From IMG/VR virus record IMGVR_UViG_3300033149_005336, positions 1-59,039 of that record: 59,039 bases of DNA. One strand, given 5' to 3'. Shown here piece by piece: positions 1 through 59,039 of the stretch; the first letter of the stretch is position 1; every line of letters starts with the position of its first letter. Both the position numbers and the translations under genes were made by a program. The notes under the pieces are model-generated. The model saw nothing but the letters and a program-made list of their open reading frames with translations. It ran no database searches and was not told the DNA's origin. This stretch comes from a virus (Duplodnaviria; Caudoviricetes).

Positions 1-231
1 GAATACGGGATGCAACTGGCCGCTTACGGTACGGCGTGGGCGGGAGAGTCCTGCGCGTGCTTTCTGGCGAACGTCTTGGTTTCCACGAGCGAGCCGGGCC
101 GGATCGAACTCGTCGACTGGACGGATCGCAAAGATGAGATGTGGGCCAGATTCGAGGCACGGCTGCACACGTGGATATTGGATCATCACTATGATCCAGC
201 AGAATGGGAGGTAAAGAAAAATGCCAGTTAG
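1..231 (+). CDS. C-terminal part of PD-(D/E)XK exonuclease (duplicate of the 3' end of 58127-58915)
   Basis: MQLAAYG...YDPAEWEV nearly identical to the C-terminus of 58127-58915. Confidence 0.85.
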   Translation, partial: EYGMQLAAYGTAWAGESCACFLANVLVSTSEPGRIELVDWTDRKDEMWARFEARLHTWILDHHYDPAEWEVKKNAS

Positions 232-355
232 AATCCACGGGAAAGAATACGCCACCGTTGCCGAGCGATTAAGCAAGTTTCGCAAGGACCACCCCGATTG
301 GAGTTTGCTGACCGAGGTAGTGACGCTGGAGCCAGATCATTGTTGCTTGCGGGCC
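1..355. repeat. Terminal direct repeat, left copy (genome circularisation overlap)
   Basis: Aligns without gaps to 58685-59039 with 13 substitutions (positions 32,81,112,126,132,134,135,168,171,188,215,220,241). Confidence 0.95.
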
Positions 356-905
356 GACCGAGGTAGTGACGCTGGAGCCAGATCATTGTTGCTTGCGGGC
401 CGTGGTCAAGGACGCAGAGGGTCGGGAATTAGCGACCGGTATGGCCTTCGAGCGAGTGAATGGCTCGCAAATCAATCGCACGAGTCACGTAGAGAATTGC
501 GAAACCAGCGCGTGGGGTCGGGCCTTGGCAAATCTGGGCTACGATCCTGATGCGGCTGTCGCCAGTGCCGAGGAAATGGCCCTGGCGATGGAACGCCAAG
601 CGAATCATTCCAATGGCGGGGCTACGAAGCCGACCACCCAGAAAACTGCCCAGAAAAAAGACCGCACCGACAAATTGTCTGCCGCCGATAAACGGCGGAT
701 CGCCGCCCACCTGAACGGACTGTGCGACAGCCTGAACATCGAGAAGATCACCCAAGACCCCTTATGGGCGCGCTATTTTGTCGGCTTCCTCCTGAGTCGT
801 TACGAGGACGTCAAGGGCGTTCTGGTCAACGTGGACCAGAACAACTTTTTCGAACTATACCAAGAGGCCAACAATGCCTGGCAAGGTCTGGCAAAATCGG
901 CATGA
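221..905 (+). CDS. Rad52/Sak-like single-strand annealing protein, frameshifted by a 46-bp duplication
   Basis: MPVRIHGKEYATVAERL (221 frame) joins RAVVKDAEG...ENCETSAWGRALANLG (366 frame) once 356-401 is removed; follows the exonuclease. Confidence 0.7.
310..401. repeat. Exact 46-bp tandem duplication (310-355 = 356-401)
   Basis: GACCGAGGTAG...CTTGCGGGCC repeated exactly where the terminal overlap ends. Confidence 0.95.
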
Positions 906-929
906 CGCCCCCCGGCGCTCGGTTCTCCG

Positions 930-1032
930 GCCCGGTACCGGTGTGGTGGCGAGGATTGTGGTCCGAGCGCCGCAAGGTTTCATAAATGCCACAACTCGCC
1001 GAGAACGGCGGTTCGACTCCGCTGGCCGGGCG
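930..1032 (+). ncRNA. tRNA-like RNA TL1 (acceptor + T arm, long internal hairpin)
   Basis: GCCCGGT/GCCGGGC stem, GGCGG-TTCGACT-CCGCT T arm, internal GGCGAG..TTGTGGT/GCCACAA-CTCGCC stem. Confidence 0.55.
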
Positions 1033-1200
1033 TGTGTTTGGAAACCCCCCGCATCGCGTGATGCGGGCCTCACGTCGGGGACGGCGTGAGTATCTGTTCC
1101 CAATTCGACACGCCGGCCTCGGATTGGGTTAGGGCGACACCTGCCAAGTGAGTGGTGTGACGGCCGGGAGAGACCGGCAAATATTTGCCAAGGGAAAGCT

Positions 1201-1521
1201 ATGGCCAAGAAGGGAAAATATTTTATCACCAAGCCACACGAAAGAGATGAGTTCATGATTGAAGTGTGGTCGGTTGATCCGAGAAATGGAGGGCGGTTTG
1301 CCCTGTGGACTATGCTTCCCCGTGACTTCTTTTGTGATGTGTGCTCGCATAACTTCTATGAGCGATTGCAACAAGGCGAGCAACTGAAGCTGACGCTGGC
1401 GGAAGTAGAAGACGACGAAGATGAGAAAGCTCGCCTGCCATGTGCAGGAGGAGTTCCGGCGTCGTCCCCTACGGCGGGGGGCGACGCCAGCCGTGGCCCC
1501 GTGGCGAAACTAGTATGGTAA
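1201..1521 (+). CDS. Hypothetical protein
   Basis: ATG with AAGGGA upstream; co-oriented with the operon. Confidence 0.55.
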   Translation: MAKKGKYFITKPHERDEFMIEVWSVDPRNGGRFALWTMLPRDFFCDVCSHNFYERLQQGEQLKLTLAEVEDDEDEKARLPCAGGVPASSPTAGGDASRGPVAKLVW

Positions 1522-1606
1522 ACGCACACCGGACGCGGTGATTTGCGCGACAGTGAACGGAAAAAGGATAACGGCGCAAATGCAGGTTCGAGTCCTGCCG
1601 GGGCCA
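1495..1606 (+). ncRNA. tRNA-like RNA TL2 (Leu-type frame, no anticodon loop)
   Basis: GGCCCCG/CGGGGCC acceptor, TGGCGAAA..GGTAAACGC D arm, GCAGG-TTCGAGT-CCTGC T arm; CACCG-GACG-CGGTG in place of the anticodon arm. Confidence 0.7.
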
Positions 1607-1685
1607 ATGACGTGAAGCGGGGACGGCCTAGGACGATGTAGCAACGGTGCCGGGTAGGACCCCCGCAAATGCCCGGCACCACTAT

Positions 1686-1737
1686 GGCGTTTCGGTAACC
1701 AGGCCGACGACAGCGGGTTCAAGTCCCGCGGGCGCCG
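1686..1737 (+). ncRNA. Minimal tRNA-like RNA TL3
   Basis: GGCGTTT/GGGCGCC acceptor and GCGGG-TTCAAGT-CCCGC T arm with only one small hairpin between. Confidence 0.5.
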
Positions 1738-1803
1738 ATGAAGTGTAATAGGTGGGTACGTTAGTAGGGATGCCGACGTAAATTACGCACGGAGGCGCCT
1801 ATC

Positions 1804-2292
1804 ATGGCAGAATATGCGGGAATTGCAATGGCGGACGGGACGATCGTGTTCCCGCACGACCAACGCCGCCGCAAGTATATTACCCGCCACGCCGGCCGCT
1901 GGGTCCGTGAAACCCTCAAGCCCATCCAGGCCGCCAATCCCAAGACGCAATACCAGCTAGGCTATTACTGGGGCCTCTTGCTACCGGAGATCGCCGACGA
2001 ACTGCGCCGCCAAGGTCAGACGATCACCCTGCGACTGGGCGGTCGGCCGGTGGAAATCATCCCGACCGACGAAGACGTCCACGAGGCGGTCACGCAGCTA
2101 TGCGGCCGGATCGGACCGAACGCCGAGCCGAAACGCCTCAGTGAGTGCGACCTGCACGATTGTATCCGCTGGATCGACAACGTCCTCGACCTGGCGGCGA
2201 TGCTGGGCATGGACGTGGAACGACTCAAATCCTGGAGAGATAGTAATGCCGAACTTCAATCGCGTGATTCTCGTCGGACATCTCACTCGTGA
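1804..2292 (+). CDS. NinB/YbcN-like recombination protein
   Basis: KTQYQLGYYWG...EDVHE...KRLSECDLHDCIRWIDNV pattern; GGAGG RBS; between SSAP and SSB. Confidence 0.55.
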   Translation: MAEYAGIAMADGTIVFPHDQRRRKYITRHAGRWVRETLKPIQAANPKTQYQLGYYWGLLLPEIADELRRQGQTITLRLGGRPVEIIPTDEDVHEAVTQLCGRIGPNAEPKRLSECDLHDCIRWIDNVLDLAAMLGMDVERLKSWRDSNAELQSRDSRRTSHS

Positions 2293-2662
2293 TGTAGAGA
2301 TGCAACATCTTCCCAGTGGCACCACGGTTGCCGACATCGGTTTGGCCGTCAATCGCAAGTGGAACGGCGGCGACGAGGTCAGCTACTTCAACGCTACGGC
2401 TTTCGGGCGGACGGCGGAAGTCGTAACCCAATACTGCCGTAAAGGCGACCCCATTCTCATCGAGGGCTACTTGAAACAGGACCGATGGGAGGACCGCGAC
2501 GGGAACCGCCGGACTGCGATCAAGGTGATTGTCGATTCAGTTCAGTTTCTCGGTCGGTCGGGACAGGCGGCCGCCGCCCCTGCGGCACCGCCAGCGCCGG
2601 AACCGGCCGCACCGGAACCACCGGTTGAGCCACCGCTAACCGATGATGATATTCCCTTCTGA
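2246..2662 (+). CDS. ssb: Single-stranded DNA-binding protein
   Basis: FNRVILVGHLTRD OB-fold start, KGDPILIEG, acidic DDDIPF tail. Confidence 0.97.
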   Translation: MPNFNRVILVGHLTRDVEMQHLPSGTTVADIGLAVNRKWNGGDEVSYFNATAFGRTAEVVTQYCRKGDPILIEGYLKQDRWEDRDGNRRTAIKVIVDSVQFLGRSGQAAAAPAAPPAPEPAAPEPPVEPPLTDDDIPF

Positions 2663-2680
2663 CATCAGGAGGATCGTGAG

Positions 2681-3022
2681 ATGCTGATATGTGACGCTTG
2701 CGGCATGACCTACACCGATAACACGTATCGGGAGGGCAACGACTGCCTGCGACCGGGCTGCAAGGGGAGGATGTACCCCAAAGGTCATATTCGTTATGCC
2801 ATCGAAAAAGTCGTCAGGGTGGACCACCGTAAGTGGACGACGAAGAAACCTGTTTCATGTCGGGTAGACATCAGCCGTTTCCAAATCTCCCCAGACGGGA
2901 AGGAGGCTGGAGAAACCAAATCGGCGATCATGCTATACGGTCACGGGGACGCTGAAATCACTGATCGAGTGGCTGCTGAGGCAAACTTGATCATAAAAAT
3001 CCTCACCGAAAAACAAATATAA
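2681..3022 (+). CDS. Hypothetical Zn-ribbon protein
   Basis: CDAC...CLRPGC; AGGAGG RBS. Confidence 0.7.
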   Translation: MLICDACGMTYTDNTYREGNDCLRPGCKGRMYPKGHIRYAIEKVVRVDHRKWTTKKPVSCRVDISRFQISPDGKEAGETKSAIMLYGHGDAEITDRVAAEANLIIKILTEKQI

Positions 3023-3039
3023 GATAGGGAAAATGTGAC

Positions 3040-3885
3040 ATGAAACGTAGCGCTTGGGAGCACCCGAAATTCGACAGATTGATGGAGATTCTCGGTATCT
3101 CCTATCACGAGGCTGTGGGCATCATGGAGTGCATCTGGCACTGCACAAGTTTGTTCGCTCCTCAGGGGAATTTGGGAGAAATTCTAAATGATAAGCAAAT
3201 TCTACTGAAATCTCGCATAAATAAATACAAATCAAATCGAATTATAAATGCACTTTGCGAGGCCGGCTTTCTCGACCGTGACGAAAAGCGCCGCTTGTTA
3301 GTCCATGACTGGCATGAACATGCGCCGGATTGGGTCAAGAAGAAACTCAAGCGAGAGGGCTTGCCTTTCCTGACATTGTCCGGTCAGTGTCCGGACAAGG
3401 ACCGGACAAAATCCGGTCTTCCTATGCCTATGCCTATGCCTAAGGGTACTAACCCCCCCTGTAGTCCCCCCCTAGGTGATGGCGGACAACGACCGGACAA
3501 CCAAGCGCCACCGCCAGGGCCGCCGGAGGATACCCCGGAGGTCTTGCCGGACTTTCAGGCCGCCTCGCCGCCGGAGGACCATCCGGCCACCGACGACGAG
3601 CGGCGGGTGTTGGAGGCTTGGCTGGAGCACACGGGCAAGACGATGGCGACGCTCAGCCAGCGGATGCGGACGACCCTGGTGCGAGCGGTGCGCGATTACC
3701 TCGGGCCGTACACGGCCAAGGAACTCTGCGAGATCATCCCCAAGCTGAACCGCCGCACGCCTTGGTTCGGTGCGGCCATGCTCGAGTGGCAGAAACGCCA
3801 TGCCGGGCGCGCCGGACCCGACACGATGAGTCCTGAGCGGCGGGCGGCGATGGAGGCGGCAATGAAGCGAGCAGGTGCAATATGA
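3040..3885 (+). CDS. Phage replication initiator (lambda O/DnaD-like organisation)
   Basis: HPKF..L N-terminal winged helix, LVHDWHEH motif, Pro-rich linker carrying iteron-like repeats; follows ssb. Confidence 0.7.
   Translation: MKRSAWEHPKFDRLMEILGISYHEAVGIMECIWHCTSLFAPQGNLGEILNDKQILLKSRINKYKSNRIINALCEAGFLDRDEKRRLLVHDWHEHAPDWVKKKLKREGLPFLTLSGQCPDKDRTKSGLPMPMPMPKGTNPPCSPPLGDGGQRPDNQAPPPGPPEDTPEVLPDFQAASPPEDHPATDDERRVLEAWLEHTGKTMATLSQRMRTTLVRAVRDYLGPYTAKELCEIIPKLNRRTPWFGAAMLEWQKRHAGRAGPDTMSPERRAAMEAAMKRAGAI
3377..3500. repeat. Iteron-like repeats inside the initiator gene (candidate origin)
   Basis: Clustered (T/A)CCGG(A/T)CA and TGTCCGG motifs, plus (CCTATG)x3. Confidence 0.5.
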
Positions 3886-4056
3886 GCATGGCGGAAAACG
3901 CACGAGAATGGCCCAGAATCGACGAACGCAAAAAAGACGACCCGGAAGACCACCCAAGGCGAGTTTTTTTCTAAGGTGCCCAAATTAAGGGGTTTTTCGA
4001 GCTTCCCGTGGATTCTGTGGCAGGGTTAAACCCCGCAGGAGCCGAAGGCGAGCAAA

Positions 4057-4704
4057 ATGAGCATCGAAACCATCCTGACCGAGTTGTACACAAACGTCAA
4101 GCCGGGCATCGTGGTCGAGGCCGAGAGCTACTGCGCCCAGCACGGCGTCAACGACGCGGAGTTCCAAGCGGCATTGACGAGTTACCGCATGAAGTCTGGA
4201 AACTCGCGGCGATTCTGTCCGACGATTTGGGACCTGGTGCCCTATTTGCCTAAGCGAGCACAGCAGCCGCAACGGTGTTTGGGAGATCTGAACGCGTTTA
4301 TCAGCGAGATAGAATATTTCGGCTGGCGCCGCGCCTTGCAGTTGGCGTTTCGACAGGATGGTCGGTTCGCCGAGTTTCTCCGCATGATGGGCATCGACGA
4401 GCAGACTCCCCCTTATGCCGAACACCTGTGGCTGCCGGAGGATTTCCGCTGGCTCGCCGAGTATTGGCGGCTGATCCACGTTGAACTCAACTTGATTGCG
4501 GCCTATCGCTACGCGATCAAGCATGCCAACGAGAAAGCACGCCTGTGCTACCGCCGCCGGTTGGCGTGGTTGGAGACGACTGATCCCGCCGAGCATTGGC
4601 GACATCACGAGTATCTGCGGCATTATCGCGCGGGACGCATTGATCGATGGGCGAGACTCCCAACGATGCCGGCAAACCACCAAGCAAATGAGGTGCCGTT
4701 TTGA
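4057..4704 (+). CDS. Hypothetical protein
   Basis: 215-aa ORF overlapping the next start. Confidence 0.7.
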   Translation: MSIETILTELYTNVKPGIVVEAESYCAQHGVNDAEFQAALTSYRMKSGNSRRFCPTIWDLVPYLPKRAQQPQRCLGDLNAFISEIEYFGWRRALQLAFRQDGRFAEFLRMMGIDEQTPPYAEHLWLPEDFRWLAEYWRLIHVELNLIAAYRYAIKHANEKARLCYRRRLAWLETTDPAEHWRHHEYLRHYRAGRIDRWARLPTMPANHQANEVPF

Positions 4705-4973
4705 AGATGCTAACCAAAACAGAGCGGGAATTGCTAATGCAACTCCAATCCGACATTGAGCGATACTTGGGCTATCGCCGCTTGATCGCCAAGCGAATGC
4801 CAATCGAGGCGCCTATGCTCATCGACCACCTGACGCAAACGATGAGTCTGCGGAAGCTGGCCCGGAAGATCGACCGCTCGGCGTGCTACCTGTCGGCCGT
4901 CAGAACGGGGCGGGTGATCTGTTCGCCGGAAGTGTTCCTGCGGCTGATGAGCGTGTGGGAGAAAAGCTCATGA
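4701..4973 (+). CDS. HTH DNA-binding protein
   Basis: MSLRKLARKIDRSACYLSAVRTG XRE-like HTH. Confidence 0.75.
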   Translation: MKMLTKTERELLMQLQSDIERYLGYRRLIAKRMPIEAPMLIDHLTQTMSLRKLARKIDRSACYLSAVRTGRVICSPEVFLRLMSVWEKSS

Positions 4974-5464
4974 TGGTCTTAGGTATTGATCCCGGCAAAG
5001 ACGGCTATCTAGCCGCCTTGGACGACGGCGTGTTGTACGCCACCTGGCCGATGCCGACGATCCGTACCGGCAAGGGCAACCGTCGTGATTACGACGTGGG
5101 CAAGATGGCGGCCATTGTGGACGATCTGCGGCCCGGTCTTGTCGTGCTGGAAAAACAACAGGCGATGCCCGGGCAAGGTGTGGCCTCGATGTTCTCGACG
5201 GGTGTGGGGTTCGGCCTATGGTTGGGGATTCTGGCCGCCCTGAAGATTCGCTACGAAGTGGTCCATCCCCGCACGTGGCAACGGGCGCTTTGTCGAGACA
5301 TTGCCGGCGAGCCGAAGGCCCGGGCACTGATCGCCGCCAGACGATTGTTTCCCGGCGTGGACCTGCGCGGCAGTGAGCGGAGTCGCAAGGATCATGCCGG
5401 CAAAGTCGATGCCCTGCTGATCGCGTATTACGGGAGTATCCATCATGACCAGACTGATTTGTGA
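4970..5464 (+). CDS. RuvC-like Holliday junction resolvase
   Basis: VLGIDPG, VVLEKQ, GVASMFSTG, VHPRTWQ, DALLIA motifs. Confidence 0.9.
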   Translation: MMVLGIDPGKDGYLAALDDGVLYATWPMPTIRTGKGNRRDYDVGKMAAIVDDLRPGLVVLEKQQAMPGQGVASMFSTGVGFGLWLGILAALKIRYEVVHPRTWQRALCRDIAGEPKARALIAARRLFPGVDLRGSERSRKDHAGKVDALLIAYYGSIHHDQTDL

Positions 5465-5474
5465 CGAATGCGGC

Positions 5475-5687
5475 CACGAGCCGGAGGCGTTGTGAAAACC
5501 CGACACCCGTTGCGAGCCAGAGAAAGGGTGTGAAAACCAAATAAGCGATGCGAACCGAGGTGGTGTTGAAAACCAAAGCAATTATGCGAGCCAGGTTATA
5601 CATGAAACCCATATCGCCGTTGCGAGCCACACGCAAAATGAAAACCATTTTGTTCTTGCGAACCGAAGGGAGCAAGTATGAAAACCG
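5475..5687 (+). repeat. TIGR-like guide array, upstream part (5 full 36/38-nt units plus one half unit)
   Basis: Alternating edge repeats TGCGA(G/A)CC(A/G) and loop repeats TGAAA(A/C)CC(A/C/G) separated by unique, mostly 9-nt spacers. Confidence 0.93.
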
Positions 5688-6463
5688 ATGAAGTCAAACT
5701 GCTTGTCCGCGGCCTCTACGACGTGCAAAAGCTGCGTATCCAATTGCAGCTACGTATTGAGCGCCTGGTCCGCGACGAGATCGCCACAAAAGAACAAGCC
5801 GAGGCGTTCTTCAAGGTGCCGTTTGAGCATTTCACTACGGCAGAGAAACACATGGAAAAACAGGTCTGGCAATTGGTCAAGGACATGCCCATCGTCAAGG
5901 ATTGGCTACACTACGTCAAAGGAATCGGGCCGCGGTTGTCGGGGCTGTTGGTAGCGAATATTTATCCCATTGAACGGTTTGAGACGCCAAGTCGCCTGTG
6001 GGCCTATGCGGGGATGCACGTCATCGACGGTCGGGCCGTCAAGCGGAAATTGGGTGAGAAAGCCAACTGGAACGCGGAGTTAAGAGAAACGGTCTGGAAG
6101 ATCGGCTGTTCGTTCGTCAAGACAGACGGGGCCTACCGGAAAATCTACGATCGTTACAAGGCCCGCATCACCGAGCGGGAGTTGCAGCGCGGTACGTTGC
6201 GCTGGGAAGACACCGAGGAAGGGCCGCAACTGGTGGGAGTGAATCCCAAGGAAATGTGCCCCGGCCGTATCAACAATATGGCGATCCGCTATGTCGGCAA
6301 GTTGTTGCTCTCGCATTTGTGGCAGGTCTGGCGGGAAATGGAGGGGTTGCCGTGCCGGCCGATATACTGCACGGCATACCTGAACCACATGACCCATTTA
6401 AACCCTTGGGATTTCATTGAGAAACCCAGGCATAAGCAACGACAAAAACAGAGGGCAGGATAG
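5678..6463 (+). CDS. tasA: TIGR-associated Nop/IS110-like RNA-binding protein without a nuclease domain (TasA-like)
   Basis: Coiled coil (YDVQKLRIQLQLRI), HhH VKGIGP, RFETPSRLWAYAGM, YRKIYDRYK, AIRYVGKLLLSHLWQVWR; no N-terminal DEDD or HNH; embedded in the array. Confidence 0.88.
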   Translation: MKTDEVKLLVRGLYDVQKLRIQLQLRIERLVRDEIATKEQAEAFFKVPFEHFTTAEKHMEKQVWQLVKDMPIVKDWLHYVKGIGPRLSGLLVANIYPIERFETPSRLWAYAGMHVIDGRAVKRKLGEKANWNAELRETVWKIGCSFVKTDGAYRKIYDRYKARITERELQRGTLRWEDTEEGPQLVGVNPKEMCPGRINNMAIRYVGKLLLSHLWQVWREMEGLPCRPIYCTAYLNHMTHLNPWDFIEKPRHKQRQKQRAG

Positions 6464-6538
6464 CCACGTTAATCTTGAACCCCAAAATCGGGTTGCGAGC
6501 CATTGAAAATTTGGAAACCAAATGAGTTACGCGATTAG
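6458..6538 (+). repeat. TIGR-like guide array, downstream part (2 units)
   Basis: GGATAGCCA-cgttaatct-TGAACCCCA-aaatcgggt-TGCGAGCCA-ttgaaaatt-TGGAAACCA-aatgagtta-CGCGA, exact 9/9 spacing. Confidence 0.85.
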
Positions 6539-6632
6539 GCCCCGTGGCGGAATTGGTAGACGCTCTGGTTGTGAGCCGCTGCATTAGCAGAAAAGGCACT
6601 ACGTTTTGCAGGTTCGAGTCCTGCCGGGGCCG
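6538..6632 (+). ncRNA. tRNA-like RNA TL4 (Leu-type frame, defective anticodon arm)
   Basis: GGCCCCG-TGGCGGAATTGGTAGACGC...GCAGGTTCGAGTCCTGC-CGGGGCC; anticodon stem only 3 bp around TTGTGAG. Confidence 0.7.
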
Positions 6633-6649
6633 AAGAGATTGGGGCATCG

Positions 6650-6862
6650 TTGATGGAAACAGAATATGAATGCAAATCTTGTGGGAGAAAGAGATGGATT
6701 AAGGGTCGTCCCCAAGACGATGGTTGGGCTGAGATTCGCAACAACGAGGATCGATTTTACATGTGCGAATGGTGCTTTGGTAGGCGTTTTCACCGATGGT
6801 TCTACGGGCAATTGTATGAACCGTTATGGACGGGGTTTCCAGGACGGATAAAGGCGATATGA
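6650..6862 (+). CDS. Small Zn-finger protein
   Basis: CKSC...CEWC. Confidence 0.6.
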   Translation: MMETEYECKSCGRKRWIKGRPQDDGWAEIRNNEDRFYMCEWCFGRRFHRWFYGQLYEPLWTGFPGRIKAI

Positions 6863-7058
6863 AATAGAACTAAACAGGCCGGGCGAAAGTGTGAAACTAT
6901 GTCGTCCACTGTTATGGAGGTTCGATTCGTGAATGCAGGCAATGTGGAACTGGAAGGTTTCCACTATCCCCTACCTTTGCTTCCGACCTTGAACGCCCCG
7001 GGGCGGTCCCGGGGCGCCCGGCCTGAATAAATGGAAGCTATACGAAAGGAAAAAAGTC

Positions 7059-7358
7059 ATGGCTGGCGATACACCCAAACTTTCCGACTCGTTGGGCGAA
7101 TATAACGTAGCTGAACTTTCCAAACTTCTGGATCGCGGCTTTCGGCTGATGGTCTATAAGAATGCCCTTGGAACATATACGGCAATATGGATACACCCGG
7201 ACGCGAATAAAGACGTGTTCTTTTATTGTATAGGAGAAAAAGACGCTCATGAGCTTGATTGGGACGCTCTCACCAGTTTCGCCACTATGACCGACCGACT
7301 TGATCCTTTCGCCGCGGCGTGGGAGGCAGCAAAGAAGGTTTTAAGGAGACTATATTAA
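7059..7358 (+). CDS. Hypothetical protein
   Basis: AAGGA RBS; operon orientation. Confidence 0.7.
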   Translation: MAGDTPKLSDSLGEYNVAELSKLLDRGFRLMVYKNALGTYTAIWIHPDANKDVFFYCIGEKDAHELDWDALTSFATMTDRLDPFAAAWEAAKKVLRRLY

Positions 7359-7417
7359 AAATTGACTGACAATGTGGCTCTACCTCCGCCATTAATGTGC
7401 TTAAATGAGGATGAGCT

Positions 7418-7690
7418 ATGAACCTTGACGCCAAATGGGAAGACTTCAAAACGCCAGAACAATGGCGGGAATGGTTGGACGTGGCCGCCAAGGAGGCCCC
7501 AGACCTGGCGGATTGGTGGACGACGGCTGAGGGCTGTGAAGGGTGTCGCTATTTTTCTCGTCATTACGTTTGGTGCATGTTGCACAGGGCTCCCGCTACG
7601 CGTAATCCCGTGCTCAATACGTTGGGAATGGCATGTTGTGGATTTGATTATATGCCTGCCGATGAACAAAAACTTGGGAGGCTCATGTGA
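7418..7690 (+). CDS. Hypothetical Cys-rich protein
   Basis: GAGG RBS; CEGC..C..CC. Confidence 0.65.
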   Translation: MNLDAKWEDFKTPEQWREWLDVAAKEAPDLADWWTTAEGCEGCRYFSRHYVWCMLHRAPATRNPVLNTLGMACCGFDYMPADEQKLGRLM

Positions 7691-8106
7691 TGTTTAACTT
7701 CATTGCTTGGTTTGAGTGTGATTCGTGCGGGAAGAAAGAGATTGCAAGGACCCTTGCGGGCTGCCGCGGCCTCCCCTGTGGGTGGGTGTCGGCAAAAGAC
7801 ACCGATGGGCGACCAACGGAACTGTGCCCCGGCTGCCAAGACTTATTGGTTGAATCGGAGCCGAAACCGAAACTGGAACCGGAAGTGTTGCCATGCAAGA
7901 TGTGTGGGGCTAGGCCGGTGGAAGGCAGTAATTCTCGTTTGCCTTTAAACTCATACCATCTTGCCTGCACGAGGTGCGGTATATCGGTTGATGGTCAATC
8001 ACATTCAACAATGGGTGAGGCGAGAGAAAAGGCTATTCAAGTGTGGAACCGCTTGATGAGCAAGGAACCAGTGAACCGCTGCCGCAATGAATTAGGAGAA
8101 CAGTAA
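7687..8106 (+). CDS. Zn-finger protein with C-terminal Lar (restriction alleviation)-like domain
   Basis: LPCKMCG...CTRCG...AIQVWNR pattern. Confidence 0.65.
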   Translation: MMFNFIAWFECDSCGKKEIARTLAGCRGLPCGWVSAKDTDGRPTELCPGCQDLLVESEPKPKLEPEVLPCKMCGARPVEGSNSRLPLNSYHLACTRCGISVDGQSHSTMGEAREKAIQVWNRLMSKEPVNRCRNELGEQ

Positions 8107-8108
8107 AG

Positions 8109-8465
8109 ATGATTAAATGGCAAGATATTGAGACGGCACCGAAGGATGGGAGTGCTATTCTTATATATGCCGATGGGTACGTATATGTCGCATGGTGGGA
8201 CAAACACTCGTTTGGATTCGGCACCGAAAGTGGGGAATTGATAAAGCCCACTCACTGGGTGCCTATTAATAAACCGGAGTCAGAAATCAAGCCATGTATG
8301 TTTTGTCACAAACGTCCTAGAACAGAGGAATTCAGTCATTGGTATCACATTGAATGTCAGAACTGTGGGATTGTTGTACGAGCAGTGCCTGGAGATAAAG
8401 ATAAAGTAATTGAAAGATGGAACCGCTTGATGGGCAAGGAAAATGGGATTCGTAGAAGGATATAG
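8109..8465 (+). CDS. DUF551-like plus Lar-like fusion
   Basis: WQDIETAPKDG...PTHW then KPCMFC...CQNCG...IERWNR. Confidence 0.75.
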   Translation: MIKWQDIETAPKDGSAILIYADGYVYVAWWDKHSFGFGTESGELIKPTHWVPINKPESEIKPCMFCHKRPRTEEFSHWYHIECQNCGIVVRAVPGDKDKVIERWNRLMGKENGIRRRI

Positions 8466-8471
8466 AAATAC

Positions 8472-8765
8472 ATGGGATGTGTCAATTGTGTAAAGGTAAC
8501 TTGTGATTGCTGTGGCCTCTATGAAACATATACCTCAGAAGAAAATGCGCGCGAACACGGTTGGACGTTCTTTGATGTCACTGGGACAACTCGATGTGTC
8601 TGCGGCGGATGTTCTGCGCAACAAATAGCCAAGATTGAGGAAATCAACCCGATTCATGATACGCCGGTCGGACAAGAACTATACATATATTGGCTGGGCG
8701 AGTGCGCGAAAACAAAGAGAGACGAAATCAAAAAGAAAGGCGAAACCAAAAAGCAAAATGAATAA
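8472..8765 (+). CDS. Hypothetical Zn-finger protein
   Basis: CDCCG...GW...CGGC. Confidence 0.6.
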   Translation: MGCVNCVKVTCDCCGLYETYTSEENAREHGWTFFDVTGTTRCVCGGCSAQQIAKIEEINPIHDTPVGQELYIYWLGECAKTKRDEIKKKGETKKQNE

Positions 8766-9150
8766 TCTCACCTGGCTGGTTATCATGCTCGCTGCTATCA
8801 CCCTGACGGTCATCGCCGCCGGTCAACTCTACGAACCGGTGTACGTCTCGCCGGAGGATTGCAATACCTGGCGCCGCGTCGAGCCGGAGGCCGATTGCAA
8901 CGAGCCGGTGGACTATGTGGAATCGACCGAATTGGTGGTGTTCCTTGTCGCATGGGAGCAGGCGTTCCCGTCGGTGACGTATTATGTGGACCTGGATCCG
9001 AACAAGGCAATTGTAGAGGCTGGCCGGCGGCGAGTGATTTATCCGTTGAAAGGCAGAATCTATATCAAGCGCGGCGACCCGAACGATACGCCGATGATGC
9101 GGTGGCTGGAATTTTGGAAAGAGTATCATGCAAAAAATCGTAACAATTAA
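8758..9150 (+). CDS. Hypothetical protein with N-terminal TM/signal segment
   Basis: MNNLTWLVIMLAAITLTVIAAG. Confidence 0.6.
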   Translation: MNNLTWLVIMLAAITLTVIAAGQLYEPVYVSPEDCNTWRRVEPEADCNEPVDYVESTELVVFLVAWEQAFPSVTYYVDLDPNKAIVEAGRRRVIYPLKGRIYIKRGDPNDTPMMRWLEFWKEYHAKNRNN

Positions 9151-9439
9151 ATATCCTTCCCTATCTCAAGAGGTGTTCGACGATTTGCTGGAGGCGATAT
9201 TTGACGAGCATGGACCGTTCAGGTTGTGGGGGAATCCTATCCGTCTCGGTCCTAAAAAAGTGCACATTTACGGTGCACTTCGCAAGAGTTGCGTGCCAGT
9301 TAACATTGAAATAACCGAATGTCGCATTGTGATAATGTGTATTCAGCAGACGGAAAGATCGGATTGCGTCGAAAAATTAACGGTCAATCTTAAGCGGTAT
9401 TTTGAATCACACAATGTAAGGTGCGTTATACCTGGCTAA
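9128..9439 (+). CDS. Hypothetical protein
   Basis: Overlapping operon ORF. Confidence 0.55.
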   Translation: MQKIVTIKYPSLSQEVFDDLLEAIFDEHGPFRLWGNPIRLGPKKVHIYGALRKSCVPVNIEITECRIVIMCIQQTERSDCVEKLTVNLKRYFESHNVRCVIPG

Positions 9440-9454
9440 TGGAAGACGAGGGTC

Positions 9455-10267
9455 ATGGCGACGACGAAAATTGAATGGGCAGATGTGGTATGGAATCCGA
9501 TAACGGGCTGCACTCCGGTCAGTGAAGGGTGTAGAAATTGTTACGCCAAGCGCATGGCGCAGCGATTACGGGGACGGTTCGGGTATCCGGCGGATGAGCC
9601 ATTCCGCGTGACGTTTCATAAAGACAAGTTATATGAACCGCTGCGATGGCGGAAGCCGCGTCGTGTCTTTGTTTGCTCAATGGGAGACCTCTTTCACCCG
9701 GATGTGCCACCAAATTATATCCACGATATTTATGAAGTGATGTCCGCTGCGAAACGACACATATTCATTGTGCTCACCAAAAGACCGGAGCGTATCTTGA
9801 AGGTGCTCTACGATGCAGAACCATTTTATTTCGGTGGCGGAGATTACCTGCCGAACGTTTGGCACCTCACATCAATTGAAAATCAACAGGTAGCGGAAAC
9901 TCGTATCCGGGCGCTACTAAAATTACGTGAAGCATCTCTAGGGTGGCCGGTGCTGGGTGTGTCCTGTGAACCCCTATTGGGACCAGTGGACCTAGAAGCA
10001 TGGTTTTGCCATTACGATAAAAATGGAGAGCCAAGCGGACCAAGATGTAAACCAAACGGCAAGCCAATAATTGATTGGGTCATTGTCGGCGGTGAAACCG
10101 GACCGGGAGCTAGGAAAATGAACCCGGAATGGGTGCGAGATATACGCGACCAATGTATTGAGGCCGACGTGCCGTTCTTTTTCAAGCAATGGGGCGGTTC
10201 AGATTGGGAGTTCGCTCATTTCAATATTATTGATGGCAGAATGTGGAGACAATTTCCTGATGTCTAA
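9455..10267 (+). CDS. Phage Gp37/Gp68 (DUF5131) radical-SAM-like protein
   Basis: TKIEW..WNPITGCTPVSEGCRNCYA, FVCSMGDLFH, LTKRPER, WVIVGGETG, FFFKQWGG. Confidence 0.93.
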   Translation: MATTKIEWADVVWNPITGCTPVSEGCRNCYAKRMAQRLRGRFGYPADEPFRVTFHKDKLYEPLRWRKPRRVFVCSMGDLFHPDVPPNYIHDIYEVMSAAKRHIFIVLTKRPERILKVLYDAEPFYFGGGDYLPNVWHLTSIENQQVAETRIRALLKLREASLGWPVLGVSCEPLLGPVDLEAWFCHYDKNGEPSGPRCKPNGKPIIDWVIVGGETGPGARKMNPEWVRDIRDQCIEADVPFFFKQWGGSDWEFAHFNIIDGRMWRQFPDV

Positions 10268-10511
10268 CCGCAAACCCACCTGGATTCTTGACCGCCCGAC
10301 TTTCGGCGTCCTGTTCCGCTCCGACGGCGTGATTATCCTGTGCGGGCGGCGGGCCATATCGCTCGGCAGGCCGAGGCTGAGCCTATGGAAGAGGCGGACC
10401 GTTCATCTAGACCGAGAGACAGCCCGGGAAATCTGGCGGGAGTTTCACGAAGGGAAGGATATTCAAAGAATACTCATTACTGTTGACCACGGGAAAGAAT
10501 CCGATGTCTAA
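10260..10511 (+). CDS. Hypothetical protein
   Basis: Start overlaps the previous stop. Confidence 0.5.
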   Translation: MSNRKPTWILDRPTFGVLFRSDGVIILCGRRAISLGRPRLSLWKRRTVHLDRETAREIWREFHEGKDIQRILITVDHGKESDV

Positions 10512-10716
10512 ACTTCATCCAGGCTTCAAGCGCGGCGGCGTGCCGCAGGAATGCGAGTGCTGCCATCGGGAATACGTGCCGCAAATGATTTGCGAGAATC
10601 CCACTCCCAAAGAACGCAAATACAACTGGATATGTCCTTGGTGCGGCTATGACAACGCCGTCGGCGGAGAATGGTATGCGGAGATGAAACGGCGCGGCAA
10701 AAGGGACTTGGGATGA
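10504..10716 (+). CDS. Small Zn-ribbon protein
   Basis: CECC...WICPWCGYDN. Confidence 0.6.
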   Translation: MSKLHPGFKRGGVPQECECCHREYVPQMICENPTPKERKYNWICPWCGYDNAVGGEWYAEMKRRGKRDLG

Positions 10717-10751
10717 TTGACTGGCAGCCGAGAAAATGAGAGGAGTCATTC

Positions 10752-11456
10752 ATGGATAAAATTTACCTTTCCGGTCCGATGACCGGTAAGCCGGATCATA
10801 ATTTCCCGGCTTTCCACGCGGCCGCTAAACAATTCCGTGAATTGGGGTGGGAGGTTATCAATCCCGCGGAGCATTTCAACGGAAAAACCGACCTGCCCCG
10901 GGCAACTTATCTGCGGAAAGATTTGGAATGCTTGCTTCAATGTGATGCCATTGCCTTGCTTCCTGGCTGGCATGAATCGGAAGGTGCGAGATTCGAGGTC
11001 ATGGTAGCCGAAAAGTTACGCTTGAAATTCTTCTCGATCGACCATCCCGCATTTGGGATGGTTCCTCCCGAATCGTTTATTCATTTTCGTCGCTACCCTT
11101 CCTATGTACCAGTGCCCAAAGATGCCCCACCGGCGGAGAAAGAGCCCATTAACCTGCCCGATCCTCCCGGCTTTGGTTCGGTCCTTGACGAGGCGAAGCA
11201 CCTGACCAGTGGGCCGCGGATGTCGGATTATGACAATCCGTCGTCCGACTTCCAACGAACATCCCATATCTGGACCGGCATCCTCAAGGGCAAGCTCAAA
11301 GAGGGTGAGTGTATCTCGCCGAATGATGTGGCTTTGTGTATGGTCGGCCTGAAGATGAGTCGGGAGACCCATAAGCACAAGCGTGACAACCTCGTAGACA
11401 TGGCCGGGTACGTTCGCTGCCTGGCTCTCATCACCGCAGAGGAAGCATTGCGTTGA
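10752..11456 (+). CDS. DUF4406 (deoxyribosyltransferase-like) plus DUF6378-like fusion
   Basis: IYLSGPMTG..NFPAF, INPAE, LPGWHESEGARFE; C-terminal RMSDY..P..DF..VALCMVGLKMSRE..KRDNLVDMAGY. Confidence 0.85.
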   Translation: MDKIYLSGPMTGKPDHNFPAFHAAAKQFRELGWEVINPAEHFNGKTDLPRATYLRKDLECLLQCDAIALLPGWHESEGARFEVMVAEKLRLKFFSIDHPAFGMVPPESFIHFRRYPSYVPVPKDAPPAEKEPINLPDPPGFGSVLDEAKHLTSGPRMSDYDNPSSDFQRTSHIWTGILKGKLKEGECISPNDVALCMVGLKMSRETHKHKRDNLVDMAGYVRCLALITAEEALR

Positions 11457-11472
11457 GTGTTCGGATAATCGC

Positions 11473-11679
11473 ATGGCGCAGCTTGACAACCATGACGCCA
11501 TTATTCGCGGCGCGGCCTTGATGCGGATCGAGAGATGTATTCGTTCCGGCCGCATTGATATTGACTATATCCTGGGAGTAATCGCCCAGGCCATGCCCGA
11601 TCCCGAGCGGAGTAAACGCTTGAAACAAACCGGAAAGGAACCAGAAGATGAACCTGGCCCAGTGGCTCCAGCGGGGTAA
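11473..11679 (+). CDS. Hypothetical protein
   Basis: Operon ORF. Confidence 0.45.
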   Translation: MAQLDNHDAIIRGAALMRIERCIRSGRIDIDYILGVIAQAMPDPERSKRLKQTGKEPEDEPGPVAPAG

Positions 11680-11863
11680 GCCGATACCCGGTAGTTGCTA
11701 CTACCGCGACTTCTGCGCCCTCTGCGGAGAACCTATTCGTGTGCCGAAAAGCCGATTGAACGTACCAAACGTTTGTCGGGACTGTCGTGGCCATCAAGCC
11801 CCGCCGCCGCGGACCGGCTTGACCAAGCGACAGCGATACGGACTGGCGCGTACAGATTCCTGA
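11648..11863 (+). CDS. Small Zn-finger protein
   Basis: CALCG...CRDC; AAGGA RBS. Confidence 0.6.
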   Translation: MNLAQWLQRGKPIPGSCYYRDFCALCGEPIRVPKSRLNVPNVCRDCRGHQAPPPRTGLTKRQRYGLARTDS

Positions 11864-11872
11864 GATCGAACT

Positions 11873-12109
11873 ATGACGAACGATACTCCCTTTGTCATAG
11901 CGCTGACTATCTGGGGCACCACCTGTATTTGTTACGTGGACCCGGAACGATCACCGTTAATGCCCCTGCCACCGCCGTTGTCTCGGGTCGTCTGCCGGTT
12001 GGCGGTCAATGACGTGGTTAAGGACGGCCAAGGGCGGTTGTATCGCATGGATTTCGACGGCGCCCATCGCCTTTGCCCGCCTCGTGTCTGCAAAATCGGG
12101 ATAGGATAA
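11873..12109 (+). CDS. Hypothetical protein
   Basis: Operon ORF. Confidence 0.45.
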   Translation: MTNDTPFVIALTIWGTTCICYVDPERSPLMPLPPPLSRVVCRLAVNDVVKDGQGRLYRMDFDGAHRLCPPRVCKIGIG

Positions 12110-12119
12110 TCTAAGGAGA

Positions 12120-12785
12120 ATGGCTATTATGTTGCCCAATTATGTCGCCGTTCTGCAAGCCTTGGTCAGAACCGGTAAATGGTGTACCCGTTCGCCCCAC
12201 GAGAATCACATGGAGAGCACGCTTCCTACGATTGCCTGGAAGAGGAGGCTGCGCGAAGAACAAGTCCGAAGCTGCATTTATTACGCCAGAAAGCAAGGGT
12301 GGCATATCGACTTGGACCGTGCCTCATTCTGCTATTTGAGCAAGCGGCATGCCAACCTCGTTCTCAACTGGTTACAGCTAGTTGGTATTCCGACATGGTG
12401 CACACGCCGCGAAGGTCCATTTGCGCCGGAGACAGTCTCCCACTGGGTAGCCAGTGCCAAGGCCCAAGCTAAGCGCAAGAGAGTACGGCGAGCAAAAGGC
12501 GACAAAAGGGTCCGTCTTACCTCGGTTCAGTATGGTCCTCTGACGCTTCGGCTTCGCGTGCCCCTGTCCGTCATCATCAGGCAGGTCGGCTCGCAGACAG
12601 TAGCCGTTTGCCCGATCAGTGGGATGGTGGTCGCAGAAAGTGATGAGAAGAGCGCACTAGAGTCTTTCTGCAACCTGTTCTTGCGGCGGTGGCTGATAAA
12701 TAGCCTGATTCCCCACAAAGATCTTTCGCACTCAGAAGTGATGCAAAGGCTATACTTCAACAAGTACGTTGTATTTAACGCTTAG
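12120..12785 (+). CDS. Hypothetical protein (last gene of the + strand operon)
   Basis: AAGGAG RBS; stop overlaps the stop of the convergent giant gene. Confidence 0.6.
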   Translation: MAIMLPNYVAVLQALVRTGKWCTRSPHENHMESTLPTIAWKRRLREEQVRSCIYYARKQGWHIDLDRASFCYLSKRHANLVLNWLQLVGIPTWCTRREGPFAPETVSHWVASAKAQAKRKRVRRAKGDKRVRLTSVQYGPLTLRLRVPLSVIIRQVGSQTVAVCPISGMVVAESDEKSALESFCNLFLRRWLINSLIPHKDLSHSEVMQRLYFNKYVVFNA

Positions 12786-15700
12786 CCTGCCGGCCTCATG
12801 CGCTGCTTGCGCCGGCGGTTCTCCAATGCCTGCTCAACGTTCCGGTAGTTGGCCTTCAACTTGCCGTAAAGGAACTTGCGTATTTCAATGGCCCGGCGGC
12901 GATCACCGTCTTGTTCCGCCTCGTAAAGCAAATCGTAATATTCCGACCGCAACGTCTGCCGCACCACGGCGACTTCCCGGTCCACGTCCAAACGCTGTTG
13001 CCGTCCCCAACGCAGAATAGCGCGGATTTCCTCGGCGGGAGCGTTCCGGCGGTAGGCGTTCCGCAGGCGGGCGCGGAAATAGTCATCGGCCTCCGGGGCG
13101 TTCTCGGCGGTCCCGAACAGGCTCGGGCGGCCCTGGGCACGCCGGCGGAGTTGCCCGGCCACGGTCCGGCCGACGCTGGTGGTCCGCGCCAAGCGCCGCA
13201 GAGCAGTTGCTTTCTTCTCCGGCGTCGCGCCGCCGGCGAACGACTTGACGACATTAAGGGCCGCCCATGCCATATCCGCCGCCGTGCCGATGGCCGCCGG
13301 CGTGAAGATGCGGACGATCCGGCCGGAATCGGTAGCCTCCAGAACCTGCAATGGTCGTTCGAGGATTCCCAACGAGTCGGAAAACAGCCGCAGGATGCGG
13401 TCCATCTTCTCCAGGTCGCGCTTGCGGGGCAACCGCCCGCGCAGCAGTTCCCGGATCGCTTCCTTGGCCACCCCGGCGAATACGGCGGCAATGGCGAACC
13501 GCAGGAAGGGAACGAAGTTACCGTAACCCATCTCGCGGAGAATATAACCGAGGGTATGCTGGGTCTGCTTGTAGGCCATCGCCCAGAATTGCGTCCAGAA
13601 CCGCCCCGTCTCGGTGAACCACGAGGCGGGCAAATCCTTCGGGTCCGCCGAGAACTGGGTGATGTTGACCGCGCCCCGCATCAGCTTGCGGCGTTCGGCC
13701 GTACTCAAGGTGCCCCGCCGGACCATCGCCTCCACTTCCGAACTGCGGAAGCCTACGTCCTTGTGGGTTAGCTCCCGCATCAGGGCGCCGGGCACGATCA
13801 ACCGGCCGGCCTTCTTGCTGCGACGGTGGGCGCGGCGGATAGCATCTTCCCACGCCCCCAACCCGGCGAAGGCCGCCGAGGTCCGGTTGATGACTTCGGC
13901 GGCGGACATCGGCGCCCGGGAGACGTTAACTATCTCCGACCAGACGCCTTCGGCGAAGAAATGGCGTACCCCGCTGTGTTCCAAGGCGCCGGCCTGACGT
14001 GCCGCCCGAATGCGTGACGGGTGCAAAAGGGTCGCCAACCAGTTGACGCCCGTCCGCGTCAAACCGAACCGCGTGGCACTGGTCAACTGGCCCCAGAGAA
14101 TGTTCCACAAGGGCGACTCGATTCCGAACAATTGCAAACCGCTGGTGGCGGTCCGGGCCTGTCGCAGCAATCGCTTGGTCCCCCGGCCGCTGTCCGATTG
14201 CAGGCCCTCCACGTTTGATTCGTAGCCTATCAGCTTGCTGAACAGCCGCAGAAATTCCAGCTTGGCTTCGTCCGGGTCTTTACCCTGTGCCCGGGCGGTC
14301 TTTTCCGCCTCGCTGGCCCCGGCCAAGGCCCAAGTTTTCAGTCGCCCGTTTGAGAGGCGCACCATGCGGACGCGACCGTTGTCGTCCTCCACCTCCTTGC
14401 GCTGGTCCCACACAATGGCTTCGGCGATGCGCCGGGCGGCCTGCTGAATATGCCGTTCGACGGCCTCGTGCGGGTTCTCCAGCAGAAATTCCAGCGGGTA
14501 CTCGAAGGCCCGATGGTACTGGAACCCTTTTTCCCTATGACCGATTTCCGCCTTGGGCACCTGGCCGGAAGCCAAGGCGTGGTACAATTCAGTCAACTCC
14601 CTGCCGGCCGGCTCGTACCGTCGCCGGTCACGCAGGAATTTCCGGGCCTGTTTCTTCCTGGACGCCAAAGACCATTTCTTGGTCTGCGGGCGCAGCGTGC
14701 CGTTGACGTATTCCATCTCGCGGGCCTGCAAATCGCCGGCAATCCAATCGATCAGGGCCTCGTAGGCCGGGCCGTTTTCATTCTGTATCTGCTTGCGGGT
14801 CTCGGTGTTGAAATACTGTGGCCAGTAGCCCCGCCGGATGCGGCGGAAGGTCTCGTAATCCGCTCCGCCCGGCACCGGCAACTTCAATTCCTCCAAGGTA
14901 ATCCCGATGTCGTCCAGGAGGGCGGTCACTTCCGCCACGGCCCGGGCCACCCGCGGATTGGCCGGTCGGCGTCGGCCGCGCATGGCTTCCATGAAGTTGC
15001 GGTAATCCGACCGCCGAAGGTCCTTCATGGCCTGAGCCGCCATGTCTCGCCACTGGCCCACGAGGCTTTTTTCGTAGTCGGTCACGACGTGGAAGCTGTT
15101 ACCGGCGATCCGACCCCACTTGGGGGCCATGAGGGCCAGCCGGTCGGTACTCTGCACCAAATCCAGCGGCCCGGTGGGTGCCGAGCCCAGCAGGCCGGTA
15201 ACCCCGCGGTAAGGCAGGCCCAAGAGCCCGTTGACTTCGTCGTCGTCGATCCCCGGTTGGTAGAGCACTTCCGGCCCGCCGGCGTGGCCGTCGCCGGGTG
15301 CGCTGTCGGGATCGGATTCCACCTGCCTGTCCGGGGTGATCTCACCCAAGGTGAGTTCCTGCTTGAGTTGCTCCAGTTTGTTTTCCAGGGATTCTATCTC
15401 GGCCTGCTTGTCGAACGGTTTTCGGGCCTGCTTTTCGTAATCGGCAGCCTGCCGATTCACCTCATCTAGTTTTTGTTGTGTCGTTTCTATGCGGGCGGGC
15501 AGGTTGTCGAAGAAATTCCGCAATCGGGTCACATTGCCCGAAGCCGAATCACTCAAGGTGATCCTGTCCCATCCTACGATTATTTCGTAGTGTTCGCCGG
15601 TGATAGTTAGCGCCGCACAAAGGGTCGCGTCCAACCCGCACAGCTGGGCGATCTCTTTTTGTGGTTCGGCGCTTTGGGCGGCGGATTTTTTCGCCAAGGC

Positions 15701-18700
15701 GTCGAGTATCTCAACCAGCGGTTTACCGATCTTTTTGTCGCGGTAAACCGTCCCCCGCAATTTCATCTCCACCGCGCCGGTTTTACCGAAGGACTCTTGG
15801 AGCGCCCGGAGCGTTTCCAGCTTCCTATGGAGCAAGTTCGCCTCCCGCCGCGCCGCGGCTGCCCGCTGCTGGAAGACGAAGACGGCGGACCGATGAGCCA
15901 TATCCTGGCCGCGCAGGTCGTTCAATTCGGATTCCAGGCGGACGACTTCCAGAATCTTGGGGTTCTCGGCCGCCAATGCCTTCACTTCAGCATAGCTCAA
16001 GACCAGATCGTCCACGTCACTGATGCGGCGCTGACCGGCATTGCCGGTGCGGAATTGCTGGATGAACTTCGCTTTGTTCTCCAGCGTCTGCCACATATAG
16101 GTGTCGAAGGTGCCCTTGGTGACGTAGCGGAGGATTCGCACTTTTTTGTTGCTGTTGCCATGGCGCAGAATGCGGCCGTCACGCTGCTCAATGTCGCTGG
16201 GCCGCCAAGGGGGGCTGAGATGGTGAGCGGCGTACAATCGCTCTTGGATATTCGCCCCCTCGCCCATTTTCGCCGTGCTGGCCAGCAAAACACGGACTTG
16301 ACCCTCCCGGGCCTTGCGGAACAAGTTTCCGGTGTCTTTCTCCGTCTTGGCGTCGTGGATGAAGGCGATCTGGTCGGTCGGGACGCCGCGCTTGATAAGT
16401 TTCTGCTTGATGTCGTCGTACAGGTTGAACCCCTTGCCCGGCGCGGACAGGTCCAACCAGACGACCTGCAAGGATTTCTCCTTGGCCGTCTGTTTCCAAA
16501 TATCGTACACGTTTTCGACGCACCGGTTCACCTTGCTGTCCGGGTCGTCGGCGGCGTGCGGGTCGATCAGGCGGAAGTCCAGTGCCGCCTTGCGGCCGTC
16601 CGTAGTGATATTCAGCATGTTGTCGATCTGCGGATCGACGGCGCCGCGGCGCACCTTCTCTGCCCGGTTTTCCAGCTCATCGATATAGGCAGCGACGGCC
16701 CGACTGCGAGGAGAAGTCACCACCTCATGCTTGCCGCCTTCTAGTTGGGGTATTTCCAAAGCGACTTGCTCTTGGGTGACCGTATCGCCGACCATCCCGT
16801 ACATGCGGGCCATCTCCGGGATGTTGTTGAAGCTGATAAAGCGGGAGTGCATCCGATAGCCCTTGCCGGTCGGCTTGGCCTCCGCTTGGGTGACGATCTC
16901 GCCGAAGGTCGCCGCCCAGTCGTCGAAGTGGCTCAGCCCGTATTGCTCCAGCACGTCCGGCTGCAAGTACCGCTGGATCGTGTACAGTTCCGTGATACTA
17001 TTGGAGATGGGCGTGCCGGTGGCGAAGACCACCGCCTTGTTGCCCGAATGGCGATTCAGGTAGCTGACCTTCATGTACATATCGAAGGATCGCTGGGTCA
17101 ACTGGGAGGCGATCCCCGGCACGTTGTGCATGCGCGTGCGGAAGTACAGGTTCTTGTAATGGTGGGCCTCGTCCACGAACAGGGCGTCGATCCCCAGTTC
17201 GTCGAAGTACGGTCCGGCGTCTTTCTTGTAGCCGGCCATGATCCTGTCGAGCAAAGCTTGCAACTGTTTCTTGGCGCGCTCTAGCTGCTTGACGGTCTGG
17301 CGGTTGCCCTTGTCCTGTCGGGCGGCCAGCAATTCGTCTTCCAACTCGTCTATCTGCCGTTCATAAAATTCCTGGACCACTCCGGGCGACATGGGTATCC
17401 GCTCGAAACTACTCATGGGCACGATGATCAGGTCCCAATCGCCGGTGGCGATACGGTTCATCAGCACACTGCGCCGCTGCGGCGAGAAATCCTTCTTGCC
17501 GGGCGCCAACACCTTGGCGTGAGGATAAAAGCGCAAGACTTCCCGCATATGGGAGTCGATCAGGTGGTTGGGAGCGACCAGGACGGGCTTGTTGGCAATA
17601 CCCAACCTGCGCATCTCCATAGCGCTAGCCGCCATGATCAAAGTTTTTCCGCTGCCGACGACGTGATCCAGCAATGTATTACCGGAGGTCAAAATCCGCC
17701 AGATGGCATTCTTCTGATGCGGCCGCGGGGTAATAGATGAGGTTAAACCCGGTAGCCGCAGGTGACTACCGTCGTATTTACGGGGGGTGATACGATTTAA
17801 CTGACGGTTGTATTCTCGTTCCAAGCGTTCCCGGCGAGACGGCTCCGCCCAAACCCAACGGGCGAACTCGCGCCGCAAGGCGGCCACTTTGGCGCGGGCC
17901 GCTGCCGTCTCCGAGCGGTTCAATATCTTGTTCCCCTCGGCGTCCGTATCATGAACCACCAGCTTTTTGTGGTTGATGGCGGCGTCAAAAACATCTATCA
18001 CGGAAACGCGGGCCGTGGACCATTCGGCCTTGCCGCCCGACGGCCGCGTCATCCAGTCCGGTACGTTTAGCACCCAGGAACCGCTAGCCGATACATGCTT
18101 GATCCTGATATTGCTCAGGCCGAGGACGTCACGAACGAACTGATCGTATACGTCCTCCGGAACCCAAGGCGCCCCCAACTTGACGTCAATGTCGGCCGCC
18201 TGGACGGGCTCGGGCTGGACCTTCTCCAAGACGGCCACGTTCTTAGCGAAGTCCTTGTCCAACTCGGCGGCGGCCCTGGCTATCTCCAACTTGCTCACCA
18301 CGTCGCCGGAGAGATATTCGTCCGCTGGCTCCCAATCACCTTCTGGGTTCTTGTAAATACGGCCTTCCAATTCCCGGACCAACTCCTCTTTATCACGTCC
18401 AGAAATCTCGGCCATGTAGTCCAGGTCCACCCGGCCCCGCTCGCTCAAGCTGGCCGCCAGGGCGTCATCGGGCGTCTCTGCGTGGCTCACGGTGCTAAGA
18501 GGCCGTTGGGTCCGCCGGTGGAAAATGGCCGCCTTTTTGGCCGTCTTGGTATCGGGATCGTAATGTTCCAGAGAAAGCAACAGGGGCCAGTCCGGATCTT
18601 CCTGCATCAAGCGGGTGTTCGCCGGCACCGAGAGCGGGCCGATGGCGGCTACCGCCGCGTCATATACCCGGTTCAGTTCCCGCCGGGCCGCCTCGACGGT

Positions 18701-21700
18701 TTCGTCCGTCGCTTCTGGGTCCAGTTGCCGGTGAATCAGCTTGCGAGCGGCGTCCCGCACCGCCAGCAGATGGCGGTAACGCTTCAGGTCGGCCTTCCTG
18801 ACCGGTTGTTCCGTCAGTTGCCCGTTACGGTTCTGGTAGAGTTTGCCGCCCTCAATGGTGTAGGCATACTCCTTGAGATGGTCGGGCGCCGGCGCGACGG
18901 CCTGCGGCTCGTTGCGCCGCTCGGTTTCCACACGGATGCGGTCAATGGCCGCCGGCGGCCGGTCGGCGGCCATGACTTCGGTGACGGCCGCACCTAGATC
19001 AACGCCCTCGTTGGGTTCGACGGTGTACTCCCGACCGCCGTACATGCTACCTGTCGTGGCGTGCTTGCCCAGGACGTGATCGGGGTGGGCCAGTAAGTAT
19101 CTGTTTATGCGAACCCCCAAATCGCCCAGGGTGCCGACCTGCGACCAAGGCGGCGATTCCGTTTTCGCGCCCGCTTGCCGCTTCTGGAAAACGAGAATAT
19201 CCGTGACGACTTCCGTACCGGCGTTTTTCAAGAAGGCGGTTTTCGGCAAGCGTACCGCCGTCACCAGGTCGGCCCGATCGGCCATGTAACGCCGCCAAGC
19301 GGGATTGATCTTGTCCAGCGAGTAATGACTGGTGATGAATACCACCAGGCCGCCCGGCCGGGTCTTCTCGATGGCCTTGGCGAAGAAGAAATCGTGGATG
19401 GTGAAGTTGAGCTTCGGCCGCTCGGGATCGAAGACGCGGTATTTGCCGAAGGGTACGTTGGAAATGAACAGGTCGAAGTAATTGTCCGGCAAGCGCACCT
19501 TCTCGAAGGCGCCTTGGCGAATATCGGCCGTCTGGTAAAGCTGACTGGCGATCCGGGCACTGATACTGTCCAGTTCAATGCCGTGCAGGTGGCTGCGGGA
19601 ATAAATCTCATCGGGCATCAAGCCGAAGAAATGCCCGATCCCCGCCGCCGGCTCACAGATACGCCCCCCGGTAAAGCCCCATTGTTGCAGGACGTTCCAA
19701 ATGGCCCTGATGATTTCCGGGCTGGTATAATGGGCGTTCAGGGTCGATCCGGCGGCCGCTTCATATTCCTCGTCGGTCAGCAGTTCGCGCAACTCCTGGC
19801 GCTCCGCCTGCCACTGACGGTTATAGCTGTCGAAGACCGCCGAGAGGTTCCCCCAACCTACGTAACGAACCAGAACCGCCTGTTCCTCCGGTGTGGCGAG
19901 GCGATTTTCCGCCTCCAGCTTCTTGAGCAGGCGGATGGCTTGCAGATTATTCCGAAAGCGGGTCTTATCGGAGCCGACACCGATAGAATCGGACTCGGTA
20001 ATGCGATAGTCGTGCTTATTACTACGCTGCGACTTTCGCCGGAGGCTGCCAACTACCTCCGGCCGCCGATGTCCGGCAGGTAGATGTACTCCCTCAGGGC
20101 GAACTCCCTCGCCGCCTCCACGTCCTGCCCGGTATCGATCGCGCGCTGGATGAGTCGCTCGGCCGACCGGCCGGCCTCCTCCAGGGCCTCGTACAGTTCG
20201 CCGCTCTTCTTCAACTCCCGCCAGAGGCGCGGCCGGTGTTTCCGCCACTGTTCGGCCGCCAGGCGGCTCAGACCGGTCAGGTCGTCCAGGCTCCGGCTCT
20301 CCTTGACTGGCTCGTTGCTCATAGGGCTGCTCCCGTTCAATGACGTGCTCCTCTAGTAATATATCCTCCGAAGAAGGCTTTGTCAAACCGCTCGGCCCGG
20401 CCTGGGCCGTTTCCCCGCCAAGTATCCGATAGAACATCTTCTCGACGTTCTCGGGAATCTCGATCTTCAGGGGCGAGTTTTTCAGTCCCCGATAGATGGC
20501 CTTGAGCCATGCGGCCAGCTTGGCAAAAACGGCCCGCAGTTTACTCGGCACCATGCGGGCGTCGGCCAAGTATCTCTCCCACGCCTTGGCGACCTTCTCC
20601 TCGGCCTCGACCGTCCAGTTGCCGTTGCGTACCCCGGCGTAATCCTCCAGGACCGCCAGGTCCTCCGCCGGCAGGTGCCGCCGCATCACGTGGAAGGTCT
20701 CGTGCAGCAGGGTGGAAAAATCGCTTCGCTGGAAGGCATGAATGATGGCCCGGCCGTCTTGGGTGAAGCGAACCGCCCCGCGCTGTCCCTGGTGCAACAG
20801 GTGGGCGGTGGCCGGGTCGTAACTGCCTTGGTTGAAGACGCTCTTGATCTGTTCCGGTCGGAAGGCGATAAAGACCGTATGTCGTGGCCCGCCGGTGACT
20901 CTCCCGCCCTCGTAAGCGATTCCGTCGTAGCCGAGGGTCTCCAGGCCGCCCCGCAGGGCCTCCCCGGCGGTCGGGTCCAATTCCGAACGGCGGGCGGCGT
21001 TCAACTGGAACTGCAACTCGCGGTAGATGGTATCATAGGTGACATTCACCTGCCCAGCGTAGTCGCTTTCCAGCTCTTCGCGCGTATCCCGGAAGGCTTC
21101 CGCGACCGCCCGCAGGTAGCCTTCCCGGCGCTCGTTACGGTCGGCCAGGAGGGAATCCTCCCGCGCGTAGGTGCCGATCGCCCTTTCCAGGTCGGTCAAA
21201 AAGCGCACGGCCTGATCCTTCGGCACCGGCCGCCGCATGTCCAAGGGGTTTTTGATACTCAGATAGACGGGAATCACCCCCCCGCCGCTGATGACGCCTT
21301 CCCGCTCCAGGATGCGCACGACGGGGATATTATACGGCTGCTCGGCCAGCAACAGCAGGGCATTGTAATTGCCAGTCCGCTCGAACTCATTGAGGAACCG
21401 TACCACCTGCGCCCGCTCGGCCTCCGAGAGGTAAGCTTGCGGGCCGGCGGCCATGGTCTGGCGGTACTCGTCGGAGTTGTATATGGCGTTGACCGCCGCG
21501 GTCCGCTGGGCCGGGTCGAGTCCGGTGATCTTATGGATATAGCCCGGCCGCCGCAAGCGTGCCCTTCGCACCTGGGCGACCCACTTGCCTTGCAACGGCC
21601 CTTCGGTGGTCACCTGCCAGACGAAACCGACCCGCCCCGGCTGCCGCTCCGCCGCCTGGCGACTGTCGTGATAGGTCCACTCGGCATAATATTCGTAGTC

Positions 21701-24700
21701 GCCGCCGGCGATTACCGGATCGTCGGTGAAATAAAAGCCCGGCCCGTAAAGGGCGTCGGAATCCTGCCGTTGCGGATCGAACATGGCGAAATCGGGCCGG
21801 GCCGTGCCGTGGTACATCACCTTGGCCTTACCGGCGCCATCGACGACCTTCGAGCCGCCGAACCAGGCGTCGAAGGCGGGCACGCCCGGCTGCCAGAGAA
21901 TCCCCGGCTCGGTCTCACTGACGGCCGCGTCGGTCAGACCGGCGATATACCGGCTGACCCATTCGTCGGCGGTCATGCCCAGGTATTCGGCGTGGGCTTG
22001 GAGGATTTGCCGATAGGCGTCCAGTTGCTCGGCGGTGACGGCGGGCAGGTGCCGGCGTATCTGTTCCAGCAGGCCCTCGAGGGTCAGCGGCGGCCGACCG
22101 GTCTTGTTGGCGCCGGTGCGGAAATCGGCCCCCTGGCGTTTTTTCACTCCCAAGACCTCGGCGGCCAGGTCGGCCATCTCCGGCGTTTCCCCGGCGAACA
22201 GTCCGCTGCTCGCCGACAAATCCCGCAGCAGGCGGGTAAGCTTGTTGCGGAAGATACGGGGCTTACCGCCGTCGGCCAGGAGGAAATCGATCATCATCCG
22301 CCCGGCCGGAGAAAGCTGGTCGACCTTTTCACCCTCATCGCCGAACAACGCCCCTTGTCCGAGAATCATATCCGTTTGCCCGGGCGTGGTCGCCTCCGGA
22401 TGACGGCCCAGGAAGGCCAAAGCCTCGGCCAAGGGGGCCGTCAGGTCCATGTCCGGGTATTGCCGCCGCATGAGCAGCAGTTGCGGGATCGCCCCTTCCA
22501 GCGTGCGCACCAATTGCTTGCGCGCTGCTTGCAGGTTCTCGATGGTCTCTACGGGCAGAATCTTGGCCAACAACATGTTGCGGACCAGTTCCTTGCCCGC
22601 ATCGGTAAGCTGATCGTTGGGGGCGAAATAGAGCGACACTTGAGACGGCGGCAGCGCCTGCCGCAGCGCCCGCCGGAAAGCGGCCCCGGCCGAACCGTTC
22701 AGGGCCTCGCTGAGGGTCATATCCTCACTCAACGGCAACTCGGCCAGCAGATCGGTCGTCAGCAGGTCGGCCAGCGCCGCCGCCGTGCGGGCCGCCGCCT
22801 GGGCTTGGGTGGTGGTGATATTCCCGGCCCGGGCGAAGCGGGCCGCTTCGTCGCTGTCGGCCCTCATGGTCACGACGCGAACCAGCACCGGGCTGCGAAA
22901 TCGCTCCAGGTCCGACGGACGCAAGCCGTACTCGGCGGCGTGCTGCTTGAGGTAGCCGACGTACCAGTCCAGCCCGCCGTGGTTGTCGGCATATTGCAGG
23001 CTCATCGCCCGGCCGTTGCCGTTGATGACAATCCCGTTGCCGTCCACCACCGGCGGGCCGTTGTCAGGGCCGGGATGGGTGGAGATGTAGTAGCCGGGCT
23101 TTTTCTCCAAGGCGAAGCGGACGACCTTATGAGCTTCGTCGGAGCCCGGCTCATAGGCCCGCGGCTGGAGCGAGGCGGGATAGCCGCGCGGGGTGTTCGG
23201 CACCGGCCGGCCGCTGCGGAAATCGTGGCTGGGCAACAGGTCGTCGGCCTCCATAACGGCGTACCGAGCCTTGATGGGCTTATCGATCCCGACGGCGTGG
23301 ATTTCCGTCTCCGCCGCAGGCAGGACCGGCCCGGTGATCTCATGCTTGACGACCGGCGGTTCTTGTGGTATCCTTTCCGGTATGGACAAGGAACCCTTAT
23401 ATTTCCTGCTGGCCGACGACAAGACGGTGGTGCGATCGGACAATGGGGTACTTTCTGTCTGGGACGGTGATTCTTGGCGGCCACCCAATGAGGGCGAAAT
23501 CATTGTTGATGATTTGTTGGCCTCCAAGTTTCTGACCACAGAAGCTGCCGAAGAAATAATCTCCGGCGGCACATTGGCCCAGTAAGTATCCCAACGGGAT
23601 CGCACGTTCTTCGCATCATTGTCATACTCTCGTTGTTGCTCAGGCGTCATCTCCGTCAATCTTACATTCCGCCATTTGCGGTAGATGGCGTCGGAGGCGT
23701 CTTTCTTGATCTTCCAGCTTTCGGCGGTATGTAGCTGGATTTCCCCCTTGATCCTATCGCCCAGGTCGATTGCCAGGTGGATGCCGCGGTAGCCGAACGG
23801 CTCGCGGATACGCTCCAAGGTCTGCGTGACGTAGGCGCCCTTGGCGGCGAGTTTCTCTATGGCCGCCGGGGCATCGGACCAGTCCCGCAGGATGATGGCC
23901 CCGCGGGCATGGTCGTCCATGCTGAAGACGTTGTAATCAGGCCGTCGGCGGCGATAGCGCTGGACCTTCTCAACGATGCTCTTGACGCTCTTGGGGGTGC
24001 CCTTCCACGTCGCCCCCAGCTCCTCGGCGACGGCTTGGCCGATGGCGTTCAACTCGGCCTGCTTTTTCTCCACGACCAGCCGATGGACCTGCTCGGCCTG
24101 AGCCTGCAAATCACCTTCGGCCAATTCCCCTTTCGCCTGCCCTTTTTCTCCGGCGGCTTGCTCCGCAACTTCTCGTCGTTGCTCAGCTTGTATGTCCTCC
24201 GCCTTCGACTCAATTCCCCCTTTCTCTCCCCCTTCGGCTCCCTCTTGGCCTGGCTTTCTGCCGTGCCGGCGGACGAACTCTCGGGCCGGTTCTTCCGCGT
24301 TGAAAACGAATCCCTTGGCGAATTTCGAGTAGTATCCTCCGGCCTGCTCGGCCCCGTCCCGGAGGGCCTCGTAGGTGGTCCGATCCACCCGGTCGGCGAT
24401 CTTGACGACCCAGATGTCTTGCTGTTTCTTCTTGTGGTAGCTCTTGGTGACGGTCAGGTTGGCCCGAACGTGCGGCGGTTCCGGCAGGGCCTTCAGGGCC
24501 GCCTCCGAATCGTCTTGGCTGAGCCATTCCGGCAGGTCCGTACCGGCGACGGCGTAGTACGTCTCGCCCGTGCGGTCCCAGGCACGTTCAACCAGGCCGT
24601 GTTTTTCCAGCCATGCCAAGTTGCGAGCGGTTTTTTCGCTCGCTTCCGAGTCGATCCGACCTTGAGCCGTTCGCGGTCGCAAGGAGCCGAAGCGCACCCA

Positions 24701-27070
24701 GTTGCCCGCCGCCGCCACGGGCCGGTAGGCCAGTCTATATGTCCCGACCATCGTCTGGACGACGTGGTCCGGCATATCCGGATTTTCCTGGCGGTACTTC
24801 CGTTCGATCAGATTGTCCGCCTCTCGTTCGGTGAGCTTGGCTGGTTTGCCGCCCGGTCGGGGTCGAGGCTTTTCTTCCGCGGTCGCCTCGACCGTGGCTG
24901 GTGGCACCGGTTGCTCGGCCCTCGTCGGCGCCGCCTCTATGGCCTTCCGGGCGTACTTCTCGGCCAGGTCGGGATAGTCCTTCAGGACTTCGGCGGGGAC
25001 GGGCTTGCCTTCTTGCAACGCTTGTTCAACATGTTGTTGGTGGGCACGATCGGCTTGCGCTCTGAATATAACCTCCTTATGGGCTGGCGGTCCGATTCCT
25101 ATCGTAGTGGTCGAGAAGTAATCAGGACTTTTTTCCAACATCCGTTCCCGACTGGCCCGATGAAACTCCGCCTGCGTCATCTCCCACGGCTGTTTGCCCG
25201 CCTTTTCCCGGGGCGTCGCCGGTTCTTGGATCTCCGCCCCGGTACCTTCAGCGGGTACCTGTACAGGTTGTTTCTGGGCCGGTTTCGCTGCGGTTGGCGG
25301 CGCTGCACCTTCTGCCACGGGGACGGGCTTGCCCGCCGCGCCATGGGCGAAGGCCTCGGCCGCCATGACCATCTCGCCGTCCGGCCGCACGACTACCACG
25401 CCGGTAAGGTCTTTCGGCGGTGTGGCCCGCATGTACCATTTTCCGGCCTGGTTCTGCAGCAGGTACTTCTCTCGGCCGCTCTCGCGGGCACGGACCTTCG
25501 CCAGTTCCACGCGGTACTCGGGAATGTTCAACGCCTCCGGCGTTTCCGGCCGTTTGCCTTCTTCTTGCCGCGTTTCCGGCGGGCGGCTTGGGCCTTGTCG
25601 GCCGCCAGGTACTCTTTCGCCACCTTCACCGGGGCGGGCTTCTTGCCGTGTGCCCGGAGCAGCTTGCGGCCCCTGGGGTTGGCCGACATGCGCATGAAGT
25701 TGTGCTGCCTGTCGCTCTTGCTGGGCATGATCTGAGACTCCTTCTTCTGAGGTTCCGATTACCGCAAGACCCGCCCGGGCCGCTTGCGGCACGCTCAAGA
25801 CGCCCGCCCGCACCGCCAACTCGTGCAGACTGGGCACGGCGTTCGCCAATCGCTCAACGAACGTATCACCACCCCGCAGACCGGCCAGGGCTTGCAGGAG
25901 ATTGGTATAGTCTTCCTCCGTCCATTCTTCCAAAAATCCGTGCCAACCGACGTGCTTCATTAAGGCATCGAGCCGAGCCTTACCCTTGGCCGTCTTGGCC
26001 AATCGCTTGGCCAGGTCGATTTTGCTCAGCAGCGTGGCGATCTTCGGCGGCAGCAGCTTCTTGCCGTAGCGCATGATGTCGCCACCGGCCACTTCACCGG
26101 CCATATCCAGCATCTGGTTGAATAGGTTGTCCCGGAACCGCCTGCCAAAAGTCTTGCGGGGGGCGACCAGTTCACCTTCCGGGGTCAGCATTCCCGTTTC
26201 TTCGCCCAGTGTTTGGGCCAGGACGTAAGGAGCCGTCGCCGCTCCCCGTATGGCGCCTTGAGCCAAACCGCCCACGACTCGGCCCGCCAGTCCGATAGCA
26301 GGTCGTAACGCCTTAGGGGCCGCTTTCATGGTCGTCTTGGTGGCAAGCTTGATCCCCGTTTTGACCGGGGCGGCGATAGGCGATGTCAACCCCATCTGTA
26401 AGGCATAGGGTATCAGGTGAATGACGCCTTCGGTGATCTGGGAAGCCAAGGTTGGCTTACGCACAGCCATCTCGGCCATCTTCGTCAGATGCCGCATGAC
26501 GAACTGCCGGTCGGCCTCGTACTGGGCACGCTTGGCCTGCGGGGTTCGCAGGGTCGCCACCGTCATGGAAGGCACACCGGTAGCAACCCCCGCCAGCGCC
26601 ATTGCCGGCGTTTGTTCGACGTATTCAGGCAACCCCCATAGGGCTGTATCGGGATAATCCTCCGGCCGGCGATATTGGTTGAGTCGCTTGACGGCGCTGC
26701 CCAACTGCATTTCGTACGTTGCCTTACTTATGCCGTAGGGCTCCAAGGCCATCATCCAGTCCACCGGGTCTTTGCCGGTAATCGTCGCTTTCGCCCCCCA
26801 ATCGCCCTTTTTCTGCCAGTCCAAGATCGTCTCGGCCGGAAACAATCTCTTGACCCAATCGGGAATGTCCGCATCGGTAACCACCATCTGGGCCTTCTGT
26901 TGTGGCGTTAGTTCGGCTTGTTCCAATTGCTGCAACAGCAACGGATCAATTTCCGGTGGTTGTTGAGTGCCAGCCTGCTCAAGCCGTTGCAAGGCCAAAG
27001 GATCAGGTTCAACCACTTCCGTCGCCGGTTGGCTTGCCGCCCGTTCGAATGCTTCCAAGCGTGTCACCAT
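12782..27070 (-). CDS. Giant DarB-like polyvalent virion/ejection protein (RelA/SpoT-like, ParB-like, ADP-ribosyltransferase-like, HExxH peptidase, N6-MTase, SNF2 helicase)
   Basis: GYRGIHL..EIQLHT; GNGIVINGNGR; YHGT..GFYFT..GYDG; LLHETFH; EPAAGIG and NVPF; GSGKT, DEAH, ATGTP, QRDGR. Confidence 0.93.
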   Translation of the reverse strand: MVTRLEAFERAASQPATEVVEPDPLALQRLEQAGTQQPPEIDPLLLQQLEQAELTPQQKAQMVVTDADIPDWVKRLFPAETILDWQKKGDWGAKATITGKDPVDWMMALEPYGISKATYEMQLGSAVKRLNQYRRPEDYPDTALWGLPEYVEQTPAMALAGVATGVPSMTVATLRTPQAKRAQYEADRQFVMRHLTKMAEMAVRKPTLASQITEGVIHLIPYALQMGLTSPIAAPVKTGIKLATKTTMKAAPKALRPAIGLAGRVVGGLAQGAIRGAATAPYVLAQTLGEETGMLTPEGELVAPRKTFGRRFRDNLFNQMLDMAGEVAGGDIMRYGKKLLPPKIATLLSKIDLAKRLAKTAKGKARLDALMKHVGWHGFLEEWTEEDYTNLLQALAGLRGGDTFVERLANAVPSLHELAVRAGVLSVPQAARAGLAVIGTSEEGVSDHAQQERQAAQLHAHVGQPQGPQAAPGTRQEARPGEGGERVPGGRQGPSRPPETRQEEGKRPETPEALNIPEYRVELAKVRARESGREKYLLQNQAGKWYMRATPPKDLTGVVVVRPDGEMVMAAEAFAHGAAGKPVPVAEGAAPPTAAKPAQKQPVQVPAEGTGAEIQEPATPREKAGKQPWEMTQAEFHRASRERMLEKSPDYFSTTTIGIGPPAHKEVIFRAQADRAHQQHVEQALQEGKPVPAEVLKDYPDLAEKYARKAIEAAPTRAEQPVPPATVEATAEEKPRPRPGGKPAKLTEREADNLIERKYRQENPDMPDHVVQTMVGTYRLAYRPVAAAGNWVRFGSLRPRTAQGRIDSEASEKTARNLAWLEKHGLVERAWDRTGETYYAVAGTDLPEWLSQDDSEAALKALPEPPHVRANLTVTKSYHKKKQQDIWVVKIADRVDRTTYEALRDGAEQAGGYYSKFAKGFVFNAEEPAREFVRRHGRKPGQEGAEGGEKGGIESKAEDIQAEQRREVAEQAAGEKGQAKGELAEGDLQAQAEQVHRLVVEKKQAELNAIGQAVAEELGATWKGTPKSVKSIVEKVQRYRRRRPDYNVFSMDDHARGAIILRDWSDAPAAIEKLAAKGAYVTQTLERIREPFGYRGIHLAIDLGDRIKGEIQLHTAESWKIKKDASDAIYRKWRNVRLTEMTPEQQREYDNDAKNVRSRWDTYWANVPPEIISSAASVVRNLEANKSSTMISPSLGGRQESPSQTESTPLSDRTTVLSSASRKYKGSLSIPERIPQEPPVVKHEITGPVLPAAETEIHAVGIDKPIKARYAVMEADDLLPSHDFRSGRPVPNTPRGYPASLQPRAYEPGSDEAHKVVRFALEKKPGYYISTHPGPDNGPPVVDGNGIVINGNGRAMSLQYADNHGGLDWYVGYLKQHAAEYGLRPSDLERFRSPVLVRVVTMRADSDEAARFARAGNITTTQAQAAARTAAALADLLTTDLLAELPLSEDMTLSEALNGSAGAAFRRALRQALPPSQVSLYFAPNDQLTDAGKELVRNMLLAKILPVETIENLQAARKQLVRTLEGAIPQLLLMRRQYPDMDLTAPLAEALAFLGRHPEATTPGQTDMILGQGALFGDEGEKVDQLSPAGRMMIDFLLADGGKPRIFRNKLTRLLRDLSASSGLFAGETPEMADLAAEVLGVKKRQGADFRTGANKTGRPPLTLEGLLEQIRRHLPAVTAEQLDAYRQILQAHAEYLGMTADEWVSRYIAGLTDAAVSETEPGILWQPGVPAFDAWFGGSKVVDGAGKAKVMYHGTARPDFAMFDPQRQDSDALYGPGFYFTDDPVIAGGDYEYYAEWTYHDSRQAAERQPGRVGFVWQVTTEGPLQGKWVAQVRRARLRRPGYIHKITGLDPAQRTAAVNAIYNSDEYRQTMAAGPQAYLSEAERAQVVRFLNEFERTGNYNALLLLAEQPYNIPVVRILEREGVISGGGVIPVYLSIKNPLDMRRPVPKDQAVRFLTDLERAIGTYAREDSLLADRNERREGYLRAVAEAFRDTREELESDYAGQVNVTYDTIYRELQFQLNAARRSELDPTAGEALRGGLETLGYDGIAYEGGRVTGGPRHTVFIAFRPEQIKSVFNQGSYDPATAHLLHQGQRGAVRFTQDGRAIIHAFQRSDFSTLLHETFHVMRRHLPAEDLAVLEDYAGVRNGNWTVEAEEKVAKAWERYLADARMVPSKLRAVFAKLAAWLKAIYRGLKNSPLKIEIPENVEKMFYRILGGETAQAGPSGLTKPSSEDILLEEHVIEREQPYEQRASQGEPEPGRPDRSEPPGGRTVAETPAAPLAGVEEERRTVRGPGGGRPVGRATHPARDRYRAGRGGGEGVRPEGVHLPAGHRRPEVVGSLRRKSQRSNKHDYRITESDSIGVGSDKTRFRNNLQAIRLLKKLEAENRLATPEEQAVLVRYVGWGNLSAVFDSYNRQWQAERQELRELLTDEEYEAAAGSTLNAHYTSPEIIRAIWNVLQQWGFTGGRICEPAAGIGHFFGLMPDEIYSRSHLHGIELDSISARIASQLYQTADIRQGAFEKVRLPDNYFDLFISNVPFGKYRVFDPERPKLNFTIHDFFFAKAIEKTRPGGLVVFITSHYSLDKINPAWRRYMADRADLVTAVRLPKTAFLKNAGTEVVTDILVFQKRQAGAKTESPPWSQVGTLGDLGVRINRYLLAHPDHVLGKHATTGSMYGGREYTVEPNEGVDLGAAVTEVMAADRPPAAIDRIRVETERRNEPQAVAPAPDHLKEYAYTIEGGKLYQNRNGQLTEQPVRKADLKRYRHLLAVRDAARKLIHRQLDPEATDETVEAARRELNRVYDAAVAAIGPLSVPANTRLMQEDPDWPLLLSLEHYDPDTKTAKKAAIFHRRTQRPLSTVSHAETPDDALAASLSERGRVDLDYMAEISGRDKEELVRELEGRIYKNPEGDWEPADEYLSGDVVSKLEIARAAAELDKDFAKNVAVLEKVQPEPVQAADIDVKLGAPWVPEDVYDQFVRDVLGLSNIRIKHVSASGSWVLNVPDWMTRPSGGKAEWSTARVSVIDVFDAAINHKKLVVHDTDAEGNKILNRSETAAARAKVAALRREFARWVWAEPSRRERLEREYNRQLNRITPRKYDGSHLRLPGLTSSITPRPHQKNAIWRILTSGNTLLDHVVGSGKTLIMAASAMEMRRLGIANKPVLVAPNHLIDSHMREVLRFYPHAKVLAPGKKDFSPQRRSVLMNRIATGDWDLIIVPMSSFERIPMSPGVVQEFYERQIDELEDELLAARQDKGNRQTVKQLERAKKQLQALLDRIMAGYKKDAGPYFDELGIDALFVDEAHHYKNLYFRTRMHNVPGIASQLTQRSFDMYMKVSYLNRHSGNKAVVFATGTPISNSITELYTIQRYLQPDVLEQYGLSHFDDWAATFGEIVTQAEAKPTGKGYRMHSRFISFNNIPEMARMYGMVGDTVTQEQVALEIPQLEGGKHEVVTSPRSRAVAAYIDELENRAEKVRRGAVDPQIDNMLNITTDGRKAALDFRLIDPHAADDPDSKVNRCVENVYDIWKQTAKEKSLQVVWLDLSAPGKGFNLYDDIKQKLIKRGVPTDQIAFIHDAKTEKDTGNLFRKAREGQVRVLLASTAKMGEGANIQERLYAAHHLSPPWRPSDIEQRDGRILRHGNSNKKVRILRYVTKGTFDTYMWQTLENKAKFIQQFRTGNAGQRRISDVDDLVLSYAEVKALAAENPKILEVVRLESELNDLRGQDMAHRSAVFVFQQRAAAARREANLLHRKLETLRALQESFGKTGAVEMKLRGTVYRDKKIGKPLVEILDALAKKSAAQSAEPQKEIAQLCGLDATLCAALTITGEHYEIIVGWDRITLSDSASGNVTRLRNFFDNLPARIETTQQKLDEVNRQAADYEKQARKPFDKQAEIESLENKLEQLKQELTLGEITPDRQVESDPDSAPGDGHAGGPEVLYQPGIDDDEVNGLLGLPYRGVTGLLGSAPTGPLDLVQSTDRLALMAPKWGRIAGNSFHVVTDYEKSLVGQWRDMAAQAMKDLRRSDYRNFMEAMRGRRRPANPRVARAVAEVTALLDDIGITLEELKLPVPGGADYETFRRIRRGYWPQYFNTETRKQIQNENGPAYEALIDWIAGDLQAREMEYVNGTLRPQTKKWSLASRKKQARKFLRDRRRYEPAGRELTELYHALASGQVPKAEIGHREKGFQYHRAFEYPLEFLLENPHEAVERHIQQAARRIAEAIVWDQRKEVEDDNGRVRMVRLSNGRLKTWALAGASEAEKTARAQGKDPDEAKLEFLRLFSKLIGYESNVEGLQSDSGRGTKRLLRQARTATSGLQLFGIESPLWNILWGQLTSATRFGLTRTGVNWLATLLHPSRIRAARQAGALEHSGVRHFFAEGVWSEIVNVSRAPMSAAEVINRTSAAFAGLGAWEDAIRRAHRRSKKAGRLIVPGALMRELTHKDVGFRSSEVEAMVRRGTLSTAERRKLMRGAVNITQFSADPKDLPASWFTETGRFWTQFWAMAYKQTQHTLGYILREMGYGNFVPFLRFAIAAVFAGVAKEAIRELLRGRLPRKRDLEKMDRILRLFSDSLGILERPLQVLEATDSGRIVRIFTPAAIGTAADMAWAALNVVKSFAGGATPEKKATALRRLARTTSVGRTVAGQLRRRAQGRPSLFGTAENAPEADDYFRARLRNAYRRNAPAEEIRAILRWGRQQRLDVDREVAVVRQTLRSEYYDLLYEAEQDGDRRRAIEIRKFLYGKLKANYRNVEQALENRRRKQRMRPAG
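20053..20322 (-). CDS. Nested alternative-frame TnpV-like protein
   Basis: WRKHRPRLWRELKKSGEL...AREFALREYIYLP; GGGAG RBS; own promoter. Confidence 0.65.
   Translation of the reverse strand: MSNEPVKESRSLDDLTGLSRLAAEQWRKHRPRLWRELKKSGELYEALEEAGRSAERLIQRAIDTGQDVEAAREFALREYIYLPDIGGRR
20358..20386 (-). promoter_or_regulatory. Internal sigma70-type promoter
   Basis: TTGACA-17 nt-TATATT on the - strand. Confidence 0.75.
23346..23374 (+). promoter_or_regulatory. Antisense sigma70-type promoter (leaderless)
   Basis: TTGACG-17 nt-TATCCT with extended TG; ATG 7 nt downstream. Confidence 0.65.
23382..23585 (+). CDS. Nested antisense acidic 67-aa protein (candidate antitoxin/immunity)
   Basis: MDKEPLYFLLADDKTVVRSDNG...; own promoter; the giant protein is Ser-rich linker at this position. 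Confidence 0.6.
   Translation: MDKEPLYFLLADDKTVVRSDNGVLSVWDGDSWRPPNEGEIIVDDLLASKFLTTEAAEEIISGGTLAQ
25528..25728 (-). CDS. Nested alternative-frame small basic protein
   Basis: MPSKSDRQHNFM...VAKEYLAADK pattern of small basic phage proteins; AAGGAG RBS. Confidence 0.65.
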   Translation of the reverse strand: MPSKSDRQHNFMRMSANPRGRKLLRAHGKKPAPVKVAKEYLAADKAQAARRKRGKKKANGRKRRRR

Positions 27071-27082
27071 GCGCTATCCGTC

Positions 27083-28495
27083 CTACCAAGGGCTGCTGGG
27101 GTCGGGAAGAATGTCGAAATTCCTGGTCCCATCCGAAGATGCGCCGGAGAGAAGTTCTTGCGGGATGATATTTTCTTCACTCGGTCTTTCTTTAAGAGCA
27201 TATTCTGCGATGATTTTGGCATATTCACCCAAGCCGTTAACCTCCATGAGCATAAGTATCTCCCGCCACGACTTGCCTTTCTTGCGTATATTGAGGATGG
27301 TATTTTTCAACTTCTGTGGTATACGGGAATCATTCAAGGCACGTGAAATCCAAGCATAATCCTTCGTGTCGTTCGGTATCCAGCGACCGGCCATGACTTC
27401 CGCCGCGTGTTTTTCCGCGGGAGAAATAACCGGTTGGCGTTGGGCCATTTCCTCCCCGAATTGCGCAGCCAATTGCGACAAGTCCCTCGGCGGCGCTGGC
27501 TGGGCCTGACTAGCTACCGCCGCGGCCGAGCCGGGTAGCGCTTCCCGCCCGCCGAGGGCGGCCGTCAAGGCCGCTGCTTCTTCCTGCCGCTGCTGCGGGG
27601 CTTGGACCGTTTCGGCCGCCGGTGCCGGTTTGCCGGCCGGTGCCGCTGTCGAGGCCGGTATTCCCCGGGGCAAACCGCTCTCGGCCGCCGCCTGGCCCAT
27701 TGCACCGGCGAGGTTGCTGAAGCTGTCGGCGGCCGGGTTGGCCGGGCTTGACGACGGCCGGCCGGCGGTGGCTTGCCGCGCCGAGGCGCCGGGAGCACCG
27801 TAGGCTTGCCGCAAGAGGTTCGGGTCGCCTCCAAGATGGGCATAAAGCCCTATCATCGCCTGCCTGATGTTGTGTATCTCCTCTTGTAGCCGTTGAATCT
27901 GGTATGCCTTCTCGTAGGCGTCGGGATAGACGCCTTCGGGGTATTCCCATTTCTCGCCGCGAAGAAATCCTTTCTTGCGCAACAACCTTCCCTTGGAGCC
28001 TATCTTCAGGGCCTCGTCCACCGTCAGGTTGGGATAAGTAGAGGCAAACTCGGCCTGGAGTTCGGCCAGCTTGGCCTCCTTGTCGCTGGCATCCTTGTTC
28101 CAGCCGGCCCATATCGTACGGTCCAGCGGCAGGGCATTGTCCTTGCCGGCAGGTGTCGACAAGACGAAATCCGTCTCCAGCAGGCCGGGGAGATATTTTT
28201 GCTCGAAGGTATCCCTGATGGATTCCGGCAGGCCCGGCGCCACGACGTATTTGTACACGTCCGGCCTCTGGTCCTTGGGAACACTCAGCATCAGCCTGGT
28301 GGCATTGGACGTATAGGTGATGTTGCGCTCTTCATCTTGCCGCGCCTGTTTTTGCTTTTCCTGGGCGTCTTCGTATTGCCACAAAGCCGAGCGCATCAAC
28401 CCCTGCCCGATAGACTCTCCGGCGGCGGCGAGAGCCCGCCCGAGAATCTCCCGGCTGCGGTCCGGCGCTGGCCGATAGTATGCTACTCTGGGCAT
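27083..28495 (-). CDS. Probable ejection/internal virion protein
   Basis: Ala/Gln-rich; between tail genes and the giant protein. Confidence 0.6.
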   Translation of the reverse strand: MPRVAYYRPAPDRSREILGRALAAAGESIGQGLMRSALWQYEDAQEKQKQARQDEERNITYTSNATRLMLSVPKDQRPDVYKYVVAPGLPESIRDTFEQKYLPGLLETDFVLSTPAGKDNALPLDRTIWAGWNKDASDKEAKLAELQAEFASTYPNLTVDEALKIGSKGRLLRKKGFLRGEKWEYPEGVYPDAYEKAYQIQRLQEEIHNIRQAMIGLYAHLGGDPNLLRQAYGAPGASARQATAGRPSSSPANPAADSFSNLAGAMGQAAAESGLPRGIPASTAAPAGKPAPAAETVQAPQQRQEEAAALTAALGGREALPGSAAAVASQAQPAPPRDLSQLAAQFGEEMAQRQPVISPAEKHAAEVMAGRWIPNDTKDYAWISRALNDSRIPQKLKNTILNIRKKGKSWREILMLMEVNGLGEYAKIIAEYALKERPSEENIIPQELLSGASSDGTRNFDILPDPSSPW

Positions 28496-28513
28496 CGTCT
28501 GGTTTCCTTTCCC

Positions 28514-30847
28514 TTAAGCATAGAGAATCATCGGCTCACTGATGGTACCTGCCAGCAGGTTCACCACACTGGCGAGGTCCAGTCCGTGCGGGCCGGTGAT
28601 GGCGTTCTTGAAGTCCGCCAGCCATTCCTTGTTCATCTGATCTTGATCCACTTGGTAGATGTTCATCAACGTCGCCAGGGCCGCTAACTCGGCGTTGGTC
28701 AGGTCGGCGTTGGTCAGGGCCTCCCGCAATTCCATGTTGTGGAACAAGTTGGCCGCCAATGCTTTCTTGTAGTCGGTGGTGGCCTTTTGATCGGCGATAG
28801 CCGGTGGCAGTTGGGCCAGGTTCATGGCCTGGTTGATCGCCGCCAGGCGGCGGTTCTCGAAACCTTCCCGCGCTCCGGCCACGTAGCGCGCCCGCTGGGC
28901 CGCCAAGGAGGTTTGCAGGTCGGTCAGGGCCTTCTGTTCGGCCTTCTCCCGCTGGCTGCCGAACAGATTGCCCCCGGCGTAGGTCTCGCGGATGGCCGCT
29001 CGACCGTGCTGGGCGAACTGCCGCATGGCCGGTTCGTACACGCCCTTGGTGAATTCTTCTTCGTATTTGGCCGGCTCGAACCGCGCCGAAGCCAGACCCA
29101 TGACAATAGGCGTCAGGTCGGTGGGGATATTCTCCGGCTGGGTGGTTGCCGGCGTCTGGGCGGCTGCGGGTGCCGCTGCGGCCGGCGTGGCGGCCGGTGC
29201 GGCGGTCGCCGCAGGCTGCTGGCCGGTTGCCGGTGCCGTTTGCTGTTGCTGCTGTTTGCTCGCCAGATAGTCGGCGACGGCCCGCTGCATACCGGGGAAA
29301 TACTTATCCGGCGTAGCGAACTCCATTTGTCCGGTCCGACGGTTGAACTTGATGCCCTGCCCGGCGAAAGCCCCGCCCTGGTAATTTTCCAAGAATTGAT
29401 TGAAGTCCTCAATGTCGCTGTCGGGTATCTGCTGCCGCAAGGATTGCCAGTCGGGCGGCGCTGGGGGTTGGGGGGCTTGCCAGCCGCCTTCGCCCTGGGT
29501 ATAGCCCCTCTCCGTGAGGTAGTCGGAGACCGCCCTGGCGATATTGGCCGCATCCACGCTCCAGGGGTCTTCAAAGGTATAGCGGCCTTCCGTCAACCGG
29601 TAAAGGTTCTGGGCATTGATACCATAGCGGCCCTTGTTGGCATTGCTCATAAGCCATTGGCCGAATCCCGCCTGCTCGCTTTCCGGCAGTTGCGACAGGG
29701 CGGCGTCCAGTTCCGGGTTGGTACGTACTTGCGGGAGGCTCTGGAGGTAGTTCTGCAAACCAGCATAGTAGTTTTCCAGAATGGCCCGGTCCAGCGGCAG
29801 CATGTTCTGCCGGCTATATTCCGGGGCGCCGGCCACTTCCATATAGCCCGGCACCTTGGTAATATCACCGCCATATTGATTCTGGAACCTGCTGTACCAA
29901 CCAACTCCCTTGTTGCGTTCTTGGACAATATCAAGCCATTGTTGCGACCATTTATTGTAATCAGGCTTCCACTTACTAATATCTCCACCATAATCCTTGA
30001 GGACGGGGGCGGGATTTTCTTTCAACCAATCCAAGTGAGCGGTTGGTGAATATTTCTGTTTCCACTCCTGACCGATTTTCTTCTCATATTCACTCCTCAG
30101 CGGTGCGGCCCAGTCGTATTTCTCGTCCCACGGCCGGTCCCAGCGGGGCAGTTGGTTCGGGTCCAAGTAGTACTTCTTGCCGCCGTACTCCCACAGATAG
30201 CGCGGCGTTCCGGTGGCCGCCGCCGGCAGGCCGGTCGCCTTGCTGGCCGCCGCTGCTTTGCCCAGCGCCTCGGCGAGTTTTCTTTTGCCCTTGAGGTTCT
30301 TAGCCTTCGGCTTGATGGTGGCCGTCCCGGAAGGAATGACCACCGTCGGCTTATCAACGGTGATGGTCTCCTTGCCCGCCTCCCCGGCAACGAACGGCCG
30401 GCGGCTCTTACCGCCTTTGGCCATGTATTTCAGGGATCGTTTGCTTGTCGGCTTGAACCGCGGGTCCGTCGGCAGGATGCCTTGCTTTAGCTGGTCAAGA
30501 TACTCTTGGTTCGGTCGGCTCGCTCCGATCCGGCTCGCCAGCGATTCGGCCAGCTTCAAGCCCGCCTTCTGTTGTTCGGTCAGCGGCGCTACTCGATACT
30601 TCGGCTTGGGCATGGCCCGGAATTGCTCCAAGAGCGGATAGCGGGCGATCTCCCTACCCGTGGCCGGATCGCGCTTGATACCCAAGAGGAAGTCCATCAG
30701 CACCTGGTTAAGCTGCTGTTGTTTGAGGCTGAGTGTGGTCTTCGGCTTGGCCTTCTTGGGCTTTTTACTGCCGGCGATAAGGCCGCCGGCCGCTTGCGAG
30801 CCGGCACTGATGGTACTGCCGAGGATGAAAGCCGTTCCCAAGTCCAT
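28514..30847 (-). CDS. Probable ejection (DNA transfer) protein
   Basis: Gly/Ala-rich N-terminus, AKGG..AGEAGKE motif, RETYAGGNLFGSQRE C-terminal region. Confidence 0.65.
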   Translation of the reverse strand: MDLGTAFILGSTISAGSQAAGGLIAGSKKPKKAKPKTTLSLKQQQLNQVLMDFLLGIKRDPATGREIARYPLLEQFRAMPKPKYRVAPLTEQQKAGLKLAESLASRIGASRPNQEYLDQLKQGILPTDPRFKPTSKRSLKYMAKGGKSRRPFVAGEAGKETITVDKPTVVIPSGTATIKPKAKNLKGKRKLAEALGKAAAASKATGLPAAATGTPRYLWEYGGKKYYLDPNQLPRWDRPWDEKYDWAAPLRSEYEKKIGQEWKQKYSPTAHLDWLKENPAPVLKDYGGDISKWKPDYNKWSQQWLDIVQERNKGVGWYSRFQNQYGGDITKVPGYMEVAGAPEYSRQNMLPLDRAILENYYAGLQNYLQSLPQVRTNPELDAALSQLPESEQAGFGQWLMSNANKGRYGINAQNLYRLTEGRYTFEDPWSVDAANIARAVSDYLTERGYTQGEGGWQAPQPPAPPDWQSLRQQIPDSDIEDFNQFLENYQGGAFAGQGIKFNRRTGQMEFATPDKYFPGMQRAVADYLASKQQQQQTAPATGQQPAATAAPAATPAAAAPAAAQTPATTQPENIPTDLTPIVMGLASARFEPAKYEEEFTKGVYEPAMRQFAQHGRAAIRETYAGGNLFGSQREKAEQKALTDLQTSLAAQRARYVAGAREGFENRRLAAINQAMNLAQLPPAIADQKATTDYKKALAANLFHNMELREALTNADLTNAELAALATLMNIYQVDQDQMNKEWLADFKNAITGPHGLDLASVVNLLAGTISEPMILYA

Positions 30848-30878
30848 CGTCTTTACCGTCCTTTCTATTCTTCTTCCG

Positions 30879-31001
30879 CTACGATCGCTCGCAGGCGTCG
30901 CGGATCAACTCGTAGTATGTTTGCCGACTTATTCCCAGCAGGCCCGCCCGGCCCGCCTGCTGGCAGCACGCCCCGCAACGCTGGCAAGTAAAAGCAATCA
31001 T
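30879..31001 (-). pseudogene. 40-aa YkgJ-like (CxxCxxCC) remnant
   Basis: MIAFTCQRCGACCQQAGRAGLLGISRQTYYELIRDACERS; central Cys cluster missing. Confidence 0.5.
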
Positions 31002-32744
31002 TTATGTGTGACCCCATGCCATAATGCGAACATCAACTGCGGAAGAATTAACCCAAGCTGATCCGTTATAATAATGAAACGGGTAATTACTAGCGGTGCG
31101 TAATTCAATGGTACTACTGGTAACCTTGTTCACAAAAGTTCCCATGCTCGTGGTCACTTGCCGCGACGAACACACGGCTGCATAATCATTATTGGTGTGA
31201 TCCCTTACCCAAGCGATCACGAAGTCGGGCACTACCGATAAACCATGACTGACGGAAATCGTAGCATTGGCGCCGTAACCGGCCCCCCCATTGGTGAGCC
31301 AACCGGAATCATAAAATCGCCCGGAAGTCGATCCGGCGCTAAAATCAAGTCGGGCAGGGTCCAAATTTCCTGTCAACTCGCTGGCGTTCAGGTTCGTCAA
31401 CGCCGAGGCATCAACAGCGCCGAAGGTGCCCCCGGAAATCTTGTCGCCCGCCAACGTGGGGATTCTTGCCGTGTCAAATGTTCCAGTGGTTATTTTGCTG
31501 GCATCTAAAGAGGGGATATTCGCTGCCGTCCACGTTCCGGCGTAAGTCACGGAACTATCTAGTGCGCCCTTCAAGGTTGGTGCTTCAAAGGTGCCGTCAT
31601 TGAAAAAAGTGAAAGTCTTATAACCTAAGGCAGCAGCAACATTTATTTCAAGTTTCGCCTGACAATTCGATCCAGTTTGAGTAGCAATGATCGAAGCACC
31701 ATTACTCCAAGATGATGAGGCAACGCCAGAAAATATGATAGTACCAAGCCTGTCACCAGATTGAGTTGTAGCTATTTCATTAAATGTAGTTGTATGAGAA
31801 CGACGTAAGTGTAATTTGGGCGCGAAGGTGCTGTATTCGGAATACGTTTCTGCGACGTACCCTCCTCCCGAAGATACATATTTTACAATACATGCACCAC
31901 CAGCCCACAATTGCGCGGTTGTTTCATTTGTACCATCAATCTCTGCAACAACCTCAACTGAAGTGCCTTTTACAGATAACGAAGTATTGTCCCACTTCAT
32001 ATAACTATCTTCCCCCCCGAACTTACACGTTCCGTCACTGGCGATATAGACCGTCCAGGCACTACCGTCGTAGTACCCCATGTAGCTGGATGTCAGCCAC
32101 AAGCCAGCGGCGTCCGGCGTGCCGGATAAATCCGCGCCTTTGACCGAAAGCCTGATACGACCGGTGGACGAATCAATACCGTTATATTGGTCGGCGGTCA
32201 TTTTCCTGTAGCTGGTCGTGTCCACGACGTTGGCGTCAAGTTCGATCTTTCCGGCCGTGATAGTGGTGTTGTAAATCGGATTGCCCACCAAGACCCAACT
32301 TGTCCCGTCCCAGCGGTAGGTCTCGCCCTGGTACTTGCCGCCCCCGTCGGCGGTGACGTACCAAGTATCGCCGGTATCGGGCGAGGCCGGCGGGCTGGAA
32401 CCGGCCGAGGCGAAGGTGGCGTTGCCGCTGCCGGTGGACGTGAAGGTCATCTCGCCGGTATCTTCGTCGATGGTGATCGTCTGGCCGCTGCCGGCGGTAA
32501 ACGTCAGCGTGCCGTCCTTGGCGGCGTCCCAAACGTTCGTGCCGTCGGTAGCCCGCTGGAACCCTACCTTGGCCCGCGTATTGAACATCTCCAGCAGCGT
32601 GCTCAGCGCTCCGTGCAAACGCTGGCAATATTCCGTCAGGGCCGCCACCGTCGCCTCGGTGGTGTCCTTGGCGGTCGGCGGCGGCGGTAATTCCCCGCCG
32701 GGATCGTAACCGAGCAAACTCGTATTGGCGTAGTTGTCCGTCAT
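31002..32744 (-). CDS. Tail fibre protein
   Basis: Thr/Gly/Ser-rich, GDTWY and WDGTSW motifs, IPSLDASKITTGTF repeats, SHGLSVVPD C-terminus. Confidence 0.8.
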   Translation of the reverse strand: MTDNYANTSLLGYDPGGELPPPPTAKDTTEATVAALTEYCQRLHGALSTLLEMFNTRAKVGFQRATDGTNVWDAAKDGTLTFTAGSGQTITIDEDTGEMTFTSTGSGNATFASAGSSPPASPDTGDTWYVTADGGGKYQGETYRWDGTSWVLVGNPIYNTTITAGKIELDANVVDTTSYRKMTADQYNGIDSSTGRIRLSVKGADLSGTPDAAGLWLTSSYMGYYDGSAWTVYIASDGTCKFGGEDSYMKWDNTSLSVKGTSVEVVAEIDGTNETTAQLWAGGACIVKYVSSGGGYVAETYSEYSTFAPKLHLRRSHTTTFNEIATTQSGDRLGTIIFSGVASSSWSNGASIIATQTGSNCQAKLEINVAAALGYKTFTFFNDGTFEAPTLKGALDSSVTYAGTWTAANIPSLDASKITTGTFDTARIPTLAGDKISGGTFGAVDASALTNLNASELTGNLDPARLDFSAGSTSGRFYDSGWLTNGGAGYGANATISVSHGLSVVPDFVIAWVRDHTNNDYAAVCSSRQVTTSMGTFVNKVTSSTIELRTASNYPFHYYNGSAWVNSSAVDVRIMAWGHT

Positions 32745-34411
32745 ATCTGGCCCATGTCCTGAGTATCAATCACGATCCGGCCGAGCAGGAGCTTCTGACC
32801 GGCGGTGTTGTTGCGGAACTTCAAGCGGAAACCGTAACCGGTGACGTTCATATCCACGTGGTAGCGGTCCCAAGTGCTACCCACCGTCACCGACTGGTAG
32901 CTGCCGGAAGTCCCCCCGGCGCCGTCGGTATAGGTGGCCCCGTCGTCGGTACTGACCGAGATCTGGACGCTACTGGCCGCGCCATCGCCGGACGCCTCGA
33001 ACCAGACGGTCACCGGTTTGAACTTATTCTTCAGGTTCATAATGATCGTCGGGGTGGTGATGTAAGCATCGATGGCCGTATTGCCGTCGTCGGTGCTGCT
33101 GTAGTCCAACCGGTAGATATTGCCCGACCCGTCGGAAAAGACCGGCTGGGAGACGACGCTGCTGGATTCAGGAAAGTCGTAGTCACCCATCCCGGCGATC
33201 ACATCGGCATAGTCCCACTTCTCCCAGCGGCCCTCCCGGATGAAGTACACGTAGAACAGCGTCGGCAGGGTATCACTACTGCCGGTGGGAATAGCGAACA
33301 TCACCGCGTTCAATTCCCGCAGGTAATGTGCCCAGGCCCGGTCGGCATAGCGATAACCGTTGCTTGTGCCGGTATTGATGTTATCGAAAAACTCCGTCCG
33401 TATCGGATCGCCAATGGGGATACGGTTCTTGCCGCCGTAGTAGGCGTAGATTTGCCGGTCGGTGGAAGCGTAATAGATCGCCTCACCGTCGGAGGCGTGC
33501 AACCGCCAAGCGTACAGGCCCGCCCCGGTAATCTTCGGCTCGAAGTGGAACGGGGCGGTACTGACCCCGGTGAAGAAACAGTTATAGACCGCCTTCTCCA
33601 GGAAGATCACCAGCACGTTGTTGCCGAGCACGCTGCCGGCGAGGATGGCTCCGTATTCCGTGCGGAGGTCTTGGTAACCCGCACCGTCGGTATTCACATC
33701 GTCCCAGTCGGCCGAGGCCGTAAAGTGCGCCAAATCACTCCAGCGGACCCGCTGGAAAAATTCCGTGTAGGTATCAGGAGAAGTACTATCATCGGTGCAC
33801 TCGTTCGTGTGCAGCAGAAGTAAATGATCGGCGAAAGCTACCGCAGCTTTAGCGTAGTGATGAATATTGGCTCCCGGATCGGAATCATCGTCATGGTATC
33901 CGTCTCCACCTTCCAGCTTAGCCAACGATGTTTCCGGTTCGTTGGTATAGACTACTGCATAGAAACTTCCTCCGACTCGCTTGGTATCGGCCTGGCAGAC
34001 AATCAGGTAATTCTTGTAGTCGTCGCTAAGCTCAACAATCTCAGTAGTCGTGAAGAATACGTCCTTGCCGGTCCCGGAAAGAACTGATGTCCCTTTGTCC
34101 GCCGACCAGTCGCCAGTGGCGGTACTCTTGTAATGAGCATAGCTGTCGGCGCTATCGCCGGTGGTGGTTCCGAATCCCCAGAATCGTTTTTTCCCCGATA
34201 CGCCGTCTTGGTAGTGGTGTCCATGCAGGAAGATGGCATCATCCGTCCAGTTTGAACCGTTATCAGCGACATAGCCGGTCCGTTTGCGGGCCACACCGTC
34301 CTTGACGGTGAAGTTCTGCATATCGGGGCTTTGGCCCAACGCCAGGCGGTCGCGGGCCGTACCGGTATTGAGCCCTCCGAGGAATCCGCTGATGACAATC
34401 GGCTGCGGCAT
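32741..34411 (-). CDS. Tail tube/nozzle (P22 gp10/T7 gp12-like) protein
   Basis: FLGGLN start, RVRWSD, beta-rich; podovirus gene order. Confidence 0.7.
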   Translation of the reverse strand: MPQPIVISGFLGGLNTGTARDRLALGQSPDMQNFTVKDGVARKRTGYVADNGSNWTDDAIFLHGHHYQDGVSGKKRFWGFGTTTGDSADSYAHYKSTATGDWSADKGTSVLSGTGKDVFFTTTEIVELSDDYKNYLIVCQADTKRVGGSFYAVVYTNEPETSLAKLEGGDGYHDDDSDPGANIHHYAKAAVAFADHLLLLHTNECTDDSTSPDTYTEFFQRVRWSDLAHFTASADWDDVNTDGAGYQDLRTEYGAILAGSVLGNNVLVIFLEKAVYNCFFTGVSTAPFHFEPKITGAGLYAWRLHASDGEAIYYASTDRQIYAYYGGKNRIPIGDPIRTEFFDNINTGTSNGYRYADRAWAHYLRELNAVMFAIPTGSSDTLPTLFYVYFIREGRWEKWDYADVIAGMGDYDFPESSSVVSQPVFSDGSGNIYRLDYSSTDDGNTAIDAYITTPTIIMNLKNKFKPVTVWFEASGDGAASSVQISVSTDDGATYTDGAGGTSGSYQSVTVGSTWDRYHVDMNVTGYGFRLKFRNNTAGQKLLLGRIVIDTQDMGQI

Positions 34412-34428
34412 GGCTGTTGCCCTCGCAC

Positions 34429-34827
34429 CTACGTATTGTCACCGAAGACGAGGTATTCGACGACCGCCGTGGTAGTCGCGCTGAGGTTCTTGACGTAGGT
34501 CTCCTCTCCCGCGCCGTAGCTCGGCACCACGAAGATCGCCTGGCCTTGCGTGAGCACGAAGTCACCCGCCGTCCATTGCGTGCCGTCGGCCAGGTCCACC
34601 GAGACCCCCGTGGCCGCGGTGGTCCCCCCGGTGACGACGCGCAGCCACAGGCCGGTAACGGTATCGATATTGCCGGTAGTGATCTGGATACTGCTCTCGG
34701 TGGCGATCTCGGCGTATTGATAGGCCGCTTCGTCCACGCCGGTAACCTGGAACTGACAGGTGGAAATCGGCAGATGGCCCAGGTCGGTCAGGGCCAAGCT
34801 CAAGGTAACGGTTGCGGTTCCGGCCAT
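34429..34827 (-). CDS. Virion structural protein
   Basis: Thr-rich beta protein; GGAGG RBS. Confidence 0.6.
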   Translation of the reverse strand: MAGTATVTLSLALTDLGHLPISTCQFQVTGVDEAAYQYAEIATESSIQITTGNIDTVTGLWLRVVTGGTTAATGVSVDLADGTQWTAGDFVLTQGQAIFVVPSYGAGEETYVKNLSATTTAVVEYLVFGDNT

Positions 34828-34828
34828 T

Positions 34829-35179
34829 TCAGTTGCCTCCTGCGCGCAAGCGCTCATAGAGGTTATCTATCTGTTCCAGCACGCGATCCTGCTTGTTATT
34901 GATCTGTTTGAGGGACCGGTCCACGTCGCCGAACCGCCGAGCGGTGATCTCCTGCATGGCGGTGATTTTTTCTTCCAGTATCTGCCGCTCTTGGGCTTCC
35001 AGGGCGTGCCGGCGGTCGCATTCGACCTGGCTGAAGGTATCGCCTGCCCTGCCGTTATGATTCTTGCGGCGGGCCATCAAAGTTTTGGTCACGATGCCGG
35101 CTAAGTAGGTCAAGCCGGCCAGCGGAATGCTGATGGTCACCGTCTGCTCGAAACTGCTGCCTTGGGCCAAGATCATCAT
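34829..35179 (-). CDS. Membrane protein (one TM plus coiled coil; holin-like)
   Basis: ISIPLAGLTYLAGIV followed by coiled coil. Confidence 0.5.
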   Translation of the reverse strand: MMILAQGSSFEQTVTISIPLAGLTYLAGIVTKTLMARRKNHNGRAGDTFSQVECDRRHALEAQERQILEEKITAMQEITARRFGDVDRSLKQINNKQDRVLEQIDNLYERLRAGGN

Positions 35180-35206
35180 CGTTGTCCATCTCCGTCGCTT
35201 TCATAC

Positions 35207-35890
35207 TTACGGTCCGTAATCGACCATCTGGTCGATCGTATCAATGGGCTTTTCCGCCTCCCACCGTCGCTCCAACAATTCGTCAACCAGCCGTCGTTGG
35301 TTTGCCGCCAGCACCGCCAAGGAGGCGTCGTTGACGCTCTTGAAGTGCAGGGCCAGCCACTTGGCCGTCTGGATGATCTCTTCGTCGAAATCCCGCAGAA
35401 CGGGCGTGTCGGTATCGTCGCTCATATCGCGGGGGGCTTGGCCGTATTCCAGCCAGAACCTGCCGTGGAGTTCGTCATCGCCGGGTACGGGGCAGACCTC
35501 CAGGGTATTGGCCCGCTGGACGTATTCCTTGGGCGGCCCGGTATCGTAGTCCGGTAGGTAGGGATACAAGCGGTCCCAGCTTTCCAAGCCCCCCACGTGC
35601 ATCTCCAATCGCCAGAAATTGCCTTCCGTAGTGTCGATGTAGCGGACAGAGATGATCCTGCCGACCGGCTTGTCGCGGAAGACGTTCAAGTCATATTCGT
35701 ACACGCCGCTTTGGCAAGCCAAGGTGGTCTTGTCCAACACGTGGATGTCGCGCAAGGCGGGATATTCCCAAGCGATGTGGCGGATCGCCGCGTTGATCCA
35801 GCGCTTGGCGCGCGTGTCGGTCACGACGGACGTATCGCCGCCCAACTCGGCCTGCAATTCATCGACGAGTTCGCCGAAGTTCAAGGCCAT
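35207..35890 (-). CDS. Head-tail adaptor
   Basis: LNFGELVDE..AKRWINAA, GPPKEY..LEVCPVP. Confidence 0.75.
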   Translation of the reverse strand: MALNFGELVDELQAELGGDTSVVTDTRAKRWINAAIRHIAWEYPALRDIHVLDKTTLACQSGVYEYDLNVFRDKPVGRIISVRYIDTTEGNFWRLEMHVGGLESWDRLYPYLPDYDTGPPKEYVQRANTLEVCPVPGDDELHGRFWLEYGQAPRDMSDDTDTPVLRDFDEEIIQTAKWLALHFKSVNDASLAVLAANQRRLVDELLERRWEAEKPIDTIDQMVDYGP

Positions 35891-35902
35891 GACGCACCTG
35901 CC

Positions 35903-36094
35903 TTACTTCAACATGCGGGTGGCGATCCGCTGGGCCTCTTTCTTGGTACGGGCGACCATCACCTGCCGGTTGTAGTTCTGGTCGAGGGCGCTGATCACAT
36001 AGCCGTTGCGGGCCTTTTCCACCGTCACTTCCTTACGCGGGTTCGGTACCGGCCCAATTGTTTTCGTTGCCTTTTTGGTAGCTTTCTTTGCCAT
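35903..36094 (-). CDS. Small basic protein
   Basis: MAKKATKK...VTVEKARNGYVIS; GGAG RBS. Confidence 0.65.
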   Translation of the reverse strand: MAKKATKKATKTIGPVPNPRKEVTVEKARNGYVISALDQNYNRQVMVARTKKEAQRIATRMLK

Positions 36095-36205
36095 GGGTTT
36101 CGTGCTCCGTGATTTCTATCCGGCGACGGGGGCGGACCGGTCGTCCGTGACCGGCCCACCTGCCGCCGGAGGAGGAAGAAAAAAGCCACATTCCGCCGTT
36201 CGCCG

Positions 36206-36877
36206 TTACAAGCCGATGAACATGAAGGCGAACTCCAAGCCGCTCGTCGGCGTCGGCGTGATCTCCACTTCGGCCATCAAGCCGGAAGGCGTGGTAGCGC
36301 CGCTAACCGATCCCAAAATCAGCAGGTCTCCGGCGGCTACCGCGGTTCCGGCGGCTCCATCGAAAGCATCGCTAGTACTAGCGATTGTCTTGTACTCGCC
36401 GTCGGCCGGGAACGCTTCTTTGGTGGTTCCCGCTCCGGTCATGTGGTCGTCCACGTCCTTCGTACCGTCGGAGATGACGTTGCCGAGCTTGATGTAGCCG
36501 TTGGCCCCCGTGCTACACGAAGTCTTGTTGTACACGGTCAAGCGGCTGATGGTTCCGGCCACCGGTACCCTGCCGATCGGCACGTCCACCCAATCGTTGG
36601 TACTGACGTGGACGGCATCGTCACCGACCGTACTGAGGATAATCGGCTCAGTATAGCGCGTGACGGTTACGGCCCCGTTGGTGACGGTCATGTCCGTGTA
36701 AAGCACTTCCGTCACCCCGCTGGTAGCGCTCAGGGGCACCAGGTGGGCCGCGAAGATGCGCGTCAGCCGGACGGGAACCTCCACCGTCGTGTCCGTGCCG
36801 CTGAAACTGTACTTGCCGTGGTTGCAGCGGTGGTTGCCGACACGGCCCCAAAACATTTCTGCATCGTTCCATGCCAT
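36206..36877 (-). CDS. Virion structural protein
   Basis: Thr/Gly-rich; follows capsid decoration gene. Confidence 0.65.
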   Translation of the reverse strand: MAWNDAEMFWGRVGNHRCNHGKYSFSGTDTTVEVPVRLTRIFAAHLVPLSATSGVTEVLYTDMTVTNGAVTVTRYTEPIILSTVGDDAVHVSTNDWVDVPIGRVPVAGTISRLTVYNKTSCSTGANGYIKLGNVISDGTKDVDDHMTGAGTTKEAFPADGEYKTIASTSDAFDGAAGTAVAAGDLLILGSVSGATTPSGLMAEVEITPTPTSGLEFAFMFIGL

Positions 36878-36894
36878 ATCAATCACCGCCTTTC

Positions 36895-37461
36895 TCAAAC
36901 ATCAGCCGCTGTTGCGAACGCCAGGCACTTCAGGCCGGCAGCCAGTGGTTTCAGGGCGATCTTGTCCGTCGTATTCAAGTCATAGGCTGCCAGCGGTGAG
37001 GTCGCCGTCACGTTCCCGTCCGTCGTGATCGTATCACTGGAAGCCGCCAGTTCGCTGCAATACGACGTAGGCGGCAGCCAGCCGATCCAGAACCAGCCGT
37101 AGTAGCCGTCCGTCATGGCACTGAGAGCAATAGCGAGGAACGAGTTGGGGTTCGCCGTGGCGGCGTCACCGTCGTTGGTCACGGTGGTCATCTCACCCGT
37201 CGCCGCCACACACGGGTGTCCGGCCGCCAAGGTGACCGCGCCAGCCGTGTACTTGAAGTAGCCCAACAGGCTGTAGCCGCCTTCCGTGTGGTCCAGCACG
37301 GAAACCTTGTAGCCCAACGGATAAGCCGGGCTGGCCACATTGTGGTGGGTGCTGTTGGTAAAGTGCTGCCCATTGCTGTCCGCCGGCGGCAAGGCGTCCT
37401 GGTGGACAGGCCCCGGAGCATTGTCATAAATCACGATGTCATTGTAGTCGAGGGTTGCCAT
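36895..37461 (-). CDS. Capsid decoration/cement protein
   Basis: Directly after the capsid gene; YYGWFW motif. Confidence 0.7.
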   Translation of the reverse strand: MATLDYNDIVIYDNAPGPVHQDALPPADSNGQHFTNSTHHNVASPAYPLGYKVSVLDHTEGGYSLLGYFKYTAGAVTLAAGHPCVAATGEMTTVTNDGDAATANPNSFLAIALSAMTDGYYGWFWIGWLPPTSYCSELAASSDTITTDGNVTATSPLAAYDLNTTDKIALKPLAAGLKCLAFATAADV

Positions 37462-37577
37462 TGGTTAATCACCGTCCTTTCCATTCCGAGTTAGCGGCCG
37501 AGGGTTCTGCCCGTCGTCGCGGTATTGCACAACACCGACGACGGGCATGGAACTCGGTCCGAACATCTCAAGGGTTA

Positions 37578-38729
37578 TCAACTCACTTGGCACCGCATGA
37601 TGTTGCGGCGCGGCATGTCGCAGGTCAGTTGACCTTTCCACTTCACCCGGGCCAGCGAGACTTCCCGCCCGCCGATGATCTTGTCTTGCGGGAAGAAGTC
37701 GGTCATCTCGAACGGTCCGACGCCGGTGTCGCGGTCCTCGTAGTACCGCAGGTGCCAGGTTCGCAGGTCCAGCCCGAAGACGAACTGGGTACCGGCAAAG
37801 CTGGTGTCGCCGTTGTAGGTGGAATCACCTACCAGGCCGGCGGACGTGCTGGACGAGCCGGTCAGGCCGACCTTGGCCGTGTAGTGCGTGCAGGTGGTCG
37901 CCGTCATGCGGTCGAGCAGGTGGTCCTTGGCGATCTCCACGCCGCGGTACATCATCGAGTCGAAGCCCTGTTTGGCGACCAGGGCCTCCGGCTTGTAGAT
38001 GTTGGCCGCCTCGAACTCCGCCGCCAGCCGCCGCCAGAGCGTCGGACCCATGATGAACAGGTAGTTGCTCGGGTTCGGCGTCGGCTCCGTGTCGATGTCC
38101 TCGGCGTACTCCGTCATCGCGTCGATCCACTCGTCCAGCTTGCTCTTGTTGAGCGTCACCGCGGCGAAACTGTTGCTGTAGTCGGCGGCGTTCCACTCCG
38201 TGTAGGCCGCCGTCGTCCGCGGAATCCCGCCGTAGGTGGTGCTTTCGTAGGCCGTGGTGCCCTGCGGGGGCATCAAGGCGGAGGGAATCCCCTGGACGTA
38301 GGTGTGCTCGGCGTCGATTTCGGTGTCCGTGGCACAACCGTAGATACGGTCGGCGATCTTCAACTTGATCGCCACGACCGCCTGCTTGGCGATCAGATTG
38401 CGCAGTTGAATGAGCTGCGCGTCCGTTTCCGGCAGGTTCATCACCCGCTCGTCCACGGATTCCTCGACGGGGCACTGCATATATGCGACGTGCCAGTGGG
38501 GCTTCTCGATGATTTCCTTCGAGCCGCCCTGTAATCCGTCGTTCGGCCCGTATTCCTGGACCAGGGATTTCAGCGTCGCCGACTGGTACATCTGCTCGTA
38601 ACGAACGCCGCCGGCGACAATCTGTTTGCGTTCGTTGAGACGGTAGAACAAGGGAATGCCGTAGGTGACGGCGCTGCGCCACGTTTTATCCAGCAGTTCC
38701 CTCGTTGCTTGGGTGAGGTTACTTGCCAT
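37578..38729 (-). CDS. Major capsid protein
   Basis: 383 aa after scaffold; TYGGIPR and W.GQL.C..PR motifs. Confidence 0.85.
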   Translation of the reverse strand: MASNLTQATRELLDKTWRSAVTYGIPLFYRLNERKQIVAGGVRYEQMYQSATLKSLVQEYGPNDGLQGGSKEIIEKPHWHVAYMQCPVEESVDERVMNLPETDAQLIQLRNLIAKQAVVAIKLKIADRIYGCATDTEIDAEHTYVQGIPSALMPPQGTTAYESTTYGGIPRTTAAYTEWNAADYSNSFAAVTLNKSKLDEWIDAMTEYAEDIDTEPTPNPSNYLFIMGPTLWRRLAAEFEAANIYKPEALVAKQGFDSMMYRGVEIAKDHLLDRMTATTCTHYTAKVGLTGSSSTSAGLVGDSTYNGDTSFAGTQFVFGLDLRTWHLRYYEDRDTGVGPFEMTDFFPQDKIIGGREVSLARVKWKGQLTCDMPRRNIMRCQVS

Positions 38730-38775
38730 GCGTCATCACATCCTTTCTCAGACGCAGGAAGGCCCCTCCCTCCGG

Positions 38776-39678
38776 TCAAGCCAGACCGGCCCGACGCCGG
38801 TTGCGGGCGTCAATGGCCGCGGCGACCTCGGCAAAAGAGCCTTCCGGTATCTCGTCACTGGGCGGCGCGCCCCCGGTGCCCGTGTCCACGGGCGCGGTAG
38901 GCTTGCCGCGTTTGGACGGGGTGGCGGACTTGTTGCCGGCGGCATCGGCCAGATCGCGATAGGCGTTCTTGAGCGCCGTCTTGATCCAAGCGGCGCGCGC
39001 CTTGGGCGGCATCGACTCGACCTCGTACTCGACGAACTCCTGATTGACGCGCTCCAAGGCGGCCTTGCGGTGCTCGGCGCCGTATTGCTTGTCGAGGGCG
39101 GTACATTCGGCGTCCAGCATCCGCTCGCCTTCCTGACGCAACCGCTCTTGTCGCTGCTGCTCGGTCTCCGCCCGTAGCTCGTCGATCACGCGGCGCGATT
39201 CTTCCAGTTGCCGCGTGCTCTGGCGCAGGGCCTTGTCGAGTTGCAGGACGCGCTTCTTCAGGTTGTCGTATTCGTCGAGACTGGGGTCTTCGACGCTGGC
39301 GTCGTCGAACTGCTCCTGCAAGGATTGCAGTTGCTGCCGCGTCTTTTCCAACTCGGCCTGAAGCTCGGCATTCTGCCGACGAAACTCCGCTTCCCGCCGG
39401 TTCGCTGCCGCCAATTCATCGCGGAATTGGCGCTCCTTATCCCAGTGTTGTTCCGGCTGAGCGGTGGTCTCGGAGGGCTCTGCGGGCGCATCCTCAACCG
39501 TCTCGTCCGAGGCGGTATCCTCGGCTTCTCCAGCGCCGGAGCCGCCTTCGTCGCCAGCGGCTTCGTCGGCGAACCACCGGGCGTTGCCACCGGCCTGAGG
39601 GCGCACCAAGCGCGTCAGCCAATTGCCGAACAGCAAGTCATCTGCGTTCCCGTCCGTTCCCAACACACTACGAAACAT
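38776..39678 (-). CDS. Scaffolding protein
   Basis: Acidic N-terminus, coiled coils, immediately upstream of capsid. Confidence 0.75.
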   Translation of the reverse strand: MFRSVLGTDGNADDLLFGNWLTRLVRPQAGGNARWFADEAAGDEGGSGAGEAEDTASDETVEDAPAEPSETTAQPEQHWDKERQFRDELAAANRREAEFRRQNAELQAELEKTRQQLQSLQEQFDDASVEDPSLDEYDNLKKRVLQLDKALRQSTRQLEESRRVIDELRAETEQQRQERLRQEGERMLDAECTALDKQYGAEHRKAALERVNQEFVEYEVESMPPKARAAWIKTALKNAYRDLADAAGNKSATPSKRGKPTAPVDTGTGGAPPSDEIPEGSFAEVAAAIDARNRRRAGLA

Positions 39679-39841
39679 CTATCCATCTCCTTTCCGCCCC
39701 GGTGGTGCAGCGCTTGTCCGCATCCCGGCGCTTCCAAGGTCAACTTCCCGGCTGCGGCTCGCCTTCGCCCCGGCGGCAGCACCTGTCCGCCGCCGGCGGT
39801 CCGAAAGTTGCCCAGCCGGACCCGTCCATCGGTCCACGCCG

Positions 39842-39880
39842 AAAAAAAAGGGGCTGCGCGGAAGATTCCCGCACAGCCCC
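39842..39880 (-). terminator. Intrinsic terminator
   Basis: GGGGCTGTGCGG/CCGCGCAGCCCC stem followed by T8 on the - strand. Confidence 0.7.
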
Positions 39881-39954
39881 GTGACTGACTGTGAGTGTCA
39901 CGCCTCTACAACGCAGTTGGCCGACTGCGAGGCGTCAGCTTTTTTCGGCGTGGG

Positions 39955-40212
39955 TTACACGCTCGTTACGTTCTTGCTCGTTTTTGCTCCTTTGGTCGTT
40001 GTCTTGGTCGGTTTGGCTTCCGGCGGTTGCCAGCCGAAGGCCCGGCCGACTTCGCCGAAATCGTACTTCATCGTGCCGGCCTTGGCGTTGTATTCGTCCA
40101 CCGCCTCCCGGCAGGCCAGCTTCGCGTTCAGTCCTTGATCGTAGAGCTGTCGCCATCTCTCAAGCAGAGACGCCGGAAGGCTCGGTTTCTTTTGCTGTTT
40201 CTCTTTCGCCAT
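39955..40212 (-). CDS. Hypothetical basic protein
   Basis: AAGGA RBS. Confidence 0.55.
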   Translation of the reverse strand: MAKEKQQKKPSLPASLLERWRQLYDQGLNAKLACREAVDEYNAKAGTMKYDFGEVGRAFGWQPPEAKPTKTTTKGAKTSKNVTSV

Positions 40213-40468
40213 CGGTTGTTCCTTTCTCGTCGGCGCCACTCTCGGGGCCGACCCATTTATCGCATGTGTGCCAAACCGTGACAGGTAATTGGCAGTAACG
40301 GCTTTCCGGGTTCTTGCAGACGAACAAGAACCCTACCATCTGCGGTTGATTGTTGGCACCGGGCGTGGCTATCGCCGAATCCGGCAACACCAAGCAGGCC
40401 GCGGGTGCCCGCTTCGGCCAGCGTCTCCGACATGTCCCGCAGATCCGCTTGTTTCGTTTTTCTTCCAT
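40160..40468 (-). CDS. Hypothetical Cys-rich protein
   Basis: CGTC...CKNPES..C..W; GAGG RBS. Confidence 0.55.
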   Translation of the reverse strand: MEEKRNKRICGTCRRRWPKRAPAACLVLPDSAIATPGANNQPQMVGFLFVCKNPESRYCQLPVTVWHTCDKWVGPESGADEKGTTDGERETAKETEPSGVSA

Positions 40469-40477
40469 TTTCTGTCC

Positions 40478-42586
40478 TCACGCCACCCCGACGGTTTCGA
40501 CCGGCGCCTCGACCGGCTCTTGTAGGCTTTGCAGTAGCTGCAATTGCTTTTGAATCGCCGCCAGTAACTCCCGCGGCCCCATATCGAACTGCTGGGCCAG
40601 CTTCATCAGAGCGGTCAGCGGCCCGATAAGCTCATGCTCGGCCATCAGCTTATCCACGTTGGCGATTCCCAGCTTTTCCAGGTAGGGCTTGAGCATGACC
40701 GGTCCGGCCGCCTCCAGGGCCGCCCGGTATCTCAAAGCCTCACGCTCCTTGTCATAAGGCAGAGTCGCCACCGGCTCAATACGTAAATCGTACTTGGCAT
40801 CGGCCATGCCTTGGGTCCAGCGGATGCTGGCGGCAACATTGCCCTGTGACTCGCCGAGATAGCGTACCCACCGGCCCGGCTCGTAATGCGTCTGCATCAA
40901 TTCGATGACCCCCTCGGCGACCTGGCTAAGGGCCTTGTCCAGCAAGACGCCCTGCAAAGCGAGCCGCTGGCGGCTGTTCCGATCGAGCATCTGCAACTCG
41001 CCGAGGGTATTGCCCCCCTTACTGGCCCGCCCGAGCACCACGTCGTGGGTGCCTTTGGCATCCTGATCCGCCGCCTTGAGCATCTCGAAGATATTGAACA
41101 GCGCCGAGGGCATGGGGGGCGGTTCTTTACGCTGCGCGGCTCCGCTGCGCAGGGCACCCCGCGTGAACCGCACGATCGCCCCGGCCCAGTTGGGTACGTT
41201 GACGATCCGCTTGCGCTTGTCCGCGGCCAGTGAGCCTTCCTCCACCCAAAGCTGCGGGTCGGCGAAAAATTTCACGTAGTTCAATAAATGACTGCCGATA
41301 TTGTTCATCCAGTCTTGGAAGCCGCGGCTGATTTCGACGCAGTTGACTCCCACCCACAGGTGCGGGAGCAGATAGTGCGGCACGACGGCGAAGTTCCAGT
41401 GTCGATAAGGCCACGCTTCATCCACTACGATGATCTTTTCCCCGTCCACGATCCGCACGACCCGCCGACCGTTAGGGTATTTCGGCCGCCGATAGCCCGG
41501 CCGCGCCGTCCGCTGCGGCCAATTCTCGCCGTCCGCCGGATGCCAAGGGCCGCTTTCGCCGGATTCGGGATTCACCGGCCGCGTGGTGTCGTAATAGATA
41601 CCATCCTGCTTGATGATATGTTCGGTACCCGGCTCGCCGAAGGGGATCGGTTCGTACCGGGGCTTGACGTATTCGGTGCGATAATCACGGAACAAGAACT
41701 CTTGGACCTCCACCGTCGCCCGGTTCGGTCCCGACCGGCCACCTGCCGGGCCTGCCGGGCTGGTCCCCAGGATCAGATTTGCCAAGCGGGCTTGCCGATA
41801 GGCTTCATCCTCCAAGGCGTTGCGGGGCCGCTCGCGTCCGCTCCAAGCATGGCTGCTGCGGTTGAACCCGGTCTCGTCGGTGGCATGTTCCGCGGCCCGC
41901 CCTGCTGATTGGCTGTCACCGGTCGCATCGGCCTTGAGTTCACCGTCGGCGTCCAGTTCGCCCCGCTCGGCCAGCAATTTGCGGTACTCGGGCCAGCGAC
42001 GCGCGGCGGCGGCCTTGTCCATGAACCGGGACGTATAGACATAGCGGGCTTTGGTGGGAATCTCCGCCGCTAGTTCCACGTCCGGGTCGCAACCGAAGTA
42101 TTCCGGCAGTATCACGTTGACCTCGATGCGACCACGCCAACCGTTACCGGTCCGCTCGGCCAATTCCTCGTCCCACTCCGCTTGTTCCTCCCACAGCCAC
42201 TTGAATACGGCGAAACCGTAGAGGGATTTATCCACCAGAGCTTGGATCAGTCTGATGTCCATCGCCAGGTCGCGGAACCACAGGGCACGAAGAACCTTAC
42301 CGACCGCGCGGGCGTCCTGCTCATCCGTCTCCTCCACCGGTAGCGTCTCGATCCCTATCCGCGTCGTGCCGAGGATCGCCACTTCCTGGGTCATGTCCGC
42401 ATACATGCGGTTGATGACCGGATATTCCCAGCCCTTCTTGCGTTCCCTGCCGGCGTGCTGGTCGCCATACACGTAGCGGATGGCGTCCTTGGCCATGGCG
42501 CGAATGTCGTCCACACGACGCCGGCCGTCGGTGTACATGGCGTCCAGCCTACGATTGAGATCGACCTTGTCGCTAGAATCTCGCAC
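40478..42586 (-). CDS. Portal protein
   Basis: 702 aa, YVYGDQ, PVINR, YPNGR motifs; between terminase and scaffold. Confidence 0.85.
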   Translation of the reverse strand: MRDSSDKVDLNRRLDAMYTDGRRRVDDIRAMAKDAIRYVYGDQHAGRERKKGWEYPVINRMYADMTQEVAILGTTRIGIETLPVEETDEQDARAVGKVLRALWFRDLAMDIRLIQALVDKSLYGFAVFKWLWEEQAEWDEELAERTGNGWRGRIEVNVILPEYFGCDPDVELAAEIPTKARYVYTSRFMDKAAAARRWPEYRKLLAERGELDADGELKADATGDSQSAGRAAEHATDETGFNRSSHAWSGRERPRNALEDEAYRQARLANLILGTSPAGPAGGRSGPNRATVEVQEFLFRDYRTEYVKPRYEPIPFGEPGTEHIIKQDGIYYDTTRPVNPESGESGPWHPADGENWPQRTARPGYRRPKYPNGRRVVRIVDGEKIIVVDEAWPYRHWNFAVVPHYLLPHLWVGVNCVEISRGFQDWMNNIGSHLLNYVKFFADPQLWVEEGSLAADKRKRIVNVPNWAGAIVRFTRGALRSGAAQRKEPPPMPSALFNIFEMLKAADQDAKGTHDVVLGRASKGGNTLGELQMLDRNSRQRLALQGVLLDKALSQVAEGVIELMQTHYEPGRWVRYLGESQGNVAASIRWTQGMADAKYDLRIEPVATLPYDKEREALRYRAALEAAGPVMLKPYLEKLGIANVDKLMAEHELIGPLTALMKLAQQFDMGPRELLAAIQKQLQLLQSLQEPVEAPVETVGVA

Positions 42587-42598
42587 TGTCGCTTATCC

Positions 42599-43708
42599 TT
42601 ATCGCTTTCCAAGTATCGCCTTGATCGCCGCCCCCACCGACCCGCTGGTTACGTGGTCGTTCAAGGTCGCATCCAAAATCGCGTCATCCACGTTGCTGCT
42701 GTCTAAGGGCGTCTGCCCACCCACAAGACCGACGTCAACACGGCCGTTTCCATCAAGGTATAGATGGTTCACATTAATGGAAGACACGTTGGCACTGTCA
42801 TAAACTGTGTTGAGCACGTTTACTGTGTTGCTTCCTCCTCCAACAAACGAGTAGGCTTCTCCACTCCCGGCATTATTTACAATTATCACACAGTCCTGAA
42901 ACAGAGCATTGTCTCCTGCCACATAAAATCCGAAAGCATTGTGCGTTTCGGATGAGTCTGTAGTCAAAATGAATTTGCATCCGCGGGCGATGAACACCGA
43001 GTCTGTGCTATCAATAAAACCACAGTAAAGTGCCGCTGCTCCTGCCGCACTCAAAGAATAATCCACAATGCAATTCTCCATGAATACGGAGGCACTGCCA
43101 ATATAAAGGGGAGTTGATTGACCACTACTTGTAGGCCCCGTGCTCGTTATTAAGCAATTACGGAAAATAATGGGGCCACCACTAGCTGCATAGACTGTCT
43201 TCCCAGCGGATTCAATCAAACAGTTCTCAAAGATTACCGGGCCAGTATCCACAACCGCCTTAAGAGAATACTCAGCTAAATCAGTGCCAGAATCGTTGGT
43301 GATTCTACAGTTTCTTATGATAGCTGGAGACGGAGTGGTACCATTACCAACATCTCTAGACAAGCTAAGCGCACTCACAATCGCCGACCCGCCACTAGTG
43401 TGGATCCAAAGGTTTTCCAAAACTACTGGAATTTCCGCTGAAAACGTCGTCGATGCAGATGTAATCTTAGTCTTCTGGGCCGTAATGCCAAAGAAGTGAA
43501 GCACCTTCCCAGTGTCCGTGATAGACACCGTGTCCGTGTATGTTCCTGGGGCGATAAATATGCACCCCCCGTCAGTCGCATCACTTACAGAGCCGCTAGG
43601 AAGTGCGTTTGCGTTCGCCCAAGTCTTTCCATCATTGGTATCATTACCACCAGTCCTCGTGTAAATCAAAAGCCCAGTGCCGTCCAATGCGTCCCAAATC
43701 GGAATCAT
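42599..43708 (-). CDS. Pectin-lyase-like beta-helix protein
   Basis: GNDTNDGKTWA, IFIAPGTY, repeated I/F-x-NC-x-I rungs. Confidence 0.75.
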   Translation of the reverse strand: MIPIWDALDGTGLLIYTRTGGNDTNDGKTWANANALPSGSVSDATDGGCIFIAPGTYTDTVSITDTGKVLHFFGITAQKTKITSASTTFSAEIPVVLENLWIHTSGGSAIVSALSLSRDVGNGTTPSPAIIRNCRITNDSGTDLAEYSLKAVVDTGPVIFENCLIESAGKTVYAASGGPIIFRNCLITSTGPTSSGQSTPLYIGSASVFMENCIVDYSLSAAGAAALYCGFIDSTDSVFIARGCKFILTTDSSETHNAFGFYVAGDNALFQDCVIIVNNAGSGEAYSFVGGGSNTVNVLNTVYDSANVSSINVNHLYLDGNGRVDVGLVGGQTPLDSSNVDDAILDATLNDHVTSGSVGAAIKAILGKR

Positions 43709-43712
43709 AGCC

Positions 43713-45047
43713 TTACCCCATCACAAAGTACTTCGTTCTTGTCACGTTCCCGCTCTCTTGGCCCGAAGCCGGAACGGTGACGTTGTTTAGTTGCCTAATG
43801 TTAATCTCACCCTGAGGGGCACAGTACAAGTACTCATCCCCTATGTTGTTCTGCACGGAAAGACTCACATCGTTGCGAATATATATCTTACCGAGCCCTC
43901 CCAAGCAGGCCACGGCGTAACAGTCTGAGCCCGGCCCGCCACTCACGTTGTTTGAGATAATATTCACGGTCACATTGGAAACGTAAACGTCAGCGTTGCC
44001 CTTATCGGCATCTTCGGTCCAGCCGTTCATGCCGTCCTGCTGATAGTCCCCCAGGCCCCCAATACGGATGCCGGCTATCTTCAACGGGTGTTCGGAAGTG
44101 CTGTCGGTGTTGCCCTTCAGGGTAATCGTACAGCCGGAAATCTCACACCGTCGTCGTACCGGCTCGGAAACATTCTGTCCGTAGTACACTATCCCATCGA
44201 AACCGTAGCCCAGGTGATTGCTGTCGAGAACCACGTTCTCGCCACTGTTGTCGATGGTCAGAGTATTAGTACCGCTTACGTACAGATCAGCCCTGACAGC
44301 CTTGATCAGTGCAGGCTCTTCCACCAGATTCGCATTGACCCAAGGCACGGAAAGGTCATTGGTGCCGGTAAGAGTCAAAGACCCGTCTTTGATAAAGAGA
44401 ACAGCGGCGTAATCCGAGGAGCAGTCAAGATCGGAAGCGTAGACGTCGCAATCGTAGAAGTCTAGACACGGCGAATGGGTCACACTCGCGTAAAAATTGT
44501 GGACGTGGCAGTCGCCAGGGACGACCTTGGCGTGCGCGCTTTCAATCCTACGAATCCCGCGCATATAGTTATTTCCCGAAGCCTCAAGGAACTTCAGATT
44601 CTCCAACCGGTTATTACCGAACAAGCCGGCGATGGGACCGCCGTAGGTATCCTTCTCCGACCCATCAGTGGCGATCTGCGAATGCAAACCCGGCTCGTAC
44701 TGAATCACGCTCTTGTTATTGGCGTCACTGCCTATCAGGTCGGTATACGGCGGGATCGCCGGGCCGAGCCCCTCCGTGAGCGTCAACCAGCCTCCGCCGG
44801 ACTTTTTGCCGTAATACGTCGAGTCGGACGCACCTCGCCAGCTTTCCGGCACCACGGCAGGGTTAAGAGACACCAGCCACTCCTGATAGGCGCCCGATTC
44901 GGAGCCCTCGTTATAGTGAATCGTAACCCTGGCGCGTCGGTTGAATGCCAGGCTATCTATATGTTGCCAAATGTATGCCAAGGCGTCACCGATAGTCTGA
45001 TAGTCTCGCGTTCCATCTCCAACTGTCAGATCAATGATGTAGCTCAT
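43713..45047 (-). CDS. Beta-helix (tailspike-like) protein
   Basis: VGDGTRDYQTIGDAL start, beta-rich repeats. Confidence 0.65.
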   Translation of the reverse strand: MSYIIDLTVGDGTRDYQTIGDALAYIWQHIDSLAFNRRARVTIHYNEGSESGAYQEWLVSLNPAVVPESWRGASDSTYYGKKSGGGWLTLTEGLGPAIPPYTDLIGSDANNKSVIQYEPGLHSQIATDGSEKDTYGGPIAGLFGNNRLENLKFLEASGNNYMRGIRRIESAHAKVVPGDCHVHNFYASVTHSPCLDFYDCDVYASDLDCSSDYAAVLFIKDGSLTLTGTNDLSVPWVNANLVEEPALIKAVRADLYVSGTNTLTIDNSGENVVLDSNHLGYGFDGIVYYGQNVSEPVRRRCEISGCTITLKGNTDSTSEHPLKIAGIRIGGLGDYQQDGMNGWTEDADKGNADVYVSNVTVNIISNNVSGGPGSDCYAVACLGGLGKIYIRNDVSLSVQNNIGDEYLYCAPQGEINIRQLNNVTVPASGQESGNVTRTKYFVMG

Positions 45048-45261
45048 AACGCGCGCTGCTCAACCCTGCGTCATGTGTTGCCATCGTGATTTCTCAAGCT
45101 CCCACAGGAAGCGCGCCCAGTGCCGCCAGAAAGGTTCGTGCAGAGTGAAACCCTTACGCGCACGGGCCAGAGGCCAAGGGGCGCTACGACTACGAGCATC
45201 CTGTTGGATAGTCTGGAGCTTCTCGCCAGGTCGTTTGGTCAGCACTTCCGGCCAACACCTC

Positions 45262-45414
45262 CTACGACTTTCTACCCCGGCCTCTGCCGCGACCACCGCC
45301 GCGACCGTAACCGGGACCGCCGAACCGACATCCGCCGGTGTTTCGGTTCCGGCGACCGCCACCGGCCCGGCCACGCCCTCTACCGCTTCCATTCTTAGCA
45401 CCGTAACGCGCCAT
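45262..45414 (-). CDS. Small Gly/Arg-rich basic protein
   Basis: MARYGAKNGSGRGRGRAGGGRR; AAGGA RBS. Confidence 0.55.
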   Translation of the reverse strand: MARYGAKNGSGRGRGRAGGGRRNRNTGGCRFGGPGYGRGGGRGRGRGRKS

Positions 45415-45415
45415 C

Positions 45416-45652
45416 TTACTTTCCTTTCTTGCGCTTCCTCGCGTTCCGTCGGGAAATCCTCGCTCCGGTTTGTGCCGCCACCGCCTGGCGTTTGGTCTTG
45501 GTACTGGCACGAGAGCCTGGGCGTAACACGTACCGGGCATATTCCGCCACCGTCATTCCCGCCCGCTTGGCCTTGGCGGTGAAATCCCCGCGGGTTTCCT
45601 CGGGAAACGCTTGGGCCATCCACTTTTTTCGCGCGTGCTTCTTCTTAGCCAT
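45416..45652 (-). CDS. Small basic protein
   Basis: KKWMAQA..GDFTAKAKRAGMTV..TKRQA. Confidence 0.7.
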   Translation of the reverse strand: MAKKKHARKKWMAQAFPEETRGDFTAKAKRAGMTVAEYARYVLRPGSRASTKTKRQAVAAQTGARISRRNARKRKKGK

Positions 45653-45655
45653 CGC

Positions 45656-45949
45656 TCATCCTTGATCGGCTTGCTTGGCCGCCATCTGCCGCAGATCGGT
45701 TAACAGTAAATGTATCGCTTGGCGGGCCTCGCTCACTTCCTGGCGTATCTGATCGGCCTCCTGTGACGTTATCGTCCGGTCGGCAGCGGCGGCGGAGGCC
45801 ACCGTCACCACGTCGGCGATCTCCTTGACCGTTGCCCCCAATTGTTCGCCCGCCTGCACCACGGCCCCCAGGTTCCATTTGGTCCACAGGGCACCGAGCA
45901 AGAAACTTACCACGGCCACAATCGCCGGAGTCAGGGCCTCAAGGTTCAT
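45656..45949 (-). CDS. Holin-like membrane protein
   Basis: N-terminal TM; DRTITSQE motif. Confidence 0.55.
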   Translation of the reverse strand: MNLEALTPAIVAVVSFLLGALWTKWNLGAVVQAGEQLGATVKEIADVVTVASAAAADRTITSQEADQIRQEVSEARQAIHLLLTDLRQMAAKQADQG

Positions 45950-45967
45950 CTTACACCTGCCTTTCGC

Positions 45968-46990
45968 TCAATAGAACTTTGCCAACACGATCATGTCCGT
46001 CCCGGCCGTGCCGGAGGCGTTCATGTCGAAATCGCAGAACAACTTCAAACCGCCGCGCAGGTCATAGCTCACCTCCCGGATGCCGTCGGCACCGTCGGTG
46101 CCGTAATCAACGCTGTTGACGTGATCCGTGCTGATCGTCAAGGTGTCGGCGTAGCGATACTGCCGCAGGGCGCCCGTGCAGGCAGCGGCGCCGTCCTGTC
46201 CCAGCTTGGCCGTGGTATTACCGGTCGTCTCCCCCAGAGTCTCGCCGGCCTGGAAGATGCCGGAAAGCATCTCCACGTCGGCATAACCGGCCGCCGTCCC
46301 CGCCGCCCACGAGCCGCTCGTCACCGTAATGGCGGTAATGCGGGCGGTTGCCCCACTGGTAGAACCGTAAAGCACGTCACCGACGGCGAAATTTCCGTTG
46401 TCGCCGGTGTTGAAATAGATGCGCGGGGCCGCGCGCTTCGCCGCCGTAATGTTCTCCGATTGCCAGGTGCCGGAAACCCCGCTCAGGTAGATAACGCCCG
46501 CCGCATCGCCCCCGCCCCAACTACCGCTGGTAACGATGATGTCCTCTACCGTGCCGAGGGCGCCGCTGGTCTCGCCGTAAAGCTGGTCGCCGATCTCGAT
46601 CTCCTTAGCGCCCGTGTCGAAGGGAATGTGCGTCAAGGAAAGGCCGGAGCCGGGTAGTTTATCGCAAACCGCCGTGCCTGCCGTGGCGGTGATCACCAGA
46701 TCGTTCATCGGCGCTGAAGTCGGCCCGTCCTGTCGCCAGATCGTTACCGTACCGGCGTCGCCGTCGGTGTCGGCCACCAAGAACCGCAATTTGATGTACG
46801 TCACGCCCGCGCGGTCGATGGTCACTTCGCGCGCCGCCGGCCAGTTCGCCGGGTTCTGCGCCGCCGAGGACCACGTAGCCCCAAAGGCCAAGGCGTACGT
46901 GTTCACATCCGCAGTCACACCGGCTAGCACGTTCCGCATGGCCTGGCCGATGCTGAAAAAATCACGTTGATCTTGAATCGTTATGCTCAT
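45968..46990 (-). CDS. Virion structural protein with internal repeats
   Basis: GD.LYG.TSGA...VTSGSW..G.AAG repeated. Confidence 0.65.
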   Translation of the reverse strand: MSITIQDQRDFFSIGQAMRNVLAGVTADVNTYALAFGATWSSAAQNPANWPAAREVTIDRAGVTYIKLRFLVADTDGDAGTVTIWRQDGPTSAPMNDLVITATAGTAVCDKLPGSGLSLTHIPFDTGAKEIEIGDQLYGETSGALGTVEDIIVTSGSWGGGDAAGVIYLSGVSGTWQSENITAAKRAAPRIYFNTGDNGNFAVGDVLYGSTSGATARITAITVTSGSWAAGTAAGYADVEMLSGIFQAGETLGETTGNTTAKLGQDGAAACTGALRQYRYADTLTISTDHVNSVDYGTDGADGIREVSYDLRGGLKLFCDFDMNASGTAGTDMIVLAKFY

Positions 46991-47277
46991 CGTGCCCGCT
47001 CCTTGTTTCGTTTTCTCGCGGCTCGGCCCCAGCCGACTGCGCGATACCGGCGCAAGCCCGCCAAGCGGCGCGGAACCGCTCGGTCCGCCGGTACGTCGGC
47101 CACATACCCCTTGCAGAACACTCGCACCGCCAAGGGGAAGACGCGCCGCAGCAATTGGACCATCTTCCGAGCCTTACCCCAGCGCGAATACGCCTCGCTG
47201 GCCAACAGAATCCTTCCGTTCCGTGCCACCAGACGGACCCGCCAGCCGTCGGCACTGTACCACATGCATACTCTCAT
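46987..47277 (-). CDS. DUF1508/YegP-like protein
   Basis: WRVRLVARNGRILLASEAYS. Confidence 0.55.
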   Translation of the reverse strand: MRVCMWYSADGWRVRLVARNGRILLASEAYSRWGKARKMVQLLRRVFPLAVRVFCKGYVADVPADRAVPRRLAGLRRYRAVGWGRAARKRNKERAR

Positions 47278-47576
47278 CAGATCACCTGCCGGCGCACCGG
47301 CGCCGTGTCATAGTACCGCTCATCGTCATCATCATTGCCCGGCACGTCCTCGCCGGAAGCTGCGGCATCTTCTCCCGCCGGTACGCCCGCCGTATCGGCG
47401 ATCTCAACGCCACGGCCGAACGGCGACCATGCGCGAAAACCATCATGGCCGGACGCTCCGTCACTAATTCGCCCGGCACGCCAACCGAGAGCTAACAGCC
47501 CCAGCGCGGCGGTGATGCCAGCGGCCATTGCCGCCGCCAGCAAGAGCACCAATTGGGGCGCCGAAATCGTCACCAT
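47277..47576 (-). CDS. Membrane-anchored hypothetical protein
   Basis: N-terminal TM, acidic tail. Confidence 0.55.
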   Translation of the reverse strand: MVTISAPQLVLLLAAAMAAGITAALGLLALGWRAGRISDGASGHDGFRAWSPFGRGVEIADTAGVPAGEDAAASGEDVPGNDDDDERYYDTAPVRRQVI

Positions 47577-49423
47577 CCTCCCTCATCCTCCTCGTCGGTG
47601 TACTCGGCGACTATATCCGGCTCTCGACCGCCGATCAGCATGTCCGGGGTGAAACCGTCCGCCTCCGACCAGGCCGGAATGCCGGCAACAGCCGGAACCC
47701 GCTCGGCCGGTACCGAACTAGCCTCCGCCGCCGCTCGGATCACCATCTGCCAAGTTATCGCCAAGCTCATCACGTCGTCGTCATGTTCTCCCGGCGCCGC
47801 CGCCGGACGGCCCTTGGCGTCGCGGACGAACGACTGCATCTGCCGGATCGTCTCGGCCGAGAGCACATGCAAGCTGCCCTCGCGGATCGCGCGAATCAAA
47901 TCCGTGATCATCGTTTCGCGGGTGGCCTTATCGGTCAGCCAGCCGAGAATCTCGGTCATCTCGTCGGTCGTCCGATCGATCCGCTCGCGGTAGAACAAAT
48001 TGGGATAGCGTAACCTCTTGAGCGTGCTGCGGGTGCTGCCGCCGGACGAATTGTTCACCTCGACGCCCAGCAGAGCGTTGTGATACCACCGGCCGAGTAG
48101 ATTGAGTTGCTCGCCGAACAGGTCCGGGTCTGCCCTACCGGACAATTTCGCGGCCACCAAGTGGCTCTCGACGCAGGCCACGTGGGCCGAATTGCGGTCG
48201 GTATCGTTGGAGTCGGTCGGATCAAGCCCCTCGGCGGTATCGGCACCGATCGCATACCGCAGCAGGCCGCGCGGCGGCTGCCATATCTCACAGATCAGCC
48301 CCTCGCCCCGCCGCCGGTCCACCGGCCGGAACTCCGGAGCCTCCGGCGAACCACCCATCAGGCCGATCATCGCCGGCGGCCGGGCGTGCGCTAGCATTAC
48401 CTGAATCCGCGTCGGGGGGAATACCGGCCGGCCGCTCGTCAGGAACGCCTCACTGTCGCAGGACGGGTACTCCTGCCGGAACCGGTCCTCGTCGCCGGCC
48501 ATCTCGTGTTCGATCACGTATCGCCGCCAGGCTAGCTGCTCATCGGTCAGGCCGTAGCGCTCGGCCAACCGCTGCTCTGCGTCGGTCCGCACGAACTCGC
48601 CATGCACTGGCAGGCGGTACTCGGGGCAGGCGTGCCACGGTAAAAATACGGCCAGGAAACCGTCGGGATCACCGCCCCGCGGCAGGGTCACCCAGGGCGA
48701 TCGTTCCGCCGGTGTCGCCCGGCACCAGCGATCGTAGAACTCGCCGCCTTGGCCGTTGGCCGTCGATTCTAGGATGACCATGGTGTCCGGGTTATCAAGA
48801 GGCTTGGGCACGCATTCCAGCACCGCCGTGAGGGTCTCGGCGGCGTTCGGCCAATAGGCGACCTCCGATCCGTGAAAATCAATCAGCATTCCCGACCGAC
48901 CAAGCTCTGGCGAGGCGGTCGAGACCCACAGGCTGCTATGGTGAGGCGCCGAGTAGATAAGCTCCTTGCGGTTGGAATAGTCGGTCGGCAGGCGCTGGGG
49001 GTCATAGCGATAGAACAACTTGACGCGATCGAATAGCTGGGCGGTGCTCTTGTCTTTGTGGGCCGCCAGGGCGGCCAGGTGGTTGGGCCGGGTAGTGATC
49101 CGATGGTACATCCGCGAGAGGCCCCAGGTGGTCACACCTAGCTGTCTGGCCTTGAGGACGATCAGTCGTACCGGCCTGCCCGCCTGGCGCAGCTGCGCCG
49201 CCAGGGCATCCAGCCGTTGCTGGGCGGTGTTGGCCCGCAGCGGTACCAACCGCCCGCCGCCCTTAGGAGCGATCACGCAGTGCCGCTCGCACCACACGGC
49301 CGGGTCGATCTGCTCCAGCGCCGCATAGGCCGCCTGCACATCCTCGTCGGTCATGCGGGCGACCAACTCAGGGATCGCCTGCGGGTCGAGGCCGGCTGGG
49401 ATGGGCTGCATGCAACTCGTCAT
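47570..49423 (-). CDS. terL: Terminase large subunit
   Basis: LKARQLGVTT, HGSEVAYW, ESTANG, IGADTAEG, HDDDVMS. Confidence 0.96.
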   Translation of the reverse strand: MTSCMQPIPAGLDPQAIPELVARMTDEDVQAAYAALEQIDPAVWCERHCVIAPKGGGRLVPLRANTAQQRLDALAAQLRQAGRPVRLIVLKARQLGVTTWGLSRMYHRITTRPNHLAALAAHKDKSTAQLFDRVKLFYRYDPQRLPTDYSNRKELIYSAPHHSSLWVSTASPELGRSGMLIDFHGSEVAYWPNAAETLTAVLECVPKPLDNPDTMVILESTANGQGGEFYDRWCRATPAERSPWVTLPRGGDPDGFLAVFLPWHACPEYRLPVHGEFVRTDAEQRLAERYGLTDEQLAWRRYVIEHEMAGDEDRFRQEYPSCDSEAFLTSGRPVFPPTRIQVMLAHARPPAMIGLMGGSPEAPEFRPVDRRRGEGLICEIWQPPRGLLRYAIGADTAEGLDPTDSNDTDRNSAHVACVESHLVAAKLSGRADPDLFGEQLNLLGRWYHNALLGVEVNNSSGGSTRSTLKRLRYPNLFYRERIDRTTDEMTEILGWLTDKATRETMITDLIRAIREGSLHVLSAETIRQMQSFVRDAKGRPAAAPGEHDDDVMSLAITWQMVIRAAAEASSVPAERVPAVAGIPAWSEADGFTPDMLIGGREPDIVAEYTDEEDEGGW

Positions 49424-50112
49424 GGCTGCCGACCCTCCTGTTGCCCGGCCGGGGCGGTCGCAGGTACATCGGCCGCGGATGGTACCGTGGTATCCCGCGG
49501 GAGTGCCTGCCGGCCGCCTACCGGCTCATCTGGATGGGCATATCGTTGCAGCAGCTCGGTGAGCCGCTGACGGGCCTCGTCCGGCGCGCCGCTATGTACA
49601 TGGATATGTTGATGGTTATGCTGGCGGGCCTCGGTGCCCAACAGGCGTTGAATCTGAGCTAAGTCGTGTAGAGCCCGCATCTTATCGTGGAGCCGCACCC
49701 GGCGGACCCGCCCCTGGGCATCGACTTGGAGTTCGCTGACCGCCGCGGCCAGCTGCGGAGAGTCCTTCAGGCGGTCAACGGCGGGCAGACCGTCCGGGCC
49801 GAGCATATCGACCAGGGAGGAATAGCCTACCGCCGCCAGTTCGGTGAGGGTGCGCACGGCGGTGATCTGGGCCTGCTTGGCCGCCTCGCGCAAGCGGCGG
49901 TTAACCAAGGCGCGGATGTCCGGCCGCCGCAACAACTCCTTGGCATGGTCGCGGTTGTAGCCGACTTGCTTGGCCGCCTCGGTGACCGATCGCGTGGCAA
50001 TGAATGCTTCGACGAGTTTTTGTTGGCGGGGGACCAGACCGTCGGCGGTGCGATACCGCCTGTGGCGTTTGATTTTCCCCATCACGGCCTGATTCGTGTG
50101 TTTCTGGCTCAT
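49420..50112 (-). CDS. terS: Terminase small subunit
   Basis: RQQKLVEAF..TEAAKQVGY HTH, ELAAVGYS, LHDKMRAL. Confidence 0.9.
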   Translation of the reverse strand: MSQKHTNQAVMGKIKRHRRYRTADGLVPRQQKLVEAFIATRSVTEAAKQVGYNRDHAKELLRRPDIRALVNRRLREAAKQAQITAVRTLTELAAVGYSSLVDMLGPDGLPAVDRLKDSPQLAAAVSELQVDAQGRVRRVRLHDKMRALHDLAQIQRLLGTEARQHNHQHIHVHSGAPDEARQRLTELLQRYAHPDEPVGGRQALPRDTTVPSAADVPATAPAGQQEGRQP

Positions 50113-50231
50113 CCCTGCGCCATTTCAACGCCGGCCACCTCCTGAGCCGGAGCCCCCATCTTATCCATCTTATCAGCGTCAGCGCCTCGCCCAACGGCGG
50201 TGCCGGTCCCTCCCTGGACCGCCGCCCGCCG

Positions 50232-50597
50232 CTACGACCGCGGCCGCCTGGGACCGCTCGCCTCCTGCCGCCAGCGACGCCAAGCCGTCGCCACCGCCAC
50301 CAGCAGACCCGTAGCCAAGCCCGCTACCCCGGCCGTCGCCGGCCAAGCAACGCTGACGGCACTGCCGGCGGCCGGGGCCGCCGCCTCAATAGTCGCCGCT
50401 GCCTGGTCCAGCCGCGCGGCGATGCGCTCGTCGATCACTACCTGTTGCCGTCCCGTCGGCTGGCCCGTCTGCGGATCGATCACCGGCACGCTACGGCACC
50501 CGCTGACGGCCAGCGCTACCAGCAGCCATAGCAGCACCACCAAGGCCACCCAGGCCAGCGCCAGCAGCCAGCCGCGTAGGCGTAATTCCGCCATCAT
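50232..50597 (-). CDS. Putative lipoprotein
   Basis: Hydrophobic signal ending in lipobox AVSG-C; C-terminal hydrophobic segment. Confidence 0.55.
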   Translation of the reverse strand: MMAELRLRGWLLALAWVALVVLLWLLVALAVSGCRSVPVIDPQTGQPTGRQQVVIDERIAARLDQAAATIEAAAPAAGSAVSVAWPATAGVAGLATGLLVAVATAWRRWRQEASGPRRPRS

Positions 50598-51153
50598 CAG
50601 CACTCCACGCCCCCATTTTGTTGCCCAATTGAGTATGCGCATGCCAAACGCGAGATGTCGAGGGATAAAATCAAAAAATTTTCGTAAATTCTGGGCTGAC
50701 CATCCAAGCACGCCACCGCCCATATCCCCTGCCGGCCATTACACTATCCGCCCCCCTGCATATTCATCCAACAACCTGCATAATTACCTAAGCGTGATTA
50801 TCCCTTCGCCAGCAAGCACTTACGCACATCCCTGTGCGAATATCCGCCCAAATAGTGACTATTGCTTATACCACAACGACTTACGACATACATCAGCCCC
50901 GAAATCCTGCATAAACTGCATAAGACGCCCGGATCGGGTTGATATGGAAAAAAAGGAATATAGGGGGAGAAAAGTACCTACGGTACAATAGACTTACATG
51001 TCCCCCCTGCAAAAAATTGACACCTTAGCGAAAAATCATTAAAATAGGTTGGGTGGCTGGCCGGCGGGGGGTCTCGTCTTGATGCGCAACACGCTTACTC
51101 TAAGGCACTTACAAGCATCTTGCATTTTTTCCCGAAAAAAATCCCAAAACCCC

Positions 51154-51182
51154 TTGACCTACGCATAAATGCGTAGTATATT
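51154..51182 (+). promoter_or_regulatory. Sigma70 promoter with palindromic operator
   Basis: TTGACC-17 nt-TATATT; spacer holds CTACGCAT-AA-ATGCGTAG; A-tracts upstream. Confidence 0.85.
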
Positions 51183-51247
51183 GTAATAGACGCTGGCAAT
51201 GGGGCCAGCGGAAAATGAGCCGCCTCAGGCGGCGGGAGGTAATGATC

Positions 51248-51484
51248 ATGGCGATGGGACTAACCGATGCAAAGAAGGCAAAAAAGCTCCTCGAATCCCT
51301 ACCCGGCGTGGAATGGGCCGGGCTGGTCAGTGCCGACGGAAACGGTCTCGTCGGTAGTGGTCCTGACCAATATCTTGTTGAGGCCCGCTGGGCGGACGGC
51401 ACTCGCATATTTGAGCGGTTGGGCAAGGTGTTAGAAGTAGTTGAATGGGAAAACGGTGGCCGCCAAGGCGTGCCTCCGTTCTGA
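51248..51484 (+). CDS. Small hypothetical protein
   Basis: GGAGGT RBS after the promoter. Confidence 0.7.
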   Translation: MAMGLTDAKKAKKLLESLPGVEWAGLVSADGNGLVGSGPDQYLVEARWADGTRIFERLGKVLEVVEWENGGRQGVPPF

Positions 51485-51612
51485 CATCCTAGCCCCACCC
51501 CCACGAGCCCCTCGTGGCTCGGTTCCACCCTAACCGGGGGTGGGGCGTTTTTCCCCGGTCGGATGGCGGCCCGACCGGTATATGGAACCGCCGCCAGCGG
51601 GAGGTAATTACG

Positions 51613-51999
51613 ATGGCAATTCAAACAGACGACAAATGGATGAGGGCCGAGTGGAGCTCACGCCACACTGGCATGACTGCTTATATCGTAAGCGGTCTCG
51701 GCCTGCGGGGATTGGTTGAGGCAATTTGCACAAAGACGGGTGAAATGGATGAGGTCTATCTTGCCTGCTGGCATTCAAGGGGCGATGTTATCAATTCGCT
51801 CGGCGAGGGTGCGCCGAGCAAATTACTGAAGGCCAGCCGCTGGCCAGTCTATGAGTTCAAACCGCCAGAGGGGGAGACGATGTACCTGGAAGCTCCGACA
51901 GACGAGGAGCTCCTAGAGGCCTTCAAAGCCGCAAGTTGGGGGGATTATATTCTCAGGATCATGAATGATGATGAACCGGCGGGGGCGGACGATGAGTAA
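51613..51999 (+). CDS. Small acidic hypothetical protein
   Basis: GGAGGT RBS. Confidence 0.7.
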   Translation: MAIQTDDKWMRAEWSSRHTGMTAYIVSGLGLRGLVEAICTKTGEMDEVYLACWHSRGDVINSLGEGAPSKLLKASRWPVYEFKPPEGETMYLEAPTDEELLEAFKAASWGDYILRIMNDDEPAGADDE

Positions 52000-52564
52000 C
52001 CTCCCCTCCGACGCCATTCGCCGCGCCGTGCTGGACGAACTGGCACGGCGCGGCTGGAGTAAATACCGCTTGGCCGAGGAGCTAGGCGGTGGTCGTCGTA
52101 ACCACTCCCTGGTGTACCGTTGGCTCAGCGGCGGCCGGGGGGTGGACAGCGCCAACCTGGCCCGAGTGCTGGACGTACTCGGGCTATACATCGCCCCCAA
52201 GCGGGGTAGAAAGGAGAAGCAAATGATCACAGATATGAGTGCTGCCGAATCCTGGAAAAAAATAACACGCAGGGCGGCCGATGATATAATCCGGTATGGT
52301 CGCATGTTTTTCGACGCGGTACGCCCCGAGCGAGCCGTCCCCCTCGCGGAAGTCAAGGACGGCAACGGCCCACCGGAGGCCAACCCGAACCCGCGGGCGT
52401 GGGTTTGGGTTAAAGGGGGGAAAATTTATTGCGGCAGCCGCTCGACGACAACCGAGCGGCTCTGCAATGTCAGAGAGTTCACCGGCTGGGACGACATTCA
52501 ATTCGTCCAACCGGGGGAGGCGAGCTATTATCGCATCGTCTCCCCAATGTATCCCTGGGATTGA
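51992..52564 (+). CDS. XRE-type HTH fused in frame to an unknown domain (internal start 52223)
   Basis: WSKYRLAEELG..SLVYRWLSG..LARVLDVLGL; internal AAGGAG-ATG. Confidence 0.75.
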   Translation: MSNLPSDAIRRAVLDELARRGWSKYRLAEELGGGRRNHSLVYRWLSGGRGVDSANLARVLDVLGLYIAPKRGRKEKQMITDMSAAESWKKITRRAADDIIRYGRMFFDAVRPERAVPLAEVKDGNGPPEANPNPRAWVWVKGGKIYCGSRSTTTERLCNVREFTGWDDIQFVQPGEASYYRIVSPMYPWD

Positions 52565-52587
52565 TTACCTCCCGCCATCAGGCGGTG

Positions 52588-52624
52588 CAGGTCGGTCGGC
52601 TGCGGTCGGCCGGCCTGTTTTTTT
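52588..52624 (+). terminator. Intrinsic terminator
   Basis: CAGGTCGGTCGGC/GTCGGCCGGCCTG stem followed by T7. Confidence 0.8.
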
Positions 52625-52636
52625 GTGATCATCTAG

Positions 52637-53626
52637 CTAGAGAGTATCTATCGCTAAATGAGCATAGACCTCCGTAGTCGTCACACTGGCATGTCCTAAC
52701 ATCTTGCTCAGCCGGTAGATGTCCCCGCCGCGCATGACGTACCATGAGGCGGCGGTGTGGCGCAGCAGGTGATAGCCGGTCCCCGTCCCTTTGTGATTGG
52801 CGGTGAACTTGGGGATCGCTTTGCGTAGGGGATTGATAAGGGCTTTCCATTGTTTTTCGCCCATCACGCCACCCCGCTCACCCGGGAAGACATATCCATT
52901 CGGCTGGCGAACGGCTTGCAGTCTGGCAGCGAGCCTGTAAGAGATCGGCACCACCCGGAACCGGCCGCTTTTGCTCTGGCGGACGGTAAGCATCCGCCGG
53001 CGGAGGTCTATATCTTCCCACCGCAAGTGTCGTAACTCATTGCTGCGTAAGCCCGTTTGCAGAGCCAGATACCACAACAGGACGGTCCCCTCGCGGATAC
53101 CCACCCGGTAGATGGCATAGACTTCCGGCATTTCCAAGAACCGAGGCGGTAGCTTTTCCTTGCGTGGCAGCTTGATCCGCCGGCATGGGTTCTGCTTCAG
53201 GTGCCCTTCGGTGATCAAGTGCTCGCAGAACAGACTGATGGCGGCACGGTACCCGTGGACGGTTGACGATCGATGTTTCTCGGCCAAGGACAAAAGGTAC
53301 TTCTGTAATTTAGGGGTGGTCAGGTCCTCCGGATACCTGGCTGGCAGGTCTCGAATGATGGCCTCACATCGCGCCTTGGTGTTGCGATAATGCTGGTGGC
53401 TGTGGACCGCCCGGCACGTATCCAGAAACGACTGTAACAACTCCTGTAACCGCGGACGAGGCGGCGGAGGGGTAGCGGCCACCTTGGCGGCTATTTTTTG
53501 GGCTCTGGCGAGGGCGACAGTCTTATGGGGCGTCTGGAGGGATTCGTAGCGCATGCAACCTGCGGCATCACGGTACTTTACCCACCAAAAACGGGTGCCT
53601 TTCCGTTTATAGATACACGGATTCAT
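52637..53626 (-). CDS. int: Tyrosine integrase
   Basis: TGLRSNEL, SKS, HLLRHT, LGHAS, VYAH catalytic residues; N-terminal arm-binding region. Confidence 0.96.
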   Translation of the reverse strand: MNPCIYKRKGTRFWWVKYRDAAGCMRYESLQTPHKTVALARAQKIAAKVAATPPPPRPRLQELLQSFLDTCRAVHSHQHYRNTKARCEAIIRDLPARYPEDLTTPKLQKYLLSLAEKHRSSTVHGYRAAISLFCEHLITEGHLKQNPCRRIKLPRKEKLPPRFLEMPEVYAIYRVGIREGTVLLWYLALQTGLRSNELRHLRWEDIDLRRRMLTVRQSKSGRFRVVPISYRLAARLQAVRQPNGYVFPGERGGVMGEKQWKALINPLRKAIPKFTANHKGTGTGYHLLRHTAASWYVMRGGDIYRLSKMLGHASVTTTEVYAHLAIDTL

Positions 53627-53627
53627 C

Positions 53628-53878
53628 GGTTACAGTTTTGGTGACAGTGGAAAAGTGACGTTTGTAACCCCTTGTGAATTATTACACCACCTAGGACTCG
53701 AACCTAGAACCCGCGGATTAAGAGTCCGCAAAGACATGTTTTGTAATCGCTGCTGAGATAACGAATTACAAGCGTTAACAACTGTCGCAGTTACAGTTAC
53801 GTCGCTTTTTCGGTTACAGTGGCGAAACGTAAAAAACCCCAAAAAACCTAAAAACCCCCGACTGTAACCGGTTACAGT
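53628..53878. repeat. Integrase arm-type sites
   Basis: (G/A)GT(T/G)ACAGT at 53628, 53640, 53789, 53812 and palindrome ACTGTAACCGGTTACAGT at 53861-53878. Confidence 0.75.
53683..53729 (-). other. attP core: 3' half of tRNA-Lys(CTT)
   Basis: GCGGA-CTCTTAA-TCCGC anticodon arm, CTAGG-TTCGAGT-CCTAG T arm, GTGGTGTA; no 5' half; next to int. Confidence 0.9.
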
Positions 53879-53908
53879 TAGGAGCCCTTTGTTCAGGGAG
53901 ATTGGTCG

Positions 53909-54997
53909 CTAAAATTCAGGAGCGAAAGCCACCCCTATGGTAGTTGGCGCCGCAGAGCCCGAGAGCAGCTGACCCTTCGTCATCAACATAAAAGTTTTCT
54001 TGCGATCGTCGAACAAACCCAACGCCACACCGGGGGCTTTCCCTTGATATAAAGACAAGTTCCCCAATCGTCGCCTCGCAGCATCTTGAGCCGCGATGAT
54101 CTGAGAAAACGATCCGATCTCTACTTTGACGGCATTGTCCCCCAGAGCCTCCGGCATCTTGCCTCGCACTAGGCACATGTTTTTGCCAATCGTGGCACTT
54201 TCTATAGTTCCGTAACGAGCGGCGTGAGACTGAGCGGGAGGATTGTTGCTATCGCTGTCATCACACTCGTGCAAAACAACCTTTTCGTCTGACCTTGGAT
54301 CGTTGATACTTAAGTAGAATGATTGATTGTCACACCATTTGCCTTTAACGAATCCCTCAAAGCCGCCTGGCCCCCCGCCGAACGGTGAGTATTGCAAATC
54401 TTTACCATAAACATGAATTCTGGCGCCGGAAGAATCAACAGGCCTGTCGTTTGTCCCATAACTGATGTCAACGTCCGACAAGCTTGATCCGTAAATCTCC
54501 AAACGAGGCGAGCCTTCCAGTTGCACCCTCCAAGGCGAAAATGAAGAAGGAAACTCGCCACCATAAATAAACACTGAAGCATCATTGTAGGCGGAAAGAG
54601 TCCATACTTTGCCGCTATCAACCTCCACACTCGACCAATCAAATACACTTAGCATCCCGACGGATGCCCCGTTAACCACTCCATCGCTTCCCGAAAAGAT
54701 GGTACACATACCTACACCACCGCCGCGCAAGGTGATCCGGGAGCCCTGCCAGCAGTTAAGCGTAAATATGCTTCCTCCGTTCATAATCAATTCCGCACCA
54801 TTCTGTACCTCACAGTCAACATGAACAGTCCCGCCGTTCATCGTTACAACCGTATTACGGCCTGTAATAGTCAACAGGTCGTAGCTTTCCCCATCTTCAA
54901 TCGTTGTTGAGTAATCAATCGTTCTTTGGGTTGCTTGGCCACAGGCCACCACAGCCATAACCAGCAGGCTCACCAACACTCCTTGATGTTTCATCAT
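53909..54997 (-). CDS. Secreted beta-helix repeat protein (moron)
   Basis: Signal peptide; repeated M/V-NGG-S/T-V/I rungs; lower GC. Confidence 0.75.
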   Translation of the reverse strand: MMKHQGVLVSLLVMAVVACGQATQRTIDYSTTIEDGESYDLLTITGRNTVVTMNGGTVHVDCEVQNGAELIMNGGSIFTLNCWQGSRITLRGGGVGMCTIFSGSDGVVNGASVGMLSVFDWSSVEVDSGKVWTLSAYNDASVFIYGGEFPSSFSPWRVQLEGSPRLEIYGSSLSDVDISYGTNDRPVDSSGARIHVYGKDLQYSPFGGGPGGFEGFVKGKWCDNQSFYLSINDPRSDEKVVLHECDDSDSNNPPAQSHAARYGTIESATIGKNMCLVRGKMPEALGDNAVKVEIGSFSQIIAAQDAARRRLGNLSLYQGKAPGVALGLFDDRKKTFMLMTKGQLLSGSAAPTTIGVAFAPEF

Positions 54998-55157
54998 GGG
55001 AAAACCCTCCGAAAAAAAACGAGAAACTTTCATCTTGACGTTCGGCCCTTGTTAGGATATGTTTATTCTATCCGGGCAGAACCGACTGAGGCCCGCAGGG
55101 GGCATGTCAAACCGCAGCCCGGGAGTCCCAAGTTCAGTCATTCCGAAGGTGACGATC

Positions 55158-55463
55158 ATGCGCCGCGAGAGAATCCATTTGGTCGAAATTCCCCTCATTT
55201 CCTACGTGGACTGTTTCAACCCCTCCGCCAAACTTGCCCAAAGCCCCAACGTATCCTATATTGCCAAGAAAACAAACGAGCCCATCATGTGCCCTACGGC
55301 GCCGGAACGCGAACCGGCAGCCGAGCAGCGGGACCAGTGGCGGATGCCGGATTCTCATATCGAGCGTCGCCTGGCCCTGCGGGCCTTGGTGCGGCGAGCA
55401 AAAAGCCTGACGGCCGAGCAAATTCTGGCTCTGGTCCGCTCCCTGGACCGCCGGCGATATTAA
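55158..55463 (+). CDS. Hypothetical protein convergent with the repressor-like gene
   Basis: GAAGGTG RBS; TTGACG-17 nt-TATGTT at 55035-55063. Confidence 0.45.
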   Translation: MRRERIHLVEIPLISYVDCFNPSAKLAQSPNVSYIAKKTNEPIMCPTAPEREPAAEQRDQWRMPDSHIERRLALRALVRRAKSLTAEQILALVRSLDRRRY

Positions 55464-55840
55464 CCGCCGCTGGCCGTGGGTATTTTCTCCGCCTTTTTCG
55501 ATTTGTGAGGATCGGTCCTCTTTTGCTTCTTGCGAGGCCGGATAGGTTCGTGGCCGGTGTCGATCAATTCCTTGTCGGCATCGGCGAGCACTGCCTCTGC
55601 CCAGGCCTCCGGGTCCCTCTCGGCTAAGTCCTGCTTCTGTCGGTGCGTAAAACGACCGTTACAGGCACCGTATTCCCGCAAAATCTTATCAACTTCTTCA
55701 AAGTCACGATTCAACAGGTACCAAACGGCTGCATTTACCACCCCAGTCTTGTTCCGCACTGTACGGCGGCAGAATTCTTGGATGGCCTCGCTTAAATGGC
55801 TCGGGAACCTGATACTTATTGGCACTTCGGTTGTAGTCAT
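55460..55840 (-). CDS. Ribbon-helix-helix regulator (repressor position)
   Basis: PISIRFPSHLSEAIQEFC..NKTGVVNAAV. Confidence 0.7.
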   Translation of the reverse strand: MTTTEVPISIRFPSHLSEAIQEFCRRTVRNKTGVVNAAVWYLLNRDFEEVDKILREYGACNGRFTHRQKQDLAERDPEAWAEAVLADADKELIDTGHEPIRPRKKQKRTDPHKSKKAEKIPTASGG

Positions 55841-55860
55841 AACTTACATTCTACCCTGCA

Positions 55861-55935
55861 ATTATAATAGACAATAAAAAAGCATGTAAAATACTTGATT
55901 TTTCGCTTGCCATACGGGACTACTTATGCTACACT
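55861..55935. promoter_or_regulatory. Divergent promoters of the lysis/lysogeny switch
   Basis: + TTGCCA-17 nt-TACACT with extended TG; - TTTACA-18 nt-TATAAT. Confidence 0.65.
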
Positions 55936-55950
55936 TGCATACGAAAGGAA

Positions 55951-56175
55951 GTGATGAGTATGCCGATAGTCACCTTCACATGCGACGATGAGCTAAAAGC
56001 CAGGTTGGAGCGAGAGGCGAAAAACGAGCGACGTAGCCTCAGTAAACAGGTGGAGTACATCATCCATCTCTTTTTTTCAGGACTTCGTAGCACATATGCT
56101 AATAGTGCTACCGGTGTTCCGTCCGTGAGTTCCGGCCAAGAAGAAGGGCATCCGTCCCCAACAGAGGAATTATAG
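55951..56175 (+). CDS. Arc-like ribbon-helix-helix protein (cro position)
   Basis: IVTFTCDDELKARLEREAKNERRSLSKQVEYII. Confidence 0.8.
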   Translation: MMSMPIVTFTCDDELKARLEREAKNERRSLSKQVEYIIHLFFSGLRSTYANSATGVPSVSSGQEEGHPSPTEEL

Positions 56176-56178
56176 CAC

Positions 56179-56394
56179 ATGGTCGGCCCAGGTGCAAATA
56201 CGGTTTGTGATGAGCGCGTGACGACGCGCGAGGTCGCCACGGCGTTCGGCTGGTCGGTCAAGCACGCTCGCCAGCGGGTGATGGTCGATTGGCCCCGGAA
56301 GTACGGGACCGGTTTCCGCCAGGACGGCCCGCGAGGTCGAGTGACGATCAGCCGGGCCGACTTCGAGCGGATTCTGCGGGAGACGACGGCATGA
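56179..56394 (+). CDS. Excisionase-like HTH protein
   Basis: VTTREVATAFGWS...RVTISRADFERIL. Confidence 0.6.
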   Translation: MVGPGANTVCDERVTTREVATAFGWSVKHARQRVMVDWPRKYGTGFRQDGPRGRVTISRADFERILRETTA

Positions 56395-56711
56395 CGGGCG
56401 GTTACGGCACGCACGAGGTTCTGCCGCTGTTTGCTGAGCGGCTGCCGCACAACCGCACGGCCACGAGCAGGGCGGCTGCCGAGGGGGCCCGGCCCTACGC
56501 CGGGCGGCAGGCGCAACAAGTGCTGGCCGCGGTCCGCAACGAGCCGGGAGGGCTGACGAGAGAGGAAATCGCCGAGCGGACGGGGATTCGCCTGGCGGCG
56601 GTCTGTGCCCGCGTAAACGCCCTGGTCCGGGCGGGCTTGGCCGTTGAGAACGGGACGCGTACCACCAGCGGCGGCAGGCAGGCCAAGGTGGTACTGGCGG
56701 CAGCGAGGTAA
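56391..56711 (+). CDS. Winged-helix DNA-binding protein
   Basis: TSRAAA..GLTREEIAERTG..VCARVNALVRAGL..TSGGRQAKV. Confidence 0.75.
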   Translation: MTGGYGTHEVLPLFAERLPHNRTATSRAAAEGARPYAGRQAQQVLAAVRNEPGGLTREEIAERTGIRLAAVCARVNALVRAGLAVENGTRTTSGGRQAKVVLAAAR

Positions 56712-56714
56712 AGC

Positions 56715-57032
56715 ATGAACCAGCAGCCTTCAGAATCGAATAACTCGCCAATGGCGGGGGGTTTGGCGCAGAAACGGAGAAAAAAGGTATCTCGGGTCGA
56801 TATGAACCGCCACCCGGCCGTAATAGCTTATCTTAGGCGGGTTCCGATCTCATATCGGGGGGTGTATCGGAAGGCGTACGGCGGCAACAGCCTGGCCGCG
56901 GCCATAAAGGCCATGTGCCTCGACTGCACGAATAATCAGCGTCAGGAAGTGAGATTCTGCCAGTGCTATGCCTGCCCGCTGTATCCGTATCGGCCCTATC
57001 AGAACGAAAAGGGAGGTACGAACGATGACTGA
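56715..57032 (+). CDS. Zn-binding phage protein
   Basis: AIKAMCLDC...C..CPLYPYR. Confidence 0.7.
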   Translation: MNQQPSESNNSPMAGGLAQKRRKKVSRVDMNRHPAVIAYLRRVPISYRGVYRKAYGGNSLAAAIKAMCLDCTNNQRQEVRFCQCYACPLYPYRPYQNEKGGTNDD

Positions 57033-57411
57033 GCGGCAGCTTCAGGCGATGAACCTGGCCTACGCCGTGATCCGGAGAATGATTTCGCCCGGGGAGGGCT
57101 ATGCGGCGATGGTCAGGCTGTACCGCGACCTTCGGTCCGGGCGTGAAACTCGCCAAGCCCGGCAGGGCGGCGCCGTAAATAGCCCTGTTCGCCCGGACCT
57201 TTTTTCTTCCGCCGTACCTCCTTCTGCGCGGGGCCGGGTTGACCCTCCGAGCCCGGCCCCCTTGGTAATCATCGGCCAGGGCGCGTATGCCCGGCGGATT
57301 TACGGCCGATCGGAAAACGGCCGCGTTCATTTTACGACGGACGGGTCCGGTCCGGCAGCCGGCGGCGGAGCCGAGGCGCCGGACGGGCCTGTCCCTGGGC
57401 TTGGGAGGTGA
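57025..57411 (+). CDS. Hypothetical protein
   Basis: GGAGGT RBS. Confidence 0.5.
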   Translation: MTERQLQAMNLAYAVIRRMISPGEGYAAMVRLYRDLRSGRETRQARQGGAVNSPVRPDLFSSAVPPSARGRVDPPSPAPLVIIGQGAYARRIYGRSENGRVHFTTDGSGPAAGGGAEAPDGPVPGLGR

Positions 57412-57416
57412 TAGAG

Positions 57417-57827
57417 ATGTTCGGACAAGGAGACCCCTATCTACCTGACGGACTGACCCAGATCGACATTGATAAGGCGGCAGGCGACGAAGAGCCGGAA
57501 ACTCGCTGGTGTTGGTGTTGTGACGACAACCGGCCATACGACGAGGGCGAATTCGCCCGACATCCGTGGTACGAATGTGATATTTGCCATCGGGATGTGT
57601 GCGGCGAGTGTGCCCGACGGTGTGCCGCCTATGGTTGCGAGGCCATGATATGTACCGAATGTTCAGACGATGGGGCATCGCCATTCTGTGAGTTGCATCG
57701 GTTGGCCTTGAAACTGCGAGAACAAGACGAGACGTTGACCTTCCCCGAAGCGGAAGCAAAGGCCGAAGAAATTTTCCTTTCGCGGGCTGCGGATGCCGCG
57801 CCGCGGCCCGTTATCTCCCGGTCGTGA
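57417..57827 (+). CDS. Multi-Cys Zn-finger protein
   Basis: Multiple CxxC; GGAGGT RBS. Confidence 0.7.
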   Translation: MFGQGDPYLPDGLTQIDIDKAAGDEEPETRWCWCCDDNRPYDEGEFARHPWYECDICHRDVCGECARRCAAYGCEAMICTECSDDGASPFCELHRLALKLREQDETLTFPEAEAKAEEIFLSRAADAAPRPVISRS

Positions 57828-57890
57828 CGGGCGGGGCGGTCCCGCCCGTTGCGGCTTTTTATCAACGCGGCAGTCAGGGAGATTTGAGAC

Positions 57891-58130
57891 ATGGATACGA
57901 CATCGGAGGCGCTAAGGCGGAAGATGGCGGCGGCAATGGCGATCGATGCGATGGAGATCATCGCCAGCGAGACCACTCCGGAACATGCCTTATTGGCGGT
58001 AGTCTCGGCCTGGTGGCAGCATAACCAGCCGGAAGGGGACGATAGCCCGTGGACCGCCGAGGCCAAGCGTCAGCGGCGCGAGGTGTGCCAGCGTATCCGC
58101 GAGGCCTTCAGCAAGGGGGTGGCGGTATGA
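57891..58130 (+). CDS. Hypothetical protein
   Basis: GGGAG RBS; ATGA overlap with the next gene. Confidence 0.6.
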   Translation: MDTTSEALRRKMAAAMAIDAMEIIASETTPEHALLAVVSAWWQHNQPEGDDSPWTAEAKRQRREVCQRIREAFSKGVAV

Positions 58131-58915
58131 GCCGGTTCTACACCCGAAAAGGCGAGGTGGTCTCTCAGGTCGAATGCTCGACCAAACCGGGCAAATTCCG
58201 GGCTCCGACCATTACCGATGCCCGCAAACACGGCTGGCTGCCCTCGGTGACCACTATTACCGCCTACGGCCAGCGGGCGAACCTGGAACGCTGGAAAATC
58301 CGCCAGGCCCTCTTGTATGCCTCAATCCACCCGAAAGGCGACTTAACCGACGATGAATACTTGGCCGAGCATTACGACGCCTACGAGCAGTCCTTGACGG
58401 GGGCGCGAGACCTGGGCAGTGCCATCCACCGGGGAATTGAGATTTACCTGACCACCGGGGAACTGGTCGAGCAGACAGACGGCTACCATATCCTCGACTG
58501 CGTGGAGGCGTTCCGCGATTGGATGCTGAAATCGCCGTTGCGGGTATGGGAGGCTGAAAAGGTCGTCACCGGCGAGCGGTACGCCGGGCGGACGGACATT
58601 CTCGGAAGATGGGACGACCTTCCGGCGGTGCTGGACATCAAGACGCAAGAGAGCAAGTCGGGCCGCAAAATGCACGCTTGGGACGAATACGGGATGCAAC
58701 TGGCCGCTTACGGTATGGCGTGGGCGGGAGAGTCCTGCGCGTGCTTTCTGGCGAACGTCTTGGTCTCCACGAGCGAGCCGGGCCGGATCGAACTCATCGA
58801 CTGGACGGACCGCAAGGGCGAGATGTGGGCCAGATTCGAGGCACGGCTGCAGACATGGATATTGGATCATCGCTATGATCCAGCAGAATGGGAGGTAATG
58901 AAAGATGCCAGTTAG
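58127..58915 (+). CDS. PD-(D/E)XK exonuclease (recombination partner of the SSAP)
   Basis: PSVTTI, GSAIH, YAGRTD..LDIKT, QLAAY. Confidence 0.88.
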   Translation: MSRFYTRKGEVVSQVECSTKPGKFRAPTITDARKHGWLPSVTTITAYGQRANLERWKIRQALLYASIHPKGDLTDDEYLAEHYDAYEQSLTGARDLGSAIHRGIEIYLTTGELVEQTDGYHILDCVEAFRDWMLKSPLRVWEAEKVVTGERYAGRTDILGRWDDLPAVLDIKTQESKSGRKMHAWDEYGMQLAAYGMAWAGESCACFLANVLVSTSEPGRIELIDWTDRKGEMWARFEARLQTWILDHRYDPAEWEVMKDAS

Positions 58916-59039
58916 AATCCACGGAAAAGAATACGCCACCGTTGCCGAGCGATTAAGCAAGTTTCGCAAGGACCACCCCGATTGGAGTTTGCTGACCGAG
59001 GTAGTGACGCTGGAGCCAGATCATTGTTGCTTGCGGGCC
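58685..59039. repeat. Terminal direct repeat, right copy
   Basis: Matches 1-355 with 13 substitutions. Confidence 0.95.
58905..59039 (+). CDS. SSAP N-terminus (partial, continues at the window start)
   Basis: MPVRIHGKEYATVAERL. Confidence 0.8.
   Translation, partial: MPVRIHGKEYATVAERLSKFRKDHPDWSLLTEVVTLEPDHCCLRA

Follow-up and report, generated by a model that had tools for sequence, protein, structure and literature searches.

A probable dual-repeat TIGR-TasA system in the early gene cluster of a temperate phage

The DNA analysed here, referred to as the window, is a stretch of 59,039 nt of phage sequence. On its plus strand, a replication initiator gene is followed by an ORF, an HTH gene, a RuvC-type resolvase gene, a repeat array, the tasA gene, a second repeat array and a tRNA-like gene. 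The upstream gene ends at position 5464, and the first array unit starts 11 nt beyond its stop codon. The units of both arrays are named U1 to U5 (upstream of tasA) and D1 and D2 (downstream), and the features of the locus are as follows.

5475-5510, plus strand: U1, with a degenerate 5' edge CACGAGCCG, spacer A GAGGCGTTG, loop TGAAAACCC and spacer B GACACCCGT
5511-5548, plus strand: U2 (38 nt), with edge TGCGAGCCA, an 11-nt spacer A GAGAAAGGGTG, loop TGAAAACCA and spacer B AATAAGCGA; seen as a 38-nt repeat spacing
5549-5584, plus strand: U3, with edge TGCGAACCG, spacer A AGGTGGTGT, loop TGAAAACCA and spacer B AAGCAATTA; edge-N10-loop pattern
5585-5620, plus strand: U4, with edge TGCGAGCCA, spacer A GGTTATACA, loop TGAAACCCA and spacer B TATCGCCGT; edge-N10-loop pattern
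5621-5656, plus strand: U5, with edge TGCGAGCCA, spacer A CACGCAAAA, loop TGAAAACCA and spacer B TTTTGTTCT; edge-N10-loop pattern
5657-5665, plus strand: closing edge TGCGAACCG of the upstream array
5657-5696, plus strand: pseudo-unit made of the closing edge, the 13-nt AAGGGAGCAAGTA with a likely ribosome-binding site, and the loop-like TGAAAACCG
5678-6463, plus strand: tasA, encoding a solo Nop-domain Tas protein of 261 aa (ORF, phmmer, Pfam, PHROG, AlphaFold2, Foldseek)
6458-6493, plus strand: D1, with a degenerate edge GGATAGCCA, spacer A CGTTAATCT, loop TGAACCCCA and spacer B AAATCGGGT; repeat-family copy at 6474-6501
6494-6529, plus strand: D2, with edge TGCGAGCCA, spacer A TTGAAAATT, loop TGGAAACCA and spacer B AATGAGTTA; edge-N10-loop pattern
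6530-6538, plus strand: 3'-truncated closing edge CGCGATTAG after D2, of which the 5' part alone is kept
6538-6632, plus strand: tRNA-like gene immediately adjoining the last edge repeat (ARAGORN tRNA-His(GTG), 95 nt; Rfam tRNA)

Each unit was found to run in the order edge repeat (TGCGAGCCA or TGCGAACCG), 9-nt spacer A, loop repeat (TGAAAACCA) and 9-nt spacer B. The upstream array (5475-5665) holds five units of 36 nt each, except for U2, which reaches 38 nt because its spacer A is 11 nt long. The five upstream spacer pairs quoted in the initial annotation were all present in the sequence exactly as given. Besides these five good units there are two further units downstream of tasA, and a sixth upstream unit (5657-5696) is a pseudo-unit: no edge repeat follows TGAAAACCG, so it is not a complete guide. 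The TG of the tasA start codon ATG, and the two codons after it, come from this loop-like stretch. At the other end of the gene, the D1 edge overlaps the tasA stop codon TAG; D1 sits exactly 36 nt ahead of the D2 edge, and both downstream units are in exact 36-nt register. Both outer ends of the array are imperfect, the first edge (CACGAGCCG) being degenerate and the last (CGCGATTAG) truncated. Given that the array is short, its first edge degenerate, one unit 38 nt long and the downstream repeats more degenerate, some of the units may be inactive.

The repeat structure was well separated from chance. The pattern TGCGARCC-N10-TGAAAMCC, with up to one mismatch, gave four matches in the 59-kb window, all of them at the tasA locus, and none of 100 dinucleotide-preserving shuffles contained any match, in agreement with the strict edge/loop alternation and 36-nt unit that had been read from the letters. 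A 36-nt period was also reported at the array by Tandem Repeats Finder, and the repeat search recovered the repeat families as well. The claim that the spacers are bounded by CCN and TG was likewise borne out, with CCN before 14/14 spacers (CCA in 11/14) and TG after 13/14. The UG...CCA (box D/box C) repeat ends occur on the plus strand only, the strand that also carries tasA and all of the neighbouring genes. According to Faure et al. (2025, Science; PMC12045711), the layout of dual-repeat TIGR arrays is edge, spacer A, loop and spacer B with a 36-nt period and UG...CCA box D/box C ends.

Within positions 4500-7200, no sigma-70-like promoter was detected. No terminator was detected near 5665 or 6538, and the four terminator-like sites in the same interval were at the level of shuffled sequence, none of them adjoining an array. 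Dual-repeat arrays are described as typically, not obligatorily, ending in a Rho-independent terminator (Faure et al. 2025; PMC12045711). The tRNA-like gene, which scored 39 bits with the Rfam tRNA model (gathering score 29), may serve as a 3' boundary or a processing signal of the array transcript; a tRNA abutting the array was seen in 0 of the 22 related loci scanned.

The initial annotation described the 261-aa protein as having an IS110/Nop-type fold with neither a DEDD nor an HNH nuclease, and this description was upheld. Pfam reported a single family, PF02371 (Transposase_20, E 1.3e-5), and no DEDD or HNH family at E <= 10. The comparison with Nop5, IS110 and Tas proteins that had been suggested as a check was run with phmmer against the PDB, where the Nop domain matched TaTasR (9mty_A, E 2.4e-27; query residues 39-163 on chain residues 141-262) and SpTasH (E 2.5e-13; query residues 40-243, with the alignment starting from TasH residue 105), and IS621 was reached at E 0.45. 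The TasR structure 9MTY was deposited by Faure et al. (PMC12045711), and since the alignment covers its residues 141-262, the RuvC part of TasR has no counterpart in TasA. About 38 TasA residues precede the region aligned with TasR and TasH. In addition, PHROG 4285 matched nearly the full length of the protein (E 7e-45).

A monomer model of TasA was built by AlphaFold2 with a mean pLDDT of 91 and a pTM of 0.84, and it contains long N-terminal helices (residues 3-32 and 46-67), as expected of the coiled-coil part. When this model was compared with the PDB by Foldseek, each of the 10 best matches was a chain of TasR or TasH (E 1.7e-12 to 9e-10; TM 0.6-0.7), followed by IS621/ISCro4 (E ~1e-5), and the match to Nop5 was weak and partial (1nt2_B, E 0.99, 99 columns). 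The complex prediction on two copies of TasA scored 0.40, against a mark of 0.42, and was taken neither for nor against a homodimer. In the phmmer alignment, Y230 and H237 of TasA align with Y289 and H296 of SpTasH, the catalytic residues for pre-tigRNA cutting (PMC13421893), and Xu et al. (2026, bioRxiv 10.64898/2026.09.09.750476) state that dual-repeat systems conserve a C-terminal Tyr/His processing pair. Among the relatives, H237 is at least 90% conserved and position 230 is Tyr in 23/27 aligned sequences. As judged from its sequence and predicted fold, TasA is a genuine Tas protein with a Nop-type RNA-binding domain and no nuclease domain.

Homologues of TasA numbered 121 at E <= 0.001, and edge-repeat arrays (edge TGCGAGCC, 34-38 nt from edge to edge, at least three units) adjoin or sit inside tasA in 19/27 fetched related loci, the largest of them having 16 units. 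Three longer homologues (P0004, P0006 and P0013) were considered as nuclease fusions and rejected, their extra length being internal low-complexity inserts and not N-terminal domains, and a nuclease family was found in 0 of 10 further long homologues (Pfam, E <= 0.001). The named genomes that carry TGCGAGCC arrays or tasA relatives belong mainly to Planctomycetota; the literature search found no paper on TasA or tigRNA in this phylum. The edge repeat TGCGAGCC, common to this tasA clade, offers a simple search handle for further arrays. The contigs of one sample hold a related phage in which tasA is ~95-98% alike, but the array of this phage is not colinear with that of the window: it joins 5519 to 5620 and has another unit ahead of 6494. 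In the phage collection, no close relative of the whole genome was found, with two 47-nt matches only, and none of its TasA relatives exceeds 32% identity.

On the protein and on the array alike, the TIGR-Tas identity proposed earlier was supported, and the locus is very probably a dual-repeat TIGR-TasA system that a temperate phage carries in its cluster of early plus-strand genes. Systems of this kind are already known, having first been described in 2025, with ~20,096 tas loci and 6,685 arrays catalogued so far (Xu et al. 2026 preprint, bioRxiv 10.64898/2026.09.09.750476); the locus is a clear new example and nothing new in kind.

The closest described layout is that of FpTIGR/FpTasA from Flavonifractor plautii as presented in PMC12045711, which shares with the window a phage-carried solo Nop protein without a nuclease domain, an array on both sides of the gene in which edge and loop repeats alternate, separated by 9-nt spacers, with a period of 36 nt, UG...CCA ends on either kind of repeat, and truncated or degenerate terminal edges. 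This likeness is one of described layout, and the window differs in its short array (5 + 2 units), in the tRNA-like gene where a terminator would be expected, and in having the tasA ribosome-binding site, start codon and stop codon inside repeat-like units. TaTasR (9MTY) and SpTasH (9W03, 21KL and others) have a homologous coiled-coil and Nop domain; unlike the window TasA, they have a RuvC or HNH nuclease at the N terminus and cleave DNA on both strands. IS621 and ISCro4 share with TasA the RNA-binding C-terminal fold and PF02371, whereas TasA is shorter (261 aa vs 328-341 aa), has neither the DEDD domain nor a single bridge RNA, and adjoins a guide array; by these features of its sequence, it is not a member of the IS110 family. 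The box C/D proteins Nop5 and Nop56/58 recruit fibrillarin and bind K-turn snoRNAs with L7Ae; unlike such snoRNAs, the repeats of the window are compact and lack K-turn flanks, as do the tigRNAs described by Faure et al. (PMC12045711).

The role of nuclease-less TasA had been called poorly understood in the initial annotation, a statement that is partly out of date: MbTasA, a nuclease-free protein like the TasA of the window and derived from a Minisyncoccota bacterium, is reported to bind target DNA in a guide-dependent manner and to repress a reporter and a chromosomal gene reversibly and without cleavage in E. coli (Xu et al. 2026, bioRxiv 10.64898/2026.09.09.750476). MbTasA, likened here by its description, is the best experimental model for the probable action of the window TasA.

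By analogy with these systems, both arrays and tasA would be transcribed rightward, probably within a polycistronic early transcript. TasA, expected by homology to act as a dimer, would hold both the edge and the loop repeats by their UG (box D) and CCA (box C) ends, and its Tyr230 and His237 would cut the precursor midway through each edge repeat, yielding up to seven tigRNAs of ~36 nt. Spacer A would then base-pair to one strand of the DNA and spacer B, over the 9 bp next to it, to the opposite strand, so that a target would read 5'-A-(0-2 nt)-revcomp(B)-3' and a PAM would be unneeded. This geometry is proposed because cleavage in the work of Faure et al. left 8-nt 3' overhangs and tolerated a gap of 1-2 bp (PMC12045711). 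In a host genome of 5-10 Mb, chance alone would produce an exact target for a given guide fewer than 0.001 times, as estimated from 4^18. Since TasA has no nuclease domain, we propose that the complex binds and bends DNA and does not cut it; once bound, it would block transcription or replication at the target site. As compact DNA binders that are guided by RNA and independent of a PAM, TIGR-Tas systems currently attract interest for genome engineering. The present locus is a clean case in a seemingly complete temperate phage genome, which also has an integrase and a putative tRNA-Lys attachment fragment; once the host is known, its seven guides can therefore be examined in the setting of a defined life cycle.

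The search for spacer A joined to the reverse complement of spacer B, which had been suggested earlier, was performed in both spacer orders with gaps of 0-2 nt and returned no target. In the window, 0 self-target sites were found with up to three mismatches, and at up to four mismatches there were 12 sites, compared with 14.8 +/- 4.8 for shuffled spacers (100 sets). Across 378 kb of DNA from related phages, the window spacers matched 11 sites against a shuffled mean of 14, so nothing stood above chance. Five related whole phage records (G405-G409), with 53 units, likewise gave 0 self-target sites at 0-1 mismatch; at up to three mismatches, they gave 3, 14, 10, 7 and 8 sites, against shuffled means of 2.0, 8.0, 4.3, 3.6 and 7.7, respectively. 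The natural targets of the guides are not in the phage itself, and no target was found that would point to the use against competing elements or host genes suggested in the initial annotation.

Other readings of the locus were weighed against an intact TIGR-TasA system. An IS110-family transposase fragment beside chance repeats would suit the Pfam name of PF02371, Transposase_20, and the label "transposase" that relatives carry in PHROG and in several GenBank phage records. It was refuted by the E-values for IS621 and TasR (0.45 and 2.4e-27), by the DEDD domain that Pfam does not report in TasA, and by repeats that lie far beyond chance and recur beside relatives. Moreover, residues 106-140 of TasA, presumably the counterpart of the region with the catalytic Ser motif in IS110 proteins, contain no serine, and the probability left to this reading is close to nil. 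A copy of the system that is shrinking and has lost its function would account for the modest 5 + 2 units, compared with up to 16 in relatives, as well as for the degenerate first edge and downstream repeats, the single 38-nt unit and the terminator that was not found. Decay is nevertheless very improbable, given that the tasA ORF is intact and full length with its Y/H pair present, keeps 18/18 invariant columns of the 27-sequence alignment (by definition) and yields a confident model (pLDDT 91), that a closely related phage of one sample has kept tasA at ~95-98% identity, and that the usual array size is 5-15 units (Faure et al., PMC12045711). The upstream RuvC-type gene (4970-5464) could also be imagined as the detached nuclease half of a TasR, cutting the DNA that TasA finds. 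It lies on the same strand as the array and ends 11 nt before it, TasR itself is a RuvC-Nop fusion (Faure et al., PMC12045711), and a homologue of the gene occurs within 4 kb of tasA in three other contigs (four loci: L001/L014, L011 and L012). However, the gene encodes an ordinary phage Holliday-junction resolvase (phrog_1770, E 5e-31, full length) whose best solved relatives are MOC1 resolvases (E 2e-11), and TasR 9MTY was unmatched even at E <= 10. A homologue is absent near tasA in 23/27 loci and elsewhere stands sometimes 2 kb upstream and sometimes downstream. The split arrangement, now very improbable, was rejected on this resolvase identity, the missing TasR match and the scattered co-occurrence.

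A further reading takes the system as intact and assigns it a target, namely that U3 is aimed at the integration site of the phage in a host tRNA-Lys(CUU) gene, which we regard as very unlikely. TasA would then be an RNA-guided bending or site-occupying helper of integration or excision, or an excluder of rival phages, a role that is just as doubtful. The U3 spacer A (AGGTGGTGT) is identical to the 9 nt (53684-53692, minus strand) that immediately precede the discriminator base at the 3' end of a tRNA-Lys fragment. This fragment is a partial Rfam tRNA match (23.9 bits) with the CUU anticodon loop and without a D arm, and lies 57 nt from a tyrosine integrase gene (52637-53626; PF00589, E 4.6e-24). 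Past a gap of 2 nt, 5 nt match the reverse complement of the U3 spacer B, the order of A followed by revcomp(B) being that of the published cleavage geometry, and the rest of the match could come from the host flank at attB/attR, as (0-2 nt)TAATTGCTT. Faure et al. also speculate that TasA may aid phage integrases through DNA bending (PMC12045711). Against this, the match at the fragment is 14/18, one of the 12 such window sites counted above, a number within that of shuffled spacers; the location alone is special and was spotted post hoc, with a rough chance of 1-2% that one of 12 sites falls on the fragment. The four mismatches occupy spacer B positions 1-4, including a seed position (by our own mapping of section 7 of Faure et al.). 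The tRNA 3' 24-mer was absent from the metagenome contig collection and the viral contig collection, and the 3' 21-mer was absent, with up to one mismatch, from a sample of 401 genomes in the phylum to which G001 belongs (the Planctomycetota MAG behind L002) and, with up to two mismatches, from the four genomes behind L002, L003, L005 and L007. The exact full U3 target had 75 matches in metagenome contigs, judged to be roughly the number expected by chance; a T arm directly before it, as an att core requires, was seen in 0/75, and none stood in a tRNA-Lys context. The literature search joining tigRNA with attB found genome-engineering reviews only. If true, the attachment-site assignment would give the first natural target and role for a TasA.

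Among the 75 metagenome matches to the U3 target, one locus (L065) carries a T-arm-like motif ~30 nt upstream of the match, which there lies ~14 nt past the 3' end of another tRNA, a placement compatible with chance.

The locus is another TIGR-TasA, a system type already known: Xu et al. (10.64898/2026.09.09.750476) give figures of 20,096 for catalogued tas loci and 6,685 for arrays, and Faure et al. (PMC12045711) describe TasA in their Discussion as the most common effector. All the defining features of dual-repeat TIGR-TasA that a sequence can reveal are present apart from the terminator described as "typical", in whose place a tRNA-like gene is found. Several local peculiarities are worth noting, namely that tasA is embedded in its own array and has its start codon in a pseudo-unit, that a tRNA-like gene lies at the 3' end, and that one spacer matches a likely attachment core. 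From 3040 to about 8465, every gene lies on the plus strand and the packing is tight:

plus strand: replication initiator-like protein (phrog_9474)
plus strand: two small ORFs, one of which weakly matches an HTH
4970-5464, plus strand: RuvC-type Holliday-junction resolvase (phrog_1770, E 5e-31), followed in order by array, tasA, array and tRNA-like gene
5657-5665, plus strand: closing edge repeat of the upstream array
5678-6463, plus strand: tasA
6530-6538, plus strand: truncated edge repeat closing D2, the second array unit downstream of tasA
6538-6632, plus strand: tRNA-like gene, 95 nt, directly 3' of the last edge repeat (tRNA-His(GTG) by ARAGORN)
7687-8106 and 8109-8465, plus strand: two adjoining small Lar restriction-alleviation-like proteins (PF14354, E 3e-7 and 2e-7)

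The edge repeat reads TGCGAGCCA or TGCGAACCG, with a degenerate first copy (CACGAGCCG), and the loop repeat reads TGAAAACCA, with the variants TGAAAACCC and TGAAACCCA. The spacers are 9 nt long throughout, with the sole exception of the 11-nt spacer A of the second upstream unit (U2), so that U2 measures 38 nt and the other units 36 nt. The five upstream spacer pairs listed in the initial annotation are identical to the window sequence, and the spacer borders described there were recovered as well, with CCN preceding 14/14 spacers and TG following 13/14. The closing edge repeat is followed by a pseudo-unit, composed of a 13-nt stretch with a likely ribosome-binding site (AAGGGAG) and the loop-like TGAAAACCG, from which tasA takes the TG of its start codon (5678) as well as its second and third codons. 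The tasA stop codon (gene end 6463) sits within GGATAGCCA (6458-6466), and a perfect edge repeat follows exactly one 36-nt step further on, at 6494; therefore, two further units, D1 and D2, lie downstream of tasA. When the entire virus record of 59,039 bases was searched for the edge-N10-loop pattern (at most 1 mismatch), four matches were found, all at the TIGR locus, compared with none in 100 dinucleotide-preserving shuffles.

PF02371 is the one Pfam family found in the 261-residue TasA. Among solved-structure sequences, TasA matched 9MTY, confirmed in PMC12045711 as the TasR entry of Faure et al., at E 2.4e-27, SpTasH at E 2.5e-13 and the IS110-family recombinase IS621 at only E 0.45. The alignments start at residue 141 of TasR and residue 105 of TasH, and the nuclease parts of both proteins thus have no counterpart in the window TasA. 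A confident AlphaFold2 model (pLDDT 91, pTM 0.84) was built on 27 relatives. For this predicted structure, the ten best Foldseek PDB matches were all chains of TasR or TasH; IS621/ISCro4 ranked next, and Nop5 matched weakly. TasA Y230/H237 align with SpTasH Y289/H296, the catalytic pair in metal-independent cutting of pre-tigRNA by SpTasH (PMC13421893); H237 is conserved at 90% or more, and 23 of the 27 alignment rows carry the tyrosine.

On the model of the homologous systems already characterised (Faure et al.; Xu et al.), we propose that a TasA dimer would bind the precursor at the repeat ends carrying box D and box C and that Y230/H237 would cut it in the middle of the edge repeat. In the resulting guide of about 36 nt, spacer A would pair to one DNA strand, and spacer B, over the adjoining 9 bp, to the opposite strand. 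TasR leaves 8-nt 3' overhangs and tolerates a gap of 1-2 bp (Faure et al., PMC12045711), so that a target is expected to read 5'-A-(0-2)-revcomp(B)-3'. Because this TasA has no nuclease, the DNA would be bound and bent without cleavage, and transcription or replication would thereby be blocked. Such a nuclease-free outcome has been demonstrated for MbTasA in E. coli (Xu et al., 10.64898/2026.09.09.750476).

The resolvase upstream of the array was considered as a detached TasR nuclease and rejected. Among solved structures it is most closely related to chloroplast MOC1 resolvases (E 2e-11), it gave no match to 9MTY even at E 10 or below, and just 4 of 27 loci (3 contigs) have a homologue close to tasA, in positions that differ between loci. 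Neither a sigma-70-like promoter nor a terminator was found adjoining the arrays, and we infer that they are co-transcribed with the early cluster. The tRNA-like gene scores 39 bits against the Rfam tRNA model (gathering score 29); its acceptor stem and T arm fold, and its middle lacks a clean anticodon arm. Among 22 related loci scanned, none had a tRNA abutting the array. Since two proteins match the Lar family, the early region holding the TIGR locus likely contains anti-restriction genes too.

Self-targets were absent from the window at up to 3 mismatches, and at up to 4 mismatches 12 sites were found, where shuffled spacers gave 14.8 ± 4.8. In five related whole phage records (53 units), no self-targeted site was found at 0-1 mismatch, and the window spacers gave 11 sites in 378 kb of related DNA, against a mean of 14 after shuffling. 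The GC content of the spacers is 40.6%, versus 59.0% for the genome; in 13 relatives, spacer GC tracks that of the carrier and is below it in 11. As a hint only, this would fit target genomes that resemble the carriers in composition, with target sites that are perhaps richer in AT.

One spacer might bear on integration. A tyrosine integrase (PF00589, E 4.6e-24) and a tRNA-Lys(CUU) 3' fragment (partial Rfam match of 23.9 bits, without the D arm) lie together at 52637-53739 on the minus strand. Because the fragment adjoins the integrase, it is likely the attP core, and the phage is therefore probably temperate, integrating into a tRNA-Lys gene. Spacer A of the third upstream unit (U3) equals the final 9 nt of the fragment and, past a 2-nt gap, 5/9 positions match revcomp(U3 spacer B). 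This match is one among 12 sites of equal quality, and its location alone is striking. No host tRNA-Lys copy or flank was found in the genomes, metagenome contigs and viral contigs searched, and none of 75 exact metagenome matches to the full U3 target lay in a tRNA-Lys context. We regard it as very improbable that U3 marks the attachment core as a real target.

Array variation was seen in contigs of a related phage from three runs (X1-X3) of one sample in one study. Its tasA differs at 3/153 and 21/481 positions (about 95-98% alike), and its array is not colinear with that of the window: within 5483-5620, a joint from 5519 to 5620 is present in all three runs, and a different unit precedes the edge repeat at 6494. 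These contigs, which come from a single sample, fit arrays whose content turns over among closely related phages. The related phage also has a joint, within 6494-6996, that skips 6559-6995, where the window has the next ORF and the greater part of the tRNA-like gene.

A large protein search returned 121 TasA homologues at E 0.001 or below, the best of which show 45-67% identity and are mostly 257-300 residues long. Twenty-seven loci were fetched, 7 genomic and 20 from viral contigs (19 contigs, as L001 and L014 share one). An array was scored when it had at least 3 units, edge repeats with at most 1 mismatch from TGCGAGCC, 34-38 nt from edge to edge and UG...CC loop repeats. By this definition, an array adjoins or lies within tasA in 19/27 loci, and none was found at L001/L014, L006, L008, L015 (one unit) and L025-L027. 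The named genome matches include Planctomycetota (a Planctomycetota MAG, Sedimentisphaerales, Planctomycetales and Phycisphaerae), which makes a host in this phylum plausible from sequence matches; the others are one Polarisedimenticolia MAG and two archaeal MAGs.

At L005 and L007, the tasA match itself contains the array. In several longer homologues, an internal insert follows an ASQ...ETQ pattern with a period of 12 residues, as translation of the edge and loop repeats would produce. Dual-repeat units within coding sequence were seen in the homologous proteins P0002, P0004, P0006, P0007, P0010 and P0013 and at L005:170-322 and L007:237-389, where translation gives a roughly 12-residue repeat in which ASQ is the edge motif and ETQ the loop motif. 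These units occupy the loop where the window TasA has a short beta hairpin. Intragenic arrays have been described by Xu et al. (10.64898/2026.09.09.750476), dual-repeat arrays being found within genes more rarely than stem-loop arrays. In a phage collection, distant TasA-like genes were also seen in 86 GenBank records, of which 83 are mycobacteriophages; the genes are annotated mostly as hypothetical protein or transposase, and in the 30 records listed (H3-H32) their identity spans 26.6-32.1%.
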